IMG/VR virus record: IMGVR_UViG_3300006802_000078
Coordinates: 1-64,000 of that record
From: a virus
Reading direction: 5' to 3' (one strand)
Length of the DNA: 64,000 nucleotides
Shown in pieces: positions 1 through 64,000 of this stretch. Position numbers and translations under genes: made by a program. Positions within the stretch are counted from its first letter, which is position 1; every line of letters starts with the position of its first letter. Below the pieces are notes generated by a model. That model was not told the DNA's origin and made no database searches. It saw nothing but the letters and a program-made list of their open reading frames with translations.

Positions 1-161
1 CCAGGAGGCGGCTGGACAAGGCGTGGAGCCGGTCCGAGAGGAGCTTTGCGCCGGCTGCGTGTCCCATGCCCCTCCTACAGGCCCCCGCGCCCTCAGATGA
101 GGGTCGGGGCCGTCGCCGCGGGGCCTGAGCTACGGTAGCACGGTCGGGGGTGCGTGACCGG

Positions 162-368
162 TCAGGAGCGAACCAACGCCTCCAGGGCGCGGGCTACTTC
201 GCGCCGCCCGTCGATCTCGCACCAGTCCCATCGGGGCCGCCGCGACGTGAAGGCGCCTTGCCCGCGGAATGGCTCCAGCACACCGACTTCCGGCACGCCG
301 AAGTGGCTGAGCATGTCGGCTACTACCCAATCGGGGGTGTAGACCCTGTCGCCTCGCTTATCTTCCAT
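162..368 (-). pseudogene. Truncated DNA amino-methyltransferase (N-terminal SAM-binding part only)
   Basis: YTPDWVV, VLEPFRGQGAF and WCEID motifs; the ORF stops after 68 aa with no NPPY/DPPY catalytic motif. Confidence 0.6.
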
Positions 369-441
369 CTCAGTCCTGCGATGGCGCCCCTCATGGCCGC
401 AGGGGTGCCGGTCTGCCCGGCGGCGCGGGCGCGTGTCTCGC

Positions 442-2952
442 TCAGGTGTCGGCCATGTCGAGCAGGGCCAGCAAGTCGTCGTCGTCATCCCCCCCGGCGC
501 TGTCCGCGCTGTCCGCGCTGCTGCGCTCAGCGGCTTCCTTCTTCGCCGCCGCGAGGAGGGAGGCGGCAGCCAGAGACGTGCTCGGAGCGGTGGCAGCGCC
601 CAGCACCTCGTCGATGCCCTTGCGGGTCACCCAGATGCAGGGGATGTCGGCGAGGTCTACGCGGGTCACGCGCCACGGCATCTTGATGCGCCTGACCCGC
701 TTCTCCCACTCCTCGCCCGGGTCTTCCGCCACCCCGTCCCTGAGCTTGGGGACGGCGATCCATCCCCGATCGACCCAGGATGGGATCACCTGGTCCCAGT
801 CGTAGCCTCGGTCGCGGAACAGCCGCTCCAGCCAGGACTTCGCGAACTGGATGCCGCGGTAGTTCTCCGAAGGAGACCACGCCCCGCTCCACCCTCCGGT
901 GGGGCGCTCGGGCACCACGCTGCGGGCGCCGGCGTACTCACGGATGACGTTGCGGTGCCTGCCGTAGAAGGTCCACGGCACCCGCCCGGCCTCGGTGTAG
1001 GCGACCAGCAGCGCCTCACCAGGCAGGTCGGCGCGCAGCTCCAGGCTCGATGCCATGTGCAGGATCACCCTCACGGGGTGGATCCCCCTGGTGCGGCAGC
1101 GGGGGTCCAGGGGTCCGTACGGGCGGGGCACCCCGAGCTCGTCGTGCACCAGCATCTCCGCCACCTCGAGCGCCGCTGCGTAGGCCGCGACTCGCCCTCC
1201 CGTCGAGCCGCCCGTTGCGACCACGGCTTGGCTGATGTGCAGCTTCGCGCGCTCCTTGTACCAGCGCCGCATCTCCGCGATCTGCGCGGGGGTCTTCGAC
1301 TGCAGCAGCGCGACCAGCCGCGGGATCAGGTGCCCGTAGTGGGTCACCGCCCCCTCTTCGATCTCGCGGAGCAGGATCGCGGTGTTGGGGTCGTTCTCCC
1401 CTGACGGCGGGTGGGGGATCTCCACGCAGCGGGCACGCGCGCCGCGGGCGTTAGAGTAGGGGACGATGGGACCTTCGTGCGACGACAGCACGTCGAGCTG
1501 CCAGTAGCTCTTGCTCGTCAGCTGGGGGGCGCCCCCCGGCCCGAGCCCGCCGCGGGTCCCCGCCTGCCCCCCGGCGATGGCGAAGATCGCGTCTCCGATC
1601 ACACCACGCTGCTTGGCGTCCAGGTCCATCGCGTCGTCGAAGAAGACCGTCATCGACCGCGAACAGCTCAGGAGCTGGCTGATGCCGAACGCCTTGATGT
1701 TCCAGGACTCGATGATCCCCCCCTCGGTACGCGGGGGGTACGCCTGGCAGCTGGCGGACAGGGTGAGCGTCGTGGTCTTGCCCGTGCCGGGGTCGCCCCC
1801 GAGGTTGATCGTGAAGCCGCGGGCGCCCAGGATGGTCAGCAGCACGCTGGCGGCCGTCATCAAGACCCCGGTCGTCATCAGCGGGAAGGGGCGGGCCTTC
1901 TCCACGGTGGCGAGCCACCCCTCCCACGAGCCACCGTAGCGGAACTTGCTGCAGTACCCCTCCGTACCAGTGGCCGCCTGGAACACCGGCACGGGGTGGG
2001 GGTAGCCCGGTGGCACGATGGGGGTCGAGCCCCAGAAGAACGGGATCCAGGGGGGCTTGAGCGGCAGGCTGTCGCTGTCGGCGGCATCCTCCTCCTCGTC
2101 GGGGTCATCACCATCGAGCTCGGTCACGCTGCGCTTGACCTCCAGCGCCCAGCCCATCTGGGACACGACGATGCTCGGCTGGAGCCAGCGTGCGTTCTCG
2201 GACTCGAACGCCGCCAGCCAACGGATGACCTCGTCGGCGTTGGTGTCGCCCACGTTCATCCCGTGGTCAGCCAGATCGACGATGCTGCGCCGCTTCGCGA
2301 TGAAGGTGCGGGGCAGGATGCGCCGGTCCCACCCACGGCGGGATCCCATCGGGCGCCAGATCAGGTTGACCTTGTGCTCTCCCCCTCGCGCGTCGCGGGT
2401 GAGGCCCACCACGAAGGCAAGGCGGCAGACGCGGATGGGCTCCGCCTTGCCGTTCTTGCCATAGTTGTCGCGGTAGACGACGTTTCCGTCGATCCTGTAC
2501 CCCAACGGGACTGTCAGGGAGGACCACGTCTCAGGGGAGACGACGTCGGCGGGGGGCGGGCCGCCCCCCACCGCGTTCGCGACGGTGACCCTGGGCTCGA
2601 TCTTCCTCGCCTCGCGCTCTGCCACGCGGGCTTCCGCCTCGATCTCAGCTGCGCGTTGCAGCACCAGCGTCCGGTACCGCTGGGCCAGGCTCTTCATGCT
2701 GCGGACCAGCGAGAGCGCGACGAGCTGCTCGAGCACCCTGCTGGCCGTACCCGCGTCCGCGGCATCCTCCGCTACGACGCGGAACACCGCCGGGTTCCGC
2801 AGCCAGTCGTCTACCCCATGGCGGTCGTTGGCCGACCCCGCAGCCCTCGCCGCCTCCACGGCGTGGCGCACCAGGTCGGCGCCCGCCGTGGAGCGGGGGT
2901 CCACATCAGCCAAGCGCAGCAGCACATCAGCAGGAGCGGTGTCAGTGGTCAT
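442..2952 (-). CDS. DUF927-family (Cch-like) replicative helicase / origin-binding ATPase
   Basis: 836 aa; SQMGW, GSWEGW, Walker A GDPGTGKTT, Walker B VFFDD, GARAR arginine finger, HYGH. Confidence 0.85.
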   Translation of the reverse strand: MTTDTAPADVLLRLADVDPRSTAGADLVRHAVEAARAAGSANDRHGVDDWLRNPAVFRVVAEDAADAGTASRVLEQLVALSLVRSMKSLAQRYRTLVLQRAAEIEAEARVAEREARKIEPRVTVANAVGGGPPPADVVSPETWSSLTVPLGYRIDGNVVYRDNYGKNGKAEPIRVCRLAFVVGLTRDARGGEHKVNLIWRPMGSRRGWDRRILPRTFIAKRRSIVDLADHGMNVGDTNADEVIRWLAAFESENARWLQPSIVVSQMGWALEVKRSVTELDGDDPDEEEDAADSDSLPLKPPWIPFFWGSTPIVPPGYPHPVPVFQAATGTEGYCSKFRYGGSWEGWLATVEKARPFPLMTTGVLMTAASVLLTILGARGFTINLGGDPGTGKTTTLTLSASCQAYPPRTEGGIIESWNIKAFGISQLLSCSRSMTVFFDDAMDLDAKQRGVIGDAIFAIAGGQAGTRGGLGPGGAPQLTSKSYWQLDVLSSHEGPIVPYSNARGARARCVEIPHPPSGENDPNTAILLREIEEGAVTHYGHLIPRLVALLQSKTPAQIAEMRRWYKERAKLHISQAVVATGGSTGGRVAAYAAALEVAEMLVHDELGVPRPYGPLDPRCRTRGIHPVRVILHMASSLELRADLPGEALLVAYTEAGRVPWTFYGRHRNVIREYAGARSVVPERPTGGWSGAWSPSENYRGIQFAKSWLERLFRDRGYDWDQVIPSWVDRGWIAVPKLRDGVAEDPGEEWEKRVRRIKMPWRVTRVDLADIPCIWVTRKGIDEVLGAATAPSTSLAAASLLAAAKKEAAERSSADSADSAGGDDDDDLLALLDMADT

Positions 2953-3007
2953 GGAGTGCTCATCGTAGCGCGTGGAGGGGGGTGAGGGCAGTTGTGGGCC
3001 ACGCGGT

Positions 3008-5035
3008 CTACCTGAGGACCGGCGCCTGCTTGCGCTGGACCGAGTACCCGAGCTCGGCGGCGGCTGCGAGGAAGTCCTCGTTCTCGTTGGTGGTGGTGAG
3101 GATCACCTGGGCGATAGGGCCGCCCCGGTCCGCCCTGGCGAGCTTCTTCATGATGGAGAGCATCAGCGACTCCGGCCGATCCCGGTCCTTGACCACGATG
3201 ACCGTGGCTGTGGGCTTGCCCGACTTCGCCGCCAGCTCCGCCAGCGCCGCCCCCTCCGCGGCGGTGACCGCCGAGAGCTGCCCGTCGGACAGCCTGCTGT
3301 GGAGGTAGCCGTTGACCATCAGGCCGCGGGCGATGGCGCTCGTGCCTTCCAGCCCGAGCTCGACGCCGTAGGTGCCCACCTCGGTCTCGTCCAGGTGCGC
3401 CTGCACCAGCGCGCACCAGGGGGCGATGACGTCGCCGGCCTGCTCCTTGGCGAGCTTCAGGACGATCTTCTCGACGGCGTCTGCCGCCGCCACGGCTTCG
3501 CGCGCCCGCTTCGCCTTGGCCTCCAGGTCGGTGAGCGCAGCTTGACGAAGCTCCCGCGCCTCGCGGGAGGCCTTGCGCTTGTCCGCGTCGCTGTACGCCG
3601 CGCTCGCCCGAGCCTCGGCTTCCTCGGCTTGGCGGACAGCTTCGGCCGAAGCTGCGATCTCTTCCTCTGCGCTGCCTCCTTCCTCCTCACCCGTGGACCA
3701 ATCCCAGCCGGCTTCCCACGCCGACAGCTGCGTCTCGAGCTGGCCGATCGCGGCCTTGACCCGCTCGATCAGGGTCTCCGTCGCCATCTTGGTCGTCTTC
3801 GCATCGGAGCAGACCCTGTCCTGGGCCCCCCTCGCGCTCGTCGCCGCCACGCTCGCGGCCTTCGCCGTGACGACGGCGTCGGTCAGAGTCGAGACCGCAC
3901 CCAGGAGGCGCTGCACGCTGGCGTCGTCCCAGCTCGAAGACGCGGCGCCGCAGCAGCGGCACTTGCTGACGCCGGCCTGGAAGTCGCGGGTCTTCCTGAT
4001 CGCTTCCACGATGTCCGGGGTCAGCCCCAGCGGGAGCTTGCCAGCGCGCTCCACCGCGGCCTGCAGCACGGCCTTCGCGCGGGCCTCCTGCTGCGCGAGC
4101 TCCTGGCTCTTCTCCTCCGCCGCGGCGTAGGCGGCCTTCGCCGTCGTGAGGGCCACCTCGGTCTCCGCCAGCTTGACCCGGCCGGCGTTGATCTTGGCCC
4201 GCCGCTCCTCCCGCTCCCGCCGCTGCTCGTCCCCCGCCCGCGGCTGCTTCGGCTTCGCCGCGAGCCCGGTGTAGGTGATGCGCCGCTGCTTCACCTCCTC
4301 CCGGGCCTCGCGCAGGGCAGCCGCGAGCGTCTCGCACTCCCCGTCGGTGTACACGACCTCGTCGCCCAGCGCCGCCCGCCCCAGGGTCACCTTCTCGTCG
4401 AGCGCGTCCGCCGAGGCCTTGCGGTCCTTCTTGACCTTGGCGCAGGCGGCCACGATGTCGTCGTTGGTGGCATCCGCCGCATCGGTGAGGGACGCCTCGA
4501 TCGCATCCCAGGTGGGGGTGATCTTGGGGGAGAGCTCCGTCCTGATCGAGCCGATGATGCTGAGCGACAGCACCCGCGACAGGTGCCGTCGGATGGTGTC
4601 CGCCCGGCCGGAGAACAGCCGGTCGGCCTCGTCCACGACGAGGCACACGTCAGCGTCGTAGGTGTTGAGGCAGTCCTCATCAGCCGGGTTCGGGTAGCTG
4701 ATCTTCTTCGACCGGGGCGTGACGTTCTTCACCGCCTTGTAGCTGGCGGTGCCCACGGTCTTGCCCGTGGCGCTGTCGCAGAGGGTGGCGGTCGCCGAGA
4801 GCTCCTGGCTGCCGTCTTCCTTGGGGCGGCTGAGCGCGGGGACCAGGACGGGGGCGGAGACGGTACCCCCTACCCCCTTCGTCGCTGCGAGCTCGAGGCG
4901 CTCGGCCACCGCCGACTTGCCGCTGCCCGCGGGGCCGACGATGAGGGTGAGGGGGCTCAGCAGGGTGGGCACATCTTCGCCATCGGGGGACTTGAGGGTA
5001 CCCGACGCGTGGGAAAAGTAGAGCATCTTACTCAA
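3008..5035 (-). CDS. SMC/Rad50/SbcC-like coiled-coil ATPase
   Basis: N-terminal Walker A VGPAGSGKS, long coiled coils around a central CRCC (zinc-hook-like), signature LSDGQ, C-terminal QVILTT. Confidence 0.8.
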   Translation of the reverse strand: MSKMLYFSHASGTLKSPDGEDVPTLLSPLTLIVGPAGSGKSAVAERLELAATKGVGGTVSAPVLVPALSRPKEDGSQELSATATLCDSATGKTVGTASYKAVKNVTPRSKKISYPNPADEDCLNTYDADVCLVVDEADRLFSGRADTIRRHLSRVLSLSIIGSIRTELSPKITPTWDAIEASLTDAADATNDDIVAACAKVKKDRKASADALDEKVTLGRAALGDEVVYTDGECETLAAALREAREEVKQRRITYTGLAAKPKQPRAGDEQRREREERRAKINAGRVKLAETEVALTTAKAAYAAAEEKSQELAQQEARAKAVLQAAVERAGKLPLGLTPDIVEAIRKTRDFQAGVSKCRCCGAASSSWDDASVQRLLGAVSTLTDAVVTAKAASVAATSARGAQDRVCSDAKTTKMATETLIERVKAAIGQLETQLSAWEAGWDWSTGEEEGGSAEEEIAASAEAVRQAEEAEARASAAYSDADKRKASREARELRQAALTDLEAKAKRAREAVAAADAVEKIVLKLAKEQAGDVIAPWCALVQAHLDETEVGTYGVELGLEGTSAIARGLMVNGYLHSRLSDGQLSAVTAAEGAALAELAAKSGKPTATVIVVKDRDRPESLMLSIMKKLARADRGGPIAQVILTTTNENEDFLAAAAELGYSVQRKQAPVLR

Positions 5036-5052
5036 CTCCTTGGTGGTTCAGT

Positions 5053-6270
5053 TCAGGCAGACACGGCGAGGCGCCGGCTGCTGCGGGTGACGCCGGTGTA
5101 CCGGAGCGCACGGCACTCCAGGCTCCGGCGGGAAGCGTAGGTCTCCCAGTAGACGACCTCGGGGAACTGGGATCCCTGCGCACGGTGGACGCTGGCGGCG
5201 TAGGCGTAGCGCGCCTGTACCAGCGGGGGCAGCTTCGCCCCAGAGAGCCAACGCTCGATGAGGACTGTGGCATCGCGGCGGAGCGACTCCCCCCGGGCGA
5301 GGGACTTTGTGTAGACCGAGACCTCCTCGACGCGCCCATCCTCAAGCTCCAGGCGGCAGATCTGTAGGTCGCGGTGCCGCATCATCATGGGGGTGGCTTC
5401 CTCCACATCCACGACCCGAGCGAACTCGTTGCGGACGGCGCCGATGTCCTGCGCCTTCTCGCAGAAGAGGATCCGGTCGCCCGCCGCCAGCGGAGCGCCC
5501 CCGCGCCCCAGCTTCTCCCGCACCAGGTGGTTCACCCGGTCGATGTCCTCGTTGCGGTAGGTCAGCAGCACGATGTCGGCGCCAGCGGCGACCCGCTTCG
5601 CCAGCACCGCCTCGGGGGCGAAGCTGCCGGCGGGGAGGAGCTTCACGTCTGGGCCCTCCCAGACCCAGCGGGGAGCGCTCTGCCATGTCCAGCGCCGCCC
5701 CCCCTGGTCGATGGCGTCCGCCAGCGAGATGATAGGAGAGCCCGCCGCCTGGCGGTGAATCGTCTCCAGGCTCGCCGTGGGCTGGAACAGACAGGGGACG
5801 ATGCTCCCCTTGGGTGGGGGGAGCTGCCGCGTGTCGCCCACGAGCACCAGGCAGGAGCCTTCGGGCATGACCGACAGCAGGTCGTCGTAGACGCTCTGGT
5901 GCAGCATCGACGCCTCATCGACGAGGAACACCTCCCCCACCCCGCAGGGAGCGTGGCGGTTGCCGAAGCAGATGTGGGTGTCGCCCGTGGCCTTGTCCTC
6001 CTTCTCGAAGACGTGGCCGTAGAGGCAGGAGTGGACGGAAGCCACGGGCCTCCCGATGGCGGCGGACAGCACCTTGGCGGCGCGCCACGTGGGGGCGGCG
6101 ACAACGACGCGGCGCCCGGTCGCCTCGATGCGAGCGATCATCTCCTTCGTGATCGTCGTCTTGCCCGTGCCCGCCTTGCCGGTGAGCTGCGCCTCCTGCG
6201 CACCCCCCAGGATGGCGGACAGCATCGCGTCGAGCGCCGCCTGCTGGTCAGGGCTGAAGGTGATGGTCAC
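5053..6270 (-). CDS. SF1B helicase, Dda/RecD-like
   Basis: LTGKAGTGKTT, AAPT, LVDEASM, VGDTRQLPP, IHRQ, YAASVHRAQGSQF, YTGVTR. Confidence 0.95.
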   Translation of the reverse strand: MTITFSPDQQAALDAMLSAILGGAQEAQLTGKAGTGKTTITKEMIARIEATGRRVVVAAPTWRAAKVLSAAIGRPVASVHSCLYGHVFEKEDKATGDTHICFGNRHAPCGVGEVFLVDEASMLHQSVYDDLLSVMPEGSCLVLVGDTRQLPPPKGSIVPCLFQPTASLETIHRQAAGSPIISLADAIDQGGRRWTWQSAPRWVWEGPDVKLLPAGSFAPEAVLAKRVAAGADIVLLTYRNEDIDRVNHLVREKLGRGGAPLAAGDRILFCEKAQDIGAVRNEFARVVDVEEATPMMMRHRDLQICRLELEDGRVEEVSVYTKSLARGESLRRDATVLIERWLSGAKLPPLVQARYAYAASVHRAQGSQFPEVVYWETYASRRSLECRALRYTGVTRSSRRLAVSA

Positions 6271-6971
6271 TTGCTACCTCGTGCGGCGTGGGACAGGAGC
6301 CTGGCCTGCTCCCCTCGGATGTAGTTGAGCTGGCCTCGGGTGAAGCTGCGTCGCTCTCGGATCCCGATCGCCATGTCGGCGAAGGTCTCCGCCAGCTTGG
6401 CCTCGCCGCGGGAGCGCAGCGCGTCGGCCAGCGCGCCGGCCTCGGAGGCCACCTGGCCCCAGCTCACGCTGGCGTCGGCTTCGGCCGAGGTGATGTTCTC
6501 CCCGTGGCGCCTGGGGCCGAGGCCGTCCCCGACGAGCAGCGCTGTGGTCCCACGCTTCCCCCGCATGGCATCGTCGCACTCCCACGCCAACCCGCGGACG
6601 CGGATGGGCTCGGCGCCGGTGAGGACCCCGACGAGGACGTCGGCTCGGATCAAGTCCTGGGCGACGCTGGCCATGAAGCCGCTGACCCTGGGGATGTCCA
6701 GCGACGTGTCGTGCTCGCCACCGAGGGCGAACCAGAGGGAGCCGAGGCGGAGCTCGGTGAACGCCGCCAGGATGTAGCTCGGCTTGATCCCCTTGCGGCC
6801 GCTGTCGCGCTCGGCGGCGAAGAAGTCGTTGCCCAGGGTCACGGCCGGCGCGGGCGCGTGGAAGAACGTCTCCAGCGTGAACAGCAGCGCGCTGCGTGCG
6901 ATGGCCTCGTTCTCGCCGCGCGGGACGTGGAGGTAGGCCGGGTAGGCCTTGAGTCTGTCGATGGGGTTCAC
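6267..6971 (-). CDS. Hypothetical protein
   Basis: 234 aa; fills the gap in the operon; SD GAAGGAAG upstream; overlaps the next start codon. Confidence 0.7.
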   Translation of the reverse strand: MNPIDRLKAYPAYLHVPRGENEAIARSALLFTLETFFHAPAPAVTLGNDFFAAERDSGRKGIKPSYILAAFTELRLGSLWFALGGEHDTSLDIPRVSGFMASVAQDLIRADVLVGVLTGAEPIRVRGLAWECDDAMRGKRGTTALLVGDGLGPRRHGENITSAEADASVSWGQVASEAGALADALRSRGEAKLAETFADMAIGIRERRSFTRGQLNYIRGEQARLLSHAARGSK

Positions 6972-6981
6972 TTCGCTGCTC

Positions 6982-9900
6982 CTATGCTTCCTTCAGGTTG
7001 GTACCGACGCCCGCGCTGCTCGTGTAGGCCACGGGCTCTCCCTCGAAGACGACTTGCATGAGCTCCTCCACCCGAGCGCGGGCCCGCTCGGCGTCGGCGT
7101 CCCAGCGGAGGATCTTCTTCCCACCCGGCCCTGCCTCGTGCCACGCACGACCCCGCGTCTCGACCACGAGCTGGTCGTGGACCTGGAGCACCACGCCCGT
7201 GCCGGGTCCTGCGTGGCCTCGGTAGAACTCGGTGAGCAGCTGCTGCTCGGCGCACCAGGCGATGTGGGCTTCGTCTCGCAGCACCGGCCAGTTCACCACG
7301 GCGTTGAGCTTGCCGTCCTCGAGCGGACCGCTCCGCACCTTGGTGTAGCCGCTCTTCATCCAGCCGCCGTTGCGGCGGTACTCGGCGCAGAGCGCGTCCC
7401 ACCGCCACTGCCACTGGGGCTCGGCCCGCATCCACTTCTCGTGGTACTCGATGATGTCGTCGAGCTGGTAGCCCAGGTAGGGCAGTGAGCCGTCGTTGCG
7501 CTCGGTCGAGGTGATGACGCGCCAGATCGTCGCGGGCGCCGCGCCGTAGATGGCGGCGTAGCGGAAGATCTTCATGACGTCGCGCATCATGTCGGCGTCG
7601 CCCCCCTCCGGCTTCCGCTTCAGGGAGGGGGGAGCGTCCCCCCAACCGGTCGCGTCGAAGTAGGCGTCGCCGTAGACCGCCGCCGCCAGCGCCCCGTGAG
7701 GGTCGACGCCGTTGGCGAACGCCTCGCAGAGCACCGGGATCCCCCAGCGGTTGGCGATGATCCGCAGGTGGAGCTGGTCGATGTCGGGGCCGATGAAGAC
7801 GTGCGGCTCCCCCTTGGGCCCCTTGCCAGGGACGAAGATGGTCTTCAGCGCCGCCTGGCCCTTTTTCTTGCCGATGACCATCAGCGATGGGCCGTTCGAG
7901 GTGAGGCGCCAGACCGCGGTCGAGTGGGAGCCGAAGGTCGATCGAACTCTACCGTCGTGGTCCCACACGAGGCCCCCCTCGGAGCGTAGCCCGAGGGGAA
8001 GCAAGGTTGTTCCAAGCATCTTGCCCATCTTTCTACGATAGAGTCGAAGATGCTGAAGATAGAAAAGCTGGGCGCGGCTGAGCGAGCTGCCCGCCATGTG
8101 GGCCAGGATGACGGCGTCGCCCGTCCCGGGCAGGCCCGTGCCGGTGAGGAACTCCTTCTCGCTCATCCCCTTGGGGACGCCGAGCTGCCAGTCCTCGTAG
8201 AGGAGCCGCCGCATCTGGTCGAACGACGCCGGGTTGAAGTCGCTCGTCCGCTTGAGCTCGTCGACCGCAGCCGCCCACTCGTCGGAGTCGACGTCGCGGG
8301 GGTTCAGCCCGAACATCTCGCAGACGTCGTCCTCCCCGAAGGTACCCAGCGCGAAGCCCCCCTCGGAGTCCTGCAGCTGGATCCGCTCAGCCCCCGCCTC
8401 GGTAGCGAGGCGCTTCATCTGGTAGAGGTGGTCCGCGGCCTCGATCCTGAGCTGGGCGATCTGCCGCCTGCGCTCCACTTGGTCGACCACGATGCCGATC
8501 TCGGACATGTCTCGGCAGAAGGTGCGACGGGAGTGGTCGATGCCCTGTTGGGTCAGCTCTGGATGCGACGCCGCGCTGCCGTAGCCGACGCTCGGGCGGT
8601 AGCGGTAGTCGACCACATCGTAGTAGCCGTTCTCCCTGGCTTCGCGACGCAGGCTCGGCAGGATCCGGAGGTTCACGATGCAGTCGGTCTCGTTGTACTC
8701 CTGCCGCTCCTCGGCGCTGACCTTGTCGGAGGTGGCCGCTTCCTCCCCCTTGTCGTTGATGTCCCAGCGATCGACGTCTGTGCGGAGCCTGCCCTGGGGC
8801 TTCAGCCCCTTCGGGCTGTCGGGCATGGCCGCGCGGGCCAGGTCGAGTGAGTCCTCCGTGCACGCGTCGATGAGGGTGATGCCGTAACGGTGCTTCATCA
8901 CCAGGTAGTCGAAGCTGCGGACGTTGTGCCCCACGACACGGGGGAGGGGCCTGCCGGCGAATACCCCGACCGAGTGGAGCCAGTCGTCGAACAGGCGCAG
9001 GATCCGCCACCAGTCGCGCGCCGAGTACCACTCGCGGGTGACGCCAACGCTCCGCGCCGGCCACGCGGCGTCGAGGGGGTTGTCGACCACGATGCCCCCC
9101 TCGTCCAGGTCGGGGGCGGCGATGGCGAAGCACCGCACGTCGGTGACGAAGGTGACGATGCCCGTCGTCTCGATGTCGAAGCTGTACTCTGGGTAGGGGG
9201 TGCCTTCGGCATGACCCGGGCACGAGGCGAGCAGCCAGTCGCGGAACTGCTCGACGGTCGGCCGGCGCAGCCTGTCCCCGTAGGTCCAGCGGAGCTTGTT
9301 GTTGAAGTAGCGGAGCGCCTTCTCCAGGTCGTGCTTGAGCCAGGGGCGCGCCGCCGGCGAGCGCATGGTGAAGGCGGGGTGGAACGACGCCAGCGCTGGC
9401 TTCGGCTCGCTGCTGGCGCCCTCGGGTAGCAGCCCCGCAGCCTTCATCGTGTCGCCGCGGTGCTTTGCGATGCCACCCCGCACCCCGGTGACGGCGCGCA
9501 GGGCGGAGGCACCCAGCGGTACGATCCCCCGGTACGGCTCGGCGGTCGCGAGCAGCGCTGGGTGGCAGCACTCGACCGGATCGGGCAGCTCCATCATCAC
9601 GGCGCGGTCGGCCGCCGCCTTCGTCATGTAGGCCCCGCTCGCGCGGAGCTCGTTGCTCCGCGCCTTGCGCATCCGGGACAGCGTGGCTGTCATGCGAGAC
9701 CAGGCGCCTGTCGGATCCCCCGGGATCTTGCAGAGGAGCACGTTCGTCAGCGAGAACATGCTTCGGGTGAGCCCAGCGGCAGCGAGCACCCGGGCCAGCT
9801 CAAGGCCGGAGGCCCCCGCCAGGGGGTAGCCGCGCTGCACCTCCTTCCACGCAGGGCTCTCACCGACGAGCAGGTACTCGGCTCCGTCGTTGATCTCGGG

Positions 9901-10059
9901 GAGCACGGGTACGAGCGGCTCTCCAGAGGAGATGCGCAGCCTCCCCTTCGGACCGATGGGGCACACATCGCACCGCGCCCCCGCCGCCATCGCATCCTGG
10001 CAGGTAGCAGCGGCGACGTCGTCGGGTAGGTTGCCTGCTGCGGGGCGCCGCCGCCGCAT
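6982..10059 (-). CDS. polA: Family A DNA polymerase with N-terminal uracil-DNA glycosylase-like domain (SPO1-type) and 3'-5' exonuclease
   Basis: UDG motifs LVGESPA..E, GASG, TNVLLC, FHPAF; ExoI FDIETTG, ExoII GHNVRSFD, ExoIII YNETD; motif A PDIDQLHLR, motif B RDVMKIFRYAAIYG, motif C LQVHDQL. Confidence 0.93.
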   Translation of the reverse strand: MRRRRPAAGNLPDDVAAATCQDAMAAGARCDVCPIGPKGRLRISSGEPLVPVLPEINDGAEYLLVGESPAWKEVQRGYPLAGASGLELARVLAAAGLTRSMFSLTNVLLCKIPGDPTGAWSRMTATLSRMRKARSNELRASGAYMTKAAADRAVMMELPDPVECCHPALLATAEPYRGIVPLGASALRAVTGVRGGIAKHRGDTMKAAGLLPEGASSEPKPALASFHPAFTMRSPAARPWLKHDLEKALRYFNNKLRWTYGDRLRRPTVEQFRDWLLASCPGHAEGTPYPEYSFDIETTGIVTFVTDVRCFAIAAPDLDEGGIVVDNPLDAAWPARSVGVTREWYSARDWWRILRLFDDWLHSVGVFAGRPLPRVVGHNVRSFDYLVMKHRYGITLIDACTEDSLDLARAAMPDSPKGLKPQGRLRTDVDRWDINDKGEEAATSDKVSAEERQEYNETDCIVNLRILPSLRREARENGYYDVVDYRYRPSVGYGSAASHPELTQQGIDHSRRTFCRDMSEIGIVVDQVERRRQIAQLRIEAADHLYQMKRLATEAGAERIQLQDSEGGFALGTFGEDDVCEMFGLNPRDVDSDEWAAAVDELKRTSDFNPASFDQMRRLLYEDWQLGVPKGMSEKEFLTGTGLPGTGDAVILAHMAGSSLSRAQLFYLQHLRLYRRKMGKMLGTTLLPLGLRSEGGLVWDHDGRVRSTFGSHSTAVWRLTSNGPSLMVIGKKKGQAALKTIFVPGKGPKGEPHVFIGPDIDQLHLRIIANRWGIPVLCEAFANGVDPHGALAAAVYGDAYFDATGWGDAPPSLKRKPEGGDADMMRDVMKIFRYAAIYGAAPATIWRVITSTERNDGSLPYLGYQLDDIIEYHEKWMRAEPQWQWRWDALCAEYRRNGGWMKSGYTKVRSGPLEDGKLNAVVNWPVLRDEAHIAWCAEQQLLTEFYRGHAGPGTGVVLQVHDQLVVETRGRAWHEAGPGGKKILRWDADAERARARVEELMQVVFEGEPVAYTSSAGVGTNLKEA

Positions 10060-10061
10060 GG

Positions 10062-10532
10062 TCAGCGCCCGACGGAGACGACTGCCTCCGCGAAGCCAGA
10101 CTCCCGCGCCAGGTCTGACGCCTCCGCGGCCGCCAGCAGGAAGAGCAGCAGCATGCCCGCCTCCGCGGGGGCGAACTGCACCGCGAGCCGGCCTGCTCCA
10201 TCGGGGCCCGCCAGCTCAAGCCGCGCCTCGAAGGAGTCGAGCACCTTCTTGATCCCGTAGGCAACGTTGCGGAACGCCTCGGCGCCCTCTGCCGACATGG
10301 CCATCTGCGCCAGCCCACTCGGGCCCTCCCGCGAGGCGCCCTCGATCTGCGCTGCTGGCATGAAGACGGTGAGCCCCTGCATGACGACGATGTCAGTGGC
10401 CGCTCCTTGCAAGCGGTGGGCGAAGCGGTTCCAGAACTCCCTCAGCTCGAGGTCTCGCACAGTAGCGTGGTCGCCCACAGTGTCGCTGGCGGCGGCAGCG
10501 GCAGCAGCGGCGGCAGCTTCGTGTCGATCCAT
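10062..10532 (-). CDS. Hypothetical protein
   Basis: SD GGAGGAG before ATG 10532; 156 aa. Confidence 0.7.
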   Translation of the reverse strand: MDRHEAAAAAAAAAASDTVGDHATVRDLELREFWNRFAHRLQGAATDIVVMQGLTVFMPAAQIEGASREGPSGLAQMAMSAEGAEAFRNVAYGIKKVLDSFEARLELAGPDGAGRLAVQFAPAEAGMLLLFLLAAAEASDLARESGFAEAVVSVGR

Positions 10533-10550
10533 CGTCTCCTCCGTCGGCTG

Positions 10551-10670
10551 CAAAAGGGAGCCCCGCCCCGGGAGCAGCCATGCCCGGGACGAGGCGGGTG
10601 TGTCAGGCGACGCCCGCCAGAGCGGGGCTCCCGGAGAGAGGCGCAGCCAGTTGGAGCTGCGCCTCCCCCC
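10551..10670 (-). terminator. Structured intergenic element ending in a terminator-like stem plus U-tract
   Basis: 15-bp hairpin at 10633-10670; 11-bp stem 10556-10566/10622-10632 enclosing two hairpins; followed by TTTT on the minus strand. Confidence 0.6.
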
Positions 10671-10682
10671 TCTGCGATGGGG

Positions 10683-11468
10683 CTACCCGTCCCACTCGCT
10701 GAGCGCGTCGCCGCTGCTGCCGCTGCCAGCGCCATCGGTGCCGCCAGCGTTGCCCCCACTGCCGCCGGTGCCCCCGCTGCCCCCACCGCTCCCGCCCTCG
10801 TCGGCGTTCTCCCAGGGGCGCTTGCGAGTGTCCTCGACGGGCTGCCCGATCATGTCGCGGGCGACCACGGCGTAGGTCTGGGGGAAGTGCTTGTTGTAGG
10901 GCTTCCCGTTCCGCCCGTTGGCGGCGCACCAGGCCTGGGACGGCCCGTTCTCCTGGAAGCCGACGTAGCGGACGCAGACGGTCTTGCCCACGAGCTTGTC
11001 CAGGTCGAACGCGCTCTCGTCGGCGGCCAGGATCTCGGCGGCCTTGGCGTCGAACTCCTTCTCGGAGTCGATGTTGTAGGCGCTCATCAGCAGCCGCTTC
11101 CAGAAGCCCAGCGCGCGCGACATCACATTGCCGAGCCGCCTCTTCTCGTCCTCGGAGAGCGCGTCCCGCTGCTGCTTCGTGTCGATGACCTTGCTGATCT
11201 CCGCGGGGGCGGCGGCCCAGCCGTACTCGATCTGCCCGCTGGCGTTGAAGGGCCAGGGGTTGTTGACGAAGCTCTCGTAGCCGGAGTTGGCCACGTCCAC
11301 GACCAGGTTGGCCTGGGGGCAGCCGAGGATGCGATCGTTCATCGAGGGGAGGCCGTCGCGATCGGCGCTGACGATGACGGCCAGGTGGTGACCGGTCTCG
11401 GGGGCGCGGCTCCCGGGGAGCTTGGCCTTGCCGAGGAGTGCGAGGAGGAAGTCAGTCTTGCTGCTCAT
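10683..11468 (-). CDS. Putative ssDNA-binding protein
   Basis: Lies directly after the Sak4-like ATPase; Gly-rich linker and acidic/aromatic C-terminal tip (DALSEWDG) typical of phage SSBs. Confidence 0.5.
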   Translation of the reverse strand: MSSKTDFLLALLGKAKLPGSRAPETGHHLAVIVSADRDGLPSMNDRILGCPQANLVVDVANSGYESFVNNPWPFNASGQIEYGWAAAPAEISKVIDTKQQRDALSEDEKRRLGNVMSRALGFWKRLLMSAYNIDSEKEFDAKAAEILAADESAFDLDKLVGKTVCVRYVGFQENGPSQAWCAANGRNGKPYNKHFPQTYAVVARDMIGQPVEDTRKRPWENADEGGSGGGSGGTGGSGGNAGGTDGAGSGSSGDALSEWDG

Positions 11469-11578
11469 GGTGTATCTCTCGTCCTGTCGTCGCCTGCGCC
11501 GAGGCTATTGGGTAGAACGGGCAGGGGGCACCCCTCGGCGGCGGCGACAAGATGTCGCGCCCCCTGCCCGGTAGAAAC

Positions 11579-12673
11579 TCAAGCGATGATGTCTTCGTCG
11601 CCGAAGTCGGCCGCGCCGCCGCTGCCGCCCCCGCCGAAGCCGAGCACGCCACCCATGCTGAAGACGTCCCGCTCCTGCGCGGTGCGGAACTGGGCGCGGG
11701 CGAAGCCGTCCTGCACAGCCCACCGACAGTGCAGGTCCTTCGGGTGGCGCGGCAGCAGCGGCACGGCGCGGCTGGCCCCCAGGGTGCCGTGCTGCTGGAA
11801 CACGGTGATGACCGCCTCCTGCACATCGGGCGAGCCCCTCATGCCTGCCTTCACCAGCGTGTCGCTGATGTATTGGGCGGCGTCGTCCTGCCACTCCATG
11901 CCCTTGGGGCGGGGGAGCAGCTGGCCCTGCATGAAGGCGCTGGCGTTGATGTGCTCCCGGGGGTTGAAAGGCTGCCCGTCATAGCCCGACTGGAAGCGGT
12001 CGCCGGCGATGTAGTTGGTGTTGCTGATGCTGCTCACACCAGCGACGCGGGCGTCGGGCCAGATCTCCAGCATGTTGGCGTCCTTGATGCCGTACATGAT
12101 GAGGTCACACGCCGCAACGGCGTCGTCGCTCCGGCTGCGGGAGCCGACGTCGACCGCATACGGGTCAAGCAGCTGCCCTCGCTTGTTCCGGCGCTCCTCC
12201 AGCAGGTGCCAGGTGAAGCCGACGGGGACCTGCAGGGCGCGCATCTCCTCGAAGAACCGCCGCACGCGGAGCTTGTGGTCGGTCCAGCCGGGGTTGGCCC
12301 CGTTGCCATCCCAGCTCGCCTTCGCCCGGTCGAGCAGGCGGTTGGCCGTTGCGTTCGCGCGGAAGGTGGCGTCGTCGATGATGATGCCCCGCCGGCGGAG
12401 CTCATCGAGGCCGATCTTGCCCAGCACCTTTTCGATCGCCTCCGGGAAGTCCTCGAGGAAGCGCACGGGCAGCGGGTAGATCGAGTAGCAGCCCTTGGGG
12501 GGGAGCCCGAGGGACCCGACAGCGATGACCTCGATACTCGATCGGTCGCCGAAGCAGATGGCCTCGGGGAAGAGGCGGAGCAGGCCGCTCGTCTTGAGGG
12601 TCTTGGGGTGGCCCACCAGCGACACCATGGGAGCGGTGAGGCTGAGGCCTGCGGGGTCTGGCGTGGAGGACAT
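11579..12673 (-). CDS. AAA_24/Sak4-like P-loop ATPase (recombinase)
   Basis: SLVGHPKTLKTS (deviant Walker A), IIIDD, GFTWH, CDLI; sits in a nuclease-ATPase-SSB triad. Confidence 0.7.
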   Translation of the reverse strand: MSSTPDPAGLSLTAPMVSLVGHPKTLKTSGLLRLFPEAICFGDRSSIEVIAVGSLGLPPKGCYSIYPLPVRFLEDFPEAIEKVLGKIGLDELRRRGIIIDDATFRANATANRLLDRAKASWDGNGANPGWTDHKLRVRRFFEEMRALQVPVGFTWHLLEERRNKRGQLLDPYAVDVGSRSRSDDAVAACDLIMYGIKDANMLEIWPDARVAGVSSISNTNYIAGDRFQSGYDGQPFNPREHINASAFMQGQLLPRPKGMEWQDDAAQYISDTLVKAGMRGSPDVQEAVITVFQQHGTLGASRAVPLLPRHPKDLHCRWAVQDGFARAQFRTAQERDVFSMGGVLGFGGGGSGGAADFGDEDIIA

Positions 12674-12708
12674 CGTGGCTCCTTTCACTCAGTGGTTATA
12701 GTCGGATC

Positions 12709-12725
12709 GTTGCGCAGCGTGCAAC
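12709..12725. promoter_or_regulatory. GTTGC-N7-GCAAC operator overlapping the -35 (TTGCAC-18-TATAAC, minus strand) of the Sak4-like gene
   Basis: gttgc gcagcgt gcaac, intergenic; one of six copies. Confidence 0.75.
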
Positions 12726-12734
12726 AAGAATCTT

Positions 12735-14000
12735 CTACCAGTCGGCCAGCGGGTCGTCAGCCGTGCCTTCTCCGATCGACGAAGACTTCGCTGCCGCTGC
12801 CGTCGTAGCAGCGGGACCCCCAGAGCAGGCGTGGTGGTAGCGGCACATGCCGTAGCGGCCGAAGCACTCCTCGGTACCCGAGGCCGGGGCATCCCACCAC
12901 GTGACGGCGCCGCGGTCCACCAGGCTGTCCCACGTGGCGATGCTCCGCTCCCACCACTGCAGTGCGATTGCGAGCCTCCCGTCAGAGAACGGCTGGGGGG
13001 GAAGCTCCACGTAGGTGGACTTGAAGGGGGGCTTCGTCTGCACGACGAGGCAGTGCACCCCGTCGTACTCGACATCGGCCGAAGCGGCGCTGCGCATCTT
13101 CTCCGCCGCGATGAGCTGGGGCTCCAGCACGCGGAAGGCGCGGAACCCGACGATGCCCCCGTAGCTGAGCTGCGCGCCGCCGGCCCCCTTGATGAGCCCC
13201 TTGTGGTCGATGCTGCGGCGCTGGTAGCCGAACTGTGCGAGCAGGTCTCGCCGGCGAGTGATGCAGACGACGTGACCCCCGACGACGAGGGGCGTGATCA
13301 GCAGTGGCTTGCCTTCCGCGTCGAGCAGCAGCGACTCGAACCTGCCGTCGCTGCGGCGGGGGATGGGGGAGCCCGCGTCGCTCCACCGCAGGATGCTCGC
13401 CGGGTCGCAGGCCCAGACGAACATGCACTGCACCTCGGCGTCCCCCCGCTTGCGAGAAGCCCGGGTGCCGACGTCAGCGACCACGGGGGCGTGGGCTCCC
13501 AGCGCGGGGGCGAGCCGCCTCGCGTCCCACGCGACGTAGCCGACGATGCCGATGATCTCCCGCTCCACCTCCAGGATCTGCGCCCGCTTCAGCGCAACAC
13601 CTGGGGGGCTCCGCTCGAAGCGGTCAAGCACGGAGTGGACCAGGGAGACGAACTGCTCCCCCTTGCCCTCGGCCTCCTCGGTCCAAGCCGTGACCGCGTC
13701 GTGGGGCAGCAGCAGCGACGACGCCAGCATCGGGGTGACCTCGACGTCGTACATCACCTTGTCACTGTCCAGATCGTGGAGCTGACCGACGATGGGGGTC
13801 TGCCCCGCGGCGACCGCCTGGTGCAGGCACCAGTGGGCAGCACCGGCGTGCACCATGCTCCCTCTGACGAGCCCGTCATCGCCCCCTTGAGGAGTGACCC
13901 CCAGCCGCTCCTGGGCGCCGAAGCGGAACAGGCAGCGAGCAGCCGGTTCGATGCGAGAGCCGCCGCGGCGGCTCCGCCCGGCGAAGGCGGCGAGCCTCAT
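12735..14000 (-). CDS. PD-(D/E)XK exonuclease, Cas4/RecB-like
   Basis: N-terminal Cys, GSMVH, EVERE, RDLL...IDHK, C-terminal C-x6-C-x5-C Fe-S ligands. Confidence 0.75.
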   Translation of the reverse strand: MRLAAFAGRSRRGGSRIEPAARCLFRFGAQERLGVTPQGGDDGLVRGSMVHAGAAHWCLHQAVAAGQTPIVGQLHDLDSDKVMYDVEVTPMLASSLLLPHDAVTAWTEEAEGKGEQFVSLVHSVLDRFERSPPGVALKRAQILEVEREIIGIVGYVAWDARRLAPALGAHAPVVADVGTRASRKRGDAEVQCMFVWACDPASILRWSDAGSPIPRRSDGRFESLLLDAEGKPLLITPLVVGGHVVCITRRRDLLAQFGYQRRSIDHKGLIKGAGGAQLSYGGIVGFRAFRVLEPQLIAAEKMRSAASADVEYDGVHCLVVQTKPPFKSTYVELPPQPFSDGRLAIALQWWERSIATWDSLVDRGAVTWWDAPASGTEECFGRYGMCRYHHACSGGPAATTAAAAKSSSIGEGTADDPLADW

Positions 14001-14015
14001 GCCCCACCCCCGAGG

Positions 14016-14342
14016 TCAGTAGACGGTGACGGCGATGGCTTGACGCAGCGCTTCGCGAGCGTCGTCCTCCGGGATCTCGAGGCCGACGGCGATGGCGTGG
14101 GCGAGCCGCTGCGAGGTGGCCACGCTGATGGGGCGCTTGCTGCCCCCCACGATGCGACAGATCGTGGCGCGGTGGCATTGGCAGACCGTGGCCAGATCCG
14201 CTTGGCACCAGCCCGTCCGCTCCATGACGTGGGTGAGCAGCTCGCTGAGCGTGCGAACTGGCGCAGCCGTGGGCGCAGGCTCCGCCGCCGGTGCTGGCGC
14301 AGCTGGCTCAGGGAGCTCGGCGATGGAGAGCAGCACGGGCAT
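14016..14342 (-). CDS. XRE-family HTH transcriptional regulator (probably leaderless)
   Basis: GWCQADLATVCQCHRATICRIVGGSKRP helix-turn-helix; ATG 6 nt after the -10 box; no SD. Confidence 0.85.
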   Translation of the reverse strand: MPVLLSIAELPEPAAPAPAAEPAPTAAPVRTLSELLTHVMERTGWCQADLATVCQCHRATICRIVGGSKRPISVATSQRLAHAIAVGLEIPEDDAREALRQAIAVTVY

Positions 14343-14348
14343 GCGAGC

Positions 14349-14378
14349 AGCGTAGCGCAGTGTTGCGTCAAGTGCAAC
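14349..14378 (-). promoter_or_regulatory. Sigma70-type promoter TTGCAC-17-TACGCT with GTTGC-N7-GCAAC operator (14362-14378)
   Basis: Exact 17-bp spacing; the palindrome overlaps the -35. Confidence 0.75.
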
Positions 14379-14385
14379 TTGTGGG

Positions 14386-16779
14386 TCACAGCCACAACCC
14401 CTTGGAAGCCGCGGCCAGTGCAGCAGCGGCGAGCTGGTCACTGCCACGCGAAGCGATGAGCTGCTGGTCCAGGTCTCCGATCTCGCCGGAGCTGAAGATC
14501 CGCATCATGTAGTCGAACTCCTTGCTGAGGGCGCGGGCGATCTTGGTTTCCACCCCTCCGCGCACCAGGGGGATCCAGACCCGGCTGGGCTTCTCCATGC
14601 CGGGGCGGCGGAAGCGACCGAGGAACTGCAGGATCAGGAACGGGCGCCAGTCGAGCATTGTGAGGATGCCGAGGGAGGCGAACTGCATCCCGTTGAGGCC
14701 AACGCCGAGGACGCCCAGCGTGCCGACGAGGATCGTCGGCTGCCCCGTCTGGGCCCGGGAGCGGAACCAGCCGTCGGTCACCTGGTTGCGCTCGATGGCG
14801 GAAGCGGCGTCGTCTCCCTCTGCGAGCAGCGCGCGGAGACCGCAGCGGCCGCGGAGTATCGGGTCCTTGTCGATGAGCTTCGCGAGGCGCTCGGTCCACT
14901 CCTTCGCCTCGGCGATGCGCGCCGTCGCGATGACCACCGCGCCGCCGTCTCGGACCTCGTCGATGGCGCGACTCAGCACGAGGGAGCGCTTCATGCACGC
15001 GGCGCTGATGATCCCCACCTCGTCGGCGGAGTCGATGCGCGCCTGCTCGCTGCCACCATCGTCGACGCCACGACGCTTCGCCATGATCGACGAGAGCGAC
15101 GGGGGCTTGTCGAGGTCTCGCTCGTCGTGCCAGGTGACGCTGACCGTCAGCGGCGGCAGGTCCCCGTGGGACTCCTCGTAGGGCACGTCGTGCAGCAGGT
15201 GGTGCACCCGCTCTCGGAGCTCCGCGGTGCGGCTCTCCCCGTCCTCTCGCACGCCGTAGCCTCTGGGATCCTGCTCTGCATCGCAGTAGGCCCAGCGAAA
15301 GCTGGCCTTGTAGCTACCAAAGCCGTGTGGGTCCACCCGATGCAGAGGCTGGAAGATCTTCTTCGGCTTGCCCTTCGTCAGCACCGTGGCGCTGAGTCCG
15401 AAGTGGTGCTGGATGGTCTCCCACAGCGCGAGGTTCTCGGTGGCCGCGGCCTGGATGAGCTTCCCTCCCTTGGTCCGCTTCGACTCGAAGCCCATCCCCC
15501 CACCCTTGAGCGGGACGGCCTCGGTCGTCACCGGGTCCGCGTCGTCGTGGATCTCGTCCTCGATCAGCACGGCCGGCGACTGCAGCCCGACGAGGTCGTA
15601 GTAGTCGGCGAGGGTCTCCCTCCCGACGATGATGCAGGGCCTGCCCTTGCGACGCTGGGCCTCGGCCCGCCACCAGGTGAGACGCATCCGCTGGGCTGCG
15701 GCGCTGCAGCCGGTCGCGACCACGGGCCACGAGGCGTAGCCTTCGCGAGCAGCAGCGGCAGCGGCGCGACCGTCATGCACTGCCCAGTCGAGCTTCGCTC
15801 CCCGGGTCCACGCCAGCGCCTCCATCAGCTCTGGCGTCTCGCTGTAGTGCGACTCGAAGGCAGCAACGACCTCGCCTGCGGGGGGGCTGGCGCGGAACAG
15901 GGCGCGGAGCCGCGCGTCCTCCCCCTTCGGGGCACCGTCACCCAAGATGCGGTCAGCGATGCCAGGCTGCCCCTGCGCTCCCCGATGCCCGATGCCGAGC
16001 CACGCCCAGTGCTTGACGAACCCGCCCTCCGGCAGGTCCGGCGACGAGGTCCACGCCCAGGGCACGTCTCCGCCAGCGAGGGCGATTTGCTCCGTCAGGT
16101 CCAGGTCCCGCGGCCCCTGCTTGCTCGGGGCCTCGAGCAGGATCATGCTCCAGTCCGGGGCGAAGCGGGGGATCTCCGCCCACCAGATCCCCCGCAGCCC
16201 GCCGCGACAGACCACGACGACGGGGCCGTCGTCCGTCGTGCTGACGAGCTGCGCGGCGATGATGGCGGCGCCCGTCTTGCCAGCTCCTGCCTTGCCGATG
16301 GTGACCGCCCCTACCTGGAGCGCCGCAGCCCGCATGGCCACCCCGGCGAACTCCTCCTGGAAACGGCGCAGCTTCGGGGTGCGAGGCGACAGGCGCCCGT
16401 CCACGCGGGCATGGCGGACCTCCTCTCGGCCCAGCTCGAGCAGCTGGGGGCGATGGTTCTCGATCTTGCCGTAGAACCACTTCGGGATCTCCGGGGGCAG
16501 ATCGCTGTGGGCGCCGCCGTTTCCCATCTTCCGCGCCGAGGAGACGATGGGTGGCAACATGCTCCTCGCGTCGCGGAGGGCTGCGGCCGCGTGCCACGGC
16601 GCCTCCAGGAAGATGCGGCTACCGGTCGCGCCCTTGTTCACCCGCCGGGCGTAGCCGCTGCCCCCGTCGGAGGCGTAGACCCGCGCGCCGGGGACCTCCT
16701 GCTCAATGGCGCCGGCGCGCTCCACTGAGCATTGGGCGAAGTCCAGAACGACGATCGGACCACGGTAGCGCAGGTTCAT
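14386..16779 (-). CDS. SNF2-like superfamily 2 helicase
   Basis: GKAGAGKT, WWAEI, IEDEIH, LSAT, DLPP, GVGLNGMQ, QFLGRFRRPG. Confidence 0.85.
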   Translation of the reverse strand: MNLRYRGPIVVLDFAQCSVERAGAIEQEVPGARVYASDGGSGYARRVNKGATGSRIFLEAPWHAAAALRDARSMLPPIVSSARKMGNGGAHSDLPPEIPKWFYGKIENHRPQLLELGREEVRHARVDGRLSPRTPKLRRFQEEFAGVAMRAAALQVGAVTIGKAGAGKTGAAIIAAQLVSTTDDGPVVVVCRGGLRGIWWAEIPRFAPDWSMILLEAPSKQGPRDLDLTEQIALAGGDVPWAWTSSPDLPEGGFVKHWAWLGIGHRGAQGQPGIADRILGDGAPKGEDARLRALFRASPPAGEVVAAFESHYSETPELMEALAWTRGAKLDWAVHDGRAAAAAAREGYASWPVVATGCSAAAQRMRLTWWRAEAQRRKGRPCIIVGRETLADYYDLVGLQSPAVLIEDEIHDDADPVTTEAVPLKGGGMGFESKRTKGGKLIQAAATENLALWETIQHHFGLSATVLTKGKPKKIFQPLHRVDPHGFGSYKASFRWAYCDAEQDPRGYGVREDGESRTAELRERVHHLLHDVPYEESHGDLPPLTVSVTWHDERDLDKPPSLSSIMAKRRGVDDGGSEQARIDSADEVGIISAACMKRSLVLSRAIDEVRDGGAVVIATARIAEAKEWTERLAKLIDKDPILRGRCGLRALLAEGDDAASAIERNQVTDGWFRSRAQTGQPTILVGTLGVLGVGLNGMQFASLGILTMLDWRPFLILQFLGRFRRPGMEKPSRVWIPLVRGGVETKIARALSKEFDYMMRIFSSGEIGDLDQQLIASRGSDQLAAAALAAASKGLWL

Positions 16780-17027
16780 GGCCTCGTCTCCCTCAGCCAC
16801 GCAGAGAGGCGCAGCACCAGGCGGTGGATCACGTCGCGCGCCCCTGGGTCGTCGGGCTCGATGCCGTAGATCTCGAAGCGCGCCCCCACGTCAGCCCCGG
16901 CAAGGACGGGGGCTCCGTCCACTACGATGCTGAAGATGGCTGGCTCTTGCCCCAGCTGCTCCGGCTCCGGCTCGCTCGGAGCCTGGGCTACGCGGTACGC
17001 CGCGAGGTCGATGATGACGCCGTCCAT
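16776..17027 (-). CDS. Hypothetical protein
   Basis: 83 aa; SD GGAGG; coupled to the SNF2 gene. Confidence 0.65.
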   Translation of the reverse strand: MDGVIIDLAAYRVAQAPSEPEPEQLGQEPAIFSIVVDGAPVLAGADVGARFEIYGIEPDDPGARDVIHRLVLRLSAWLRETRP

Positions 17028-17141
17028 TCAACCCTCCTCTTCTGGGCCTGGGGTCACGAACCAGACCACCGCCACCAGCAGCCAGAACCCCAGCGTGGCG
17101 ACGATCAGCACCTTGATGCCGCTCGCTGCTACGACATCCAT
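17028..17141 (-). CDS. Small membrane protein
   Basis: 37 aa; MDVVAASGIKVLIVATLGFWLLVAVVWF; SD GAGGAGG. Confidence 0.55.
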   Translation of the reverse strand: MDVVAASGIKVLIVATLGFWLLVAVVWFVTPGPEEEG

Positions 17142-17719
17142 GCCAGGTCCTCCTCGAAGTCCTGCTCCGGCGTGGGTGCGGGCGCAGCTGCTGGCTCCGC
17201 CTTCGGCGCTGGCTCCGCTGCGGGGGCCGCCGGCAGCGCCCCCATCTCATCGAAGAGGATCTGCCGGAGCTCGTCTCGGATGTGGGCGTACTCCGTTCCA
17301 GGCTCGTGCTTGACGTAGGCGATCCACGCCTCCCTCAGCCGCGGCAGGTTGCGCCAGGTGACCAGCCCTCCCTGACGGGTGCCCCATCGCGCGAGGATGT
17401 CGCGGCTGGGGGTTCGGATCGACAGCTCCCTGGCCAGCCCTGGGGTGGCGCGGCAGGTGTCGAGGAGCCACTGAGCGCTGCCCACGACGGGCTTGCCCGA
17501 CACCGTCTGCGGCGGCCTGCCGGACAGCGCGTCGTCCTTGCGCAGGAGCTTCGCGATCTTGGCCACGGTCATTCTGGATACCCCCGTGTCGTCCATGATG
17601 CGGTCCCAGGTGTGACCACTTCGCAGACCGAGGATGACGTGGCCGTACTTGTCGCGGAGGTCGTCGTCTGTCAGACGCCGCCTTCCGACCGGCTTCTTCT
17701 TGGTGGGTGCTTTGGGCAT
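17129..17719 (-). CDS. HTH DNA-binding protein
   Basis: LRSGHTWDRIMDDTGVSRMTVAKI; SD AGGAGG. Confidence 0.75.
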   Translation of the reverse strand: MPKAPTKKKPVGRRRLTDDDLRDKYGHVILGLRSGHTWDRIMDDTGVSRMTVAKIAKLLRKDDALSGRPPQTVSGKPVVGSAQWLLDTCRATPGLARELSIRTPSRDILARWGTRQGGLVTWRNLPRLREAWIAYVKHEPGTEYAHIRDELRQILFDEMGALPAAPAAEPAPKAEPAAAPAPTPEQDFEEDLAWMS

Positions 17720-17736
17720 TCTCCGTACCTCCTGTG

Positions 17737-18294
17737 TCAGAACCCGTAGTCCTGATGATCGGTTGATGTGCATGAGCCACACGTTGGGCAGAACAAGTAC
17801 GCCTGCCCTCGATGGCGCGACTCTATCGCGTACCGCGCCGCAGCGTCCACCCCGATGTAGTCCAGGTAGGCGCGGTCCATCTCACTCATCCACTGCCTGG
17901 CTACGGTCTGATCGTGGCGGACGATGGTCTCCGCCGGCCCCCCTCGCAGCAGCGGGTGGGCTCCGAGCAGCACCTCCGCCTGCCCCAGGTAGCGGTCCAA
18001 GCTGGTGCGGCGCTGGCGCCAGATCCGCTTGCGCACCGTGGACGGGTCGTAGCCATGGGCGCGGCAGAACTGCTTCACCGGCAGCTGCTGGCGGTCCCGG
18101 TTGTCCTTGTAGCAAGCAGCCACCAGGTTGACCGGGTCGTGGCTCCCCCCAGCCCCTCGTGGCACCAGGTGATCCAGGGAGAGGAACTCCCCGTCGCCGA
18201 GGAGTTCCTCGATCCCACGGGCGCAGTAGACGCACTGGAGGCCGCCGCGCAGCAGCAGCGCCCAGCGCTTCTTCTCCCGGACCCACTGGCTCAT
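17737..18294 (-). CDS. HNH endonuclease
   Basis: CVYC, LDHLVPRGAGGSHDPVNLVAACYKDN; ATGA overlap with the upstream gene. Confidence 0.88.
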   Translation of the reverse strand: MSQWVREKKRWALLLRGGLQCVYCARGIEELLGDGEFLSLDHLVPRGAGGSHDPVNLVAACYKDNRDRQQLPVKQFCRAHGYDPSTVRKRIWRQRRTSLDRYLGQAEVLLGAHPLLRGGPAETIVRHDQTVARQWMSEMDRAYLDYIGVDAAARYAIESRHRGQAYLFCPTCGSCTSTDHQDYGF

Positions 18295-18917
18295 GCCAGC
18301 TTGCCCCCATGGCGGTAGGAGCGGGTGGCGTTGTAGGCGAGCTTCCGCTCGATCTCGTGCTGCAGGTTGGCGCCAAGGATGCGGCAGAGCTCCTCGCACA
18401 GGAGGACGGTGCGGACGAGCGCAGGCGCGGCATCTTCCACGCTGTCGAGCAGCTCTGCGCATGCTGTCGACACCTCGCTGTGGATGGTAGCGAGAGCGCC
18501 GAGCGGCCTGCCATACATGTACTGCCGGAGGCGGGGGGACGCCCAGAGCCGCTCGCGTTTGCCGCTGAGCTCCACCCCACCGGCGCCGAGCAGGTCGAAG
18601 ATGCGGATCGCCACGTCGGCGAGCTCGCTGAAGAAGCCCTCCGGCTTGCCGTCCTCGCGGAGGGTCGTGGTCATGCGACCGATGCGGGCGTCCTCGCAGG
18701 CCTCGCTCAGCTCGCTGTGGATGAGGGCGATCTTGTCCGGCGCCTGGTCGAACACCAGCGCCGCGTCGAGGTCGGCGTAGCTCGCGACTGGCTTCGTCTC
18801 GTCGATGCGCTCGTTGTCCCACCAGCCCTTGCTGGCCGAGGCCAGGAAGCAGCGGCGGCTGAGGTCGTTGAACGACTCGGGGGTGAAGTCGGTGCGGAAC
18901 AGAGGCAGGTCGGTCAT
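18291..18917 (-). CDS. MazG-like nucleotide pyrophosphohydrolase
   Basis: KGWWD, IALIHSELSEA, SELADVAIRIFDL, KLAYNATRSYRHGGK. Confidence 0.88.
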   Translation of the reverse strand: MTDLPLFRTDFTPESFNDLSRRCFLASASKGWWDNERIDETKPVASYADLDAALVFDQAPDKIALIHSELSEACEDARIGRMTTTLREDGKPEGFFSELADVAIRIFDLLGAGGVELSGKRERLWASPRLRQYMYGRPLGALATIHSEVSTACAELLDSVEDAAPALVRTVLLCEELCRILGANLQHEIERKLAYNATRSYRHGGKLA

Positions 18918-19093
18918 GACGTGTGAGTCTCCTTGAGCATGAGCTCGGTGATGAGAGGGATGATGCGGTAGCGGTCGTGGGCGAGGCACGCGCGGTCCCA
19001 CGCGGTGAGGAACGGGTTGGAGCTGCGGTCGGCTGGCGGGGTCGACTCGATGACTACACGAGTCACCCCGACGCTCCTCGGCTTGAACACCAT
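18914..19093 (-). CDS. Hypothetical protein
   Basis: 59 aa; TGATG and ATGA coupling on both sides. Confidence 0.6.
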   Translation of the reverse strand: MVFKPRSVGVTRVVIESTPPADRSSNPFLTAWDRACLAHDRYRIIPLITELMLKETHTS

Positions 19094-19995
19094 CACGAGA
19101 GCACTGCCAGCAGCTCGAGCTTCTGCCCTCTCTGCTTCGCGTCGCGGCTCACGCTGGCTCGTGCCGGCACGTGGTAGCACCTGATGCTACAGGTGTCAGC
19201 CGCCGCGTCCATGTAGAAGCTCTCGGCGCTCAGGCTGTCGTGGACGACGAACCGCGCACCCAGGCTGCAGAGCTCGGCGATGCGCTCTGCGCCCTCGGCC
19301 CGGTCCTCGTCGGTGAAGGGCGCGCCGACGTAGGCCACCTCGGAGCCGTGGTAGGGCGGATCCCACACGCCGCGCATCCGCACTGCGTAGGCTGCCGCAC
19401 GGTCCTCGACGAACTGGAGGGTCTCGCGCCAGTCCCGGAAGATGGTCGTGCGCTGCGTCAACGCAGCCGCCGCCTCAAGATCCGCGAGCGAGGACACTCG
19501 CGCCACCTGCGGCTTGTTGGCGCCCTTCACGCGGCGTTTGCCCATCGGGACGTTGTAGTCGCCGGCGCGGTTGACACGCCAGAGACCGTTGAAGCAGATG
19601 CTGGACAGGACGAGCCAGATGGCCGCGACCACGTCCTCGTCGCCGCGTTCGATGGCACGGTTCAGCCCGGCGCGCATGTCGTAGTAGTGCTTCGCTGCGC
19701 CCTCGGCCTCGATGTAGCCCTGAGCGAACAGGCTCGCGTGGCGATGCAAGTGCTCGGTGCCATTGGGGATCGACAGCATCCGCAGCAGCGCCCGGGGCCC
19801 AGCAGCCGCTTCGCTCGTGACCACCTCGATGGCGCCGCGACGCGCCATCTCCCGGCCGACGATGCCGGAGCCGGCGAAGACGTCGATGCCGATGCAGCCC
19901 GTCAAGTCCTCGCCGAGGGCGCCAGCCACGAAGATGCGGTCGAAGGCCCACTGCTTGCAGCCCAAGTACTTCGTGAGCTTCGGGTTCTCGATCAG
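19093..19995 (-). CDS. Dam-like (D12 class) N6-adenine DNA methyltransferase
   Basis: KYLGCKQW, DVFAGSG, FNGLWRVN..G.YNVPMG, WDPPY; start codon uncertain (CTG at 19995). Confidence 0.9.
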   Translation of the reverse strand: MIENPKLTKYLGCKQWAFDRIFVAGALGEDLTGCIGIDVFAGSGIVGREMARRGAIEVVTSEAAAGPRALLRMLSIPNGTEHLHRHASLFAQGYIEAEGAAKHYYDMRAGLNRAIERGDEDVVAAIWLVLSSICFNGLWRVNRAGDYNVPMGKRRVKGANKPQVARVSSLADLEAAAALTQRTTIFRDWRETLQFVEDRAAAYAVRMRGVWDPPYHGSEVAYVGAPFTDEDRAEGAERIAELCSLGARFVVHDSLSAESFYMDAAADTCSIRCYHVPARASVSRDAKQRGQKLELLAVLS

Positions 19996-20255
19996 GGCAG
20001 CACCCGCCAGCCAAGGACGCGAAGCCAGCTCGCCAGGACCACGGCCTGGCCGGAGTAGCGGCAGCTCACCTGGAGCTCTCCATCGAGCTCTCGCGCCCAC
20101 CAGTCGTTGGCGACGTCGAGCTGCCACTTGCCGGGCGACAGGGGCCAGGGCGCCCGGTCGTCGGGGGCGCGGACTGCGAGCACAGGATCGAGCAGCACGA
20201 CGAGCAGTGGCAGCAGCTCGGCCGCCGGTGTCGTGTCAGTGGCGATGCGGATCAT
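19992..20255 (-). CDS. Hypothetical protein
   Basis: 87 aa within the coupled operon. Confidence 0.65.
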   Translation of the reverse strand: MIRIATDTTPAAELLPLLVVLLDPVLAVRAPDDRAPWPLSPGKWQLDVANDWWARELDGELQVSCRYSGQAVVLASWLRVLGWRVLP

Positions 20256-20400
20256 CTTCGGCTCCGTTGTGTATGGCGGCGGCCGTCTCGAAGACGGCGA
20301 CGTTGATGAGGATCAAGGTGCCTGCCATCATGGTGAGCATGTGGAAGGCGAGCCGCTCGGCGGCGTTGTGGACGCGATGTCGCAGCGGGGTGCGGGTCAT
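20236..20400 (-). CDS. Small membrane protein
   Basis: 54 aa with a hydrophobic core; SD AAGGAG. Confidence 0.55.
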   Translation of the reverse strand: MTRTPLRHRVHNAAERLAFHMLTMMAGTLILINVAVFETAAAIHNGAEDDPHRH

Positions 20401-20530
20401 GGCTTCGTGTCTCCTTCTTTGACGACGTAGACGCGCTCGGCCGTCTCTCCGTGAGACGTGCCGCCGACCCAGGTGGGTGCGATCCACCGGGCCACGCGAT
20501 CAAGCTCGGTGCCGCAACTACCTGGAAAGA

Positions 20531-20860
20531 TCATTCGCAGTCTCCCTTGAAGTTGAGGATGCCGCTGCCGGCATTGCCAGACGTGAACTCGCCGTTGAGC
20601 AGCAACACGGTGATGTCACGACTCCACCAATCCCGCAGCGTGGACATCGGAACCTGCCACCTGTAGCTGCACGCCCAGTACATGACCTCGTGCTCGGTCG
20701 CGGCTTCCTCGTGCCAAGGCAGCCCGTCCGGGCCGAGGAGCCATCGGCAGCCAAGCTCACGCTCCGCCCAGATGTAGCCGCCCGCGTCGAGCTCGACACC
20801 GACGGCGTACGGCAGCACTGGCAGCGGCGCTCGCCGGCGAAAGCAGGCAGCTCGGCTCAT
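20531..20860 (-). CDS. Hypothetical protein (possibly degenerate HNH-like)
   Basis: 109 aa; SD AAGGAGGAG; HEVMY...VLLLNG...N pattern. Confidence 0.5.
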   Translation of the reverse strand: MSRAACFRRRAPLPVLPYAVGVELDAGGYIWAERELGCRWLLGPDGLPWHEEAATEHEVMYWACSYRWQVPMSTLRDWWSRDITVLLLNGEFTSGNAGSGILNFKGDCE

Positions 20861-21084
20861 GGCTCCTCCTTCGCTGCGACGGCAGCATCGAGAGCTGCTT
20901 CCGCTTCGGCCAGCTCGCCCCACGTCAGCTCGTCGATCCCGCTGACTTCCACATCGCACCAGCCACCGGCGTAGCCGACGCGCGGGTCCGGCTCGTCCCA
21001 CCAGCCGGAGACGTTGCGCACCTCGCCGGCGACGAGGCCCCGTGTGACCATCGTGTTGCGGTAGCTGGCAGAAGGGAATGGCAT
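20857..21084 (-). CDS. Hypothetical protein
   Basis: 75 aa; strong SD GAGGAGGTGA. Confidence 0.7.
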   Translation of the reverse strand: MPFPSASYRNTMVTRGLVAGEVRNVSGWWDEPDPRVGYAGGWCDVEVSGIDELTWGELAEAEAALDAAVAAKEEP

Positions 21085-21099
21085 CGTCACCTCCTCGAC

Positions 21100-21130
21100 G
21101 GTATAGCAGGGTTGTTGCACCTCCTGCAAC
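21100..21130 (-). promoter_or_regulatory. Promoter TTGCAG-18-TATACC with GTTGC-N7-GCAAC operator (21114-21130)
   Basis: gttgc acctcct gcaac, intergenic; extended -10 TG. Confidence 0.7.
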
Positions 21131-21151
21131 GGGTAACGCGCGCGCCGCCGA

Positions 21152-21907
21152 TCAGTGGCTGAAGAAGACGATGTGGGGGCCGTCGACCCCAGCGTCGCAG
21201 AGCCTGCAGGTGTTGCAGGTCACCTTCGGCAGCCCCGCGTTGGCCCCACGGAGCTTCTGCACCTGCTCCGGGCAGCCGATGGCGGTCTTGCCCCCGATGC
21301 GGGTCGGGGCATCTTCGAGCCGCTTCACCTCGAGCGCCACCTTCCATCCGCTGCGGGCCAGCTCATGAGCCTTTCCCACGTCGAAGGTGACGCTGGCGAG
21401 GCAGCTATCGCGCAGCCACGGCGCAGCCTCGGCGTTGTGGGTGTAGCTCAGCAACGCCATCTGCCGAGGGCCTCGGCGAGTGACGACGCTCGTGCTCCGC
21501 ACCTCGTGGGCCAGGTCCCGCATCTGCTCCTGGGTCAGGGCGCTGGGGTCGCCGATCCAGCCGAAGCGCACGGCCGCCGCAGCGCGACTTGCTGCTTGTA
21601 GTGCTCGGCGCAGGCCGCTGACGCCGTAGCCGCCGTCGTAGTTCTCGGCGCCGACGCGCCGCTCCTTCTTCACGGCCGCGGCGACGGCCATGCCACCGTG
21701 ACCTCGGAAGGCGTAGCAGCCACCGACCTCCCCGCCGCGGGTCTTGGGCAGCCTGGGGCAAGCCGCCACCTTGCACGCCTCGGCAGCAGCGTCGATGGCC
21801 CGCAGCGCCGCGAACTCGAGCGACGAGCCGAAGGCCACCTGGGGGATGTTGCTGGTCTTGCCGTTCTCGCTCTGCGCGACGGCGAAGCTCTCGAACCGGG
21901 CGCTCAT
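21152..21907 (-). CDS. Cys-rich conserved phage protein (gp88/DUF7227-like, radical-SAM-like Cys pattern)
   Basis: SENGKT, C..C..GCYA, VRFGWIGD, YTH, LASV, CPEQ, TCNTCRLC, IVFFSH. Confidence 0.65.
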   Translation of the reverse strand: MSARFESFAVAQSENGKTSNIPQVAFGSSLEFAALRAIDAAAEACKVAACPRLPKTRGGEVGGCYAFRGHGGMAVAAAVKKERRVGAENYDGGYGVSGLRRALQAASRAAAAVRFGWIGDPSALTQEQMRDLAHEVRSTSVVTRRGPRQMALLSYTHNAEAAPWLRDSCLASVTFDVGKAHELARSGWKVALEVKRLEDAPTRIGGKTAIGCPEQVQKLRGANAGLPKVTCNTCRLCDAGVDGPHIVFFSH

Positions 21908-22197
21908 GCGTCGGCCTCGAGGTAGGCCAGGGCCTTGTGCACGAGGAAGCTGACGCCCGCCCGGACCATGTAGCGGCCCTCGTACAGACGCACTGTGTAG
22001 ACGATGGCGAGCCTCGGCTTGCGAGGGACACCCGCCAGCACGAGGTAGCTGTCGTCGCGCTCGACATGGCGCCAGCTACAGATCTGACCGATGTCAAAGC
22101 CCGTTGCGGGGTGGAACGCGGCGAGCAGCGGCTCAGGCAGCTGCGGCATGCGCGCTGCCAAGCTCTGCAGCGCGAGACTGATATCTGAGGTTGTCAT
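21904..22197 (-). CDS. Hypothetical protein
   Basis: 97 aa; SD AGGAG. Confidence 0.65.
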   Translation of the reverse strand: MTTSDISLALQSLAARMPQLPEPLLAAFHPATGFDIGQICSWRHVERDDSYLVLAGVPRKPRLAIVYTVRLYEGRYMVRAGVSFLVHKALAYLEADA

Positions 22198-22420
22198 CGG
22201 GCAGTCTCCTGGTGGGGAAGATCGGAAGAGGTTCCGGCCTGGTGGTCCCCTTGCTCCGCGAGTGAGGGGACCTTGTCGACGAGGCCGGTCGCCGGCTTCA
22301 TGCACTACTGTGGGTAAGGCCTGCTTGCCTTGACGATAGCAGCAGACAGCAGGCCCAGTCGCTTCGCGCGTTCGCGCCCGGCGGAGATGCTGCCGCCGGA
22401 AGGATGCCTGCTGCTATTCG

Positions 22421-23261
22421 TCAATCTGTTCGCGCGCAGCCTCGACGAGCTCGACGCACTCCAGCGCCGTCGCAACCGTGACCGCCGCCCTGCTCGACGT
22501 GCAGGATCGCCTCGAGCCGCTCGATGCGGGCAAGCGCTTCGTCAGCGAACTCATCGTAGCCACACGCCATCTTCGCTCTCCTTGGTACTCGGCACGGCCT
22601 CACCCCTCATGGTGTACCACAGCAGGCGACGGACCCGGGCCATCTCCCGCAGCCAGGTGAGATCACCAGCGCAGCCCTTGAACGTCGGGTCTGCATGAGA
22701 GCTCGCGGCGACGTCCGGGTAGCGCAGCGCGTGCCAGATCTCGGCTTCCTCCTCCGTCAGCCACGCGCTGACACGATGAAGCTCGAAGCCAGGGCGAGGC
22801 AGTCCCAGATCGGTCAAGGCCTGCTCACCGGTATAGCTCATGCCGCACCCGCCAGGATGCGGAACGTGCCGAGGAGCACCGCGCCGACGAAGGCGTAGCA
22901 GATGCCGAGGGCCAGCGACGCCAGGGTGATGCGCCAGATGATGGTCATCCACTCGGTGGTGGTGTAGTCGTAGAGGTTCTTGTCCATGATGGTCTCTCCT
23001 TGTTCAGTCGTCGTTGGTGGTGTCGCCGCGCACCTCGTCGAGCTCATCGCGCAGCTCCACGAGCTCACTCTCCGTTTCTTCGCTCTCCTTCTCGCAGATG
23101 TCGCAGCGGTCACGGTGCATCCCGTAACTCACAGAGCAGAACTCCTGCTTCGTGGCGTCCTTCGGCCAGCTGCGAGCCATCGTCAGTCTTGCGGCGCAGA
23201 CCGCGCAGACCCGAATGGTCGCACCCGATGGCGACTGCCAAGTGACGACGTCAGGCTTCAT
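22421..23261 (-). other. Four small coupled hypothetical genes (22421-22570, 22551-22841, 22838-22987 membrane, 23004-23261 zinc-finger)
   Basis: Consecutive ORFs with SD sequences and overlapping stop/start codons. Confidence 0.6.
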
Positions 23262-23679
23262 CTTCGCTCTCCGTGTAGTGGGTCATCTCAGCAGGCACCC
23301 CGCGCAGCCGGTACCAGCCGGGCCGCTTCAGGAAGCGCTCTCGCAGCCGCGCACGGCTCAGGGCCACGTCGGCAGCGCTCGGCTCCCAGGCGATGTCGAA
23401 CCCCTCGATCACCGGCAGGTCGCCGATGTGGCTCAGCGTGTAGCCCCGACTGAGCAGCTCGTCCCGGAGCTGCGCATGGCGGGCGCTAAGCCAGCTGGTG
23501 CGCCAGCCGAAGAAGGTCATGTGCCCGGAGCCGAGGCAGAATACTGGCGGTGGCAGCGGTGCAGCTTGGCGCTCGACCCAGGCATGCGCCATGGTGATGA
23601 CGCGGGGCGCCTCGCGCCACTCGGCGAAGAGGTGCTGGTCGAGCAGCTCGGTCGGGTCGATGAGGTTGATGCGGGTCAT
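23251..23679 (-). CDS. denV: Pyrimidine-dimer DNA glycosylase / endonuclease V
   Basis: MTRINL..ELLDQHLFAEWREAPRV, FCLGSGHMTFF, RPGWYR closely parallel T4 endonuclease V. Confidence 0.95.
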   Translation of the reverse strand: MTRINLIDPTELLDQHLFAEWREAPRVITMAHAWVERQAAPLPPPVFCLGSGHMTFFGWRTSWLSARHAQLRDELLSRGYTLSHIGDLPVIEGFDIAWEPSAADVALSRARLRERFLKRPGWYRLRGVPAEMTHYTESEDEA

Positions 23680-23681
23680 GG

Positions 23682-24047
23682 TCAGCCTTCTCCTTCGTCG
23701 AGTTCAATGCAACAGCGCACCGTGTCGGGTACGATGGGCCCCAGGGTCGTGGCCGCGTCGAAAGCGTCCAGCACAGACCCGATGGCACCGCTCATGTCAG
23801 CCTCGACGAGCACCGAGGCGATGATGGCCGAGACCATCTCGATGCTGGCCTGGCCGCGATGCGCCAGCAGGTAGTGCACGGCGTCCACCAGCGCGTCGCT
23901 GTCGGTGTAGCCAGCGCGGCTCCCGTTGGCGCACTCGTCACACCGCTGGATCTCGTCCCAGCCGGAGTGGCCGAGGGGCACGTGCCCCCCGTCGTAGCTT
24001 CCAACGAACCAGCCAGGGCAGTCTTCGCAGCAGGGCTCGTGGTTCAT
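23682..24047 (-). CDS. Hypothetical Cys-motif protein
   Basis: CEDCPGW...IQRCDEC; SD AAGGAG. Confidence 0.65.
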   Translation of the reverse strand: MNHEPCCEDCPGWFVGSYDGGHVPLGHSGWDEIQRCDECANGSRAGYTDSDALVDAVHYLLAHRGQASIEMVSAIIASVLVEADMSGAIGSVLDAFDAATTLGPIVPDTVRCCIELDEGEG

Positions 24048-24667
24048 GGCGTTCTCCTTGTGCGGCGCGCCACCTCGACCAGCCACTCGGCGAAGTCCGG
24101 CGGGGTCAGATGGCGACGGGTCTTGCTCATCTCGGGCAGCCGGTCGGCACGGCCGCTGTAGGCATGCAGGCGGCTCTGTACGGTGCGCGTCGGCTCCCCT
24201 GGCGGCGGCACCGGCGGCAGCTGCGCTGGATCGGCGAGCCCGCACACGAGGAGCCACGTGCGCTTGCGCGCCTGGTGGCCCCAGTCGCACTGGTCCACCT
24301 CGACGGTGAAGACGAGGCGGCCTCCGAGCGGGCGCGGGGCCTCACCCGGCAGCGGCAGGTCGGGGAGATGCCCGTTGCGGCCAAGCACGAGGCCGCGACC
24401 TTCGCGCGTCCACAGCAGGGAGCCTGCCGGGTGCTCCAGCACGCCGCCGTGCTCCAGCACCTGCATCAGGCCGAGCCAGGCGTGCGTCGGGTCCTGCAGC
24501 CGGCACTGGCCCCGGAGCCTGCCCCAGGGACCGCAGAACGGGTGCGCGACGACGGGGTGAGGGCCGTCGTACCTCGTGGCGTCGCGGGCCTCGTCCCAGA
24601 TCTCGACATCAGGGAGCGCCGCATAGGGGCCCCGGCGGGCGTCGACGTAGAGAGCAGCGACGATCAT
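24044..24667 (-). CDS. Short DNA cytosine-methyltransferase-like protein
   Basis: VAALY, DEARDA, VVAHPFCGPWG (motif IV-like), VLEHPAGS (motif VI-like), QCDWGHQARKRTW. Confidence 0.75.
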   Translation of the reverse strand: MIVAALYVDARRGPYAALPDVEIWDEARDATRYDGPHPVVAHPFCGPWGRLRGQCRLQDPTHAWLGLMQVLEHGGVLEHPAGSLLWTREGRGLVLGRNGHLPDLPLPGEAPRPLGGRLVFTVEVDQCDWGHQARKRTWLLVCGLADPAQLPPVPPPGEPTRTVQSRLHAYSGRADRLPEMSKTRRHLTPPDFAEWLVEVARRTRRTP

Positions 24668-25458
24668 GGCTTCTCCCGCTTCGGCCGCGCCGTGCGCGTC
24701 GGGCGCTTCGCGACGCACTCGGGGCAGTTCCACCCCGAGGCCTTGTAGTACCGCCAGCCTGCGCGCTCGACGAACTTGCCGATGTCGGTGCGGCTGCGCC
24801 CCTCCATCTCAGGCGCCTGCATCCAGTTGCCGCAGACGTCACAGTGGACCTCCGGCATGCTTCGGATCCCCATCACCTACCTCCTTCTGGTGTCGGGCAG
24901 CAGCCGCCACCACGAACACTGGTCGTCGCTCAGGTGCCGTCGGCGCAGCCCTCCCTGTGGCCACACCCAGACCTCGACGGGCGTGTCGGGGCCGTGCACC
25001 TCGGCGATGGCGTGGCAGCGCCCCCGGCCCTCGTGGCTCCGCACACGCCAGGCGCCGTCCTCCTCGCGAACTTCGAGGAATGGGCGGCCGAGGGCAGCGC
25101 CGTTGCGCAGCGGTTCGACGAGCCGCAACGTGTCGTGCTCGCGTTCAGGCACCAGGGCCAGGAACCCGGCCGCGGTCATGACGCGCAGGAAGCCGAAGTA
25201 GTCGCCGGTGACGGCGTTGGGGACGGCGCCGATGCCATCGCGATCATCCCAAGTGATGCTCATGTTGTGGCCTCCAGTGATTCAGGTGATCATGCCGATG
25301 GCGTTGGCGAGCTCCGCCTCAGCGTCTTCGAGCGCCCGGACCTGCATCGGGTGCAGCCACGCGCGGTTGGCTTCTCCGGCAGCGTCGAGCAGGAGCTTGA
25401 CCTGCGCCTTGGTCAGCTCGACCGTGACCCGGCGCGGCTTCCGCTTCTTCTGCATCAT
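24664..25458 (-). other. Three small hypothetical genes (24664-24876 zinc-finger, 24877-25263, 25282-25458)
   Basis: Consecutive ORFs with SD sequences. Confidence 0.6.
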
Positions 25459-26123
25459 CTACCTCGCATGGACGACAGGGCGTCCACCTTCCAGTTGACC
25501 CAGGCCGCAGTGCTGCGGCGGTTGTCGCCGTGCCCGCGGATGTGCTTCATGTCGAACACGATGCCGTGCGCCGCCGGCTGCTCTCGAATCCAAGCCACGG
25601 AGTCGAAGCGCCAGCCCCGGGGCACCTCGTCTCGCTGAAGGGCGTCGAGCAGCGCAGCGCAGTCGGTGCGCAGGAACACCGTCGGCTTGCCCGGCGCGAG
25701 GCCTCGCTCCGCGGCCGACGCAGCCACCTCGGCAATGCCGTAGGCCCAGGCATCGAGCGCCAGGCTGAGCCCCCTGGCCATGGCCTCGGCCTCGCAGAAG
25801 GCGGAGCCCGGAGCTTCACCCTCACCGTGGCCGATGATTGGCGCCGTGTTCGTCGTCTTGCAGTACCAGGCCCAGCGACCGATGCCGTTCTTCCACCCAC
25901 CGTCGCTGTGCACGGTGACACTCCAGCGAGGCACGGCTTCGGCCACAAGCTCGGCAATGGCTCGATCACGCGCCTCCTCGCTCGGAGCGACCCACGCGCG
26001 GCCCTTGCCGTACCACAGGAAGCCGCGCTTCTTGAGCTCCTCGCGGGCGGTGAAGGTCCACTCCCCGACAACCGCGAGGCCTGCGTCGAAGCGCTGCTTC
26101 GCCTCCTTCTCGTAGCGCGTCAT
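25455..26123 (-). CDS. RNase HI-like nuclease with N-terminal DUF5710-like domain
   Basis: HSDGG, CEAEA, LRTDC, HIRGH, NWKVDALS give a full DEDD set; N-terminal TFTAREELKKRGFLW....AW. Confidence 0.85.
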   Translation of the reverse strand: MTRYEKEAKQRFDAGLAVVGEWTFTAREELKKRGFLWYGKGRAWVAPSEEARDRAIAELVAEAVPRWSVTVHSDGGWKNGIGRWAWYCKTTNTAPIIGHGEGEAPGSAFCEAEAMARGLSLALDAWAYGIAEVAASAAERGLAPGKPTVFLRTDCAALLDALQRDEVPRGWRFDSVAWIREQPAAHGIVFDMKHIRGHGDNRRSTAAWVNWKVDALSSMRGR

Positions 26124-26266
26124 CCGTCCTCCAGTCGGTTGAGCAGCGTGCGCAGCGCCTCGGCTGCGCTCCGCCCCAGCGCCTCCTCGTCTTCGTCTCG
26201 CTCCCAGTCCGTGCCGGTGAGGGCACGGAGCTGGGCGATGTCGTAGTCGGTCAGGACCGCAGGCAT
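26120..26266 (-). CDS. Hypothetical protein
   Basis: 48 aa; coupled on both sides. Confidence 0.55.
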   Translation of the reverse strand: MPAVLTDYDIAQLRALTGTDWERDEDEEALGRSAAEALRTLLNRLEDG

Positions 26267-26745
26267 CACCAGTCCCAGGTCTGGAAGGGTTCGAGCTCCT
26301 CAGCATCCATGTCGAAGACGAGGTAGCTACAGCCGCTCCACATGGCGTACTCGAGCAGCGGCAGCAGCCACTCCGGCGTGTCCGGGTAGGCATCGAGGGC
26401 GCTGTCATGCCCGCCGCCGAGCACGAGGACGAAGGTGTCGCCGTCGTGCAGCAGCCGCGGCTGCGTGTCACCGCTCCATGCCGGGCCGAACAGCGCAGAA
26501 GCTCGGGGCATGTGGGCGGTGCTGACGACGAGGGCACGCTCGGTGCGCGGCGTCAGGACCAGGTGCGCTTCTGCGATGGGGTGGCAGCCCGCCGCGCGGA
26601 GCCGCTCGTCGAAGTGAGCTTCCACGCAGGCGTCGGCGGCCAGGGCCTTGCTGCCTGCGACGATGAGGAAGGGCGAGCCCGGGTGCGGCTGCGCATGCGC
26701 CTCGCCCGGCGGCTGGTAGGTGAGGTAGACGTTGAAGACAGGCAT
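26266..26745 (-). CDS. Hypothetical protein with DUF5983-like C-terminus
   Basis: VSTAHM ... YLVFDMDA..L....TWDW. Confidence 0.65.
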   Translation of the reverse strand: MPVFNVYLTYQPPGEAHAQPHPGSPFLIVAGSKALAADACVEAHFDERLRAAGCHPIAEAHLVLTPRTERALVVSTAHMPRASALFGPAWSGDTQPRLLHDGDTFVLVLGGGHDSALDAYPDTPEWLLPLLEYAMWSGCSYLVFDMDAEELEPFQTWDW

Positions 26746-26750
26746 GGTAG

Positions 26751-28169
26751 CTACTCCTTGGTCACAGACAGGGTCAGCACTGCGGCCTCCAGCACGTGGC
26801 TGAGCCCGACAGCGCCAGCTCCTTCGAGTCGAGCGATGGTGAGCGCCACGGGCATGACCGCCGCGAGACCCGCCTTCAGCTTGAACGGATCTCTGGTCTC
26901 CATGTCGGAGACTGCCGGCTCCGGCATCTCCCGAGCGAGCTCGACCCGGCGCTGCACGTCAGCACTGCACTCGCCGGGCTCGCCCCACACGAGTCTCTCC
27001 AGCGAGATCGTGTCGAGGTGCACGACCATCTCGATGCCCAGCAGCCGGCGCACGTCGTCGAGGCGCCGGCGCCATCGCTCGAGCGTCTCGAAGCTGCAGG
27101 TGCATGCCCGCTTGGTACTACCTGCGAAGCCGCACGGACACGGCGCAGCGGCCGCCACCAGGTGGAACTTCGACGGCATCGTGACGGTGCCGGCAGCCCG
27201 AGTCTTCGTGATGCTGCCATCGGTCGCGGCTCTCGCAACGAGCTCGAGCACGTCTCGCCGGAACTCGGTGACCTCGTCGAGGAAGAGCACGCCGGTGTGG
27301 GCCAGCGAGACCTCGCCAGGGCGGAAGTTCGCAGCGCCGACCATACCTGCGGCGCTCACCGTGTGGTGCGGTGCGCGGAAGGGGCGCTGCGAAGTCAGCG
27401 GTGCGCCCGGGGCGCGCAAGCCGGCGGCGTCGTGGACCCGCGCCGTGTCGATCATCTCCTCGACGGTCAGGCGCGGGAGGATGCCGGGCAGGCGGGCGGC
27501 GAGCATCGTCTTCCCGCAGCCCGGCGGGCCGACGAGGAGCAGCCGGTGCCCCCCGGCAGCGGCGATCTCGAGGGCGCGGCGCGCCTGATGCAGCCCGCGG
27601 ATGTCGGCCATGTCGAGCTGATGCTGCAGCTTCTCGTAGCGAACGCCCATCGAGGTCTCGCCCTTCCCGGTCAAGGCCAGGACGGAGTCGCTCAAGTTGC
27701 GGCAGGCGCGCGTGATGCAGTTCGCTTGTGCAGCCACGCTGTCTGCGGCTTCGGCGGCCACGATGGCGCAGCCGGCCTCAGCTGCGGCCGCGGCCTCGCC
27801 TGCCTGCAAAGCGCCGCGGAAGCCACGGAGCTCGCCGTCCAGGCTGAGCTCTCCGGCTGCGAAGACCGGCGTGTCGGGGAGCTGCACCTGACCACTCGCC
27901 GCGAGCACCCCCAGAGCGATGGGCAGGTCGTAGTGGGTGCCGTCGTGACGCATGCCGGCGGGCGGCAGGTTGATGACGACGCGCTGTCGTGGCCACTCGA
28001 AGCCGGATGCCGTGACAGCGGAGCGCACCCGCTCGGAGGTCTCCCGGACGGCGCTGGCCGGCAGGCCGACGATGACGGTGGCGGGCAGGCGGCGCAGCAG
28101 GTCGACCTCGACGGTGACCAGGTGGCTGTCGACGCCGATGAGGGTGAAGGTGTAGACGGTGGTGGTCAT
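26751..28169 (-). CDS. comM: YifB/ComM Mg-chelatase-like AAA+ protein, degenerate
   Basis: IVGLP..VRE..ERVRSA, YDLPIALG, GELSLDG, GPPGCGKTMLA, RPFRAPHHT, PGEVSLAH.GVLFLDE, PCPCG. Confidence 0.93.
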   Translation of the reverse strand: MTTTVYTFTLIGVDSHLVTVEVDLLRRLPATVIVGLPASAVRETSERVRSAVTASGFEWPRQRVVINLPPAGMRHDGTHYDLPIALGVLAASGQVQLPDTPVFAAGELSLDGELRGFRGALQAGEAAAAAEAGCAIVAAEAADSVAAQANCITRACRNLSDSVLALTGKGETSMGVRYEKLQHQLDMADIRGLHQARRALEIAAAGGHRLLLVGPPGCGKTMLAARLPGILPRLTVEEMIDTARVHDAAGLRAPGAPLTSQRPFRAPHHTVSAAGMVGAANFRPGEVSLAHTGVLFLDEVTEFRRDVLELVARAATDGSITKTRAAGTVTMPSKFHLVAAAAPCPCGFAGSTKRACTCSFETLERWRRRLDDVRRLLGIEMVVHLDTISLERLVWGEPGECSADVQRRVELAREMPEPAVSDMETRDPFKLKAGLAAVMPVALTIARLEGAGAVGLSHVLEAAVLTLSVTKE

Positions 28170-28174
28170 GGTAA

Positions 28175-31100
28175 TCAGTCCTCGTTGCTGCGGTAGTAGC
28201 CGGCGTGCTCGATGAGGTATGCCTCGGCCATCTCCCGAGTGTACGGATGTAGCGCCGGCTGCGTGTACATGGCAGGCCAGCGGAAGACACTGCGATCCGT
28301 GCTGTCATCTGTTGGTGAGGTGTAGTTGACGGTCACACCAACGCCGGTCTCGGCCTCGTAGGCCGCTTCGTAGACATTCTCCACGTCGAAGTCGCTGAGC
28401 AACGCCAGGTCGCGCGACTCCTCGTCTTCATCGGGCACCAGGCCCTCGTCGACGAGGTGCTCGGCGAAGCCCTCCAGGGTCGACACATCGAAGTAGTTGT
28501 AGAGCGCCAGCCGCAGCTTCTCGGCGGTGATCTCCTCGATGAGCTCGATGAAGTGGTCCTTGTCTCGCAGCTTCATGACTCGCTCCTTCCCATGCGGGTG
28601 ACCTTCACCTCGACGGTGACCTCGACCTCGGCGCGGCTGCCGTCGTCGTCGAAGACGAACATGCCGCCGTTCTCGTCGACGAAGACGGTCTGACCGGCAT
28701 CGGTAGTCGTGTCCCAGACACCGTCCCAGTCGACGTCGAAGCCGTTCGACAGCCCGTCGAGGTTGCCCTCCCGCTCGGCTTCGAGCACGGTGGCGTCGGC
28801 ACCATCCGTGATGTCGACGAGGATGGGCGCGACTTGGTACATGCCCCGGATGCCTGGCTTCATGACTCATCTCCTTCGGATTCAAGTTCACACACAGTCT
28901 CGTGGACCTCATCGAGGCTCATCAGCGTCAGTTCACCCTCGCTGTCGTAGTAGGCCACGTCGACGTCGCCGCAGTCAGCGACTCGGATGGCTGCCAGCGC
29001 GTAGCGCAGCGCCACCGACAGCTGCGGGGTGACCAGCCCGAGGTCATCCCCCCACTGCACACGGTAGCCCCCGTTGTGGGTGGCGGCGATGAGCACGCAC
29101 TGCGTGCTGTCGCTCTCGTGGTAGCTCATGGCGAAGCCTCCTCTGAGTCGAGCACGGGCTCGACGGTGAAGCGCAGGCCGTCGCTCATCATCGACTCGAC
29201 GAAGAACTGCACCTGCTTGGGGTCAGCGGTGATCTCGCACTCGACGCCGTTCGCGTCGAGCAGGCGCCACTGCGGGCACCTCGCGCCTGCGAGCACGGCG
29301 CGCACGCCGCCGATGGCAGCCTCGGCCGCCTTCTCAGCGGCGCAGCGGGCCGGCATGAGCAGCTCGCTGATGTCGCCGAAGACGATGTCGGTGAGGCTGC
29401 CGCTGTCGCTGACGCGGGCCTGCACGTAGGTGATGTGGCCATCCCACCAGAGGTGGAGGCTCCACCACCCCGGAGCCGGCGCCAACGGACGCACGCCCAT
29501 CGCGCGGAAGCTCGCTGTCGGGTCAGGGTCTGGCAGCGGGTCGGGCCAGGTCTCGCTGGCGTTCATGTACCATGCCTCGCGCGCGTCGGTGAACGCAGCG
29601 TGAGGAGACTCGCCGTAGCCGAGGCAGACGTCGCTGCCGTTGCGCAGTGCGCACATGACGGCGGGCATGAACTCGACGGCGCTCTCGTCGATGAAGCTGT
29701 CACGTGCGACGCCGACGGCGTCTTCGAGGTCGGCGAGCGCGTCGGCTTCGGTCTCGCCCCAGCCGACCTCATCGGAGACCTCCGACGACATGGCGCGCCA
29801 CGCCGGGTAGAAGGAACAGTCTCGGGTCATGGTGTCACCTCACGATGGTCTTGACGGTGAAGTCCTCGTCGTTGTCGGCGCGTGCCTCGGCGAAGAGGCG
29901 CACCTCCTCCAGCGAGTCGACGGTGTCCCACAGGGAGCCGTCCCCGTTGAAGAGCTGCCACCGCCGATACGCCTTGGAGCAGGCGGCCACCCGGACCAGC
30001 TCCGGCACGAGGCCGAGCTCGGCGCAGATCTGCTGGAGCAGCCCCTCGTCACCACCGCGCAGCGCGTCGCCGATGGAGGCGAAGCCGGCGTCCGTCACGA
30101 GGTAGTACACCTTGACGATGTTCACGGCCGGGACGTCGTCGGCGCACTCCGGCGCCAGCCAGTGCTGGTCCTGCGCCTCGGCCCACTCAAGGATCCGCCG
30201 CAGCTCGACGATCCCGTCGCCATCATCGCTGGTGTCGTCAGGCTGCGGCTCGCTCGGCACACCCGGCACCCATGTGCTCACATCGTTCCAGTCCGTCTCC
30301 TCGTCGGCGGCCTCGACGTTCAGGTACTCGAAGTCGATCATGCCGTTGGTGACGGCCTCGCTCATGTCGTTGATGAGCGCTGCTTTGGCCTCGTCCTCGA
30401 AGCCCACAGGCACGGTGACCTCCATGCGGAAGCGCACCACGCAGAAGTCAGTTGGATCTCCGTACTTCATGACTCAGTCCTCCTCGCAGTTGCTCAGGTA
30501 CTCGGCCGCCATCTCGTCGCTGTAGACGCCGACGAGTTCGTTGCTAACGTCGTCCCAGGTGTGGCCCTCAGCGTCGACGTAGTAGCCGCTGGCCGCCTCG
30601 TAGCGCTCGCACAGCGTCGGTTCCTCCGCACCAGCATCAGCGCCGTCGTAGTACTCCAGCAGGTCGTCGACCTCGCGCCAGATGCCGTCCTTGAGGTAGA
30701 CGTGGTGTGAGGTGGGCACCAGCGAGTAGCGAGACTCAGTCATCATCGCTCCGCTGCCCGTCGGCGATAGCCGCTGCTGCGAGTACGGCCCCCACAACCA
30801 GCTCGGGGTTCTCACCGACCTCTTCGCAAGTCCACATGACCTGCTCCTTCCCGCGAGCATCGTACACGTAGATGGCTGCACCAAACCTGTGAATGTTGCC
30901 GTCGGTGGCGATAAAGCCGCCGTTGGCGAGCTTGACCACCAGGTCGTGCCGGTAGACCTGGGCCAAGCCGGCGGACTTCGCATGTTCCAAGTCAGCGTTG
31001 AGCGATGACTCTTCCAACCAGGCGTCGCACGCCTCGCCGAGGTCGGCCGCTTCGTTGCCTTCGCCGTGCGCGTCGAACCATGCGGCGCACAGCGAGATGA

Positions 31101-32427
31101 GGCTTCGGGTTTCCTTTAGGGTAGTGCGATTTGCAGACATGGTGTCAGTCCTCCTCCTCGTCGTCGTTGAGGAGCGCCTCGACGAAGCGCTCCATGGCGT
31201 CCAGGCCGAAGTGCTCCACGAGCTCATCGGAGAGGCCGCAGTTGTTGTTCACGAGCTTCTCCTTCACACGAGCGCAGCGCTCGTTGTCGTCGATCATCGG
31301 TTTGACGCCGAGCTCCTTGCACGCCTCCAGGTAGGCGTCGGCGAGGTCGGCCCACTCGGGGTCGCCCTTCGGCACCAGATGGCCCTCGTCGCTGATGAGG
31401 CCGCCCGTGGCCTCGATGGCGTCTCGCAGCATGTGCAGTGCTTCGCTCATGGCAGTCACTCCTCGTTGTAGCAGAGCGCCGCTTCAGTGCAGCAGCGCTC
31501 GTAGTGGACGCCGGTCACCCGGTGCACGCTCAAGCCGCGGTCGTCACTCCACAGCTCGTCGATCCACTCGAGCGCGGAGCAGATGGCGTCATCGCAGCAG
31601 TCGTCGAAGACGTAGACGTCGACGCAGGTGCCGTCCTGCGTCATTCCGTAGACACGCCAGAGCGGGCGCTCGCCCGGGAACCAGCGGGTGTTGATGAGGC
31701 TGACGGTCACGCCGCCGAGGATGAGAGTGGTCTCTCCGTAGATCATGGCGAAACCTCCTCGCTCAGGAAGATCTCTTCGTAGGCGGACCACACGAGGTAG
31801 TAGCAGCGGCGCCCCTTCCACTTCGAGCGGTAGTAGGCGACGTGCCAGTCGCTCTTGAGCCGGAGCCCGCCGCGCTGGTTGCCGATGTCGTAGCCGTGGT
31901 CGGCAGCCCAGGCGTCGAGCTCGTCTCCGCCCACAGCCTTGCGGAAGGTGGTGTAGGTCACGTCGACGGACTGCTCCGTCATGTCGTGCAGCGCTGGTAC
32001 CTGGCTCTTCGTGAGCCCCGCGCAGTTGGTGTAGTACTGGTAGCCCATGAGGTCACTCCTCCTCGTTGGTGGCGCAGGTGTCGCAGAGGCCGGGCTCTTT
32101 GTAGGGGCGCACGGCGAAGCTCTCAGCGCCGCAGCCGGGGCAGTGCGCGCGATGCTCCACAATGCCGCACTCCGCCAGCAGGTCACGCAGCCGCGCCTCG
32201 GTGTCGCCCTCGAGCACGAAGGTGTCGGTCGCGAAGCCCGGCCCGCCTGCCCCCCCGGCGGCTCCGGGCCGCACAGCGCCGGCTTCCATCAGGTCGAGGA
32301 CTCCACGCAAGTAGGAGTGGATGCGGCCTTCAGGGTCGGCGGGCAGCGTGCCCTCGCGAGGACTGCCGCTGATCCGCACAAGCAGTACTGGAGTGATGGT
32401 GAATCGCACGTCGTCGATGTTGCTCAT
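28175..32427 (-). other. Run of 11 small, mostly acidic hypothetical genes (28175-28576, 28573-28863, 28860-29129, 29126-29830, 29835-30470, 30474-30746, 30736-31140, 31145-31450, 31456-31746, 31743-32048, 32053-32427)
   Basis: Head-to-tail ORFs; each SD is embedded in the end of the previous gene. Confidence 0.75.
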
Positions 32428-32476
32428 GGCGAAGCCTTCCTTCGGGGTGGGCGGCAGCCGGAGTAGTTGGCTGCCA

Positions 32477-35400
32477 TCAGGTGATCTTCGAAGCTCCAGC
32501 CGATGGCCGCAGCCAGGCAGGCCCGCTGTCTCGGTGGAACAGAGGGATGGTGAACGTGTCCTCCGCGTCACCGTGCAGGGGCCGCACGACGATCGCCACC
32601 GCATCGGGCTCGACGCGGAGCACGACACGGTCGGTGCAGAACCCGTAGTCACCGCATGTCTCGAGCGCATCGAGATCCTCTCGCGTGGCCTCGATGGTGC
32701 GCCACTCGCCGTCCGGGATCTGGTCCGTGTCCTCCGCGTCACCGTGCAGTCGGATGGCCAAGCGGAGGAGGTCCATCCGGCCCACCGAGGAGGTGGGGAT
32801 GTCACGCGCGAGGTACTCGACCTCGTACATGTTGAGGCACCAGTAGTCGGCGGCGTCGGGCTTGATCTCCATGGCCGCGAGGGTCGGCATGGCCGTGGCC
32901 ACCATCGAGTCGAAGTCGGACAGGAGGCCCGACGCGGGGAGATCATCGGCGACGACGAGAAGCAGGGTGTCCCCGTTCTCGTTGGTGTGGGCGATGAAGT
33001 GCATCTTGCCCTCAGGCATGGCGTGACTCCTGTTGCATTGGCCTCGAGGGCCGGTAGTTCTCGAACGGCTCGAACAGTGCCCTGACTGGCCAGCCGATGG
33101 CGGCCGCCAGCGCGTCTGCACGCTGACGCAGCCAGGCCTCCTCGAAGCCGGCGTCGTTCTCGACGGCTTGGCTCAGGGGCCAGACGGCGCTGCCGGTGAG
33201 ACGCAACGTGCCCTTCACCTCGGCGTCGTCCGGGTCGAGACCGACGACGGTGACGAAGGTCTCGGTGCCGTAGCCGCGCACCCGACGGCGGATGGTGCGC
33301 GCGGCGAGCAAGGTGCCTCGGGGGCAATAGCTGCCGGTGCCAAGGTAGCACCGACCGATGGTGACGTAGCCTCGGGCGAAGTCGGTCATCGCATGCTCCC
33401 GTGTGGGTAGGTGACGGTCACGTCGCAGAAGCGACGCACGAGCAGCGCCTCGAACGGCCAGCCCATGATCTCGGCGACTCGCTTCGCGCGCTCCTCGACG
33501 CCGCCAGCTCCTGCCCACCAGAGGCCGCCGACGCCGTCCTCGGCGCGGTCACGCACCGATGTCAGCGGCACGCCGGCGAGGTCTTCCCCGCGCACCCAGC
33601 CCTCCGCCGTCGTGCCGTCCGGTCCCTTGCCGTAGATCTTGAGTCGCGTCTTCGGCCCCACGAAGCGCTCGTGCTGGCGGCTGATGCTCTCAACCACGAT
33701 GATGGACCCGGCCGGCGCCCAGTGGCCGTAGTGCCTGTCGTGCACCCACGCGGCCTCGACGAGGTAGTAGCAGCGGGCGTACTCCTTCTCGGGGTCCGGG
33801 TAGGTCGGGGTCGCGAAGGCCGCCTCGATGGCCGCCTTGGCCTTCGCTTCGGCGCGCTCCTCTGCACGGCGTTGACGCGGCGTCATGATGCCTCCGCCTG
33901 CATCATCTCGATGCCTCGCTGCTGGGTCGCCCGCGTCGACTCGACGAGGGCCTCGAAGGTCGCGCGCCGGGTGATCCCGCGGTTCTGCCCCATGAAGCGG
34001 GAGCGGCGGGGGCCGCGCTCGTACTCCTCCCGGTAGACGCCGTACTCGGAGCCGATGCCGGCCTCGAACCAGAGCTTGAGCCCAGGCGCGTCGAGGTAGA
34101 CCTCACCTGACACTGCGACGCCACCGGCGTTGAAGCGCACCTTGACCGGGCCCTGCAGCTCCTTGCCGAGAGCACGGGCGACGCGCAGCCCCTCCTTCTT
34201 CCACGCCTCCTTGGCGTGCGCGTCGTAGCCAGAGCGCGCCTTGTCCATCAGGTCGAAGAGCTTGTCAAGATCGTACATGGTGTCAGTCCTTCAGGTTGGG
34301 GTGGCGGTAGTACACGTCGCGGCCGCCGTGGCGGTTCTTTCGCGCCTCGTCGACAAGCAGGATGCAGTCGTCGAGCAGGCCCTGCCCGCCGTAGCTGCGG
34401 CTGTTGTGGACCACGAGCGGGATCTTCACCCGCCCTGTGCTCCGACCGACGTAGCCGACTACGACGTCGCCCCAGAGCTGGCCCGTCTTCGGATCGCCGT
34501 AGTGGAAGCGCATGCGCTCCCCGACGCATCCCACGCTCTTGCGGTGACGCTGCCAGAGGCGCAGCAGCAGTGCCCGCAGACGCGGCGGCGTGTCCTTGCA
34601 GAACCACATCTCGTTCTCGTAGGCTTCGCGCTCGATCATGTCAGTCCTCCAGGCCGAGCAGGAAGCGCGCCTGCGCCTCCATCCCGGCGTTGTTGATGTC
34701 GGCAGCCTCGGCCGCCTTGGCGTCGTGGACGCGCTCGTCGAGGATCTCCTGCATCTCCTCGTCGTTGCTGTAGTCGTCGAGCGAGCCGCGCAGGTCGGCG
34801 AGGTAGGTGCCGATGCGCTCCTCATCGGAGGGCTCCGACGGCGGCTGCCGAAGCGAGGCGCGGCGCTCCATCAACCACGAGCTGGTCGAACACCACTCGA
34901 TGTCGTCCTTGGTGATGAAGCAGGCGCAGCCACCGAACTCGCCCTGTCGCATCTTCGAGCAGGTGACCGCCGCTTCGACCTCGATGAAGGTTGTCTCCAG
35001 GAAAGGCAGCCACTGCCGGAGCACCTCGGCATGCTCGCAGCCGAAGCCGTTCTCGAAGTAGGCGTAGTCCTCGCCGTCGCCTTCGAGGCAGTAGGTGATG
35101 TCGGAGAATGCCTGCTCGTAGTCGTCGTACAGGCAGGCGTCGCCGTCGTTGTAGTCGACCCAGTCGGCGAGGATGAGCCCGAGATCCTGCGCCTCGCGCA
35201 GCACCTCGATGTCGTGGTACGCTCCTCGACAGAGCTTGGCAGCCACCTGGCGGTGCGCCTCGCTGGTCCACTTCAGGTACGGGCTCACGGTTGCTTGCGA
35301 ATAGTTGTCGGCCATCGTCTACTCCTCAGTTGGGTTGGTGGTTGGTGCATCAGGCGCAGCGCTCGGCCAGCGAAGCGCCCGGAGCTGCATGTTGCAGCCA

Positions 35401-36778
35401 GTCGCGATGCGCAGCGGCACCTTGGCGACGAAGTAGCCAGGCGCCATCGACGGCATCGCCACGCTGCCGATGCTGCCGTCGTAGATCGTGTTCACGCCGT
35501 CCTCGCTGACGTGCTCGAGGTAGTCGTCGAAGTTCGTCGTGAGGTAGACTCGACAGTCGACGTGCAGCGTCGCAGGCTTCGCGCCGGCTGACGGCCCGTA
35601 GACGTCGAGGGTTGCGGTCATGCTGTGCCAGGGCATCAGTGCCAGCCTCCCGTTGCTTCGATCTCGGCCGTCTCGTCCCAGAAGCGCAGCGACTCATCGT
35701 CTGGCTCGTCGACCGAGGCCTTGCCGGTGACCCGACCGATGATCGGCACCAGCGGCTCACCAAGGCCAGCCTGGCGCTCACGCACCAGCCAGCTCCCGAA
35801 GACCTCGCCGTAGTCGACGCCATCCGCGTCACCAGCATCGAACTTGCAGATGTCCTCGCGCAGACGTTCGAGCCACTCGGGCTCCTCGTCGGGCGCGCAG
35901 CCGTCGAGCCAGAGCTCGTAGAAGGCGAGGCTCGTCAGGCGCTGGGCGCTGCACCAGGTGAAGGCGCGATCCGGCGAGCAGGCGAAGGCGGCACGCAGCT
36001 GCGGCCAGAGCTCGGGGGGCACCGCGTGCTGTCGGAGCCAGCTCTCATTGTCCTTGCGCTGCCCCCAGTAGGGGAAGTCGAGCAGGTCGAACTCGATGCG
36101 GTAGAAGATCATGACACACCTCGGATGCGGCGCGCGGCCGCCTTGAGCACACAGACTCGCTCAGCCAGGGTCGTGCCGTTCCAGCCCGTGGCTTGACAGA
36201 CCAAGCGGGCGGCGTTGCTGTTGATCAGCGTGTCGGCCAGACGATCCCACTCGCGCAGCGGGATGTCGTTGAAGTGCGGGTCGGCACTGGCCTTGACGCG
36301 CTCGGCGCCGATGCGACGTGACACCATATCAACCACGACAGCGTTCACGAACTGGTCGTAGTAGTCGTCGTGCGAGACGAGGCGGTTCATGTAGTCGGCG
36401 CGGGTGAAGCGAAGCTCAGACATGTCAGTACCCCATCGCTTCGGCGGAGTAGTCGCGCTGCCCGCTGCTCTGCTTCACCCAGCGGGGCACGAGGAAGGGC
36501 AGCAGCTCGCCGCCGAAGCCCAGTGCCTCCACTGAGGCGAGCTGCTCGACAGCGCAGACGTCGACATGGTGCGTCTGCATGCGGCCGTCGCAGTCGCGGC
36601 CGTCGGTGTGGGTCTCCCGCACCACGGTGCCTTCGTCGGCGTCCCAGGTGTAGGTGCAGTCGTAGCTCGACCAGCCCTCGTCGGTGTCCTCGGAGTGGCT
36701 GAAGCTCGCGACCGGCTCGTCGGGGGTGAGCTGGATGAAGATCCAGAATCCACTCTCGTGGGCGTAGAAGTTGGGCAT
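32477..36778 (-). other. Run of 10 small hypothetical genes (32477-33019, 33012-33389, 33386-33886, 33883-34278, 34283-34639, 34641-35315, 35319-35636, 35636-36112, 36109-36423, 36425-36778)
   Basis: Head-to-tail coupled ORFs; 34283-34639 carries a GYVGRSTG..KIP motif recurrent in phage early genes. Confidence 0.75.
32555..32749. repeat. Exact 24-bp direct repeat (32555-32578 and 32726-32749)
   Basis: cgtgtcctccgcgtcaccgtgcag occurs twice; encodes LHGDAEDT twice. Confidence 0.9.
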
Positions 36779-36780
36779 GG

Positions 36781-37293
36781 TCAGTTCCCCGTGAAAGATG
36801 GGTGGCGGGCATTCGTCGGGATGTGGCCCAGCGCAGCCAAGCTCTGGAACCCGCCGCCATCGACGACGACCAGGTGGTCGAGCAGCGTGATGCCGATGAC
36901 CTCGGCAGCCCTGCACAAACGGCGGGTCACCTCGATGTCCTCAGCCGAGGGCTTCGTGTCCCTGGATGGGTGGTTGTGCGCGATGATGAAGCACACCGCA
37001 CGGTCGTAGGCCATGACTCGCCGGAGCACGACAGCCGGGTCAACGATGGTGCACTTCCCGTTGCCGACGCTGACCACCTCGACACCGAGCGGGCGGTTGT
37101 TTCGCAGCATCGGCACGACAACGAGCCGCTCCTCGCCGCTGCCGTCGAAGTAGGGCAGCACCAGCGCAGCAGCATCAGCAGGCGACAGCAGCGGCGCCTT
37201 CGGCACAGCCGGTGGAGCCAGCACAGCCACCGCCCGGCGCTGCTGGTCAGGCGTCGCCGCTTGCCAGAGATCCCAAAGCTCGCGCATCTTCAT
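36781..37293 (-). CDS. radC: RadC-family JAB domain protein
   Basis: EERL, AHNHPSRDTKPSAEDIEVT, GITLLDHLVV. Confidence 0.93.
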   Translation of the reverse strand: MKMRELWDLWQAATPDQQRRAVAVLAPPAVPKAPLLSPADAAALVLPYFDGSGEERLVVVPMLRNNRPLGVEVVSVGNGKCTIVDPAVVLRRVMAYDRAVCFIIAHNHPSRDTKPSAEDIEVTRRLCRAAEVIGITLLDHLVVVDGGGFQSLAALGHIPTNARHPSFTGN

Positions 37294-38369
37294 GTTTCAG
37301 CCTCCTCGCCGACCAAGTCGGCAAGCTCTGGTGCGACGAACTCGAAGCTCGTCCAGGGCCACGCCGCCGTGGTCCCATCAGCACCTATGACCATGGCGTA
37401 GACGACGCCGTCAACCTTGGCGAAGTCGACACAGCGGCCTCGCATCTGCACCGGCTGCGACGGCGCTGGCGCAGCCACGCCCGAGTTGCTCAGCCACATG
37501 CCAGCGACGTCTTGGCGCCAGTGGGCGAGTCGTCGCTCGTAGAAATCATCTGCTTCGACGACGCGCAGGCCGACCAGATCGGACAGCTCAGTGACGGCCT
37601 CGCCAAAGAAGATGGCGCTCCACTCGGTCTCGGTCACGATGCCTCCAGGTCTGCGAGCTGGTCTCGCACCTCGCGCGCCAGGTCGAGGCTGTTGCTGCGG
37701 CGGTCCAGGGTCACGACGGCCCAGTGCCGGTAGCCGTAGGCGCCACCGGTGAAGGAGTTGTCGCCGGTCTGCCAGCCGAAGCATGGGCTGCCGGGATCCC
37801 AGCCGACGGTCACGGTCATGGACGGGAAGGAATCGTCCTCGCAGCCTTCGGCGCGGTACTCGTCACCGATGTGGGCCTTGAGGTCGATGAAGAGCTGGCG
37901 CAGGGCGCGCAGCGACGGGAGCTTCATGTCAGTCTCCTGCGATGGTGATGTTGGACCAGTCCTCGGGCGTCATCTCAGCGCCGTCGTGGCGGAAGACGGC
38001 CCGCGCCCGGTGTCTCGCCGGGTCCGCCCCGTAGAGCACGGCTTCCCAGTAGGTGTCGCCGAGCGACCGCAGGTCGATCTGCAGGAACCCGGCGCGCTTC
38101 ACGTGCGGGCCGAGGTCGGCGAGCCGCGGGAACAGCGGGGGCTGCAGGGCTTCGACACCGCAGCCGGGGCACGGCAGGGTGCTGCCGTCGGACTGTTGAC
38201 GATGGGCCACACGGCCGCAAGCGATACAGACGATCATTCGCTACTCCAAGTCAGTCATGCGGGTGGCGTACACTGCGCCGGGGTAGGCGCTGTTGGTGTC
38301 GCCCTCCCACACCAGGCCGGCGGCCTCGGGGGCGACACCGGCCGCGATGTCGTCGATGGTGAGCATCAT
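37290..38369 (-). other. Four small hypothetical genes (37290-37637, 37634-37927, 37929-38237, 38241-38369)
   Basis: Coupled ORFs. Confidence 0.65.
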
Positions 38370-38429
38370 GAGGGGTGCTCCTACCAGTCGTGGACGACAG
38401 AGCCGTCCTCGTTGCGCTCGGCGTCGAAG

Positions 38430-39380
38430 TCAGCCTCGGCCATCGTCGTCTCCCTCGATTTCGAGCTCCCGCGCCAGCCGCTCAAGCTCCGCCAGCCGGA
38501 ACTCGTGGCAGCCGACGATGAGGGTACCGTCAGCCCGCGCCGTGTTCACAGAGAAGCCATCAAGGCTGACGCCTGTGATGTCCCGCGCTTGACCCTGACG
38601 CTGCGCGCGTCTCACCAGGCCGAGCAGGAGCGACCCCCGTGACTTCACCTCGGAGGCGGACACCCGCAGGTTCTGGCTGGTGTGCACGTAGCCCGCCTCG
38701 AGACGCAAGAGGTCGCCGTGCTGCTCCCGGCACTGGACCATGAGCCGGTAGCCCAAGGTCTTGCCCGTCGTACGCCACTCGGCGATGGCAGTAGGCAGAT
38801 CTCGGCGGCTATCGGCCATGGCCTGCTCTTGCCGGGCCCACCTCGCAGCGCCCCGCGCACGGCGCTGGGCGTCGAGCTCCGCCTCGTAGCCCCGGTGCTC
38901 CGCATAGAGCTCCTCCGAGACGCCGCCCGACTCGTCGCCCGACTCGTCGATACCGGCGAGCTCAGCTGCTGAGGCAGCATCATCGACAGCACCCATCAGC
39001 TCACGCAGGAGCTTCCGCCTGGAGGGCTTGCGGGTCACGGTCGCCAGCTCGGCGAGCTTCGCGTCGCGGATCGTGAGCCATGCCTGCATCACCTCGGCGG
39101 CGGTCGTGCTGCGCGTCAGGCGCATCGACGGCGGCAGACTCACGACGCGTCGGCCGCGCACCGCACCCATTGCCAGCCCGATGTGGGTCGAGGTGGTCAC
39201 GCCGTGGTAGTCGCGGCTCTCCAGCAGCACACCGCCGTCGACGTGCATGCCGATCAGCGTCGAGTAGCTGAAGAGATACGGACCGTCGAAGCGGATGTTT
39301 CCGCTGTAGCCGGACTCCTGGGTCTTACCCGCCCAGTAGTGGGCGACCTCGTCGTTGTTTCGCAGAGACTGTCGTGTCAT
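38430..39380 (-). CDS. Conserved phage hypothetical protein
   Basis: 316 aa; EVAHYWA..Q.SG..GNI.F.G..LFSY, TTSTH, C-terminal IVGCH. Confidence 0.75.
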   Translation of the reverse strand: MTRQSLRNNDEVAHYWAGKTQESGYSGNIRFDGPYLFSYSTLIGMHVDGGVLLESRDYHGVTTSTHIGLAMGAVRGRRVVSLPPSMRLTRSTTAAEVMQAWLTIRDAKLAELATVTRKPSRRKLLRELMGAVDDAASAAELAGIDESGDESGGVSEELYAEHRGYEAELDAQRRARGAARWARQEQAMADSRRDLPTAIAEWRTTGKTLGYRLMVQCREQHGDLLRLEAGYVHTSQNLRVSASEVKSRGSLLLGLVRRAQRQGQARDITGVSLDGFSVNTARADGTLIVGCHEFRLAELERLARELEIEGDDDGRG

Positions 39381-39384
39381 GGGG

Positions 39385-42300
39385 TCACCTCGTGTAGCAG
39401 AGATCGAACGAGTGATATGGCTCGGTGTACCAGCCGTGCTCGGTGCTCCAGCAGTAGCGCTTCGGCACCACCGCGCCGCCGCCGAAGCTGTCGGTGATGC
39501 CCCACTGGTAGGGGCCAGACTCCCAGCACAGGCGCCAGCAGCCCGAGGGCTCCCCCTCGGTCTGCTCGGGCGGGGAGACGAGCACCTCACCGGCCCAGTG
39601 CTCGCCGTGCTCGCGCGCCGCACGCTTGAAGAGGCAGGCTGCGCCCCGCACGATGGCGTCCTCCATCGAGACAGGGGCGCCGTCGGTGTCGACGGTCTTC
39701 GCCCAAGCCAGGGCAGTAGCTCCACGACGAACGGCAGCATCGCGCTTGGCCTCATTGCTGAGGGAGCGGCAGCGCAGGGAGTCGTCGAAGTAGCCCCGCA
39801 GAAAGTCAAGATCGGCCATGGTCAACACCCCATGCGGCGCTCGGCCGCAACCTCGGCGGCGTAGGCCGCACTGTCGTTGTCGTAGTTTCTGACCCACTTC
39901 AGCAGCACGCGCTGCTTGGCGTCGAGGTAGCGTTCGGCCACGCCGGGCACGACCCGGTCGCCCCTGCAGGTAGGGCAGGTGACGTCGTAGTCGCCTCGAC
40001 GGTAGCGCGACTCGCCCGTCTCCTCGTCGATGTCGTCGCGCCAGAACTCGTCGTCGCCCCAGATGCCGCCGGCGTCGATGCTCGGGTTCGTCACCTTGCC
40101 CCCGCCGCCGCACATGTGGCAGACCTCGTAGGCTGCGGGCAGCTCGACGATGAAGCTGGTGCCCTCGGCAGCATGCCACTCCTGGTAGGTCACGTCGTGG
40201 GCAGGGACGGTGACGTAGCCGTGGCGGTGGTATCGCTCCTTGTCGAGGATGGCCTGCAGCTCCTCCTCGGCCACACCCTGCTTACGTAGTCGCTCGACCT
40301 GGTAGTCATAGGCGAAGACCTGCTTCGCTTCGACGTGGTGCACGTGCTCGGTCCAGGTGCCCTCGAACAGCTCGGAGAGCAGGTCTTCGTCCTCGACCTC
40401 GCTCAAGTCGCAGACGAGGGTGCGCCGCTGCGCATCGAACCTGGCGTGCCGCGCCAGCCAGCCGGGGCCGGCGAGGGCGGCGAGCACACGGCGGTCCCCC
40501 CAGTAGTTGTACTCTTCCATGCTACGAGGCATCATCCACCTCCGAGGAGGCGCCGGGCCTCCTGCTCGTTGAGCATGCTGCGCACGACGCGTCGTCGGTT
40601 CTGGTACTTCTCGCCGGTGTGCTCGTAGCACACGCCGAGACCGTTCATGTGGGGCTTGCCGAGCTGGTGCCCCGTGATCTCCCACTCGACCCAGCGGGTG
40701 CCGGGCGCAGGCGGAGTCAGCCGCTTGCCCGAGAGGCTGTCCTCGATCCAGCAGAGCAGCCGACCCTGGTACTCGGGCACATTCTCGTGCTCGTGCTGCC
40801 ACGTGCGGTGCACGGTGCCTCCGGGGAACATCACCGTGGTCTGAACACACCAGTCGCTCATCGCGTACCTCCTGCACAGATGTGGGGCCAGCGCACGGCG
40901 GAAGCGTCGCCGCCGAGCCACTCGGACTGGGGATGGAACATGTGTCGAGTGTCAGACATCGGCGCTCTCCTTCAGTTGCGAACCACGATCCAGGGCCGCT
41001 TGCCCGTGACATCGCGCGGCCCGTCGATGTAGGCAGTGCCACTGTTGCTGTAGATGCAGACGTAGACCCGCCTCCAGCGATTGCTCCACAGCACCTTGCT
41101 GCCATGCGTGAGCCGACTGCCGTAGCCGCTGGCCGTCTGCTGCAGGCCCTTCTCCTGCCAGGGCAAGAGCTCGACACGCGCCGGCACGTAGCCAGCCTTG
41201 CCGACGTCGAGCATGTAGGGGGCGCCCTCTCCGCTGAAGCGCAGGGCCCAGCAGGCCTCGGCTCGGGTGGGCCACTCGCCGACGAGCAGGTGGGTCGGGG
41301 CCTCGACCCACTCACGATCCTGCATGAGCCAGACACACGGGCCATCCTCGCCGCGACCCTTCCAGACACGCCAGACATCATCGACATGCTCGACGTGGTA
41401 GTGCCACTTCTCGCCGTCCTGCCAGTGAAGCTCCTCAGTCATGGGTCACCTCGCGCATGTGGAGGATGCAGGCCACGAGGGCCTCGGTGGGATCGGTGAC
41501 GTTGGCGAGGGCGGGGACGTGTCGAATCCCCAGGTGGCCCTCGAAGGCGTAGAAGTAGGAGACGCCGCTCGCATGCCGGAGCGCCCACACTCCCGGCGCC
41601 ACGCTGGACCACAGCGCCGTCCACGAGTCCTCCTCCGAGGCCCCGCAGAGCCGGGCGAGGTGGGCGCGGGCGTGGAAGACCCCAGTGGGGTCGGAGAGGT
41701 CGACGTCGGGCCAACGCCCATCGAGGTACGGGTGCGAGATGATGCCGTTCTTTACGCCGATGAAGGCAAGCCGGAGGCCGGCAGAGCTCAGCGGGTAGCT
41801 GCCCCCGAGGATGACGTCGCGGCCATCCGGGAGGGTGGAGGGACACCCGCGCCGGGCGAGGTCCGGCACCATGGGCAGGCGAAGATCAGACATTATTGCT
41901 CTCCTTCGGGTAGGGCATCTCGACGAGGCCGAGCTCGTCGCAGATGTCGGCCGCCACTTCGGCGAGGTGGCCGCCGCCGGTGCCGTCGACCCACATCGAC
42001 AGCTCGATGCGGAGGCGCAGTGCGAAGGCGTCGGGGGCGAGCCCCGTCACGGGCCAGCCATTGGCGGCGCGAAGGGCGCCGGCGTCGTGCCAGCGACCAT
42101 CCCAGATGCCGACGCCGCAGCCGGCGAGGGTAGCGACGACGTCGGAGATCCATGCCGGGCCGACGGTGTCGCGCAGGTGCCAGACGTCGATGCCGCTCGA
42201 CGCCAGGACGAAGCGGACGCGCATGGCGAACAGGTCGAGCGCACCGCTGAAGCGGAGCAGCTCGTCTCGGCAGCCGCTCAGGTCATGCTCGGCAGCATCA

Positions 42301-43171
42301 GAGCAGAGCAGGCCGAGGCACCACTCGGCGAGATCGAGAGGATCGTCGGGGTCGAAGACGCGCCCGGAGCGCTGGCATGGTGGGGTCATGGCGAAGCCTC
42401 CTCACGAAGTCGGCCCAAGTAGCGAGCCTGGGTCTGGTGCATCGCGACAGCCTCTGCTTTCGCCTGCTCCAGCGGCAGCGCCCGCTCGCCTCGGATGATC
42501 TGCCCGCGGACCTTGACCCAGGGCAGCCACAGGCCGGTGCCCTTGATGAGAAGCACCTCGACGGAATCCTCGGGCGGGAATCCGTAGGCACGAAGCGCGA
42601 CGCCACCAGCATCGCTGCACTGTTCCCATTCTCGCATGATGTCACCTCATCGAATGAAGTCGGCCCAGCAGGCCACGTAGAAGCGCCCGGTGTGCTCGGA
42701 GTAGCACAGCGTGGCGGCGTAGCTGTCGCCGGTGTTGCAGTAGAGGATGCCCCCGTCCTGACCCGAGCTGCCGCCCCAGCATGCCTCCTCCGGCATGTAG
42801 GTGCGGCGGAGCTGCGGGCCGGAACCGTCCGAAGCGAAGGGCTGGAGGTACTCGACCCCGTGCGTGTCGAGGATGGCGTCAGCCACGGCCATGAGCGCGG
42901 TGATGTAGCTCGGGAAGCCGTGGCTGCGGCGGATGTGGTGCGCGCCAGCGGGGAACACGGCGGGGTTGAGCTCGTACTTGATCAGGCCGCGCACGACCCT
43001 GGCGTCGGCGTCGCTGAGCCAGGGCAGACCTCGCCGCAGGGTGCGCAGGCTCGGAGCTTGGTCTGGGTAGCTCGCCAGACGCTTGCGTCGCGACTCGTAG
43101 CGAGACCAGTAGGGGGACTCGTAGTCCGGGTGGTCCAGCGGGGTAGCCGCAGGCGAAGTCTCAACAGGCAA
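39385..43171 (-). other. Run of hypothetical genes (39385-39819, 39822-40535 with CxxCxGxG zinc fingers, 40532-40861, 40972-41442, 41435-41893, 41886-42389, 42386-42637, 42647-43171)
   Basis: Coupled ORFs with SD sequences; recurrent phage motifs TASGYG, YSNSGT, HGVEYL, YCNTGDSY. Confidence 0.75.
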
Positions 43172-43174
43172 GGG

Positions 43175-43585
43175 TCACCTCTCCCAGCGAGCGCGCATGG
43201 CCGCGATCTTCTCGACGGGCACACCGTGCACGCAGCGCGCGGCCAGCTCCTCGTCGGACAGGCCGGCATCGAACAGGTCGATGGTCCGCACATTCGCGCC
43301 GAAGCAACGGGCCATCTCCCGGTAGAGGAGCATCTCCCACTGCTGGCTGAAGGTGTTGGCCACGGCCACGTTGAAGCCGAGAGCCAGCGCGTGCAGACAT
43401 GCAGCTTGGCAGCGGGCGTGCGCCTCACCAAGCCGGGCGGGATCGAACGCGTAGTTGCCGCGCTCGTCGACCATGTAGTCGTCGGCCGACAGCGCGACAC
43501 TCACGGCGCCGGTGGCCTCGAGCTCGTCCGCGAAGGTGGACTTGCCCGCACCGGGCAGGCCTCGGATCTCGAACAGGGTAGGCAT
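43175..43585 (-). CDS. P-loop kinase (AAA_33, polynucleotide-kinase-like)
   Basis: IRGLPGAGKST, SADDY, AH..CQ, VANTF, HGVP...I..M..RWE. Confidence 0.9.
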   Translation of the reverse strand: MPTLFEIRGLPGAGKSTFADELEATGAVSVALSADDYMVDERGNYAFDPARLGEAHARCQAACLHALALGFNVAVANTFSQQWEMLLYREMARCFGANVRTIDLFDAGLSDEELAARCVHGVPVEKIAAMRARWER

Positions 43586-43832
43586 CGTACTCCTTTAGTT
43601 CTGTCGTTACGTACTCGTCCCATCCGCCGCCGGGGTATCCCCGTGGGCGAACGTTCACGTTGAACCCGTGACGAGCAGCCAGCCGCCGTACGGTGCGGCA
43701 GGCCGAGTGCCCGTCCTGGTAGCCGCAGACGCGAGCGACCACGAGCCAGCTCCACCCTGCGTTGTAGAGGGCAGCTCCGTCTCGTGCGTCCTCGATGGCC
43801 TCCGCTGTCGTTACGCCTGGACGGCGGCCCAT
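43425..43832 (-). CDS. HTH-like protein (3' end overlaps the kinase gene)
   Basis: LYNAGWSWLVVARVCGY..GHSACRTVRR. Confidence 0.55.
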   Translation of the reverse strand: MGRRPGVTTAEAIEDARDGAALYNAGWSWLVVARVCGYQDGHSACRTVRRLAARHGFNVNVRPRGYPGGGWDEYVTTELKEYDAYPVRDPRPARCGQVHLRGRARGHRRRECRAVGRRLHGRRARQLRVRSRPAW

Positions 43833-44620
43833 TCAGCACACGTCCTCGAACAGACGGCACATGCCCCAGCTCCCCCCGGAGCGGAGGCCGACCTCGTAGC
43901 CGCTGCGGGTTCGCAGGGGGCCAAGCAGCCACGAGGCCGGAGCCGTGCGCTGCTCGCAGGTGACGGGTGCCCGCGTCAGGTCATCGACGAGAGCGAGAGC
44001 GAGGAGAGCGACGAGCACGGGCATGGCGAGGTACCTCCTGACTTCCAGGCTACCATCGCGCGGGCCACACGGTGGCGGTGACGACGGTGAGGGTGAATAC
44101 CACCATCGCGCCGATGGCCCAGGCGGTGGGGCCGTAGCCCCACAGCATGAGCAGGGCAGCGTCAATCCCGCGGGCGATGCGCATGGGCATCACCACGTAT
44201 GCTGCGGCGGCGGCACCGAGGAGGGCGAAGAGGATGAGGCGCATGGGAAAACCTACGGGAAGGTGGTGGTGACGAAGAAGAGGAGGCCGCCGAGTGCGGT
44301 TCCGATGGGCAGGGCCAGCCCCAGGCTGAGCGCCGCCTCGATGAGGATGAGGCGCAGCATCACCGCATCTCGGCGGCGTCGCGCAGCAGGTCGAGGCGCA
44401 GGGCCTCGGCCTCGTGGGCGCTGCGACGGAAGCCATCCGCCCGCTCGGGACAGCGCTCGGCGGCCTGGCGCAGCCCGGCGGCGAGCTTCTGCTGCTCGAA
44501 GGCCCGCTGCTGCAGGCGCTTCCGGCGCTGGGTACGCGCGCGGGCGGCCGCGCCGTCGGTGGCGAGGAACCCTGCGCTCTTCAGCGCGTCGTACATCTGG
44601 TTCATTTGCATCTCCCGCAT
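43833..44620 (-). other. Three small membrane proteins (43833-44024, 44050-44244, 44253-44360) and a helical protein (44360-44620)
   Basis: Hydrophobic segments; consecutive ORFs. Confidence 0.55.
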
Positions 44621-44778
44621 CTCTCGTGGTCAGTCGGCAGTCCACTTGGACCAACGTGTGTTGGTTGCAGGCCCACGCCATTGCCCCACGCGCGGCGTCA
44701 TTGCCGCACGCTCGGCTTCGCACCTGCATTACCCGTGGCTTTAGCCTCAGTTGCCTGCGGTCGAGTTATGGCATCAAG

Positions 44779-45004
44779 TGGTGGAGGCGAGCGGCTTCGA
44801 ACCGCCCGTCGAGTATCGCAACCTCGGATCTGGGGGGCCACGGCTGGGCTCAGGCGCTGGCGCGCTCAGCTCACGGTGTGCATGTGCACCTGCACACCGG
44901 CCAGACGCGCCGTGCCCCGCCCCGGGGCGTATGGGGTAGCCGCAGCAGGCGACCCCCAACAACGAGGATGCACTCGGCGCCGGCGCCACCTGCCGGCCGC
45001 CCCC
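44779..45004 (-). ncRNA. Short tmRNA-like / tRNA-Ala-like RNA (226 nt)
   Basis: 5' GGGGGCG pairs with 3' CGCCUCC-A-CCA including G3.U70; T-arm GGCGG-UUCGAAG-CCGCU; long-range helix 44963-44976 with 44810-44826; begins 6 nt after the upstream stop codon. Confidence 0.75.
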
Positions 45005-45010
45005 GTATGG

Positions 45011-45537
45011 TCACTCGTCGTGGAAGGTCTTCGCCTCGGCGACTGCTGCTTCGAGGCTGTCGAAGATCATGACCTCCCCCGCGTCGCCCACGATGGGGCG
45101 CCACGAGGTGAAGCCGCTCATGGCGATGAGCCGCCACTGCCCATGGGCGATGCGCTCGGCGCGCAGCTCCCCGAGCCCGGGGTAGACGTAGCCGGTGGGC
45201 TCACCGGGAACTTGGCCGCAGGGGCGACCGGGGACACGACGTGTGGTCATGGCTTCTCCAGGAGGTGGATGAGGGTCAGGTCGCCGAGCATCTCGGCGAG
45301 GATGTGGGCTTCGAACACGGCCAGGGTCTGGCCTTCGCCGAGCAGGCACGGGTCTTCGATGTTGCCGTGCGCCCCCGCGTAGAGATGCGTGCAGCCGTCG
45401 TCGTCGACCTCCCACCAGGAGGAGGCCTCGTCGATGCCGTCGGGGTCAGGCCGAGCCAGCCGCGCGAAAGCGGCTTCGGCGATGGCGAGGTACCCCTCGG
45501 GCCCCTCTGCGAATGGGATCATGCCAGGATACCACAT
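45011..45537 (-). other. Two small hypothetical genes (45011-45250, 45247-45537)
   Basis: ATGA-coupled ORFs with SD sequences. Confidence 0.65.
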
Positions 45538-45540
45538 GGC

Positions 45541-46356
45541 TCAGCCCTCGTTGTCCCACGCCACGCACTGGCTGTGCCAGCGCAGCTCCCGCTCGGAGAA
45601 GCGCCGAGGGCCAGACAGCGGGTCGCCGCTGCGCCCGTCGCTGATGTAGGCGGCGAGGTCGCCGGGGTCACGCCAGCTGACCGGGCCCTCGGCCTCGCGC
45701 CGAAGCTGCCGGGCCTCACGCCGGCGCGCCCCGCGCATCGTCTCGGCGTCGTCAGCAGCCTGCTCCCGCACCAGGCGGGCCAGCTCGTGTTCCCCCCGCG
45801 AGGCGCACGCGGCCTCGATGCGGGGCACGGCGGCCCGGAGCTGGACGAGCGCGGGCTCGACTCGCAGCTCGGAGCGGTCCCGGTTCATGCCGACAGCGAC
45901 GCACGCCACCGGCTCGACAGCGCGTGGCCCCGCGGGCACCGTCACCGGGCCGTAGCCCAGGCGCACGCGCTCCTCCGCACGGGCGCGGACAGCTGCGGCA
46001 CCGAGGGCCAGGCTCAGGGAGCCGAAGCCGGGGGCGGCGCCGATCACATCGAAAGGCCGCGTCGGGTACTGCGCGTCCTCCCATTCATCCCAGCGGCACT
46101 CCTCACGCAGCTCGGCCCACGTCAGGTTGACCTCGTCGAGCTGCGCCGGCGGGACCTCCCGGGGCCAGCGCGAGCGGCGCTTGCTGCGCCGGCCAGTGCC
46201 GGGCACAGGAGCACCGCGGGTAGGCTCGCAGTAGCTGGGCTCCGGCGCGGGCTCCGGGGTGGGCTCGGGGGCGGGCTCCTCGGCGCAGCGCCGCAGGAAG
46301 ATGAAGCGGAGCGCAACGCGTGCGCGCAGAGACAGACCGGGCTCGAAGTACATCAT
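45541..46356 (-). CDS. Hypothetical protein (PEP-repeat linker)
   Basis: 271 aa; SD AGGAG; first gene of the left arm. Confidence 0.6.
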   Translation of the reverse strand: MMYFEPGLSLRARVALRFIFLRRCAEEPAPEPTPEPAPEPSYCEPTRGAPVPGTGRRSKRRSRWPREVPPAQLDEVNLTWAELREECRWDEWEDAQYPTRPFDVIGAAPGFGSLSLALGAAAVRARAEERVRLGYGPVTVPAGPRAVEPVACVAVGMNRDRSELRVEPALVQLRAAVPRIEAACASRGEHELARLVREQAADDAETMRGARRREARQLRREAEGPVSWRDPGDLAAYISDGRSGDPLSGPRRFSERELRWHSQCVAWDNEG

Positions 46357-46359
46357 CGG

Positions 46360-46693
46360 CTCCTGTTGTCGGCTCGCTGGGGCCGACGTGTGACCATCGC
46401 GCAGGGGCAGCGGACCATCCCGCTTCCCGCGCTCCCAGGCCACCCACCTGCGTTGCCAGTCGCAGGTGAGCGCTTCGGCACACGAGACATGCTGGCTGGC
46501 CTCGTGCTGCGCTCGTGCCTTGCAGTCACATGACTGCACCTCTCGGGGGAGGGGAAGCATTCTCGGAGACCTTGGCACCCCTGCGACAGCAGGCAGGCGG
46601 CAGCGCGTCCGCTCCCCCGATGGGCGGGCGGGCCCCCAAAGCCGGGTGTTCTTGGCGCGTGGCCGGCGTCACGCGGGAAGGTCAATCACACAT
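46360..46693 (-). ncRNA. Structured ~330-nt leader of the left-arm operon
   Basis: Closing helix 46684-46693/46386-46395 plus at least five hairpins; wobble pairs are G.U on the minus strand. Confidence 0.5.
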
Positions 46694-46749
46694 GGCGCAC
46701 CTCTTGGTGGTGGGGGTGTTCGCGTACGGTCGTGCACTGCTGCGGGCAC

Positions 46750-47195
46750 CTGGTACAGTGTTTCACGTGTTTCATTTTCGCGTGAGACACTGTAAGTGCT
46801 TGGAATCCTGTTCGCGGATCCGTTGTTTTATACCGAGTGCACACCAATGGAGGATTTTTGTGGCGAGCGGAAAAAAGAGGGGACCTCCTCGGGGGGTTTG
46901 TTCGCTTACGGCTCGCCGGATGGCTCCGAAGTGCAACCAGTATTTAGAAGTATAACTAAGTATAGTTATAAGATTACTGATTGCTGCTGCTGCGGCGGTT
47001 GGCGCGGCCCTTCGTGGGCCGCGCTGCCGTGGTTGTAGCCCCCGGCGGGGTAAGCCGAAGCCGAGAGGGGGAGGTGGCGCAACACTGGGGCAGGGCTGCG
47101 CCGTAAGTAGCTGAATATGCGGGGGGTAAGGCAATATGCAATATAGTGCATATACGCTTACCGTGATGCACATTGTATGCGCGGGAGTAAGCGTT
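46750..47195. other. AT-rich non-coding patch with palindromes; candidate replication origin
   Basis: IR 46754-46794; TATAACTA-agta-TAGTTATA at 46951-46970; AGTAT at 10-bp period; IR 47154-47194. Confidence 0.5.
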
Positions 47196-47748
47196 ACCGG
47201 GACAGCTTGTGGCGGATCTCGCTGTAGTCCTGCCACGCGGCCTCACTACGGCCCGCCGCCAGAGCAGACCCCCAAGGTGACACACGCATGCGGACCTGGG
47301 GATCGACAGTCGCCCCCTCCCACGAAGACACGCGCGCTGGCGTCGTCGTAGAGGTTGCGCCGCTGCGGACTACGATGCGCTTCCGCTCGCACATGGTACG
47401 CAGAGCCGCATCCATGAGCGTACCGACGTGCCCCTGCGGTAGCGCGATAGTCAGGGTCACTACGTCATCCCCCTTCGGCATGGCGCGGGCAACCCCCGCC
47501 CACGAGCGAAGCTCGCCCGCCGCCTCCCCTGCCAGGCGCGCGCGCTCCGCCCATGCCTCGTTGTCCTGCACGTCCTGCGCCGCCCGCGCCAAGTGCGGCG
47601 CGCGGTCCTTCCTCGCATGCGCCAAGCGCAGAGCGGCCCCTTCGGGATCCCTGACTTGGGCCCTACACTCCGCCGCCCCCTGCGCGAGCAGGTCACACGC
47701 AGAGAGCAGCACGGCGCGAAGCTGCGCCGGCGTCGCTTCGATTACCAT
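47194..47748 (-). CDS. Hypothetical protein
   Basis: 184 aa; SD AGGAGG. Confidence 0.65.
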   Translation of the reverse strand: MVIEATPAQLRAVLLSACDLLAQGAAECRAQVRDPEGAALRLAHARKDRAPHLARAAQDVQDNEAWAERARLAGEAAGELRSWAGVARAMPKGDDVVTLTIALPQGHVGTLMDAALRTMCERKRIVVRSGATSTTTPARVSSWEGATVDPQVRMRVSPWGSALAAGRSEAAWQDYSEIRHKLSR

Positions 47749-47789
47749 TACGCACCCCTCCTGGTTGCACTTTCGCTCTATCTGTTGAC

Positions 47790-48910
47790 CCTACGCGCGG
47801 GCACACCCCTTCGATGGGCTGGCGCGTAGTCGGAGCCGAAAGCAAAGACATAAGCATAGGGCCAGGGCAGCTTAGCTGCCCTGGCCCATTCGGGTTTGGC
47901 GAGCCCAGCAACGGCGCGAGGGCGCCGATACCAGCTTGACCGTGGGTTATCCCCGCGGCCCCTGTCATCGCCCGCTAGGGCTCTGGTTCGAAGCTGCAAT
48001 ATCGACCAATGGGCTCCCCGTATCGTTTCCGGATCATGGCCCATTGTTCCCTCGTGGGTGCGCCGTTGCGGGGCCCACCTACACTGTCGGCTTCGGGATA
48101 GCCGACGATAGCGACCGATCGCCGTTGTCAATGGCGACGCGCTATCTGTTTATGTGTGTGAATACCGTTCAAACGACCGCCGCCGGTATCCTACCCGGTA
48201 CGCTACGCCGTTTCGTCGCTTCACCCTACTGTATGTGAGGCGGTATTGGCGTCTATCCGTCGAGACGCGCTACCCACCGCCGATCCTTTGCTACCCGCGC
48301 CACGATCCCGCTTCCTGCCCTCTGGTTCCTTTCACCGGGAGCGCCGGGGCCGCGGGCTACTGCCACCATGGGGGCCGCCTACGCTTGTGAAGGGGGCGCC
48401 CATGGCGCGGGGTAGCTGCTACCGCCGTCGCTGAGGGAGGGGGGGTCGTGGGGGGTGTCAAAGGGCGCAAGCCGACTACCTGTCGCCGACCCTCGGGGGC
48501 TACCTCCGGGGCGACGGATCCCGCTATCGAGCGGCCGAGTGGACCCTTGGGTGATGCCATAGGGCGCGCACGTCGAGACCCGGATCCCCACTGGTGTCCC
48601 GGGCGACAGCTACAGAGGACGGAGGGAGGGCTTACCGGGTAGTCGCGCACGGGGCGGAAAGTGACGCGTCGTCGCTTGCCGTGGCGTTACTGCCTTCCTC
48701 CTCCCGTGCGCCGACATAGGGGCCGAAGCCCTTGCTGCGGGTGGGGGGCGGATCAGATCACCAGACAGGGGACACCGTCCGCTATGCCGCGGAGGAGGCG
48801 CCTGTCTGTACGGGTAGGGGCTGAAAAAGACCGAAGGGGGCCGAGCGGGGGTTAGCCGTCCGCCCTCTGAGGAGGACCAGGGAGTCCCCTGGTCCTGCAC
48901 AGAGGGCAGC
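47790..48910. ncRNA. Candidate large structured RNA or ssDNA element (~1.1 kb, about 20 helices)
   Basis: No credible ORF; nearly contiguous 6-13 bp inverted repeats and nested long-range stems. Confidence 0.6.
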
Positions 48911-48913
48911 GGG

Positions 48914-49549
48914 CTACCAACCGCCGACCTTGCGGGAGGCCGCCTTGCGCCGCGCGCCCGGGACAGGGATCGAAGCGTTCCGACCGCGGAGGTGACTGTC
49001 CATCGCGGACAGCGCCTCCCCGTGGGAGCGGTTGCTGCCGTTGACGGCGACGGCGGCCGCGATCGCGTGGGTGATCGCCTCCTGAGCTTCCTGGTAGCTG
49101 GGCGCCGCGGTGATCAGGCGGAGGATTGCGGCCTTGACGGCGGTACGCTCCGCGCCGACCGTGGAACCATCGAAGTAGGCGATCGCGCTCTTGCCTTCAT
49201 CGGGGAGGTAGACCAGGAACGCAGGATCGGCGGGGAGCGCGGAGCGGGCCTCGTCCTTCCCCAGCTTGGCGCCGACGCGGTAGCGGCCGATCATGCTGGC
49301 GACGGCGGGATCGGCGGGATCGGCGGAGGGGGCCACGGTGTCCAGGGTGGCCCGGAGGTTGGCGATCGTGTCGTCACGATCGGCGATCGTCGCCAGGAGG
49401 GCGGCGATCGTGGCGTCGCGGTCGGCGATCGTCGCCAGGAGGGAGACGGCGTCGGTGTTGGTGTCGGTGTCGGCAGGGGCCGGCGCCACGTCGACGACGA
49501 CGGGGGCGGAGGGGGCGGAAGCGGCGGTGGTGCTGGTCTTGCGGGACAT
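48914..49549 (-). CDS. Hypothetical early protein with a 14-aa tandem coiled-coil repeat
   Basis: 211 aa; LLATIADRD.TIA twice (42-bp period, 49380-49443); SD AGGA; promoter upstream. Confidence 0.8.
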   Translation of the reverse strand: MSRKTSTTAASAPSAPVVVDVAPAPADTDTNTDAVSLLATIADRDATIAALLATIADRDDTIANLRATLDTVAPSADPADPAVASMIGRYRVGAKLGKDEARSALPADPAFLVYLPDEGKSAIAYFDGSTVGAERTAVKAAILRLITAAPSYQEAQEAITHAIAAAVAVNGSNRSHGEALSAMDSHLRGRNASIPVPGARRKAASRKVGGW

Positions 49550-49600
49550 CGGGTCATCCTACGGGGTGCGGGGCCAGGGGAGATCCGTGGCCACGGCAGG

Positions 49601-49629
49601 AATGTACTACCGCGCTATGGCGCTGGCAA
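49601..49629 (-). promoter_or_regulatory. Leftward sigma70-type promoter TTGCCA-17-TACATT
   Basis: Near-consensus boxes with exact spacing at the strand-switch point. Confidence 0.75.
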
Positions 49630-49675
49630 GGCGGTACGCGCAACCCTACCCCGAAAGGAGAAGGAACGCGCGCGA

Positions 49676-49715
49676 GGCAGCCTGGCAGCCCGGCAGGGGG
49701 GCAGCTCGGCAGCTC
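49676..49715 (+). repeat. Five tandem 8-bp GGCAGNNN repeats
   Basis: GGCAGCCT GGCAGCCC GGCAGGGG GGCAGCTC GGCAGCTC. Confidence 0.8.
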
Positions 49716-49888
49716 GATCGCGGCGGGGGGTTCCGCCAGGCGGCCGACGGAGGGGGGGTCGGCCAGGATGCCGGTGCCGCCGTGGTCGTAGCTGAGGGGG
49801 AGGGGGCATTCCGCCCGCGCGGGACGTGACCGCTACGCGTGGTGCCCCAAAAATCCGCAGCACCTCCCGCCCCTCCCACCATTTATTC

Positions 49889-49919
49889 GTTGCGCGCCAC
49901 GCAACCAGCATGCTACTCC
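49889..49919 (+). promoter_or_regulatory. Rightward promoter TTGCGC-18-TACTCC with GTTGC-N7-GCAAC operator (49889-49905)
   Basis: gttgc gcgccac gcaac, preceded by an AT-rich tract. Confidence 0.7.
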
Positions 49920-49943
49920 TCACCCACACTCCAGGTGCCAGCC

Positions 49944-50537
49944 ATGGACCGCTACACTCTCCGCTCCCTCCGCCGCCTTCGGGGCCCCCTCGTGCGGGAC
50001 CCTATCCTCTGTATGATCGTCCCGGCGCACTACACCCAGCAGCGCCTGGCCGAGGGGGGCGTGGTCGTTCGCCGCTTCCCCCTGCCACCGCCGCAGCGCA
50101 TCGTCGAGATGGACATCGCGCAGGCGGCGCCGGCTCACGCTCCGGAGAACCCGCTCGAGTTCCGCGAGTTCGTGATCCGCCGCTGGCGCTACGCCGAGAC
50201 CTTCCTCGTGCCGACCACGGATGTGCCGCGCATCACGGCCGGCGCCATGGAGCGCAAGATGGACTGCACCGTCGCCGACCAGAGGTTGCCCGGCGCCTCC
50301 CTTGGGGAGATGTCGCGGTTCCTCCGTCGTCTGGGCTACGCCCCCAAGCGGATGCGCGTCTCGGAGATCCACCGGCTGTACCGGCGCAGGGCGGCGAAGT
50401 CGCGCATCACGCTGGCGATGTGGTGCATCGGTGACTACGACCACGGCAACAAGCTCGTCATGACCTGCGGCGACGACACCTGGTGGCACCTGTGCTGCCC
50501 GCTCGCTCTGCCCAGCAACGCGGCGGAGTCCCCGTGA
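49944..50537 (+). CDS. Hypothetical protein
   Basis: 197 aa; first rightward gene. Confidence 0.7.
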   Translation: MDRYTLRSLRRLRGPLVRDPILCMIVPAHYTQQRLAEGGVVVRRFPLPPPQRIVEMDIAQAAPAHAPENPLEFREFVIRRWRYAETFLVPTTDVPRITAGAMERKMDCTVADQRLPGASLGEMSRFLRRLGYAPKRMRVSEIHRLYRRRAAKSRITLAMWCIGDYDHGNKLVMTCGDDTWWHLCCPLALPSNAAESP

Positions 50538-50791
50538 ACCGGCGCGACTTCCTGCACAACCTCGCGCTCGGAACCGCGGCTGCGTGCGCTGCTCGGCTGG
50601 TCGGCCCGCGACAGCTACCGGGCGGTGCACGCGATGGCGATGACGCTGCTGCGAACAAGACCTGCGCATTCACGCCGCTCCCCGTGTCGTTGCAGAGCCT
50701 CATGGACCTCGTCGAGGAGTACCAGCGGCGTGTGATCGCCGACTTCAACAACAGCATGCACGAGCTCTGGCTCACCGGGAGGCTGCCATGA
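50534..50791 (+). CDS. Small protein with a twin-arginine-like signal
   Basis: GTGA overlap; MNRRDFLHNLALGTAAACA. Confidence 0.7.
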   Translation: MNRRDFLHNLALGTAAACAARLVGPRQLPGGARDGDDAAANKTCAFTPLPVSLQSLMDLVEEYQRRVIADFNNSMHELWLTGRLP

Positions 50792-51465
50792 AGACCGATG
50801 AAGCGGCGCTGCAACCGTCGCTGCGCCCTGGGCCGCAGCTCCCGATGGTGCTGCCACACGCTGTCGTCTTCGCCAACGGCGACCACGCCTACATCGTTCG
50901 TCACCGCGACGCGATCGGCGACTTCTTCTGCCTGCGCACCCTGGCCGAGCTCGAGCAGTTCTACTCCGAGCTCGAGGGGCAGCCGCATCGTGCCGAGCTC
51001 GCCGCCGGAGGCTCTCGCTGGGCAGCTGCCGACGAAGCTGTCGCTGATGGCATCGTCGCGCAGCGGAGCGACTCGCACCCGCGGCTGGTGTGGGCGCAGA
51101 GCGTCGGCATCGAGCGGCCGTTGCCGGGTTGGCGCGATGGTCGTGGCTTCGCAGGCTGCAGCTCCTGCGAGAAGCACCAGCGCTACCGCGGCTACGAGCC
51201 GACCGCCATCACGGGCGACTGGCAGACCGACCCGCCGCTCGCAACCGCTCGCCGGCTGCTGACCGACCCGGCACACGCGCCGATCGCGCTCGATGACGCC
51301 AACACCTCCACGCAGGCCGTGTTCATGCTTGCCCGAGGCCCGCGGCAGCACGCCCACGGGATCACCATCTCGTGCCCGGTCCGGCGGCTGGCCTCCGGGC
51401 GCATCGCCCTCGAGGCCATGGCCCGTGAGCTGGCGAAGCAGATCCACGAGGCGCGCCTGGCTTGA
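50788..51465 (+). CDS. Hypothetical protein
   Basis: 225 aa; ATGA coupling. Confidence 0.7.
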   Translation: MKTDEAALQPSLRPGPQLPMVLPHAVVFANGDHAYIVRHRDAIGDFFCLRTLAELEQFYSELEGQPHRAELAAGGSRWAAADEAVADGIVAQRSDSHPRLVWAQSVGIERPLPGWRDGRGFAGCSSCEKHQRYRGYEPTAITGDWQTDPPLATARRLLTDPAHAPIALDDANTSTQAVFMLARGPRQHAHGITISCPVRRLASGRIALEAMARELAKQIHEARLA

Positions 51466-51491
51466 CTGCCTATGATGGCTCTCGCTATCAT
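51462..51491 (+). promoter_or_regulatory. Promoter TTGACT-18-TATCAT with an inverted repeat over the -10
   Basis: ATGATGGC-tctc-GCTATCAT at 51472-51491. Confidence 0.7.
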
Positions 51492-51518
51492 GAGCTGGCA
51501 CATGGAGGCAGCACAGCA

Positions 51519-51938
51519 ATGGCCGCTGAAGTCCTGGAAATGATGTCGCTGCGTCTGACCGAGGAGTCGGACGTGGCTGCACTCGACGCGCTCGTCGGGC
51601 GCTTCGGCTCACCGTCTCGGGTCGAGGCCGTCCGTGAGGCCATCCGTCGGGTGGCTGCCGAGGCGCCGATGCCGGCCGACGTGATGCTCTGGTACAAGGG
51701 CAAGGATGGCGTCGCAGCGCGGCTGTTCGCCACCGAGATGCACCAGGGCCCGATGACGGCGCTGGCCGCGCTCGAGCGCGCGGTGGCCTTGGAGAAGCGC
51801 GGCTTCGCCGTGCGCGCAGAGCAGATGCCCGAGCTGCCGGCGAGGCTGCGGCCGCATGCTGATGCCGAGGAGCTCTGCCAGGCCTGTGGCTGCGCTGCCG
51901 ATGACCACGACGAGAGCTGCAAGCGCGGTGCACGATGA
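51519..51938 (+). CDS. Ribbon-helix-helix (CopG-like) regulator
   Basis: MMSLRLTEE..AALDALV.....SRVEAVREAIRR; SD GGAGG. Confidence 0.7.
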   Translation: MAAEVLEMMSLRLTEESDVAALDALVGRFGSPSRVEAVREAIRRVAAEAPMPADVMLWYKGKDGVAARLFATEMHQGPMTALAALERAVALEKRGFAVRAEQMPELPARLRPHADAEELCQACGCAADDHDESCKRGAR

Positions 51939-52507
51939 GCTTCAAGTACGCGACCCCAGACCCCAAGAGCCTCGCGCGTATGGGCATGCTGATCATCAAC
52001 CCGCCCAGGGGCGAAGACGGCGCTATCGAGGTCTGCTGCGAGTGCGGCAACCGGATCCCCGCGCAGTGCATCCGCCGCTACGGCGAGCTCCGCTCCTTAC
52101 AGCACCCCGAGGTGGCTGGCGTCGACTGCTTCATCCTCGCGTCGGCCTCGTCGGTGGTGTCCGTGTCGACCTGCCAGCGGGGCTGCGGCCTGCCGATCGA
52201 CAAGTTCACTGTGCTCGACCTTGGCGGCTACGCGCCGGTGCTCGGTCATGGCCTCACTGCGGATGGCACCGCCTGGAACTTCCACGCTCCTGACGGTGTC
52301 TGGTCGGTGCACGTCGGCTGCATCGACGGCGCCGTCGGCTGCGTCAGCGACCGCAGCGCCGAGCTCATCGTCGAGGGCGACGACTGGCACATGTGGATGG
52401 GCTTGTATCGGCTGCGTGCGGACGTGCTGGCGCGGATCCGCTTCGCGCTGACCCCGTGGGGCAACGTCGTGTGCGGCCGCGTGACTGCTGAAGGAGGTGA
52501 GGCATGA
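51935..52507 (+). CDS. Hypothetical Cys-containing protein
   Basis: 190 aa; coupled. Confidence 0.7.
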   Translation: MSFKYATPDPKSLARMGMLIINPPRGEDGAIEVCCECGNRIPAQCIRRYGELRSLQHPEVAGVDCFILASASSVVSVSTCQRGCGLPIDKFTVLDLGGYAPVLGHGLTADGTAWNFHAPDGVWSVHVGCIDGAVGCVSDRSAELIVEGDDWHMWMGLYRLRADVLARIRFALTPWGNVVCGRVTAEGGEA

Positions 52508-52833
52508 GCGATCCTACCGGGTTCGACGCAGCTCCGGCTCACTACGCCGGCGGCCGCGAGGTGATCGACATCATCCGGGACCGTCTCGGTGATGCCGGCT
52601 TCATCGCCTTCTGCGAGGGCAACGAGATCAAGTACCGCATGCGCGCTGGTCTCAAAGGTGACGCGTTCGAAGACCTGCGGAAGGCCCGTTGGTACCGAGA
52701 GATGGCGGATTGTACTCTTGGGCTTGGTCCTGACCCGCGGTCTGGCCGCCCAGGCTTCACCAGCTACCGTCGCGGCGAGCTTGGCGACAGCGACAAGGCC
52801 CAGCTCGAGAAGCTCGGCAAGGTGAAGCCATGA
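52504..52833 (+). CDS. DUF3310 protein (T7 gp1.7-like nucleotide kinase domain)
   Basis: PAHY..G.EVIDII, FCEGNEIKY..RAG.KG...EDLRKARWY. Confidence 0.9.
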   Translation: MSDPTGFDAAPAHYAGGREVIDIIRDRLGDAGFIAFCEGNEIKYRMRAGLKGDAFEDLRKARWYREMADCTLGLGPDPRSGRPGFTSYRRGELGDSDKAQLEKLGKVKP

Positions 52834-53618
52834 GGTTCATCATCGACAGCTGGCGCCTCATGTCGCAGCGGGACCAGCGCCTGCGCTTCTTCATCTGCTT
52901 CCCTGGCGCCCTGGTGCGCTACTACTACGCGCGGGTATGCCATGAGCCATGAGGCGCTGCTGGAGGAGCTGGCTGCGCTGGAGCACCGGCAGTGGGCCCA
53001 CTGGACGAACTACATGCTGTGCGTCCTGGCACCGCTGCTGTGCTTGGCCGATGACGCTGATGTCCCGGAACCGGGTACGCCGGAGGCGAACGCGCTCGAC
53101 GCCCTGGTTCGCTGGCGCCGGCAGATCGCTACGCCGTACGCGGAGCTCAGCGAGTCCGAGCGCGAAAGCGACCGCGAGTGGGCTCGTGAAGTGCTCGCCA
53201 TCGTGGGGGACGCGTCATGAACAGCGATGAGAAGGTCGCCACCCTGCAGCAGGTCGCCGACTACTGGTCTGGTCGGACCCGCCCGCCGCGGGACACCGAC
53301 TCCGGCGAGTACAGCATCACGCACTGCTACGGCGACGACACCTACACGCTCTACGGCAGCTGCCTGCTCATCGCCAAGGACGCGAAGCGGCTGGCTGAGC
53401 GCCCAGACATCGTGGTCGAAGCCCGCCACGACCCGAACAGCGGGGCCTGGATCAAGGTGAAGGCCTCCGATGTCGGCTCGCTTGGCTTCAGCCGCCAGAT
53501 GTCGGACGAGGCGCGCGAAGCGGCTGGCCGCCGGCTGCGCAAGGTGCGCGCTGCTGCGGCTGCGCCCGAGCCCCTGCCCGAGAGGGCGACCGAGTTCGCC
53601 TTCGACATCGACTTCTGA
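52830..53618 (+). other. Three hypothetical genes (52830-52952; 52942-53220, RyR-like EH.QW...PY.EL...E.E.DR; 53217-53618)
   Basis: Coupled ORFs. Confidence 0.7.
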
Positions 53619-53637
53619 CCCTCGGCGGCCCCCCGCC

Positions 53638-53667
53638 GTTGCGTCTTGAGCAACACTGCGCTACCCT
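53638..53667 (+). promoter_or_regulatory. Promoter TTGCGT-17-TACCCT with GTTGC-N7-GCAAC operator (53638-53654)
   Basis: Shares GCAACACTGCGCTAC exactly with the XRE gene promoter. Confidence 0.78.
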
Positions 53668-53691
53668 CTCCACGCAAGAAGGAGCTGCTCC

Positions 53692-54465
53692 GTGCCCACT
53701 CCGATCGTGACCAACCCCTCTGCCCCCGCGCCGCGCGGTGGGCCTCCCCCCCAGGCCGCCGCCTTTCTGATGGACCACCAGCAGGTCTACGCGGACCTTC
53801 TCACGAGCAGCCTGCCCCACCCGCTGCTCACCGTGGCGATCTACAGTCTGCTCGTCTCCAACAACGACATCGCGGCGGCGGGTCACGCCGCCGGCGACAC
53901 CAACGTCGTCTCGAGCGCGCTGCAGGTGATGGAGGCCATTCTCACCAACGAGCCGTCGCTGGCCGACATCGCCAGCGACAGCCCCGAGATGTACATCGGC
54001 AGGGTGTGGCTCCTCATCGACCTCGAGGTCATGACGTCGCTGCTCCCCGCTTCGATGCTGACCCCCGAGCTGGTCACCACGATCATCGAGGTGGGGGAAG
54101 TGCTGCGCCAGCGCGATGCTCTGGAGAGCCGCATCGGAGCCGGCCAGGCGCCGACCGTGGTGCAGGCAGCCCCGAGCCACCCCAACCTCTCCCCTGCTGC
54201 AGCAGCGCTTCGCGCGAAGGCGCTGGGGGGAGCCGCTCCCCGCCAGGAGAGCGTGGGGGCGCCTCGCGGAGCTCCGCTGCAGGGCTTCGCCCGTCTGGCT
54301 GAGCCCGCGCCCGCAGACTCCTCCGAGCACGTGGATCTCGATGGCTCGGACCGCGTGAAGCGCGTCCTCGCCGCACTCGGCGAGGAGTTCGACGAAGCCG
54401 ACCCCAATGCGCTGAGCGCTGCCCTGCGGAGGCGGATCCAGCACACCCACCCCCAGCAGCAGTAG
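53692..54465 (+). CDS. Hypothetical protein
   Basis: 257 aa; SD AAGGAG. Confidence 0.75.
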   Translation: MPTPIVTNPSAPAPRGGPPPQAAAFLMDHQQVYADLLTSSLPHPLLTVAIYSLLVSNNDIAAAGHAAGDTNVVSSALQVMEAILTNEPSLADIASDSPEMYIGRVWLLIDLEVMTSLLPASMLTPELVTTIIEVGEVLRQRDALESRIGAGQAPTVVQAAPSHPNLSPAAAALRAKALGGAAPRQESVGAPRGAPLQGFARLAEPAPADSSEHVDLDGSDRVKRVLAALGEEFDEADPNALSAALRRRIQHTHPQQQ

Positions 54466-54472
54466 CCAGCCC

Positions 54473-55264
54473 ATGGGCCTGTTCCGCCGCTCTACAGCTT
54501 CGCAGGTAGCTCCGGCTGCGCCGGCTCCCGCAGCCGCAGCCGCAGCCGCAGCCGCAGTCGCAGTCGCAGTCGCAGCCGCAGCGCCCCCGCCTGCGCCTAC
54601 AGAGCGCCGGGTCTCGCTGGTCCTGCCGGGTGATCTGGCGGACCGGGTGGAAGAGCTGCGACAGCGGCTCAACTCCAGTGCCTTCGCCCAGCGCACTCGC
54701 CGGGAGGTCACCTTCGAGGAGGCCGTCCTGTGGGCGCTGTACGATGGGGTCTCGCCGGCGGAGGCTGTCGCGGCGCCGCCGCCTGCCACTCCGGTGGGGT
54801 TCGAGCCAAGGCCTGCAGCTGCGCCTGCGGCTGCGCCTGCAGCTGCGCCTGCAGCTGCGCCTGCGGCGGCGTCGGCTGCGGGCTTGGTGATCTCCGAGCC
54901 CTCGGCGGCTGCTCCCACTCCCACGACACCCCGGGCTCCGACTCGGATGTTCCTCCCCGACGGTGACCGCTGCATCGAGGCGGATGCGGCCGCGGTGGCC
55001 TCCTACGTCTACCGGGGCTGGCGTCGCTTCCTGCGAACGGACAAGAGCACTGGGATGGCCTTCCAGTGCTTCTGGTGGCCCCACGCCGACCGGGACCCTG
55101 GCCAGCTGGAGCCCAGGGCGGTGCGCCTGCCCTCCGACCATCGGTTCGACGGAGTGGTCGACGTGCTGCCCGCCTTCCCCCACGATGCTGCCAGCGTCAA
55201 GCCAGGCTTCGGCGCAGGAGGTGCGGGAGCGGCCCCGCAGCTGGTGCTTCATGTCCCGAACTGA
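54473..55264 (+). CDS. Ala/Pro-rich hypothetical protein
   Basis: 263 aa; 6-bp (GCAGYC) and 12-bp tandem repeats in frame. Confidence 0.7.
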   Translation: MGLFRRSTASQVAPAAPAPAAAAAAAAAVAVAVAAAAPPPAPTERRVSLVLPGDLADRVEELRQRLNSSAFAQRTRREVTFEEAVLWALYDGVSPAEAVAAPPPATPVGFEPRPAAAPAAAPAAAPAAAPAAASAAGLVISEPSAAAPTPTTPRAPTRMFLPDGDRCIEADAAAVASYVYRGWRRFLRTDKSTGMAFQCFWWPHADRDPGQLEPRAVRLPSDHRFDGVVDVLPAFPHDAASVKPGFGAGGAGAAPQLVLHVPN

Positions 55265-55988
55265 CGATCTGTCGGAGTGGGGGGAGGACGCGTGGGGCGA
55301 CGCTGCTGACGCAGCCAGCGCAGCCGGCGCAGCCAGCGCAGCCGAGGCGAAGCCGCGCCCCGTCAACGGCCCGCTGCGGGCGGAAGCGCTCGTGGTAGCC
55401 AGGGACAGCGAAGACGCCGACCCGAGAGTGGTCGCTCTCCAGCGCCGCAGCGAGCTGAGCGAGGCGCTCTATGACGTCATGCTGGCGCGGAGCTTCGCCA
55501 TCTCGGTGGCCGACGCCGCTGCGATCATGGGTATCGACGAGGAGCTCGCCTGGCAGCTCTACACCGAACACCCCCAGTGGCTGCAGATCGAGCGGAAGCT
55601 GGAGATGGTGTCTCGGGCGAAGACCCGGGCCAGGGCGGTTGCGGCCACGGAGAAGGTCGTGCCGATGCTCACGCGCATCATCGACATCGACCTGGACGAG
55701 TCCACTCGACTGGCGGCGGAGCTCGCCGCTGACGGCGACGACGACGGGAAGCGCCGACGTGGCAGGCCAGTCGTGGCACGGCCCCCGGTATCCGCCACCG
55801 AGCAGATCGCCGCGGCGGAGATGCTGCTGAAGCTCGGAACCCACGCGGAGTTCAACGAGGCGGCGATGGCTGCCGCTGCGGAAGCTGCGGGGGGCAGTGA
55901 GATCGAAGTCGCAGTCGGAGCGAAGGACGGGGAGATCCGCGCCGCGCTCCGCGCACGCATGCGCCGGCCGAGCGGCGAAGGGGGGTAG
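55251..55988 (+). CDS. Putative terminase small subunit
   Basis: HTH-like SVADAAAIMGIDEE, helical core, QIAAAEMLL; adjacent to the head genes. Confidence 0.5.
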   Translation: MSRTDDLSEWGEDAWGDAADAASAAGAASAAEAKPRPVNGPLRAEALVVARDSEDADPRVVALQRRSELSEALYDVMLARSFAISVADAAAIMGIDEELAWQLYTEHPQWLQIERKLEMVSRAKTRARAVAATEKVVPMLTRIIDIDLDESTRLAAELAADGDDDGKRRRGRPVVARPPVSATEQIAAAEMLLKLGTHAEFNEAAMAAAAEAAGGSEIEVAVGAKDGEIRAALRARMRRPSGEGG

Positions 55989-56656
55989 TGATGGCGACGC
56001 TATGGGACGTCGGCTGCGGCAACGCCGCGTGCCCGACCAAGTTCGAGGTGGCGATCCCGGACGTGTGGAGCGACGAGATGGAGCAGACGTTGGAGAACTA
56101 CGTCTGCGCGAACTGCGGGGGGGAGCTGCAGCAGCTCAGCGCGGATGGGCACTTCTCCATCTTCCGCCCCCTGGAGCTACCGGACGGCACGGTCGCGCAC
56201 TCTCGCCGCGAGCTCGACTACGCGACGAAGCTCCACGAGGAGGAGACCGGAGGCAAGAAGACCCTGGCCATCACGGAGATGTCGCGGGCAGAGTGGAACC
56301 AGCGGGGGGAGGAGGCAGAGCATCGGGGCTGGCTCCATCGCCAGAAGGCGGGGGTGACCCCCCGAGACATGGCGGAGCGCGACAGGCAGACGAAGCTGCA
56401 GGAGGCGCAGGCTCGGCAGGAAGCCGAGCGACGCAACGAAGACCCGGACTTGGCAGCGGAGGCGGCGAGAGCGGCTGTGCCTGCCTTCCGCGCCGCGCCT
56501 GATCCGAACACCCCAGGGCGTGCAGTGCGGGAGGGGAGGGCGCTGACGTCCACCCCAGGGATCGGAGTCGCCGCCGGCGCCGCGTCGGACCGCAGTGCGC
56601 TGCTCAAGCAGGCGGCGGCGTCTGCGAAGGCTGCGCCGTCGGAGAGGGCGGGGTAG
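55988..56656 (+). CDS. Zinc-ribbon (FmdB-like) protein
   Basis: WDVGCGNAAC..FE ... CANCGG. Confidence 0.7.
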   Translation: MMATLWDVGCGNAACPTKFEVAIPDVWSDEMEQTLENYVCANCGGELQQLSADGHFSIFRPLELPDGTVAHSRRELDYATKLHEEETGGKKTLAITEMSRAEWNQRGEEAEHRGWLHRQKAGVTPRDMAERDRQTKLQEAQARQEAERRNEDPDLAAEAARAAVPAFRAAPDPNTPGRAVREGRALTSTPGIGVAAGAASDRSALLKQAAASAKAAPSERAG

Positions 56657-56710
56657 TCTGAACGAGAAGACGCGCCGCGCTGCGCGTGAACCAGCAACAC
56701 GAGGTGAGCG

Positions 56711-57238
56711 ATGGACATGAAGAAGGAGCTCGAGGACACCGAGGGCACCCCCTGGGAGAAGACCACCAAGAACGCGGCCAAGATCATGGACATGGCCTCG
56801 AGTCTCGACGCGGCGCTGGACAAGGCGGAGGAGGGGGGCGCCGAGGCGGAGGGCGAGCCCTCCGAGGAAGGTGGCGCTCCCGCTGGCAGCGACGACGACA
56901 CGGCGAATCGCTTGGCGACCGACCTGGGCATGGACATCGAGGAGGCGAAGAAGCTCGTCGCCGCCGCCAAGGACTTCCCCGGCACGAAGGGGATGGAGGG
57001 GACCGCGCTGGTCTCCGCGCTCATGGACGACCCGGTTCTGCTGGCGGATCTCCGCGATGCCGCCAAGGGTGGGGGCAAGCCCGCGGGTGACTCCGAGGGG
57101 GAGGAGCCACCGCCTGCCGAGGAGCCACCTGCCGAGGAGCCGCCGATGGACGCCTTCGCCGCAGGTCCCCCGGGGATGGGGGCAGGGCCCGCTCGCACCG
57201 GCGCGGCCTTCGGTCCGGATGAGTGGGAGAAGGCATGA
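56711..57238 (+). CDS. Acidic hypothetical protein (head-assembly region)
   Basis: 175 aa; SD GAGGTGA. Confidence 0.75.
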   Translation: MDMKKELEDTEGTPWEKTTKNAAKIMDMASSLDAALDKAEEGGAEAEGEPSEEGGAPAGSDDDTANRLATDLGMDIEEAKKLVAAAKDFPGTKGMEGTALVSALMDDPVLLADLRDAAKGGGKPAGDSEGEEPPPAEEPPAEEPPMDAFAAGPPGMGAGPARTGAAFGPDEWEKA

Positions 57239-58173
57239 GCGACCGCGTCGGCATGCCGCTGGAGGGCTTCGCGCCCTCCGGCATCACTCCGGCCGCGCCG
57301 GCTGCGCCGGCCGCGCCGGCTGCGCCGGCTGCGCCGGTCGAGCCGGCCGAGCCCGTGGTCGAGCCGGCTGCGCCCGTGGTCGAGCCGGCTGCGCCGGTCG
57401 AGCCGGCCGAGCCCGAGCCTGTGGCCGAGCCCACGCCCGAGCCGGAGCCGCCGCCCGAGCCGTACCGCATCGCTGACGACGAGCGGGGCAGCTACGGGGA
57501 GCTGGGTGCCGCCGTGTGGTTCGACTCCGCGGTGGCCGCCGTGCCGGAGGAGCATCGAGAGGCGATGCTCGCGACGATGCGGGAGTGGGGCGACATTGCC
57601 ACGGCGCGGCAGGGGTTGGAGGAGCTCGGGGCCTCCATCGACGGCAGGATTGAGCGACTGGACGCCTTGCTGAACGCCGACGGCCATGAGACGAAGAAGG
57701 CGCTCATGGCCGAGGTCCGCGGCGTCATCGACACCGAGGTGGCGGCTCCTCTGCGAGAGGCCATCGAGTCGTTCGAGGCCCGCGCGGCGGCGGAGCTGCG
57801 TGAGTGGGTGGAGGAGGCGTCGCCCCAGGTGGTGAACGATCCGGAGCTTCGCGAGCTCTACGGCGACCTCTACGACACCATGAGGCAGCGCCACCCGGAG
57901 ATGAAGGAGTACGCACTCCGCCGCCGGGTGCTGAACGCGGTGCTGCGAGGGGTCGAGCCGGCGGAGCCTGCGCCCGCAGCTGCTCCTGCTCCCGCCCCCG
58001 CAGCTGCGCCTGCGCCTGCGCCCGCCTCTGCTCCGAGGGCGAAGCCGAAGGGCCCTGGGGTGCTCGGGGACGTCACCCCTGCGAAGGTGGAGGGGGCGAG
58101 GCCCGGCTGGCGGGAGCGGGGGAGCGCCCTGGCGGGGCAGGTCGCTCCCAAGGAGTGGTTCTCCCGCGAGTAG
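57235..58173 (+). CDS. Putative capsid scaffolding protein
   Basis: Pro/Ala/Glu-rich repeats flanking an acidic coiled coil; position in the head module. Confidence 0.6.
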   Translation: MSDRVGMPLEGFAPSGITPAAPAAPAAPAAPAAPVEPAEPVVEPAAPVVEPAAPVEPAEPEPVAEPTPEPEPPPEPYRIADDERGSYGELGAAVWFDSAVAAVPEEHREAMLATMREWGDIATARQGLEELGASIDGRIERLDALLNADGHETKKALMAEVRGVIDTEVAAPLREAIESFEARAAAELREWVEEASPQVVNDPELRELYGDLYDTMRQRHPEMKEYALRRRVLNAVLRGVEPAEPAPAAAPAPAPAAAPAPAPASAPRAKPKGPGVLGDVTPAKVEGARPGWRERGSALAGQVAPKEWFSRE

Positions 58174-58192
58174 CCGCGCTGGTGCGGCTACT
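58169..58192. terminator. Hairpin between convergent stop codons
   Basis: AGTAGCCGC-gctggt-GCGGCTACT; both TAG codons lie in the stem. Confidence 0.65.
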
Positions 58193-60002
58193 GCGTGACC
58201 GGGACCTTGGGCTCTCCGATGGGCCCAGGCCCCGGGGGCACCGCGCCGACGCTGGGGGGCGCACCCGCTGCGACGTTGCCAGGCGCCGCGGCGGCGCCCA
58301 GGTCGAGCCCAGGGGGAGGGGCGGCTTCGCCCTGCGCTCCGGCTTCCAGTCCTGCGGCCATGCCCGCTCCGGCCGCCCCACCTTGGGCTGCGGCCATGGC
58401 GTCGGCCTGGGCCTTCAGCTTCTCCTCGAACTCCTTCTTCGTGAGCAGGACGTTCGCGGGGGCGCCCATCATCCGCAGGATCCAGTCGACCATGCTATCC
58501 GCGTCGAACCGCGGGGTACCCTGCAGCAGGGGGGTCAGGGCGATCATGCGCTCCATCACCACCTGGGGATTGACCTGCTGCCGGGGGTAGACGTCGATCT
58601 TGTACCGCGCTGGTGCCTTGGCGAAGAGCGCCTTCGACGCGTAGCCCAGGCGCATGTCCTGGAGGAACGCGTCCCGTGGGAGCCGAGGGCGGGGTGAGCT
58701 GCGGATCATCCGATGGTGCTTCGCGGCCAGCTCGGCCACGGCGTTGTCGATGGGGCGACGCCGAGAGCTGATCCGGTCTCGGGCGTCGGCCTGCATGACC
58801 GCCAGCTCGGTCGCGGTGCGCGCCCCCGTGGACTGCCCCCGCTTGCTGTCCATGAGCGACGTCTCGAAGGAGCAGCTCTCCCGCATGAAGTTGATGAAGC
58901 CGGTGATGGCGGGGGCTTCGTCTGGCAGGGGCAAGGGCATGAAGGCGTTGGCCAGGTTCCAGTCCTTCGCCGCCCCCACATGACCTCCCTCGACGTTGGC
59001 TGGGACGAACGCTCCTACCGGAGCGCGCGCTGCCTTCAGCAGGGTCTCGAGCTTCACTCGCGAGGAGTCGTAGAGCATCTTCGGAACCAGGCGGTAGGCG
59101 ATCTCCTGCTGCAGGGTGGTCAGGTCGTTGATGCTGTCCTGCTTGTCGAGCAGCAGGTGCACGTCGCTGTGCCCGAACATGTCGCGCCCGGTCTCGTCGA
59201 ACGCCAGCCTCGTGAGGGGCAGCTCATCGAACCCACCGCTGCGGAGCACCACGCCGCCTCCCAGCCCGCGCTGGTGGTAGTGGACCACGTCGCCCGTGTG
59301 GCAGTCCCAGAACTGCCAGATCCACACCCACCGGCGCGAGTTGAACAGGTCGCGGTTCTGGGACCAGGTGGTGGCATCGGTCAGCCAGTCGGGCCAGTAG
59401 ATGTCCGAGCTGAACGCCCGCATCTGGTCTTCGGTCATGCGGTAGTAGCCGCTGCGGACGCGCTCCCAGAACAGCCCCTCCGGGATCGGGGTGAGGTAGA
59501 GGAAGTAGGCGCTCTCGTCGAAGTAGGTCGCAGTGGGGTCGAAGTGGACCGACCCTGGGCGCGCCGTGGTCGTCACCGGCAGCCCAAGCTCCATGTCCAG
59601 CTCGGTGACGAACCACGCCTGCTTGCAGATCTGCGAGTGTAGGATTGCGGTGTTGATGCGCTCGTCGAGGCGGCTGATGTCGAACGTCCAGTTGATCAGC
59701 GCGTCGAGCCCCGCCTGCTCGTCGCCATCGAGCGGGGAGAAGCGGCCGTTGAACGTGGCCGACACGGGGCCGGACAGGTTGGAGCGCGCGGAGTCGATGA
59801 CGGCGTAGATCACGTTGACCGTGGTCAGCAGCCGCGCCCTACGCCTGCCCGCCTCCCCCGGGTTCCGCCGGAGGTAGTCCGCGCCGAAGTCGCCCATCCA
59901 CGCAGCCTGCGCCCGGTTGATGTTGGGCAGGTCGACGTTGCGGTACCGCGCGACGTGGGCGTCGATGAGCCGGCTCAGGGCGGCCTTGCTGCTGCTGTTC
60001 AT
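58188..60002 (-). CDS. Portal protein
   Basis: 604 aa following terL; DPTA, FGHSDV..L.DKQD.IN, RGQSTGARTATE, low-complexity tail. Confidence 0.85.
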   Translation of the reverse strand: MNSSSKAALSRLIDAHVARYRNVDLPNINRAQAAWMGDFGADYLRRNPGEAGRRRARLLTTVNVIYAVIDSARSNLSGPVSATFNGRFSPLDGDEQAGLDALINWTFDISRLDERINTAILHSQICKQAWFVTELDMELGLPVTTTARPGSVHFDPTATYFDESAYFLYLTPIPEGLFWERVRSGYYRMTEDQMRAFSSDIYWPDWLTDATTWSQNRDLFNSRRWVWIWQFWDCHTGDVVHYHQRGLGGGVVLRSGGFDELPLTRLAFDETGRDMFGHSDVHLLLDKQDSINDLTTLQQEIAYRLVPKMLYDSSRVKLETLLKAARAPVGAFVPANVEGGHVGAAKDWNLANAFMPLPLPDEAPAITGFINFMRESCSFETSLMDSKRGQSTGARTATELAVMQADARDRISSRRRPIDNAVAELAAKHHRMIRSSPRPRLPRDAFLQDMRLGYASKALFAKAPARYKIDVYPRQQVNPQVVMERMIALTPLLQGTPRFDADSMVDWILRMMGAPANVLLTKKEFEEKLKAQADAMAAAQGGAAGAGMAAGLEAGAQGEAAPPPGLDLGAAAAPGNVAAGAPPSVGAVPPGPGPIGEPKVPVTQ

Positions 60003-60013
60003 GTCCGTGGCTC

Positions 60014-62188
60014 CTATGCGTCGCCAGTGATGCCCCAGGCTATCGCGTCAGGATCGTACAAGCTGCGCACGCCTTCCGGCGTGGCTCCTACACGATTCGC
60101 TTCCTGCTGGGCGAGGGCCTCCAGCATCTTCGCCGCAGTGATGCCTTGCGCCCCGCCGGCGAAGAGGGGGGCGAGCTCCTGGTCCATCTCAGCCGCAGCG
60201 CGACTGCGCAGGGCGCTGATGATGGCGGAGGCGCTGACGAGCTCCTGTCGCAGCGCCGCCTCCTCCTCCGTGTCCTTGCGGGGCAGGCGGAACACGGTGG
60301 TGACGAAGATGTCGGCGGCGATGACGTAGCATCTCGCTTGGTCGAAGTGGTGGCGCGCGCCGGTGTTGTCCGCGCGCTTCTGTCGCGGCTTCCAGTCGCC
60401 GTTGTACTGCGCCAGCTCGAGCAAGCCGCTGCGGCTCCGCAGCTTGTGCCTCCGGCTGCGGAGGCCTTCCGCGAGTCGGGCGGTGCCCTGTTCGATGCTC
60501 GACTGCGTCGCCTTCCACCCCGGCAGCCCGTCGGTGTCGTACCAGATCGGGTGTACGTTGCGGTCGCGCAGGACGGAGATGGTGCCGCCGGCCCGCTCCA
60601 AGGCGATGGCGCAGGGGAACTCTGCGGAGGGGGAGTAGAGCTTCTGCACCGCGACGATGATGTCCGCCATCTGCTCCGGCAGCACCTGGCCGCGCCACGC
60701 TGCCACCTCGTGACCGTCCCGAGCGCGGAGCACCACCAGGGCGGAAGGGTCGCCGCTGCCCCGCTTTGAATAGCCGGCGGTGTCGGCGATGAGGACGTAC
60801 ATCTCGTCGACCGACGGCTCGTCGAAGATCTCCGCTCCGTAAGGGCCCTCCCGAAGCGCTGGGCGCTGGTCGGCCTCGGCGAGCATGTCGGCGATAGCGT
60901 CGGCCGGCATGAGGGTGTTCCCCCCACCGAGCCACCCGTGGTAGGGGCTGGGGGGGTACTTGCTGTCGAACTTCGGGTAGCTGCCGCGGAAGGTCGACAC
61001 CGTCTCCAGCCGGCGGAACATCAGGTGCCCGTCGCTGATCCTGCTGGCTTCCTCACTGAGTCCCGCGGACTGGGAGTAGCGGTAGATGATCTCTGCAAGC
61101 CGCTCCTCCTCCTCCGTCCGCTTGAAGTCGGGGGGGACGTCCGCCTGAAGAGGCTCCAGCCGCCACCAGGGGACGAAGATGGGGTGGAACCGCCCCTGGT
61201 TGTCGAGGGCAGCGAACCACTTCTGCTGGTGGTCGCTGCCGAAGGCCCCCCACGTGGACTCCAGGAATACCTGGGCGTTGCCACGCTGGTTGAATGCGGG
61301 GAAGACGTTGCCGGCCGCCCGGGTCTGATCGAGGATCTCCCCCCACTCACTCAGGATGATGCGGTCCACGGCGTGGCCGATACCTGCCGTCGGGCCCCCC
61401 AAGCTGATGACCTTGATGAAGCCCCCGTGGAGAAAGGTCATGCGGCGCTCGCTCCCCGACTTCTGCGACTGGTCGAGGGGCACGCGGAGGCACTTCGGCA
61501 GGTGGCGGTAGGCGAGGCGGATCCGTCGGAACAGCTCGGTGGCGACTGCGTCGCTGTTGGCGGCGATGACGCACTGCAGCCCGCGGAAGTACATCGCGTC
61601 GCGCAGGATGATGGCGAGCGACAGCACAGTCGACATCATCGCTTGGCGGCACTTGCCCACGATGTGCCACTGGTCCAGCCGGGAGGGCTCGAGCCCGAGC
61701 TCCTCCACCGCAGCGAGGCGCTCTTCCGCGGGCAGCGCGCGGATGGCGTTGAGCGCGTGGGTGCGCATCACCACCGCTTCCTGCCAGGGCGTGGGGTCGG
61801 CCAGCCCGAGGTTCTCCGGGGCTTGGTCCCCCAGCGGGTCGCGCTTCTGCAGCTTGTTGATGGTGCTCAGGCGGAAGAAGGCGGTGGGGTGGTTGAGCGC
61901 GTCCAGGATCAGGGTGTAGTCGAGGTGGGCCGTCTGCTCTTCGTGGTCCGGGTCGTCTCTGTCCGGATCGAAGATGTAGACTTCAGCGTCCGGAGCGTAC
62001 AGGCACGACAGGGGGTGGCGGGGCGGCATCTCAGGGCTGTCGAGGCCTACCACCAGGGGGCGAGAGTGCAGTTTGCCGAAGATCGGGTCCGCGGGATCCA
62101 GCGCGCGCCGGACCAGGACGTCGAGTGGGTGGATGTGACTACGATCGGCGACGACGCCTTCCGCGGAGATGCCGAGCTCGGCTTCCAT
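60014..62188 (-). CDS. terL: Terminase large subunit
   Basis: GKCRQAMMST, ILSEWG, FLEST, IFVPWW, YVLIADTAG..GD.SA, ALER, HFDQARC. Confidence 0.9.
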   Translation of the reverse strand: MEAELGISAEGVVADRSHIHPLDVLVRRALDPADPIFGKLHSRPLVVGLDSPEMPPRHPLSCLYAPDAEVYIFDPDRDDPDHEEQTAHLDYTLILDALNHPTAFFRLSTINKLQKRDPLGDQAPENLGLADPTPWQEAVVMRTHALNAIRALPAEERLAAVEELGLEPSRLDQWHIVGKCRQAMMSTVLSLAIILRDAMYFRGLQCVIAANSDAVATELFRRIRLAYRHLPKCLRVPLDQSQKSGSERRMTFLHGGFIKVISLGGPTAGIGHAVDRIILSEWGEILDQTRAAGNVFPAFNQRGNAQVFLESTWGAFGSDHQQKWFAALDNQGRFHPIFVPWWRLEPLQADVPPDFKRTEEEERLAEIIYRYSQSAGLSEEASRISDGHLMFRRLETVSTFRGSYPKFDSKYPPSPYHGWLGGGNTLMPADAIADMLAEADQRPALREGPYGAEIFDEPSVDEMYVLIADTAGYSKRGSGDPSALVVLRARDGHEVAAWRGQVLPEQMADIIVAVQKLYSPSAEFPCAIALERAGGTISVLRDRNVHPIWYDTDGLPGWKATQSSIEQGTARLAEGLRSRRHKLRSRSGLLELAQYNGDWKPRQKRADNTGARHHFDQARCYVIAADIFVTTVFRLPRKDTEEEAALRQELVSASAIISALRSRAAAEMDQELAPLFAGGAQGITAAKMLEALAQQEANRVGATPEGVRSLYDPDAIAWGITGDA

Positions 62189-62209
62189 CGAGTCTCCCGT
62201 GGGGTGGTC

Positions 62210-62292
62210 GTTGCGGGGTGAGCAACAGTGTAACCGAGATGTGATCTATTGCGAGCGCAACTCTTGCACCGGAAATCTACTCGGAGTAGCAT
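62210..62292. promoter_or_regulatory. Divergent promoters: operator 62210-62226 over the terL start site (-10 TACACT, minus strand) and TTGCAC-17-TAGCAT (plus strand, 62264-62292) for the capsid gene
   Basis: gttgc ggggtga gcaac; exact 17-bp spacing on the plus strand. Confidence 0.72.
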
Positions 62293-62338
62293 CTCTGTGT
62301 GAACAGCCATGCCGCACGCTGCGGCCAGGAGCCCTGAG

Positions 62339-63406
62339 ATGCCCGAGCTCGCAACCGCAGACGCCCTGAACCTGGTCCAGGCCGACCGTCGCAAGGGTGT
62401 GGTCAGCACCATGGTCAACGACCTGGTGTTCTTCCAGCACGTCTTCGAGAAGGGCGGCATCACCACCAAGTACGGAGGTGGCAGCTCGATCGAGTTCATC
62501 CAGCACGGCCAGGCTCCCGCCACCGGTATCGGCCTCTACGCCGGCACCGAGGCCGCGCCGATCGGTCGCACCCAGATCCTGCGGAAGGGGCAGACCGAGC
62601 TGCACCACATGATGGTCGTGATCGCCATCCCCAACCAGGACCTGATCACGAACAGCGGCCCCTCCCGCGTCGAGGAGATGTGGAAGGTCTACACCGAGGC
62701 GACGGTCACCGGTACGCACCGGGACATCGAGACCTTCTGGCACACCGGCGTGTCCGAGGGCAACGTCTTCTCGACCGCGGCCCTGTCCGGACTGCTCAGC
62801 GGGAACGGGCAGTTCACCGGCGGCCTCCGCATCGGCGTCGAGAACGGGATGCTTGAGTACCGCACCCCGGCGCTCCAGTCCGCCGGCGCCGCCTCCTTCA
62901 TGGGGATCACCCGGAGCACCACCTACAACTGGTACAACAACTTCGGCTTGGTCACCACGATCGACACCGACTTCCACGAGGTCTTCGGCAAGACCATCCG
63001 CGAGGCCTCCCGCTTCGCTGGCAAGGCCAACGCGCCGTACATCGCCTTCGCGGACCCCACCAGCTTCGGCAAGCTCCACGCGTGGCGCTACCAGCCGGTG
63101 CGGGTGACCAGCATCGACCAGGCCACCGAGCGGGACAACTTCCACTCGGTGAAGATCGGCAGCTGCACCTTCTACGAGGCCCGCGACATCGACATCACCC
63201 TGTTCTCCGGGGATGCGGCCAACGGGGTGGTCAACGGCTACAACCTGAGCGACATCGAGATCACCTTCGCGGAGATGCCCAAGCTCAGCAACTACGAGAA
63301 GGTGGTCATCAACCAGGACGTCCTGGCCTGCAGCTACATGATGCGGCTCCAGTTCCTGGTCAAGAACCTGCCGTCCCACTGGGCGCTGGCCGGCACCGCC
63401 CGCTGA
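62339..63406 (+). CDS. Major capsid protein
   Basis: 355 aa; GGSSIEF, GL.GL, FMGITRST.YNWYN; strong codon bias; own promoter; SD AGGAG. Confidence 0.85.
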   Translation: MPELATADALNLVQADRRKGVVSTMVNDLVFFQHVFEKGGITTKYGGGSSIEFIQHGQAPATGIGLYAGTEAAPIGRTQILRKGQTELHHMMVVIAIPNQDLITNSGPSRVEEMWKVYTEATVTGTHRDIETFWHTGVSEGNVFSTAALSGLLSGNGQFTGGLRIGVENGMLEYRTPALQSAGAASFMGITRSTTYNWYNNFGLVTTIDTDFHEVFGKTIREASRFAGKANAPYIAFADPTSFGKLHAWRYQPVRVTSIDQATERDNFHSVKIGSCTFYEARDIDITLFSGDAANGVVNGYNLSDIEITFAEMPKLSNYEKVVINQDVLACSYMMRLQFLVKNLPSHWALAGTAR

Positions 63407-63410
63407 TGAA

Positions 63411-63427
63411 GGGGGCCTTCGGCCCCC
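63411..63427 (+). terminator. Hairpin after the capsid gene
   Basis: GGGGGCC-TTC-GGCCCCC; no U-tract. Confidence 0.45.
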
Positions 63428-63485
63428 CATCCCCCCGGACTCCGTTCACCCCCTTCTGGTCCTTCTCCCTCGCGGAGCTACTCCG

Positions 63486-64000
63486 ATGCCCTTCAACGCC
63501 ATCCCCGTCCTCGACGGCGCCATCACCGACACCTTCTCCCAGGCGGGGCAGGCCGCTCGCCTCGGCGAGCTCCGCTGGGTCCCGAAGGAGAAGCTCACCA
63601 AGGAGCTGTCCTCCTACGCATCTGGCTTCGAGGGGACCGGTGTCATTGTCCGCTTCGTCAAGGCCACCGCGGCCGCTGGCCTCACCATCGGCCAGCTGGC
63701 GCGGAGCACCATGTCGAGCGGCGCCGGCCTCTACAACGTCAAGTCCTGCGACGCCGCCGGTGTCGCCAGCCCCCGGGAGATCCAGGGGGTCGCCGTCGGC
63801 ACCGTCGCCCAGAACTACTACGGCTGGGTCATCTGCTGGGGTCCCTGTCGGCCGCTCAGCGCCGACGGTGGCATCGTCGCTCTGGAAGCGCTGTCGAGCC
63901 ACACCAGCGGGCAGGTCGACACCAACCCGGCCGACGGGACCGAGGGGCGGATCGGCATGGCGCTCGAGGATGACGGTGCCACCGGCGAGGCCTTCTGGGC
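63486..64000 (+). CDS. Capsid decoration/cement protein (partial, runs off the window)
   Basis: VRFVKA, GVAVGTVAQNYYGWVICWGP, RIGMAL; follows the capsid gene. Confidence 0.7.
   Translation, partial: MPFNAIPVLDGAITDTFSQAGQAARLGELRWVPKEKLTKELSSYASGFEGTGVIVRFVKATAAAGLTIGQLARSTMSSGAGLYNVKSCDAAGVASPREIQGVAVGTVAQNYYGWVICWGPCRPLSADGGIVALEALSSHTSGQVDTNPADGTEGRIGMALEDDGATGEAFW

Follow-up and report, generated by a model that had tools for sequence, protein, structure and literature searches.

A 226-nt tRNA-shaped RNA with alanine identity elements in the genome of an uncultured freshwater phage

Both ends of an alanine-type tRNA, set on either side of a large middle domain, can be recognised at one locus of an uncultured freshwater phage, and this raises the question of what kind of RNA, if any, the phage encodes there. 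A preliminary description of the locus proposed a hybrid of tmRNA and tRNA-Ala in which the D-arm is paired and a canonical degradation tag is lacking. As functions it suggested ribosome rescue without a protease tag, titration of SmpB, AlaRS or EF-Tu, or a decoy for tRNA-targeting defence nucleases. The phage is represented by IMG/VR record IMGVR_UViG_3300006802_000078 (91,625 bp, 69% GC, CheckV completeness 100%); the window analysed here, to which all coordinates refer, is the first 64 kb of that record. The gene content includes a podovirus-type portal, a large terminase, a DNA polymerase of family A joined to a UDG-like domain and a 4447-aa protein carrying a polyvalent-protein domain. 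The closest known relatives, among them N4-like Roseobacter-group phages and Rhizobium phages, show just 23-33% identity in polymerase and terminase. No RNA sequencing run is listed for the locus. Contigs of the same phage are present in several freshwater metagenomes (DNA sequencing runs). They differ by zero letters inside the RNA, the sole listed difference in a 4-kb stretch being a 2-base insertion at 43588, so that there is no population variation to read.

The genome is tightly packed, with a coding share of 93% by GC3. The GC3 signal, which marks every gene of the genome, is lost from about 45010 to 44650, and the region of the RNA is non-coding; among the stretches of the whole genome that lack coding signal, this gap ranks third in size. 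The RNA gene lies in it on the minus strand, flanked by a 79-aa ORF (stop at 45011) and an 86-aa ORF (start at 44620). The upstream 79-aa protein belongs to no Pfam family and gave no informative Atlas match. The spacer that follows the CCA end has no significant structure (fold z = -0.99), and no promoter-like or terminator-like sites were found around the RNA gene. ARAGORN at default settings reported zero tRNA and zero tmRNA genes for the whole genome, and SmpB, RtcB and RNA ligase are all missing from it; with no other tRNA gene and none of these proteins, the genomic context carries no functional hint.

The features of the locus are given below from 5′ to 3′ on the minus strand, with positions in the RNA in brackets.

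45011-45250, minus strand: upstream 79-aa ORF; its ATG overlaps the stop of the preceding gene, and 7 nt separate its own stop from the RNA.
44779-45004, minus strand: whole tRNA-shaped RNA, 226 nt, from G1 to the encoded CCA, defined by sequence and fold; all tRNA-like helices are kept.
44998-45004, minus strand: acceptor 5′ strand GGGGGCG (RNA 1-7), starting 7 nt past the stop codon of the upstream ORF.
44979-44997, minus strand: D-arm GCCGGC-AGGUGGC-GCCGGC (RNA 8-26) with a 6-bp stem; pair probability 0.99.
44963-44976, minus strand: 5′ strand (RNA 29-42) of a 13-bp helix that replaces the anticodon stem, pairing with 44810-44826.
44827-44962, minus strand: GC-rich insert of 136 nt (RNA 43-178), a long irregular rod with one side hairpin in the minimum-free-energy and centroid folds; it contains the candidate tag frames.
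44874-44899, minus strand: tip of the predicted rod (RNA 106-131), where CGGUGUGCA / UGCACACCG form a 9-bp hairpin whose loop is 8 nt long; pair probability 0.99.
44810-44826, minus strand: 3′ strand of the same 13-bp helix (RNA 179-195), with a GAU bulge; it includes UUGCGA, ARAGORN's anticodon loop, with UGC at 44818-44820.
44790-44806, minus strand: T-arm GGCGG-UUCGAAG-CCGCU (RNA 199-215), which aligns to the T-arm of Rfam tmRNA_permuted.
44779-44789, minus strand: acceptor 3′ strand CGCCUCC, discriminator A (A223, equivalent to A73) and encoded CCA (RNA 224-226).
44621-44778, minus strand: 158-nt spacer, non-coding in the GC3 plot, from the CCA end to the next ORF (44360-44620).

The acceptor strand GGGGGCG pairs 7/7 with CGCCUCC (RNA 216-222, window 44783-44789) and contains G3.U70, which together with A73, G1-C72 and G2-C71 makes up the identity set for AlaRS; the CCA is encoded. 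The D-loop AGGUGGC retains A14 and G18G19 (tRNA numbering), and the T-loop retains U54-U55-C56-G57-A58, so that both loops of the tRNA elbow are present; position 8 is G, not U. The long-range helix consists of 5 + 3 + 5 bp with one U.U mismatch and one GAU bulge. All helices are intact (acceptor 7/7, D 6/6, long helix 13 bp, T 5/5). The acceptor, G3.U70, discriminator A, CCA, T-arm, long-range helix and D stem are all found where the preliminary description had placed them, and its reading of the RNA as alanine-type with a paired D-arm holds. It had also drawn three hairpins within the insert. The 9-bp hairpin at the tip was recovered; GGGGU.GCC/GGC.ACCCC and GCCCCG/CGGGGC are possible on paper, at a probability of 0.06 or less, their segments pairing instead with the 3′ side of the insert. 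The insert is thus predicted mainly as a single long, irregular rod that extends the 13-bp helix and bears one small side hairpin.

The likelihood of such an arrangement arising by chance in GC-rich DNA was estimated for the separate elements and for their combination. A 7/7 complement to the acceptor is expected 0.42 times within 360 nt and is alone weak evidence in this genome. When a D hairpin next to the acceptor and a 5-bp helix toward the T-arm side are required as well, the expected number is only 0.008 per 360 nt. The motif formed by a 5-bp T-stem, TTCRANN, 7 nt and NCCA occurs once in the 91.6-kb genome, both strands included, and in 0 of 100 first-order Markov genomes. The minimum-free-energy fold has -131 kcal/mol (z = -2.65 against shuffles), and ensemble pair probabilities are 0.90 for the acceptor, 0.99 for the D stem, 0.95-0.99 for the long helix, 0.98 for the T stem and 0.99 for the 9-bp hairpin. 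Overall, the tRNA-like modules are far beyond chance and thermodynamically dominant, and the RNA gene is very probably real.

Relatives of the RNA were sought by several routes. The locus was compared with 50,697 phage records by distant blastn, which gave no match. The exact 3′ 25-mer is present in 0 of 185,579 species genomes and in IMG/VR only in the phage's own record. Look-ups of the proteins (the 345-aa ORF, kinase, portal and TerL) returned the window's own proteins and one unrelated low-GC contig, and in 5.8 billion clusters the neighbouring proteins and the terminase found only themselves. Structural DNA patterns of the RNA retrieved just ordinary tRNAs from the species genomes, just tRNA arrays and a distinct family of about 215 nt from metagenomes, and tRNA arrays with one att-like fragment (in L141) but no homologue of the RNA from IMG/VR; the fragment was rejected as a relative, having no sequence or proteins in common with the phage. 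Portal relatives could be found at about 28-30% identity, and 37 of their records, including four with a completeness of at least 90%, were searched with a single-sequence model of the 226-nt RNA (R2), which finds its own copy at 276 bits as the single copy in the genome; no match was obtained. By these sequence comparisons the RNA is an orphan, since the viral, metagenomic and bacterial collections yielded no homologue, and consequently there is no covariation and no proof of selection.

The RNA could be explained as a tRNA mimic: a phage gene product that is stable, tRNA-shaped and of alanine type, and does not decode. We adopt this explanation tentatively, with slightly less than even confidence. 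It draws on modules that are beyond chance, on the non-coding gap they fill, on the intact helices, on the tmRNA tests that failed (see below), on the lack of a fitting Rfam class (at E up to 10, neither the insert nor the RNA matched any family of introns, ribozymes, tRNAs or Y RNAs) and on precedents in other phages. The RNA would be transcribed together with its minus-strand neighbours; neither a promoter nor a terminator of its own was found. By the rules of tRNA biology RNase P should cut at G1 and exonucleases should trim the 3′ end to the CCA; by the identity rules host AlaRS may charge the product with alanine via G3.U70 and A73. The tRNA body would in this way provide for processing, stability and probably alanylation, and the rod would be the phage-specific part, a handle. 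As it stands, the 226-nt RNA is predicted to be unable to read a codon, and it has no tmRNA D-loop; from these two properties we infer that it acts as a mimic. It may bind, or compete for, a host factor that reads the ends of tRNA-Ala or of tmRNA-like molecules, such as AlaRS, EF-Tu, SmpB or a tRNA-directed nuclease. The core is non-canonical in its 6-bp D stem, in G8 for U8 and in 2-4 extra nt that separate the D stem from the long helix, so that the L-shape and recognition by AlaRS and EF-Tu are not guaranteed.

A published precedent is an RNA of mycobacteriophage DS6A. This phage carries a tag-less tmRNA-like gene described as 'TLD only', a similar molecule inhibits tmRNA strongly, perhaps by titration of SmpB, and the tag-less forms of tmRNA on record from phages are presumed to disturb trans-translation (PMC4131195, PMC11915505). 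The DS6A RNA is described as little beyond the TLD, whereas the 226-nt RNA bears a 136-nt rod.

Phages with tRNA-shaped RNAs that are not tRNAs are already known, namely T4 (species 1 and 2) and T5 (RNA1 and RNA2). In the T5 record rna1 and rna2 are annotated 'tRNA-like stable RNA with unknown functions', and in the T4 record rnaC and rnaD are annotated as small stable RNAs. T5 RNA2 folds with an acceptor stem, a D-arm and a T-arm (loop UUCGAAU), its anticodon loop being replaced by an enlarged domain, and T4 rnaC ('species 1') has a clear T-arm, CCGGG-UUCGAAU-CCCGG. Like the 226-nt RNA, these molecules are phage-encoded, non-coding and tRNA-shaped, which makes the design a common one and does not imply homology. 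They show no sequence similarity to the 226-nt RNA, measure 119-144 nt against its 226 nt, and are located inside tRNA gene clusters, whereas its phage is without any tRNA. T5 RNA2 and T4 rnaC also lack G3.U70 and an encoded CCA. In comparison with the T5 and T4 RNAs, the insert of the 226-nt RNA is much longer and the junction of D and anticodon regions is irregular. What is new at the present locus is the full alanine identity set with encoded CCA, the unusually long rod, and the position as the sole tRNA-like gene of a mid-sized, integrase-less phage, not in a tRNA cluster. The gene is an unannotated orphan variant within a class that is known in outline and poorly understood; it is not a new category. 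If such RNAs are charged with alanine and yet do not decode, phages may quite generally employ them to interfere with ribosome rescue, aminoacyl-tRNA supply or tRNA-directed defence.

The first alternative to be weighed is an intron-containing tRNA gene, in which removal of about 148 nt (RNA 36-183) would leave a 78-nt tRNA-Ala(UGC) decoding GCN codons for the phage. When introns were allowed and the threshold was set to 90%, ARAGORN called a tRNA-Ala(UGC) with a 148-nt intron at position 36, between tRNA positions 32 and 33, with anticodon stem GAGUG/UACUC and loop C|UUGCGA. The UGC anticodon is consistent with the G3.U70 identity, and the sequence spliced in silico is accepted as a tRNA at ARAGORN's default threshold; the unspliced gene is not called at that threshold. 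Other cut points give an equally good tRNA-Arg(GCG), so the anticodon call depends on the cut, and two other G3.U70 RNAs treated below (L036 and L082) are read as 'Pro' and 'Arg' when introns are allowed, which marks ARAGORN anticodon calls as unreliable here. Because the result shifts with the cut point, the ARAGORN anticodon was dropped as evidence of identity.

A canonical cloverleaf has 2 nt between acceptor and D stems, 1 nt between D and anticodon stems, U8, and a 7-nt anticodon loop with U33 and purine 37. The spliced product itself would depart from it in carrying G8 and in having its D and anticodon stems 5 nt apart. No group I intron, other intron or ribozyme of Rfam matched at E up to 10. 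The group I introns known from bacterial tRNA genes are about 200-250 nt long, and the 148-nt insert falls below this size. A known splicing class would be recognised by a group I core with -1 U.G and omega-G, or by a bulge-helix-bulge; inspection of the sequence placed the 5′ splice site outside a U.G pair of a P1 helix and revealed no bulge-helix-bulge motif, and RtcB and RNA ligase are both missing from the phage. A published parallel is provided by Lak megaphages, in which tRNA genes with 'enigmatic introns' were described (Devoto et al. 2019, PMC6784885). These genes are likewise oversized, with extra sequence that interrupts the anticodon region and belongs to no known class of introns; they differ in being otherwise classifiable tRNAs that belong to large tRNA sets of phages of about 540 kb and 26% GC (PMC6784885). 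On balance we consider a spliced tRNA unlikely. That a CUUGCGA loop with an alanine anticodon can be assembled at all is nevertheless the one observation left unexplained by the tRNA-mimic reading.

Since the preliminary description had placed the RNA partly among tmRNAs, this assignment was analysed separately. The likeness to tmRNA (SsrA, RF00023) lies in the alanine-type acceptor end (7-bp acceptor with G3.U70, discriminator A73, 3′ CCA), in the UUCRA-type T-loop of a T-arm adjoining the acceptor 3′ strand, and in the tRNA ends that flank a helix-joined middle domain. The differences lie in a tRNA-like D hairpin instead of the unpaired GGAUUCGAC loop, and in the lack of a recognisable pseudoknot 1 or tag. 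The conserved D-loop GGAUUCGAC (consensus GGaUUCGAC) is absent, and RNA 8-26 forms the 6-bp hairpin in its place. Rfam tmRNA (RF00023) scored 5.2 bits against a cut-off of 47, matching the 3′ 29 nt of the RNA only; Rfam tmRNA_permuted (RF04321) scored 16.1 bits against a cut-off of 47, matching T-arm and CCA only. The tmRNA search of ARAGORN gave 0 tmRNA at default and, on the excerpt, at ps90, and 59 calls across the genome at ps80, which are evident noise. On sequence grounds the RNA is therefore not a recognisable member of the tmRNA family, and its description as a tmRNA hybrid is not supported; the topology, with both tRNA ends flanking a large middle domain, is tmRNA-like.

A reduced one-piece tmRNA could in principle still enter stalled ribosomes and add a peptide that is not a degron, freeing the ribosomes without a mark for proteolysis. 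Its topology would fit, a long helix connecting the tRNA-like domain to a central one. The acceptor stem GGGGGCG/CGCCUCC and the UUCGAA T-loop are the same as in a bona fide tmRNA (L079, 194.6 bits), the GAC before the T-arm matches the tmRNA consensus, and phage tmRNAs are on record (PMC4131195). The candidate resume codon GCC (RNA 77-79) follows AUAC and falls within the predicted side hairpin, in its 9-nt loop. The frame which the preliminary description had singled out was reproduced: it runs from this GCC (44928) to UGA at RNA 137-139 (44866-44868) and reads APGRGTARLAGVQVHMHTVS. However, the bona fide tmRNA has both the unpaired GGAUUCGAC D-loop and the pseudoknot-message layout, which are missing in the 226-nt RNA. 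There is no evident pseudoknot 5′ of the resume codon, and the greater part of the putative message is paired within the stable predicted rod and not open among pseudoknots. None of the ten candidate frames that start with alanine has an Ala-Ala type C-terminus or a degron-like end, so the canonical degradation tag is indeed missing; the stop codon of the candidate tag frame is outside any hairpin loop, and no conservation singles out a frame. The phage also has no SmpB. Considering these features together with the failed Rfam and ARAGORN searches, we regard a reduced tmRNA as quite improbable.

A bolder version of the same idea is a trans-translation RNA of new build, a one-piece molecule of 226 nt with a paired D-arm and no SmpB-type D-loop, which would add a non-degron peptide, recycle the host ribosomes and spare truncated phage proteins. 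We give this possibility very little credence. A permuted, two-piece tmRNA was rejected, as no acceptor 5′ strand is present downstream of the CCA and the match to RF04321 is not extended.

The locus might also be functionless, that is, a decaying tRNA or tmRNA pseudogene, an att remnant of the 3′ end of a host ssrA or tRNA gene, or a chance likeness. The RNA is a singleton without relatives, its D/anticodon junction is non-canonical, and the acceptor complement by itself is readily expected in a GC-rich genome, as noted above. Chance is opposed by the T-arm and CCA motif, unique in the genome and never produced in the random genomes, and by the full set of modules, expected 0.008 times or less per 360 nt. 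The helices are all intact and the partner nucleotides of the D- and T-loops are kept, which is not expected of a decaying relic. The preliminary description had named as a possible outcome that only the 3′ ~35 nt would match a host ssrA, as in an att-site remnant. This is not borne out: the structure includes the 5′ half, which is paired and has its own D-arm, no tyrosine or serine recombinase (integrase) is encoded in a genome rated 100% complete by CheckV, and the exact 3′ 25-mer is absent from all species genomes and from the rest of IMG/VR. A functionless locus is accordingly also very unlikely.

Two further candidates were rejected. Complementarity of the RNA to the phage genome is not beyond chance, which disposes of an antisense regulator. 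In YrlA-type Y RNA the RNA ends reportedly form the stem that binds Ro (Ro60/Rsr) and the tRNA-like acceptor is closed by a loop, as Chen et al. are said to have described in 2014; the topology here is the opposite, the RNA ends being the acceptor stem with a free CCA, and no Rfam match was seen at E up to 10.

RNAs of similar outline are present in other phages. Pattern searches identified an alanine-type tRNA-like family of about 215-220 nt in huge phages (L036, L148, L149, L151, L154, L156 and L159), and the family (alignment A1, model R1), as represented by L036, L148, L149, L151, L156 and L159, has 25 covarying pairs and a paired D-arm. The family has the same acceptor GGGGGCG/CGCCUCC as the 226-nt RNA, the UUCGAA T-loop, an encoded ACCA, a paired D-arm and a similar length, with a middle domain of about 140 nt closed by a long-range helix. 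The resemblance does not extend further: R1 scores 17.9 bits on the 226-nt RNA, as a local match to T-arm and acceptor only, and R2 scores 19-27 bits on the family, the middle domains being unrelated. As far as sequence comparison can tell, neither this family nor a 148-nt RNA with G3.U70 and CCA found in L082, whose tRNA junctions are fully canonical, is homologous to the 226-nt RNA beyond the tRNA-like ends. Standard annotation with ARAGORN and Rfam misses such RNAs. The family scores 31.9 bits with Rfam tmRNA, under the threshold, and is missed by ARAGORN; the 148-nt RNA is likewise under the Rfam tmRNA threshold and missed by ARAGORN. One family member (L149) is on a 543-kb contig, and the sole member whose surroundings were inspected (L036) adjoins a tRNA array in a 607-kb phage.

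TRNA-like RNAs of the alanine type, approximately 215-220 nt long, form a family in other phages. Its members are located at the following positions in the respective phage sequences:

L036:9668-9882, minus strand
L148:134-353, minus strand
L149:9137-9355, minus strand
L151:2522-2741, plus strand
L154:2400-2619, minus strand
L156:1444-1658, minus strand
L159:7700-7913, plus strand

The ends are those of an alanine-type tRNA (GGGGGCG/CGCCUCC followed by ACCA), the D-arm is paired, and the loop motifs GGUAAUGC and AAACC are invariant. This conserved RNA family has 25 covarying pairs. ARAGORN does not detect it, and the Rfam tmRNA score of the L036 member (31.9 bits) is under the cut-off. A UUCUAAACC stretch is nearly conserved; since its UAA is lost in L151, the family has no conserved stop codon. 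The L036 copy, the only one whose surroundings were checked, adjoins a tRNA array; the phage that carries it is 607 kb in size. The contig bearing the L149 member is 543 kb long.

Nine letters, GGGTAATGC, are found at positions 44726-44734 of the window (minus strand), 45 nt 3′ of the CCA end of the 226-nt RNA. The identical sequence constitutes the invariant hairpin loop of the huge-phage family of ~215-nt RNAs. The family model gives this site just 1.2 bits, and the match may therefore be coincidental.

Structural pattern searches also led to elements in two other viral contigs:

L082:1956-2103, minus strand, a 148-nt RNA
L141:2037-2274, minus strand, a tRNA/tmRNA-like 3′ end in a 91-kb viral contig unrelated to the window's phage

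The L082 RNA, encoded on a low-GC phage contig of 119 kb, has a perfect tRNA body with G3.U70 and ACCA, a 4-bp D-arm with G18G19 and a 9-bp anticodon-stem analogue; the body carries a 72-nt insert, itself holding a T-arm-like hairpin. Its Rfam tmRNA score is 30.1 bits. The L141 3′ end comprises a T-arm, GGCCUCC and ACCA. Judged from its sequence, it appears to interrupt a putative open reading frame and looks like an integration-site remnant.

Three proteins of the window's phage should be mentioned:

window 43175-43585, minus strand, a 136-aa AAA_33/polynucleotide-kinase-like ATPase (PHROG 2071, E 2e-25)
window 6982-10059, minus strand, a 1025-aa protein
G000:C1:75279-88622 (L004:79-13422) of the same genome, plus strand, a 4447-aa ORF

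The ATPase gene lies 1.2 kb downstream of the 226-nt RNA, and neither an RNA ligase nor RtcB accompanies it in the phage genome. The 1025-aa protein combines a uracil-DNA-glycosylase-superfamily domain (residues 55-249) with a family-A DNA polymerase (residues 594-976). The 4447-aa ORF takes up one seventh of the genome, its sole recognisable domain being LPD23, a 'large polyvalent protein associated domain'.

The largest stretch of the genome without coding signal (719 + 395 nt) is at 47746-48943 of the window, upstream of the minus-strand gene block and ~0.9 kb ahead of the point near 49.8 kb where plus-strand genes take over. A perfect 14-bp palindrome (47859-47887) and an imperfect 38-nt inverted repeat (48845-48924) lie within this stretch, which may have a regulatory function or serve as an origin. 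Separately, GC content dips locally to 54% at 46750-47050, against 69% for the genome.

Follow-up and report, generated by a model that had tools for sequence, protein, structure and literature searches.

The interval 47790-48910 of the phage DNA considered here raises the question of what a densely coding genome keeps in 1.1 kb of DNA without a gene. A first-pass annotation, made from the letters alone, had described this interval as an ORF-free element tiled with about 20 helices, and had proposed for it either a single large structured RNA of a new class or folded DNA serving as a signal close to a genome end or origin. The inverted repeats on which this proposal was built can all be read in the DNA, where they had been placed or within a base of there. 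The record comes from freshwater metagenomes, measures 91,625 bp and is rated complete by CheckV; the window, i.e. the whole stretch of DNA that was analysed, comprises bases 1-64000 of this record and has a GC content of ~69%. The coordinates of the features discussed below are collected in Table 1.

Genome context and non-coding status of the interval

In this genome, genes are read leftward up to 49549 and rightward from ~49945, and the two gene sets diverge from a promoter region at 49550-49920. The recognisable products include a portal, a large terminase, a distantly N4-like DNA polymerase, helicases and a protein of 4447 aa. Seven sequencing runs carry the stretch, all of them of freshwater DNA, with no RNA runs listed; contigs from four other runs are identical to it and hold no natural variants.

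By sequence comparison, the phage lineage is isolated, with no close relative in the collections searched. The element DNA found no homologue by blastn among 50,697 phage records, IMG/VR yielded no relatives when searched with both flanking proteins and the DNA polymerase, and in a collection of 5.8 billion proteins both flanking proteins and the portal each recovered only themselves. The top match of the portal, obtained with HMMER among 1.84 billion representative proteins, shows 31% identity, and genome assemblies provided two more portal relatives, labelled Planctomycetota and Myxococcaceae, at 28-30% identity. Each of these two MAGs holds a contig of ~70 kb that encodes the portal in question, and in both cases a complete phage genome from the same broad group has probably ended up in the bin.

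The interval itself was also searched for in related records and loci. Blastn of the element DNA in five near-complete related records (CheckV 92-100%) was empty, as was nhmmer over ~0.95 Mb of related loci, and a covariance model built on the single sequence of the folded domain P3, when run on four related records, 84 loci and the phage genome itself, recovered nothing but P3. Moreover, a crude scan for gaps between ORFs in three complete related phages revealed no comparable gap of >1 kb, a result of little weight given that these relatives are too distant.

The interval, taken as 47750-48910, is non-coding, as had been described. From 47750 to 48900, GC is equal in all three codon phases, against a GC3 of ~0.9 in the flanking genes, and none of its 10 longest ORFs matches Pfam or PHROGs at E <= 0.1. 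Genome-wide, only two stretches of >1 kb lack codon periodicity, 46411-47521 and 47671-49021, and these are separated from each other by the 5' part of the 184-aa gene. One candidate gene was considered and rejected: a plus-strand GTG ORF at 48448-48642, which follows a G-rich run resembling a ribosome-binding site, has a GC3 of ~0.70 vs ~0.9 in real genes.

Both genes that flank the interval lie on the minus strand and are thus read leftward. The 211-aa gene has only weak matches in PHROGs, one of them to a transcription-regulator family (E 0.0023). The 184-aa gene starts with an ATG at 47748 and exhibits codon-type GC periodicity over 47400-47748; neither relatives nor a functional lead were found for it, and the protein atlas gave no usable lead on the functions of the neighbouring genes. 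As a separate observation, 42-nt tandem repeats within the 211-aa gene (49347-49430) encode a repeated LLATIADRD peptide, and at 48940-49122 and 49257-49446 the plus strand, antisense to this gene, folds with z -5.7 vs ~-2.5 to -2.8 for the sense strand.

Table 1. Features of the interval and of its two flanking genes
Feature	Coordinates	Strand	Remarks
Predicted promoter TTGCCA-17-TACATT, before the 211-aa gene	49601-49629	-	Found by consensus scan and by the phage's own pattern
211-aa gene, opening gene of the leftward operon	48914-49549	-	GC3 ~0.9 in frame
Stop-codon stem-loop of the 211-aa gene	48830-48935	-	Arms 48845-48882 and 48887-48924; inner perfect 10-bp stem 48873-48896
Spacer without folding excess	48151-48829		Holds most helices of the first-pass annotation, the proposed pseudoknot pair and eight GCTAC words
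AT-rich patch just upstream of P1	48141-48177	-	Without a promoter consensus match
P1 hairpin	48107-48146	-	Abuts P2; in MFE and centroid of every minus-strand fold
P2 hairpin	48086-48106	-	Abuts P1; in MFE and centroid of every minus-strand fold
P3 domain, ~183 nt	47898-48079	-	Closing helix of ~24 bp (9+10+5 pairs), three-way junction inside
P4 hairpin, perfect 13 bp, 3-nt loop	47859-47887	-	Terminator-like; U-rich tail 47838-47858
P5 hairpin in the leader of the 184-aa gene	47791-47829	-	In folds of both strands
184-aa gene with AGGAGG ribosome-binding site (47757-47762)	47194-47762	-	Directly downstream of the module

Distribution of the folding excess along the interval

When folded over its full 1146 nt, the region lies 50 kcal below its dinucleotide shuffles on the plus strand (z -5.2) and 56 kcal below them on the minus strand (z -7.6). 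Seven control windows of equal length deviate from their own shuffles by only +6 to -31 kcal, which makes the full-length region stand out as unusual. Furthermore, eight of the 20 best local structures are found within 46.9-49.4 kb, which is 3% of the genome, and the locus is thus enriched in stable folds.

The dissection of the interval showed where this excess resides. It is present at 47785-48150 (z -4.3 plus, -6.9 minus) and at 48830-48935 (z -5.4 minus, -6.0 plus), while the 695 nt at 48151-48845 fold at the level of shuffled sequence (z -1.5 plus, -1.0 minus), with 300-nt windows in this middle part scoring between 0 and -1.3. The excesses of the pieces sum to the whole-length value, so that no long-range architecture is needed to account for it. 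Folding excess is found in only about a third of the 1.1-kb stretch, and the description of an element tiled with helices fails: the DNA is hairpin-rich locally, and the excess does not extend beyond the two segments named.

Predicted pairs common to the folds of both strands amount to 108 of 120 in the left part and 84 of ~230 in the middle, and the first of these figures means that the helices of the left part represent real Watson-Crick complementarity. Perfect inverted repeats of at least 8 nt were counted in the same way against shuffles: the left part has four where 1.1 are expected (P 0.02) and the right end two (0.1 in shuffles), 48151-48500 has one (1.3 in shuffles), and 48501-48845 has a marginal excess with four (1.2 in shuffles, P 0.03). 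The crossing pair 48593/48769, which had been put forward as a pseudoknot, is an 8-mer match occurring at chance rate, 3.3 such matches being expected in 695 nt.

These data bear directly on the proposal of one giant structured RNA of ~1.1 kb, on either strand and of a new class comparable to GOLLD and ROOL. The whole-length z values would suit such a molecule, and the plus strand is an outlier in the genome regression of energy on GC (z -4.8), with a full-length centroid close to the MFE; however, two local pieces together account for the whole-length excess, leaving ~700 of 1146 nt at shuffle level on both strands, an outcome that the first-pass annotation had itself named as refuting its proposal, and the regression advantage of the plus strand stems from its G+U-rich composition and vanishes against shuffles, in which composition is controlled. 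Since, in addition, neither a promoter nor a terminator frames a unit of 1.1 kb and Rfam offers no match, the giant RNA is considered very unlikely.

The minus-strand module and its candidate roles

What remains of the proposed giant RNA is a candidate module of ~300 nt of structured RNA on the minus strand, for which the folding models provide moderate statistical support. In minus-strand order, its elements are P1, P2, P3 and P4 with its U-rich tail, followed by P5, the AGGAGG and the ATG of the 184-aa gene. Under RNA rules, the module without P4 (47892-48150) reaches z -6.47 on the minus strand vs -2.54 on the plus strand, the reverse of the plus-strand leaning of the first-pass annotation, while DNA energy rules give similar values for the two strands (z -4.3 and -4.0). 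As the strands are equivalent under DNA rules and not under RNA rules, an RNA function, if any, would belong to the minus strand.

Within the module, P3 is, by its predicted fold, the best-supported structured element of the interval. On its own, it has z -6.45 on the minus strand, its MFE structure makes up 23% of the ensemble and the centroid is identical with the MFE; the plus strand of the same segment is ordinary (z ~-2.9, MFE frequency 0.004). In MFE frequency (maximum of the random windows 0.15), ensemble diversity and GC-adjusted energy, P3 beats all of 1581 random 186-nt windows of the genome. Because random windows cut helices, all locally closed structures of the genome were also listed, and among these ~33,000 structures P3 ranks 4th by adjusted energy and, among the best scored, second by shuffle z.

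The key control came from this list. The most extreme local RNA fold of the genome, at 2390-2584 (z -6.9, MFE frequency 0.25), is coding sequence: it lies on the minus strand, which is the sense strand there, inside an 836-aa DUF927 primase-like gene, and may itself be a real mRNA structure. A few further local structures reach z ~-5.7. The strand asymmetry of local structures picked in this manner resembles that of P3, whose own asymmetry is in part a selection effect. P3 accordingly belongs to the extreme tail of the genome but, comparably extreme folds occurring in coding genes, is not certified by folding statistics.

These comparisons also allow the interval to be regarded as a neutral spacer, in which only the two strongest hairpins would matter, for transcript ends or stability, and everything else, P3 included, would be the chance tail of DNA with 66-69% GC. 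The ~700 nt at chance level speak for such a spacer, coding genes do contain comparably extreme local folds, and the interval has neither a demonstrated conservation nor an Rfam match. Nevertheless, 1.1 kb of idle DNA would be odd where the whole genome has just two stretches of this kind, and P3 attains its z value and its rank above every random window without any input from the two big hairpins, which makes the neutral spacer rather unlikely.

The two big hairpins differ in their surroundings. Perfect hairpins of at least 9 bp number only ten genome-wide, of which P4 is the longest and the sole one with a U-rich tail, while the inner 10-bp stem of the other, shortly beyond the point where the 211-aa gene stops, is also among the ten; no U tract follows the latter stem-loop on either strand. 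The tail of P4, with five U among nt 1-10 and seven among nt 11-20, misses strict U-tract rules (5 U in 8; 6 U in 10). Canonical terminators are almost absent genome-wide, so there is no local standard by which P4 could be judged.

As regards transcription, the promoter predicted before the 211-aa gene is the likely source, going by its sequence, of minus-strand transcripts entering the interval. The pattern of this phage's promoters, TTGC..-17/18-TA..C., is often overlapped by a GTTGC-N7-GCAAC palindrome; all six of these palindromes (12709, 14362, 21114, 49889, 53638 and 62210) overlap a promoter-like site of that form. The GC-TA-N-N-C form of the -10 element presumably recalls alphaproteobacterial (Caulobacter-type) promoters, and is taken as a hint of the host only. 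Near the interval, the pattern is matched at 49629-49601 (leftward), 49890 (rightward) and 47141-47112 (leftward); inside it, no promoter was detected on either strand with the general or the phage's own consensus. Both flanking genes and the two matches closest to the interval point leftward, in keeping with a minus-strand transcript. The AT-rich patch upstream of P1 falls in 48077-48176, which ranks fifth from the bottom in GC among the 100-nt windows of the genome, and is a possible promoter.

A different kind of promoter was also considered, namely a set of N4-like hairpin promoters serving a virion-carried RNA polymerase, with P4 extruded from the DNA. The DNA polymerase is distantly N4-like, the 4447-aa protein has the size of a virion protein and the loop of P4 measures 3 nt, but searches of the giant protein revealed no RNA-polymerase domain, P4 is the single hairpin of its kind, without a repeated promoter motif, and its 13 bp greatly exceed the 5-7 bp of the stems in N4 promoter hairpins. 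This explanation is extremely improbable.

Alternatively, the interval could act at the level of DNA, as a replication origin or an array of protein sites. The helices would then be palindromic sites or single-strand initiation structures, with GCTACC-N-CGCCGA-like iterons beside an AT-rich patch, and the good folding of 47892-48150 on both strands under DNA rules is consistent with this. The word GCTAC occurs on the plus strand of 48202-48913 in eight copies of the same orientation, vs 1.3 in shuffles, with one copy in the other orientation, but the enrichment is lost after correction for 1024 words. Several copies extend to GCTACC-N-CGCCGA(C/T)C, the last one overlapping the stop codon of the 211-aa gene, and three of the six CTAC-N-CGCCGA matches in the genome fall within the interval; words of this type are suggestive of binding sites. 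Set against the at least three direct repeats of ~17-22 bp of an iteron origin, the loose GCTACC-N-CGCCGA word does recur, at a loosely periodic spacing, and the repeat search produced only weak two-copy families and no clean direct-repeat family.

The wider setting of the interval gives little support to the suggested DNA signal close to an origin or genome end. In its favour, the windows of lowest GC in the genome fall in the interval and in the stretch beside it, and this adjacent stretch is hairpin-rich as well; however, the replication genes are at least 38 kb away, no initiator gene was identified near the interval, and GC skew shows no origin signal there. Nested long-range helices round a three-way junction are, moreover, atypical of duplex binding sites, and assembled contigs of other runs span the interval. 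A DNA-level role is accordingly held to be distinctly unlikely.

The adjacent stretch deserves mention in its own right. Located at 46580-47195, across the 184-aa gene, it is non-coding and hairpin-rich (z -6.6 minus, -4.7 plus) and holds the two lowest-GC windows of the genome, with AT-rich palindromes at 46940-46975 and 47100-47190; the leftward promoter predicted at 47141-47112 falls within it. As a candidate for an origin or a promoter cluster, it outranks 47790-48910.

The explanation preferred here, tentatively and with a probability put slightly below even, is that the leftward operon has in this interval an untranslated spacer of composite make-up, with the minus-strand module P1-P4 as its core, functioning as a small RNA or as a read-through leader. 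In a minus-strand transcript, the spacer would separate the 211-aa gene, read first, from the 184-aa gene, read second. The stop-codon stem-loop would probably serve as a 3'-end or processing hairpin, and the next ~700 nt would be free of structural constraint. The module would follow, from 48146 down to ~47840, with P1, P2 and P3 and, at its end, P4, the strongest hairpin of the genome, and the U-rich tail; the 184-aa gene would begin ~90 nt further on, P4 acting as a putative terminator. Two options may be envisaged for its output: it could yield a stable small RNA, or it could be a leader (attenuator) that would set read-through into the 184-aa gene and beyond. The ~700-nt middle is left without a role by this explanation, and no promoter was found for a self-contained RNA gene.

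A bolder version takes P1-P4 (~48146 to 47840, minus strand) to be exactly such a self-contained RNA gene of ~300 nt, from an undescribed family in a deeply divergent lineage of freshwater phages, which together with 46580-47195 and a tRNA look-alike at 44779-45004 would form a minus-strand RNA island controlling the switch from early to middle transcription; this is regarded as doubtful. The look-alike (44776-45006, minus strand) lies 2.8 kb from the interval and exhibits an acceptor stem with G3.U70, a T-arm-like hairpin and an encoded CCA. In its predicted fold (z -2.25), the closing helix is acceptor-like, and the other elements are a D-arm-like hairpin, a long rod and the T-arm-like hairpin. 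Neither ARAGORN nor Rfam recognised it, and ARAGORN found no tRNA in the whole 64-kb window.

Should the ~300-nt module be a working RNA, an orphan structured RNA would join the growing list of phage non-coding RNAs, coming from a phage lineage without a cultured relative and with a top portal identity of ~30%, and would also be a candidate site at which early transcription is controlled. For now, the analysis is chiefly of corrective value. Helices are seen everywhere in sequence of 66-69% GC, two thirds of the proposed giant RNA fold at the level of shuffled sequence, and equally extreme folds inside coding genes mean that folding energy alone is no certificate of an RNA gene.

Comparison with known systems

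The first systems to be compared are the large ornate RNAs of phages and prophages. GOLLD (RF01998) and ROOL (RF03087) are families of 600-800 nt that were defined by covariation and are now known to form multimeric cages (PMC5737381; PMC12286853). The interval resembles their settings in being a gene-free, hairpin-rich phage stretch of a densely coding genome, with a tRNA look-alike not far away. It differs from them in that the supported fold comprises ~300 nt, that the excess covers only ~370 nt and 100 nt and not a continuous fold of at least 500 nt, and that the element is an orphan with no sign of multimers. No covariance-model match to either family was obtained, even at E <= 10.

The element matches no Rfam family, and the whole 64-kb window gave no match at gathering score. 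Between 47500 and 49200, lowering the threshold to E <= 10 brought up only matches far below gathering score, mostly to miRNA-precursor hairpin models and mainly at 48839-48929. Group I and group II introns were also considered and rejected: no Rfam intron model matches at E <= 10, and the gene downstream starts from an ATG with a ribosome-binding site of its own.

The layout of leaders and attenuators of the riboswitch or T-box kind is a closer parallel. On one and the same strand, a folded domain (P1-P3, 48146-47898) is followed by a strong hairpin with a U-rich tail (P4, 47887-47838), and then, after ~90 nt, by a ribosome-binding site (AGGAGG, 47762-47757) and a gene (ATG at 47748). The differences lie in the imperfect U tract and in the aptamer, for which the module has no match to a known Rfam family at gathering score; the lone cis-regulatory match listed at E <= 10 is a serC leader on the plus strand (48765-48822), with 17.6 bits vs a gathering score of 35. 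Inspection by eye for an antiterminator pairing found only a competing pairing of 4-6 bp, which is not convincing.

Likewise, P4 and the stop-codon hairpin are comparable to intrinsic terminators or 3'-stabilising hairpins, being GC-rich perfect stems at the end of folded or coding units, and depart from them in that the stop-codon hairpin has no U tract and the U tail of P4 is imperfect. A further lead is given by the put RNAs of HK022, in which two neighbouring stem-loops render RNA polymerase resistant to terminators. P1 and P2 abut each other in a similar way, between an early promoter on their upstream side and a terminator-like hairpin; the likeness is one of layout, and P1 and P2 lie ~1.4 kb from the promoter. 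Thus, by analogy with these systems, the module, which lies outside GOLLD, ROOL and any Rfam family, would work like a leader/terminator unit or a small phage RNA.
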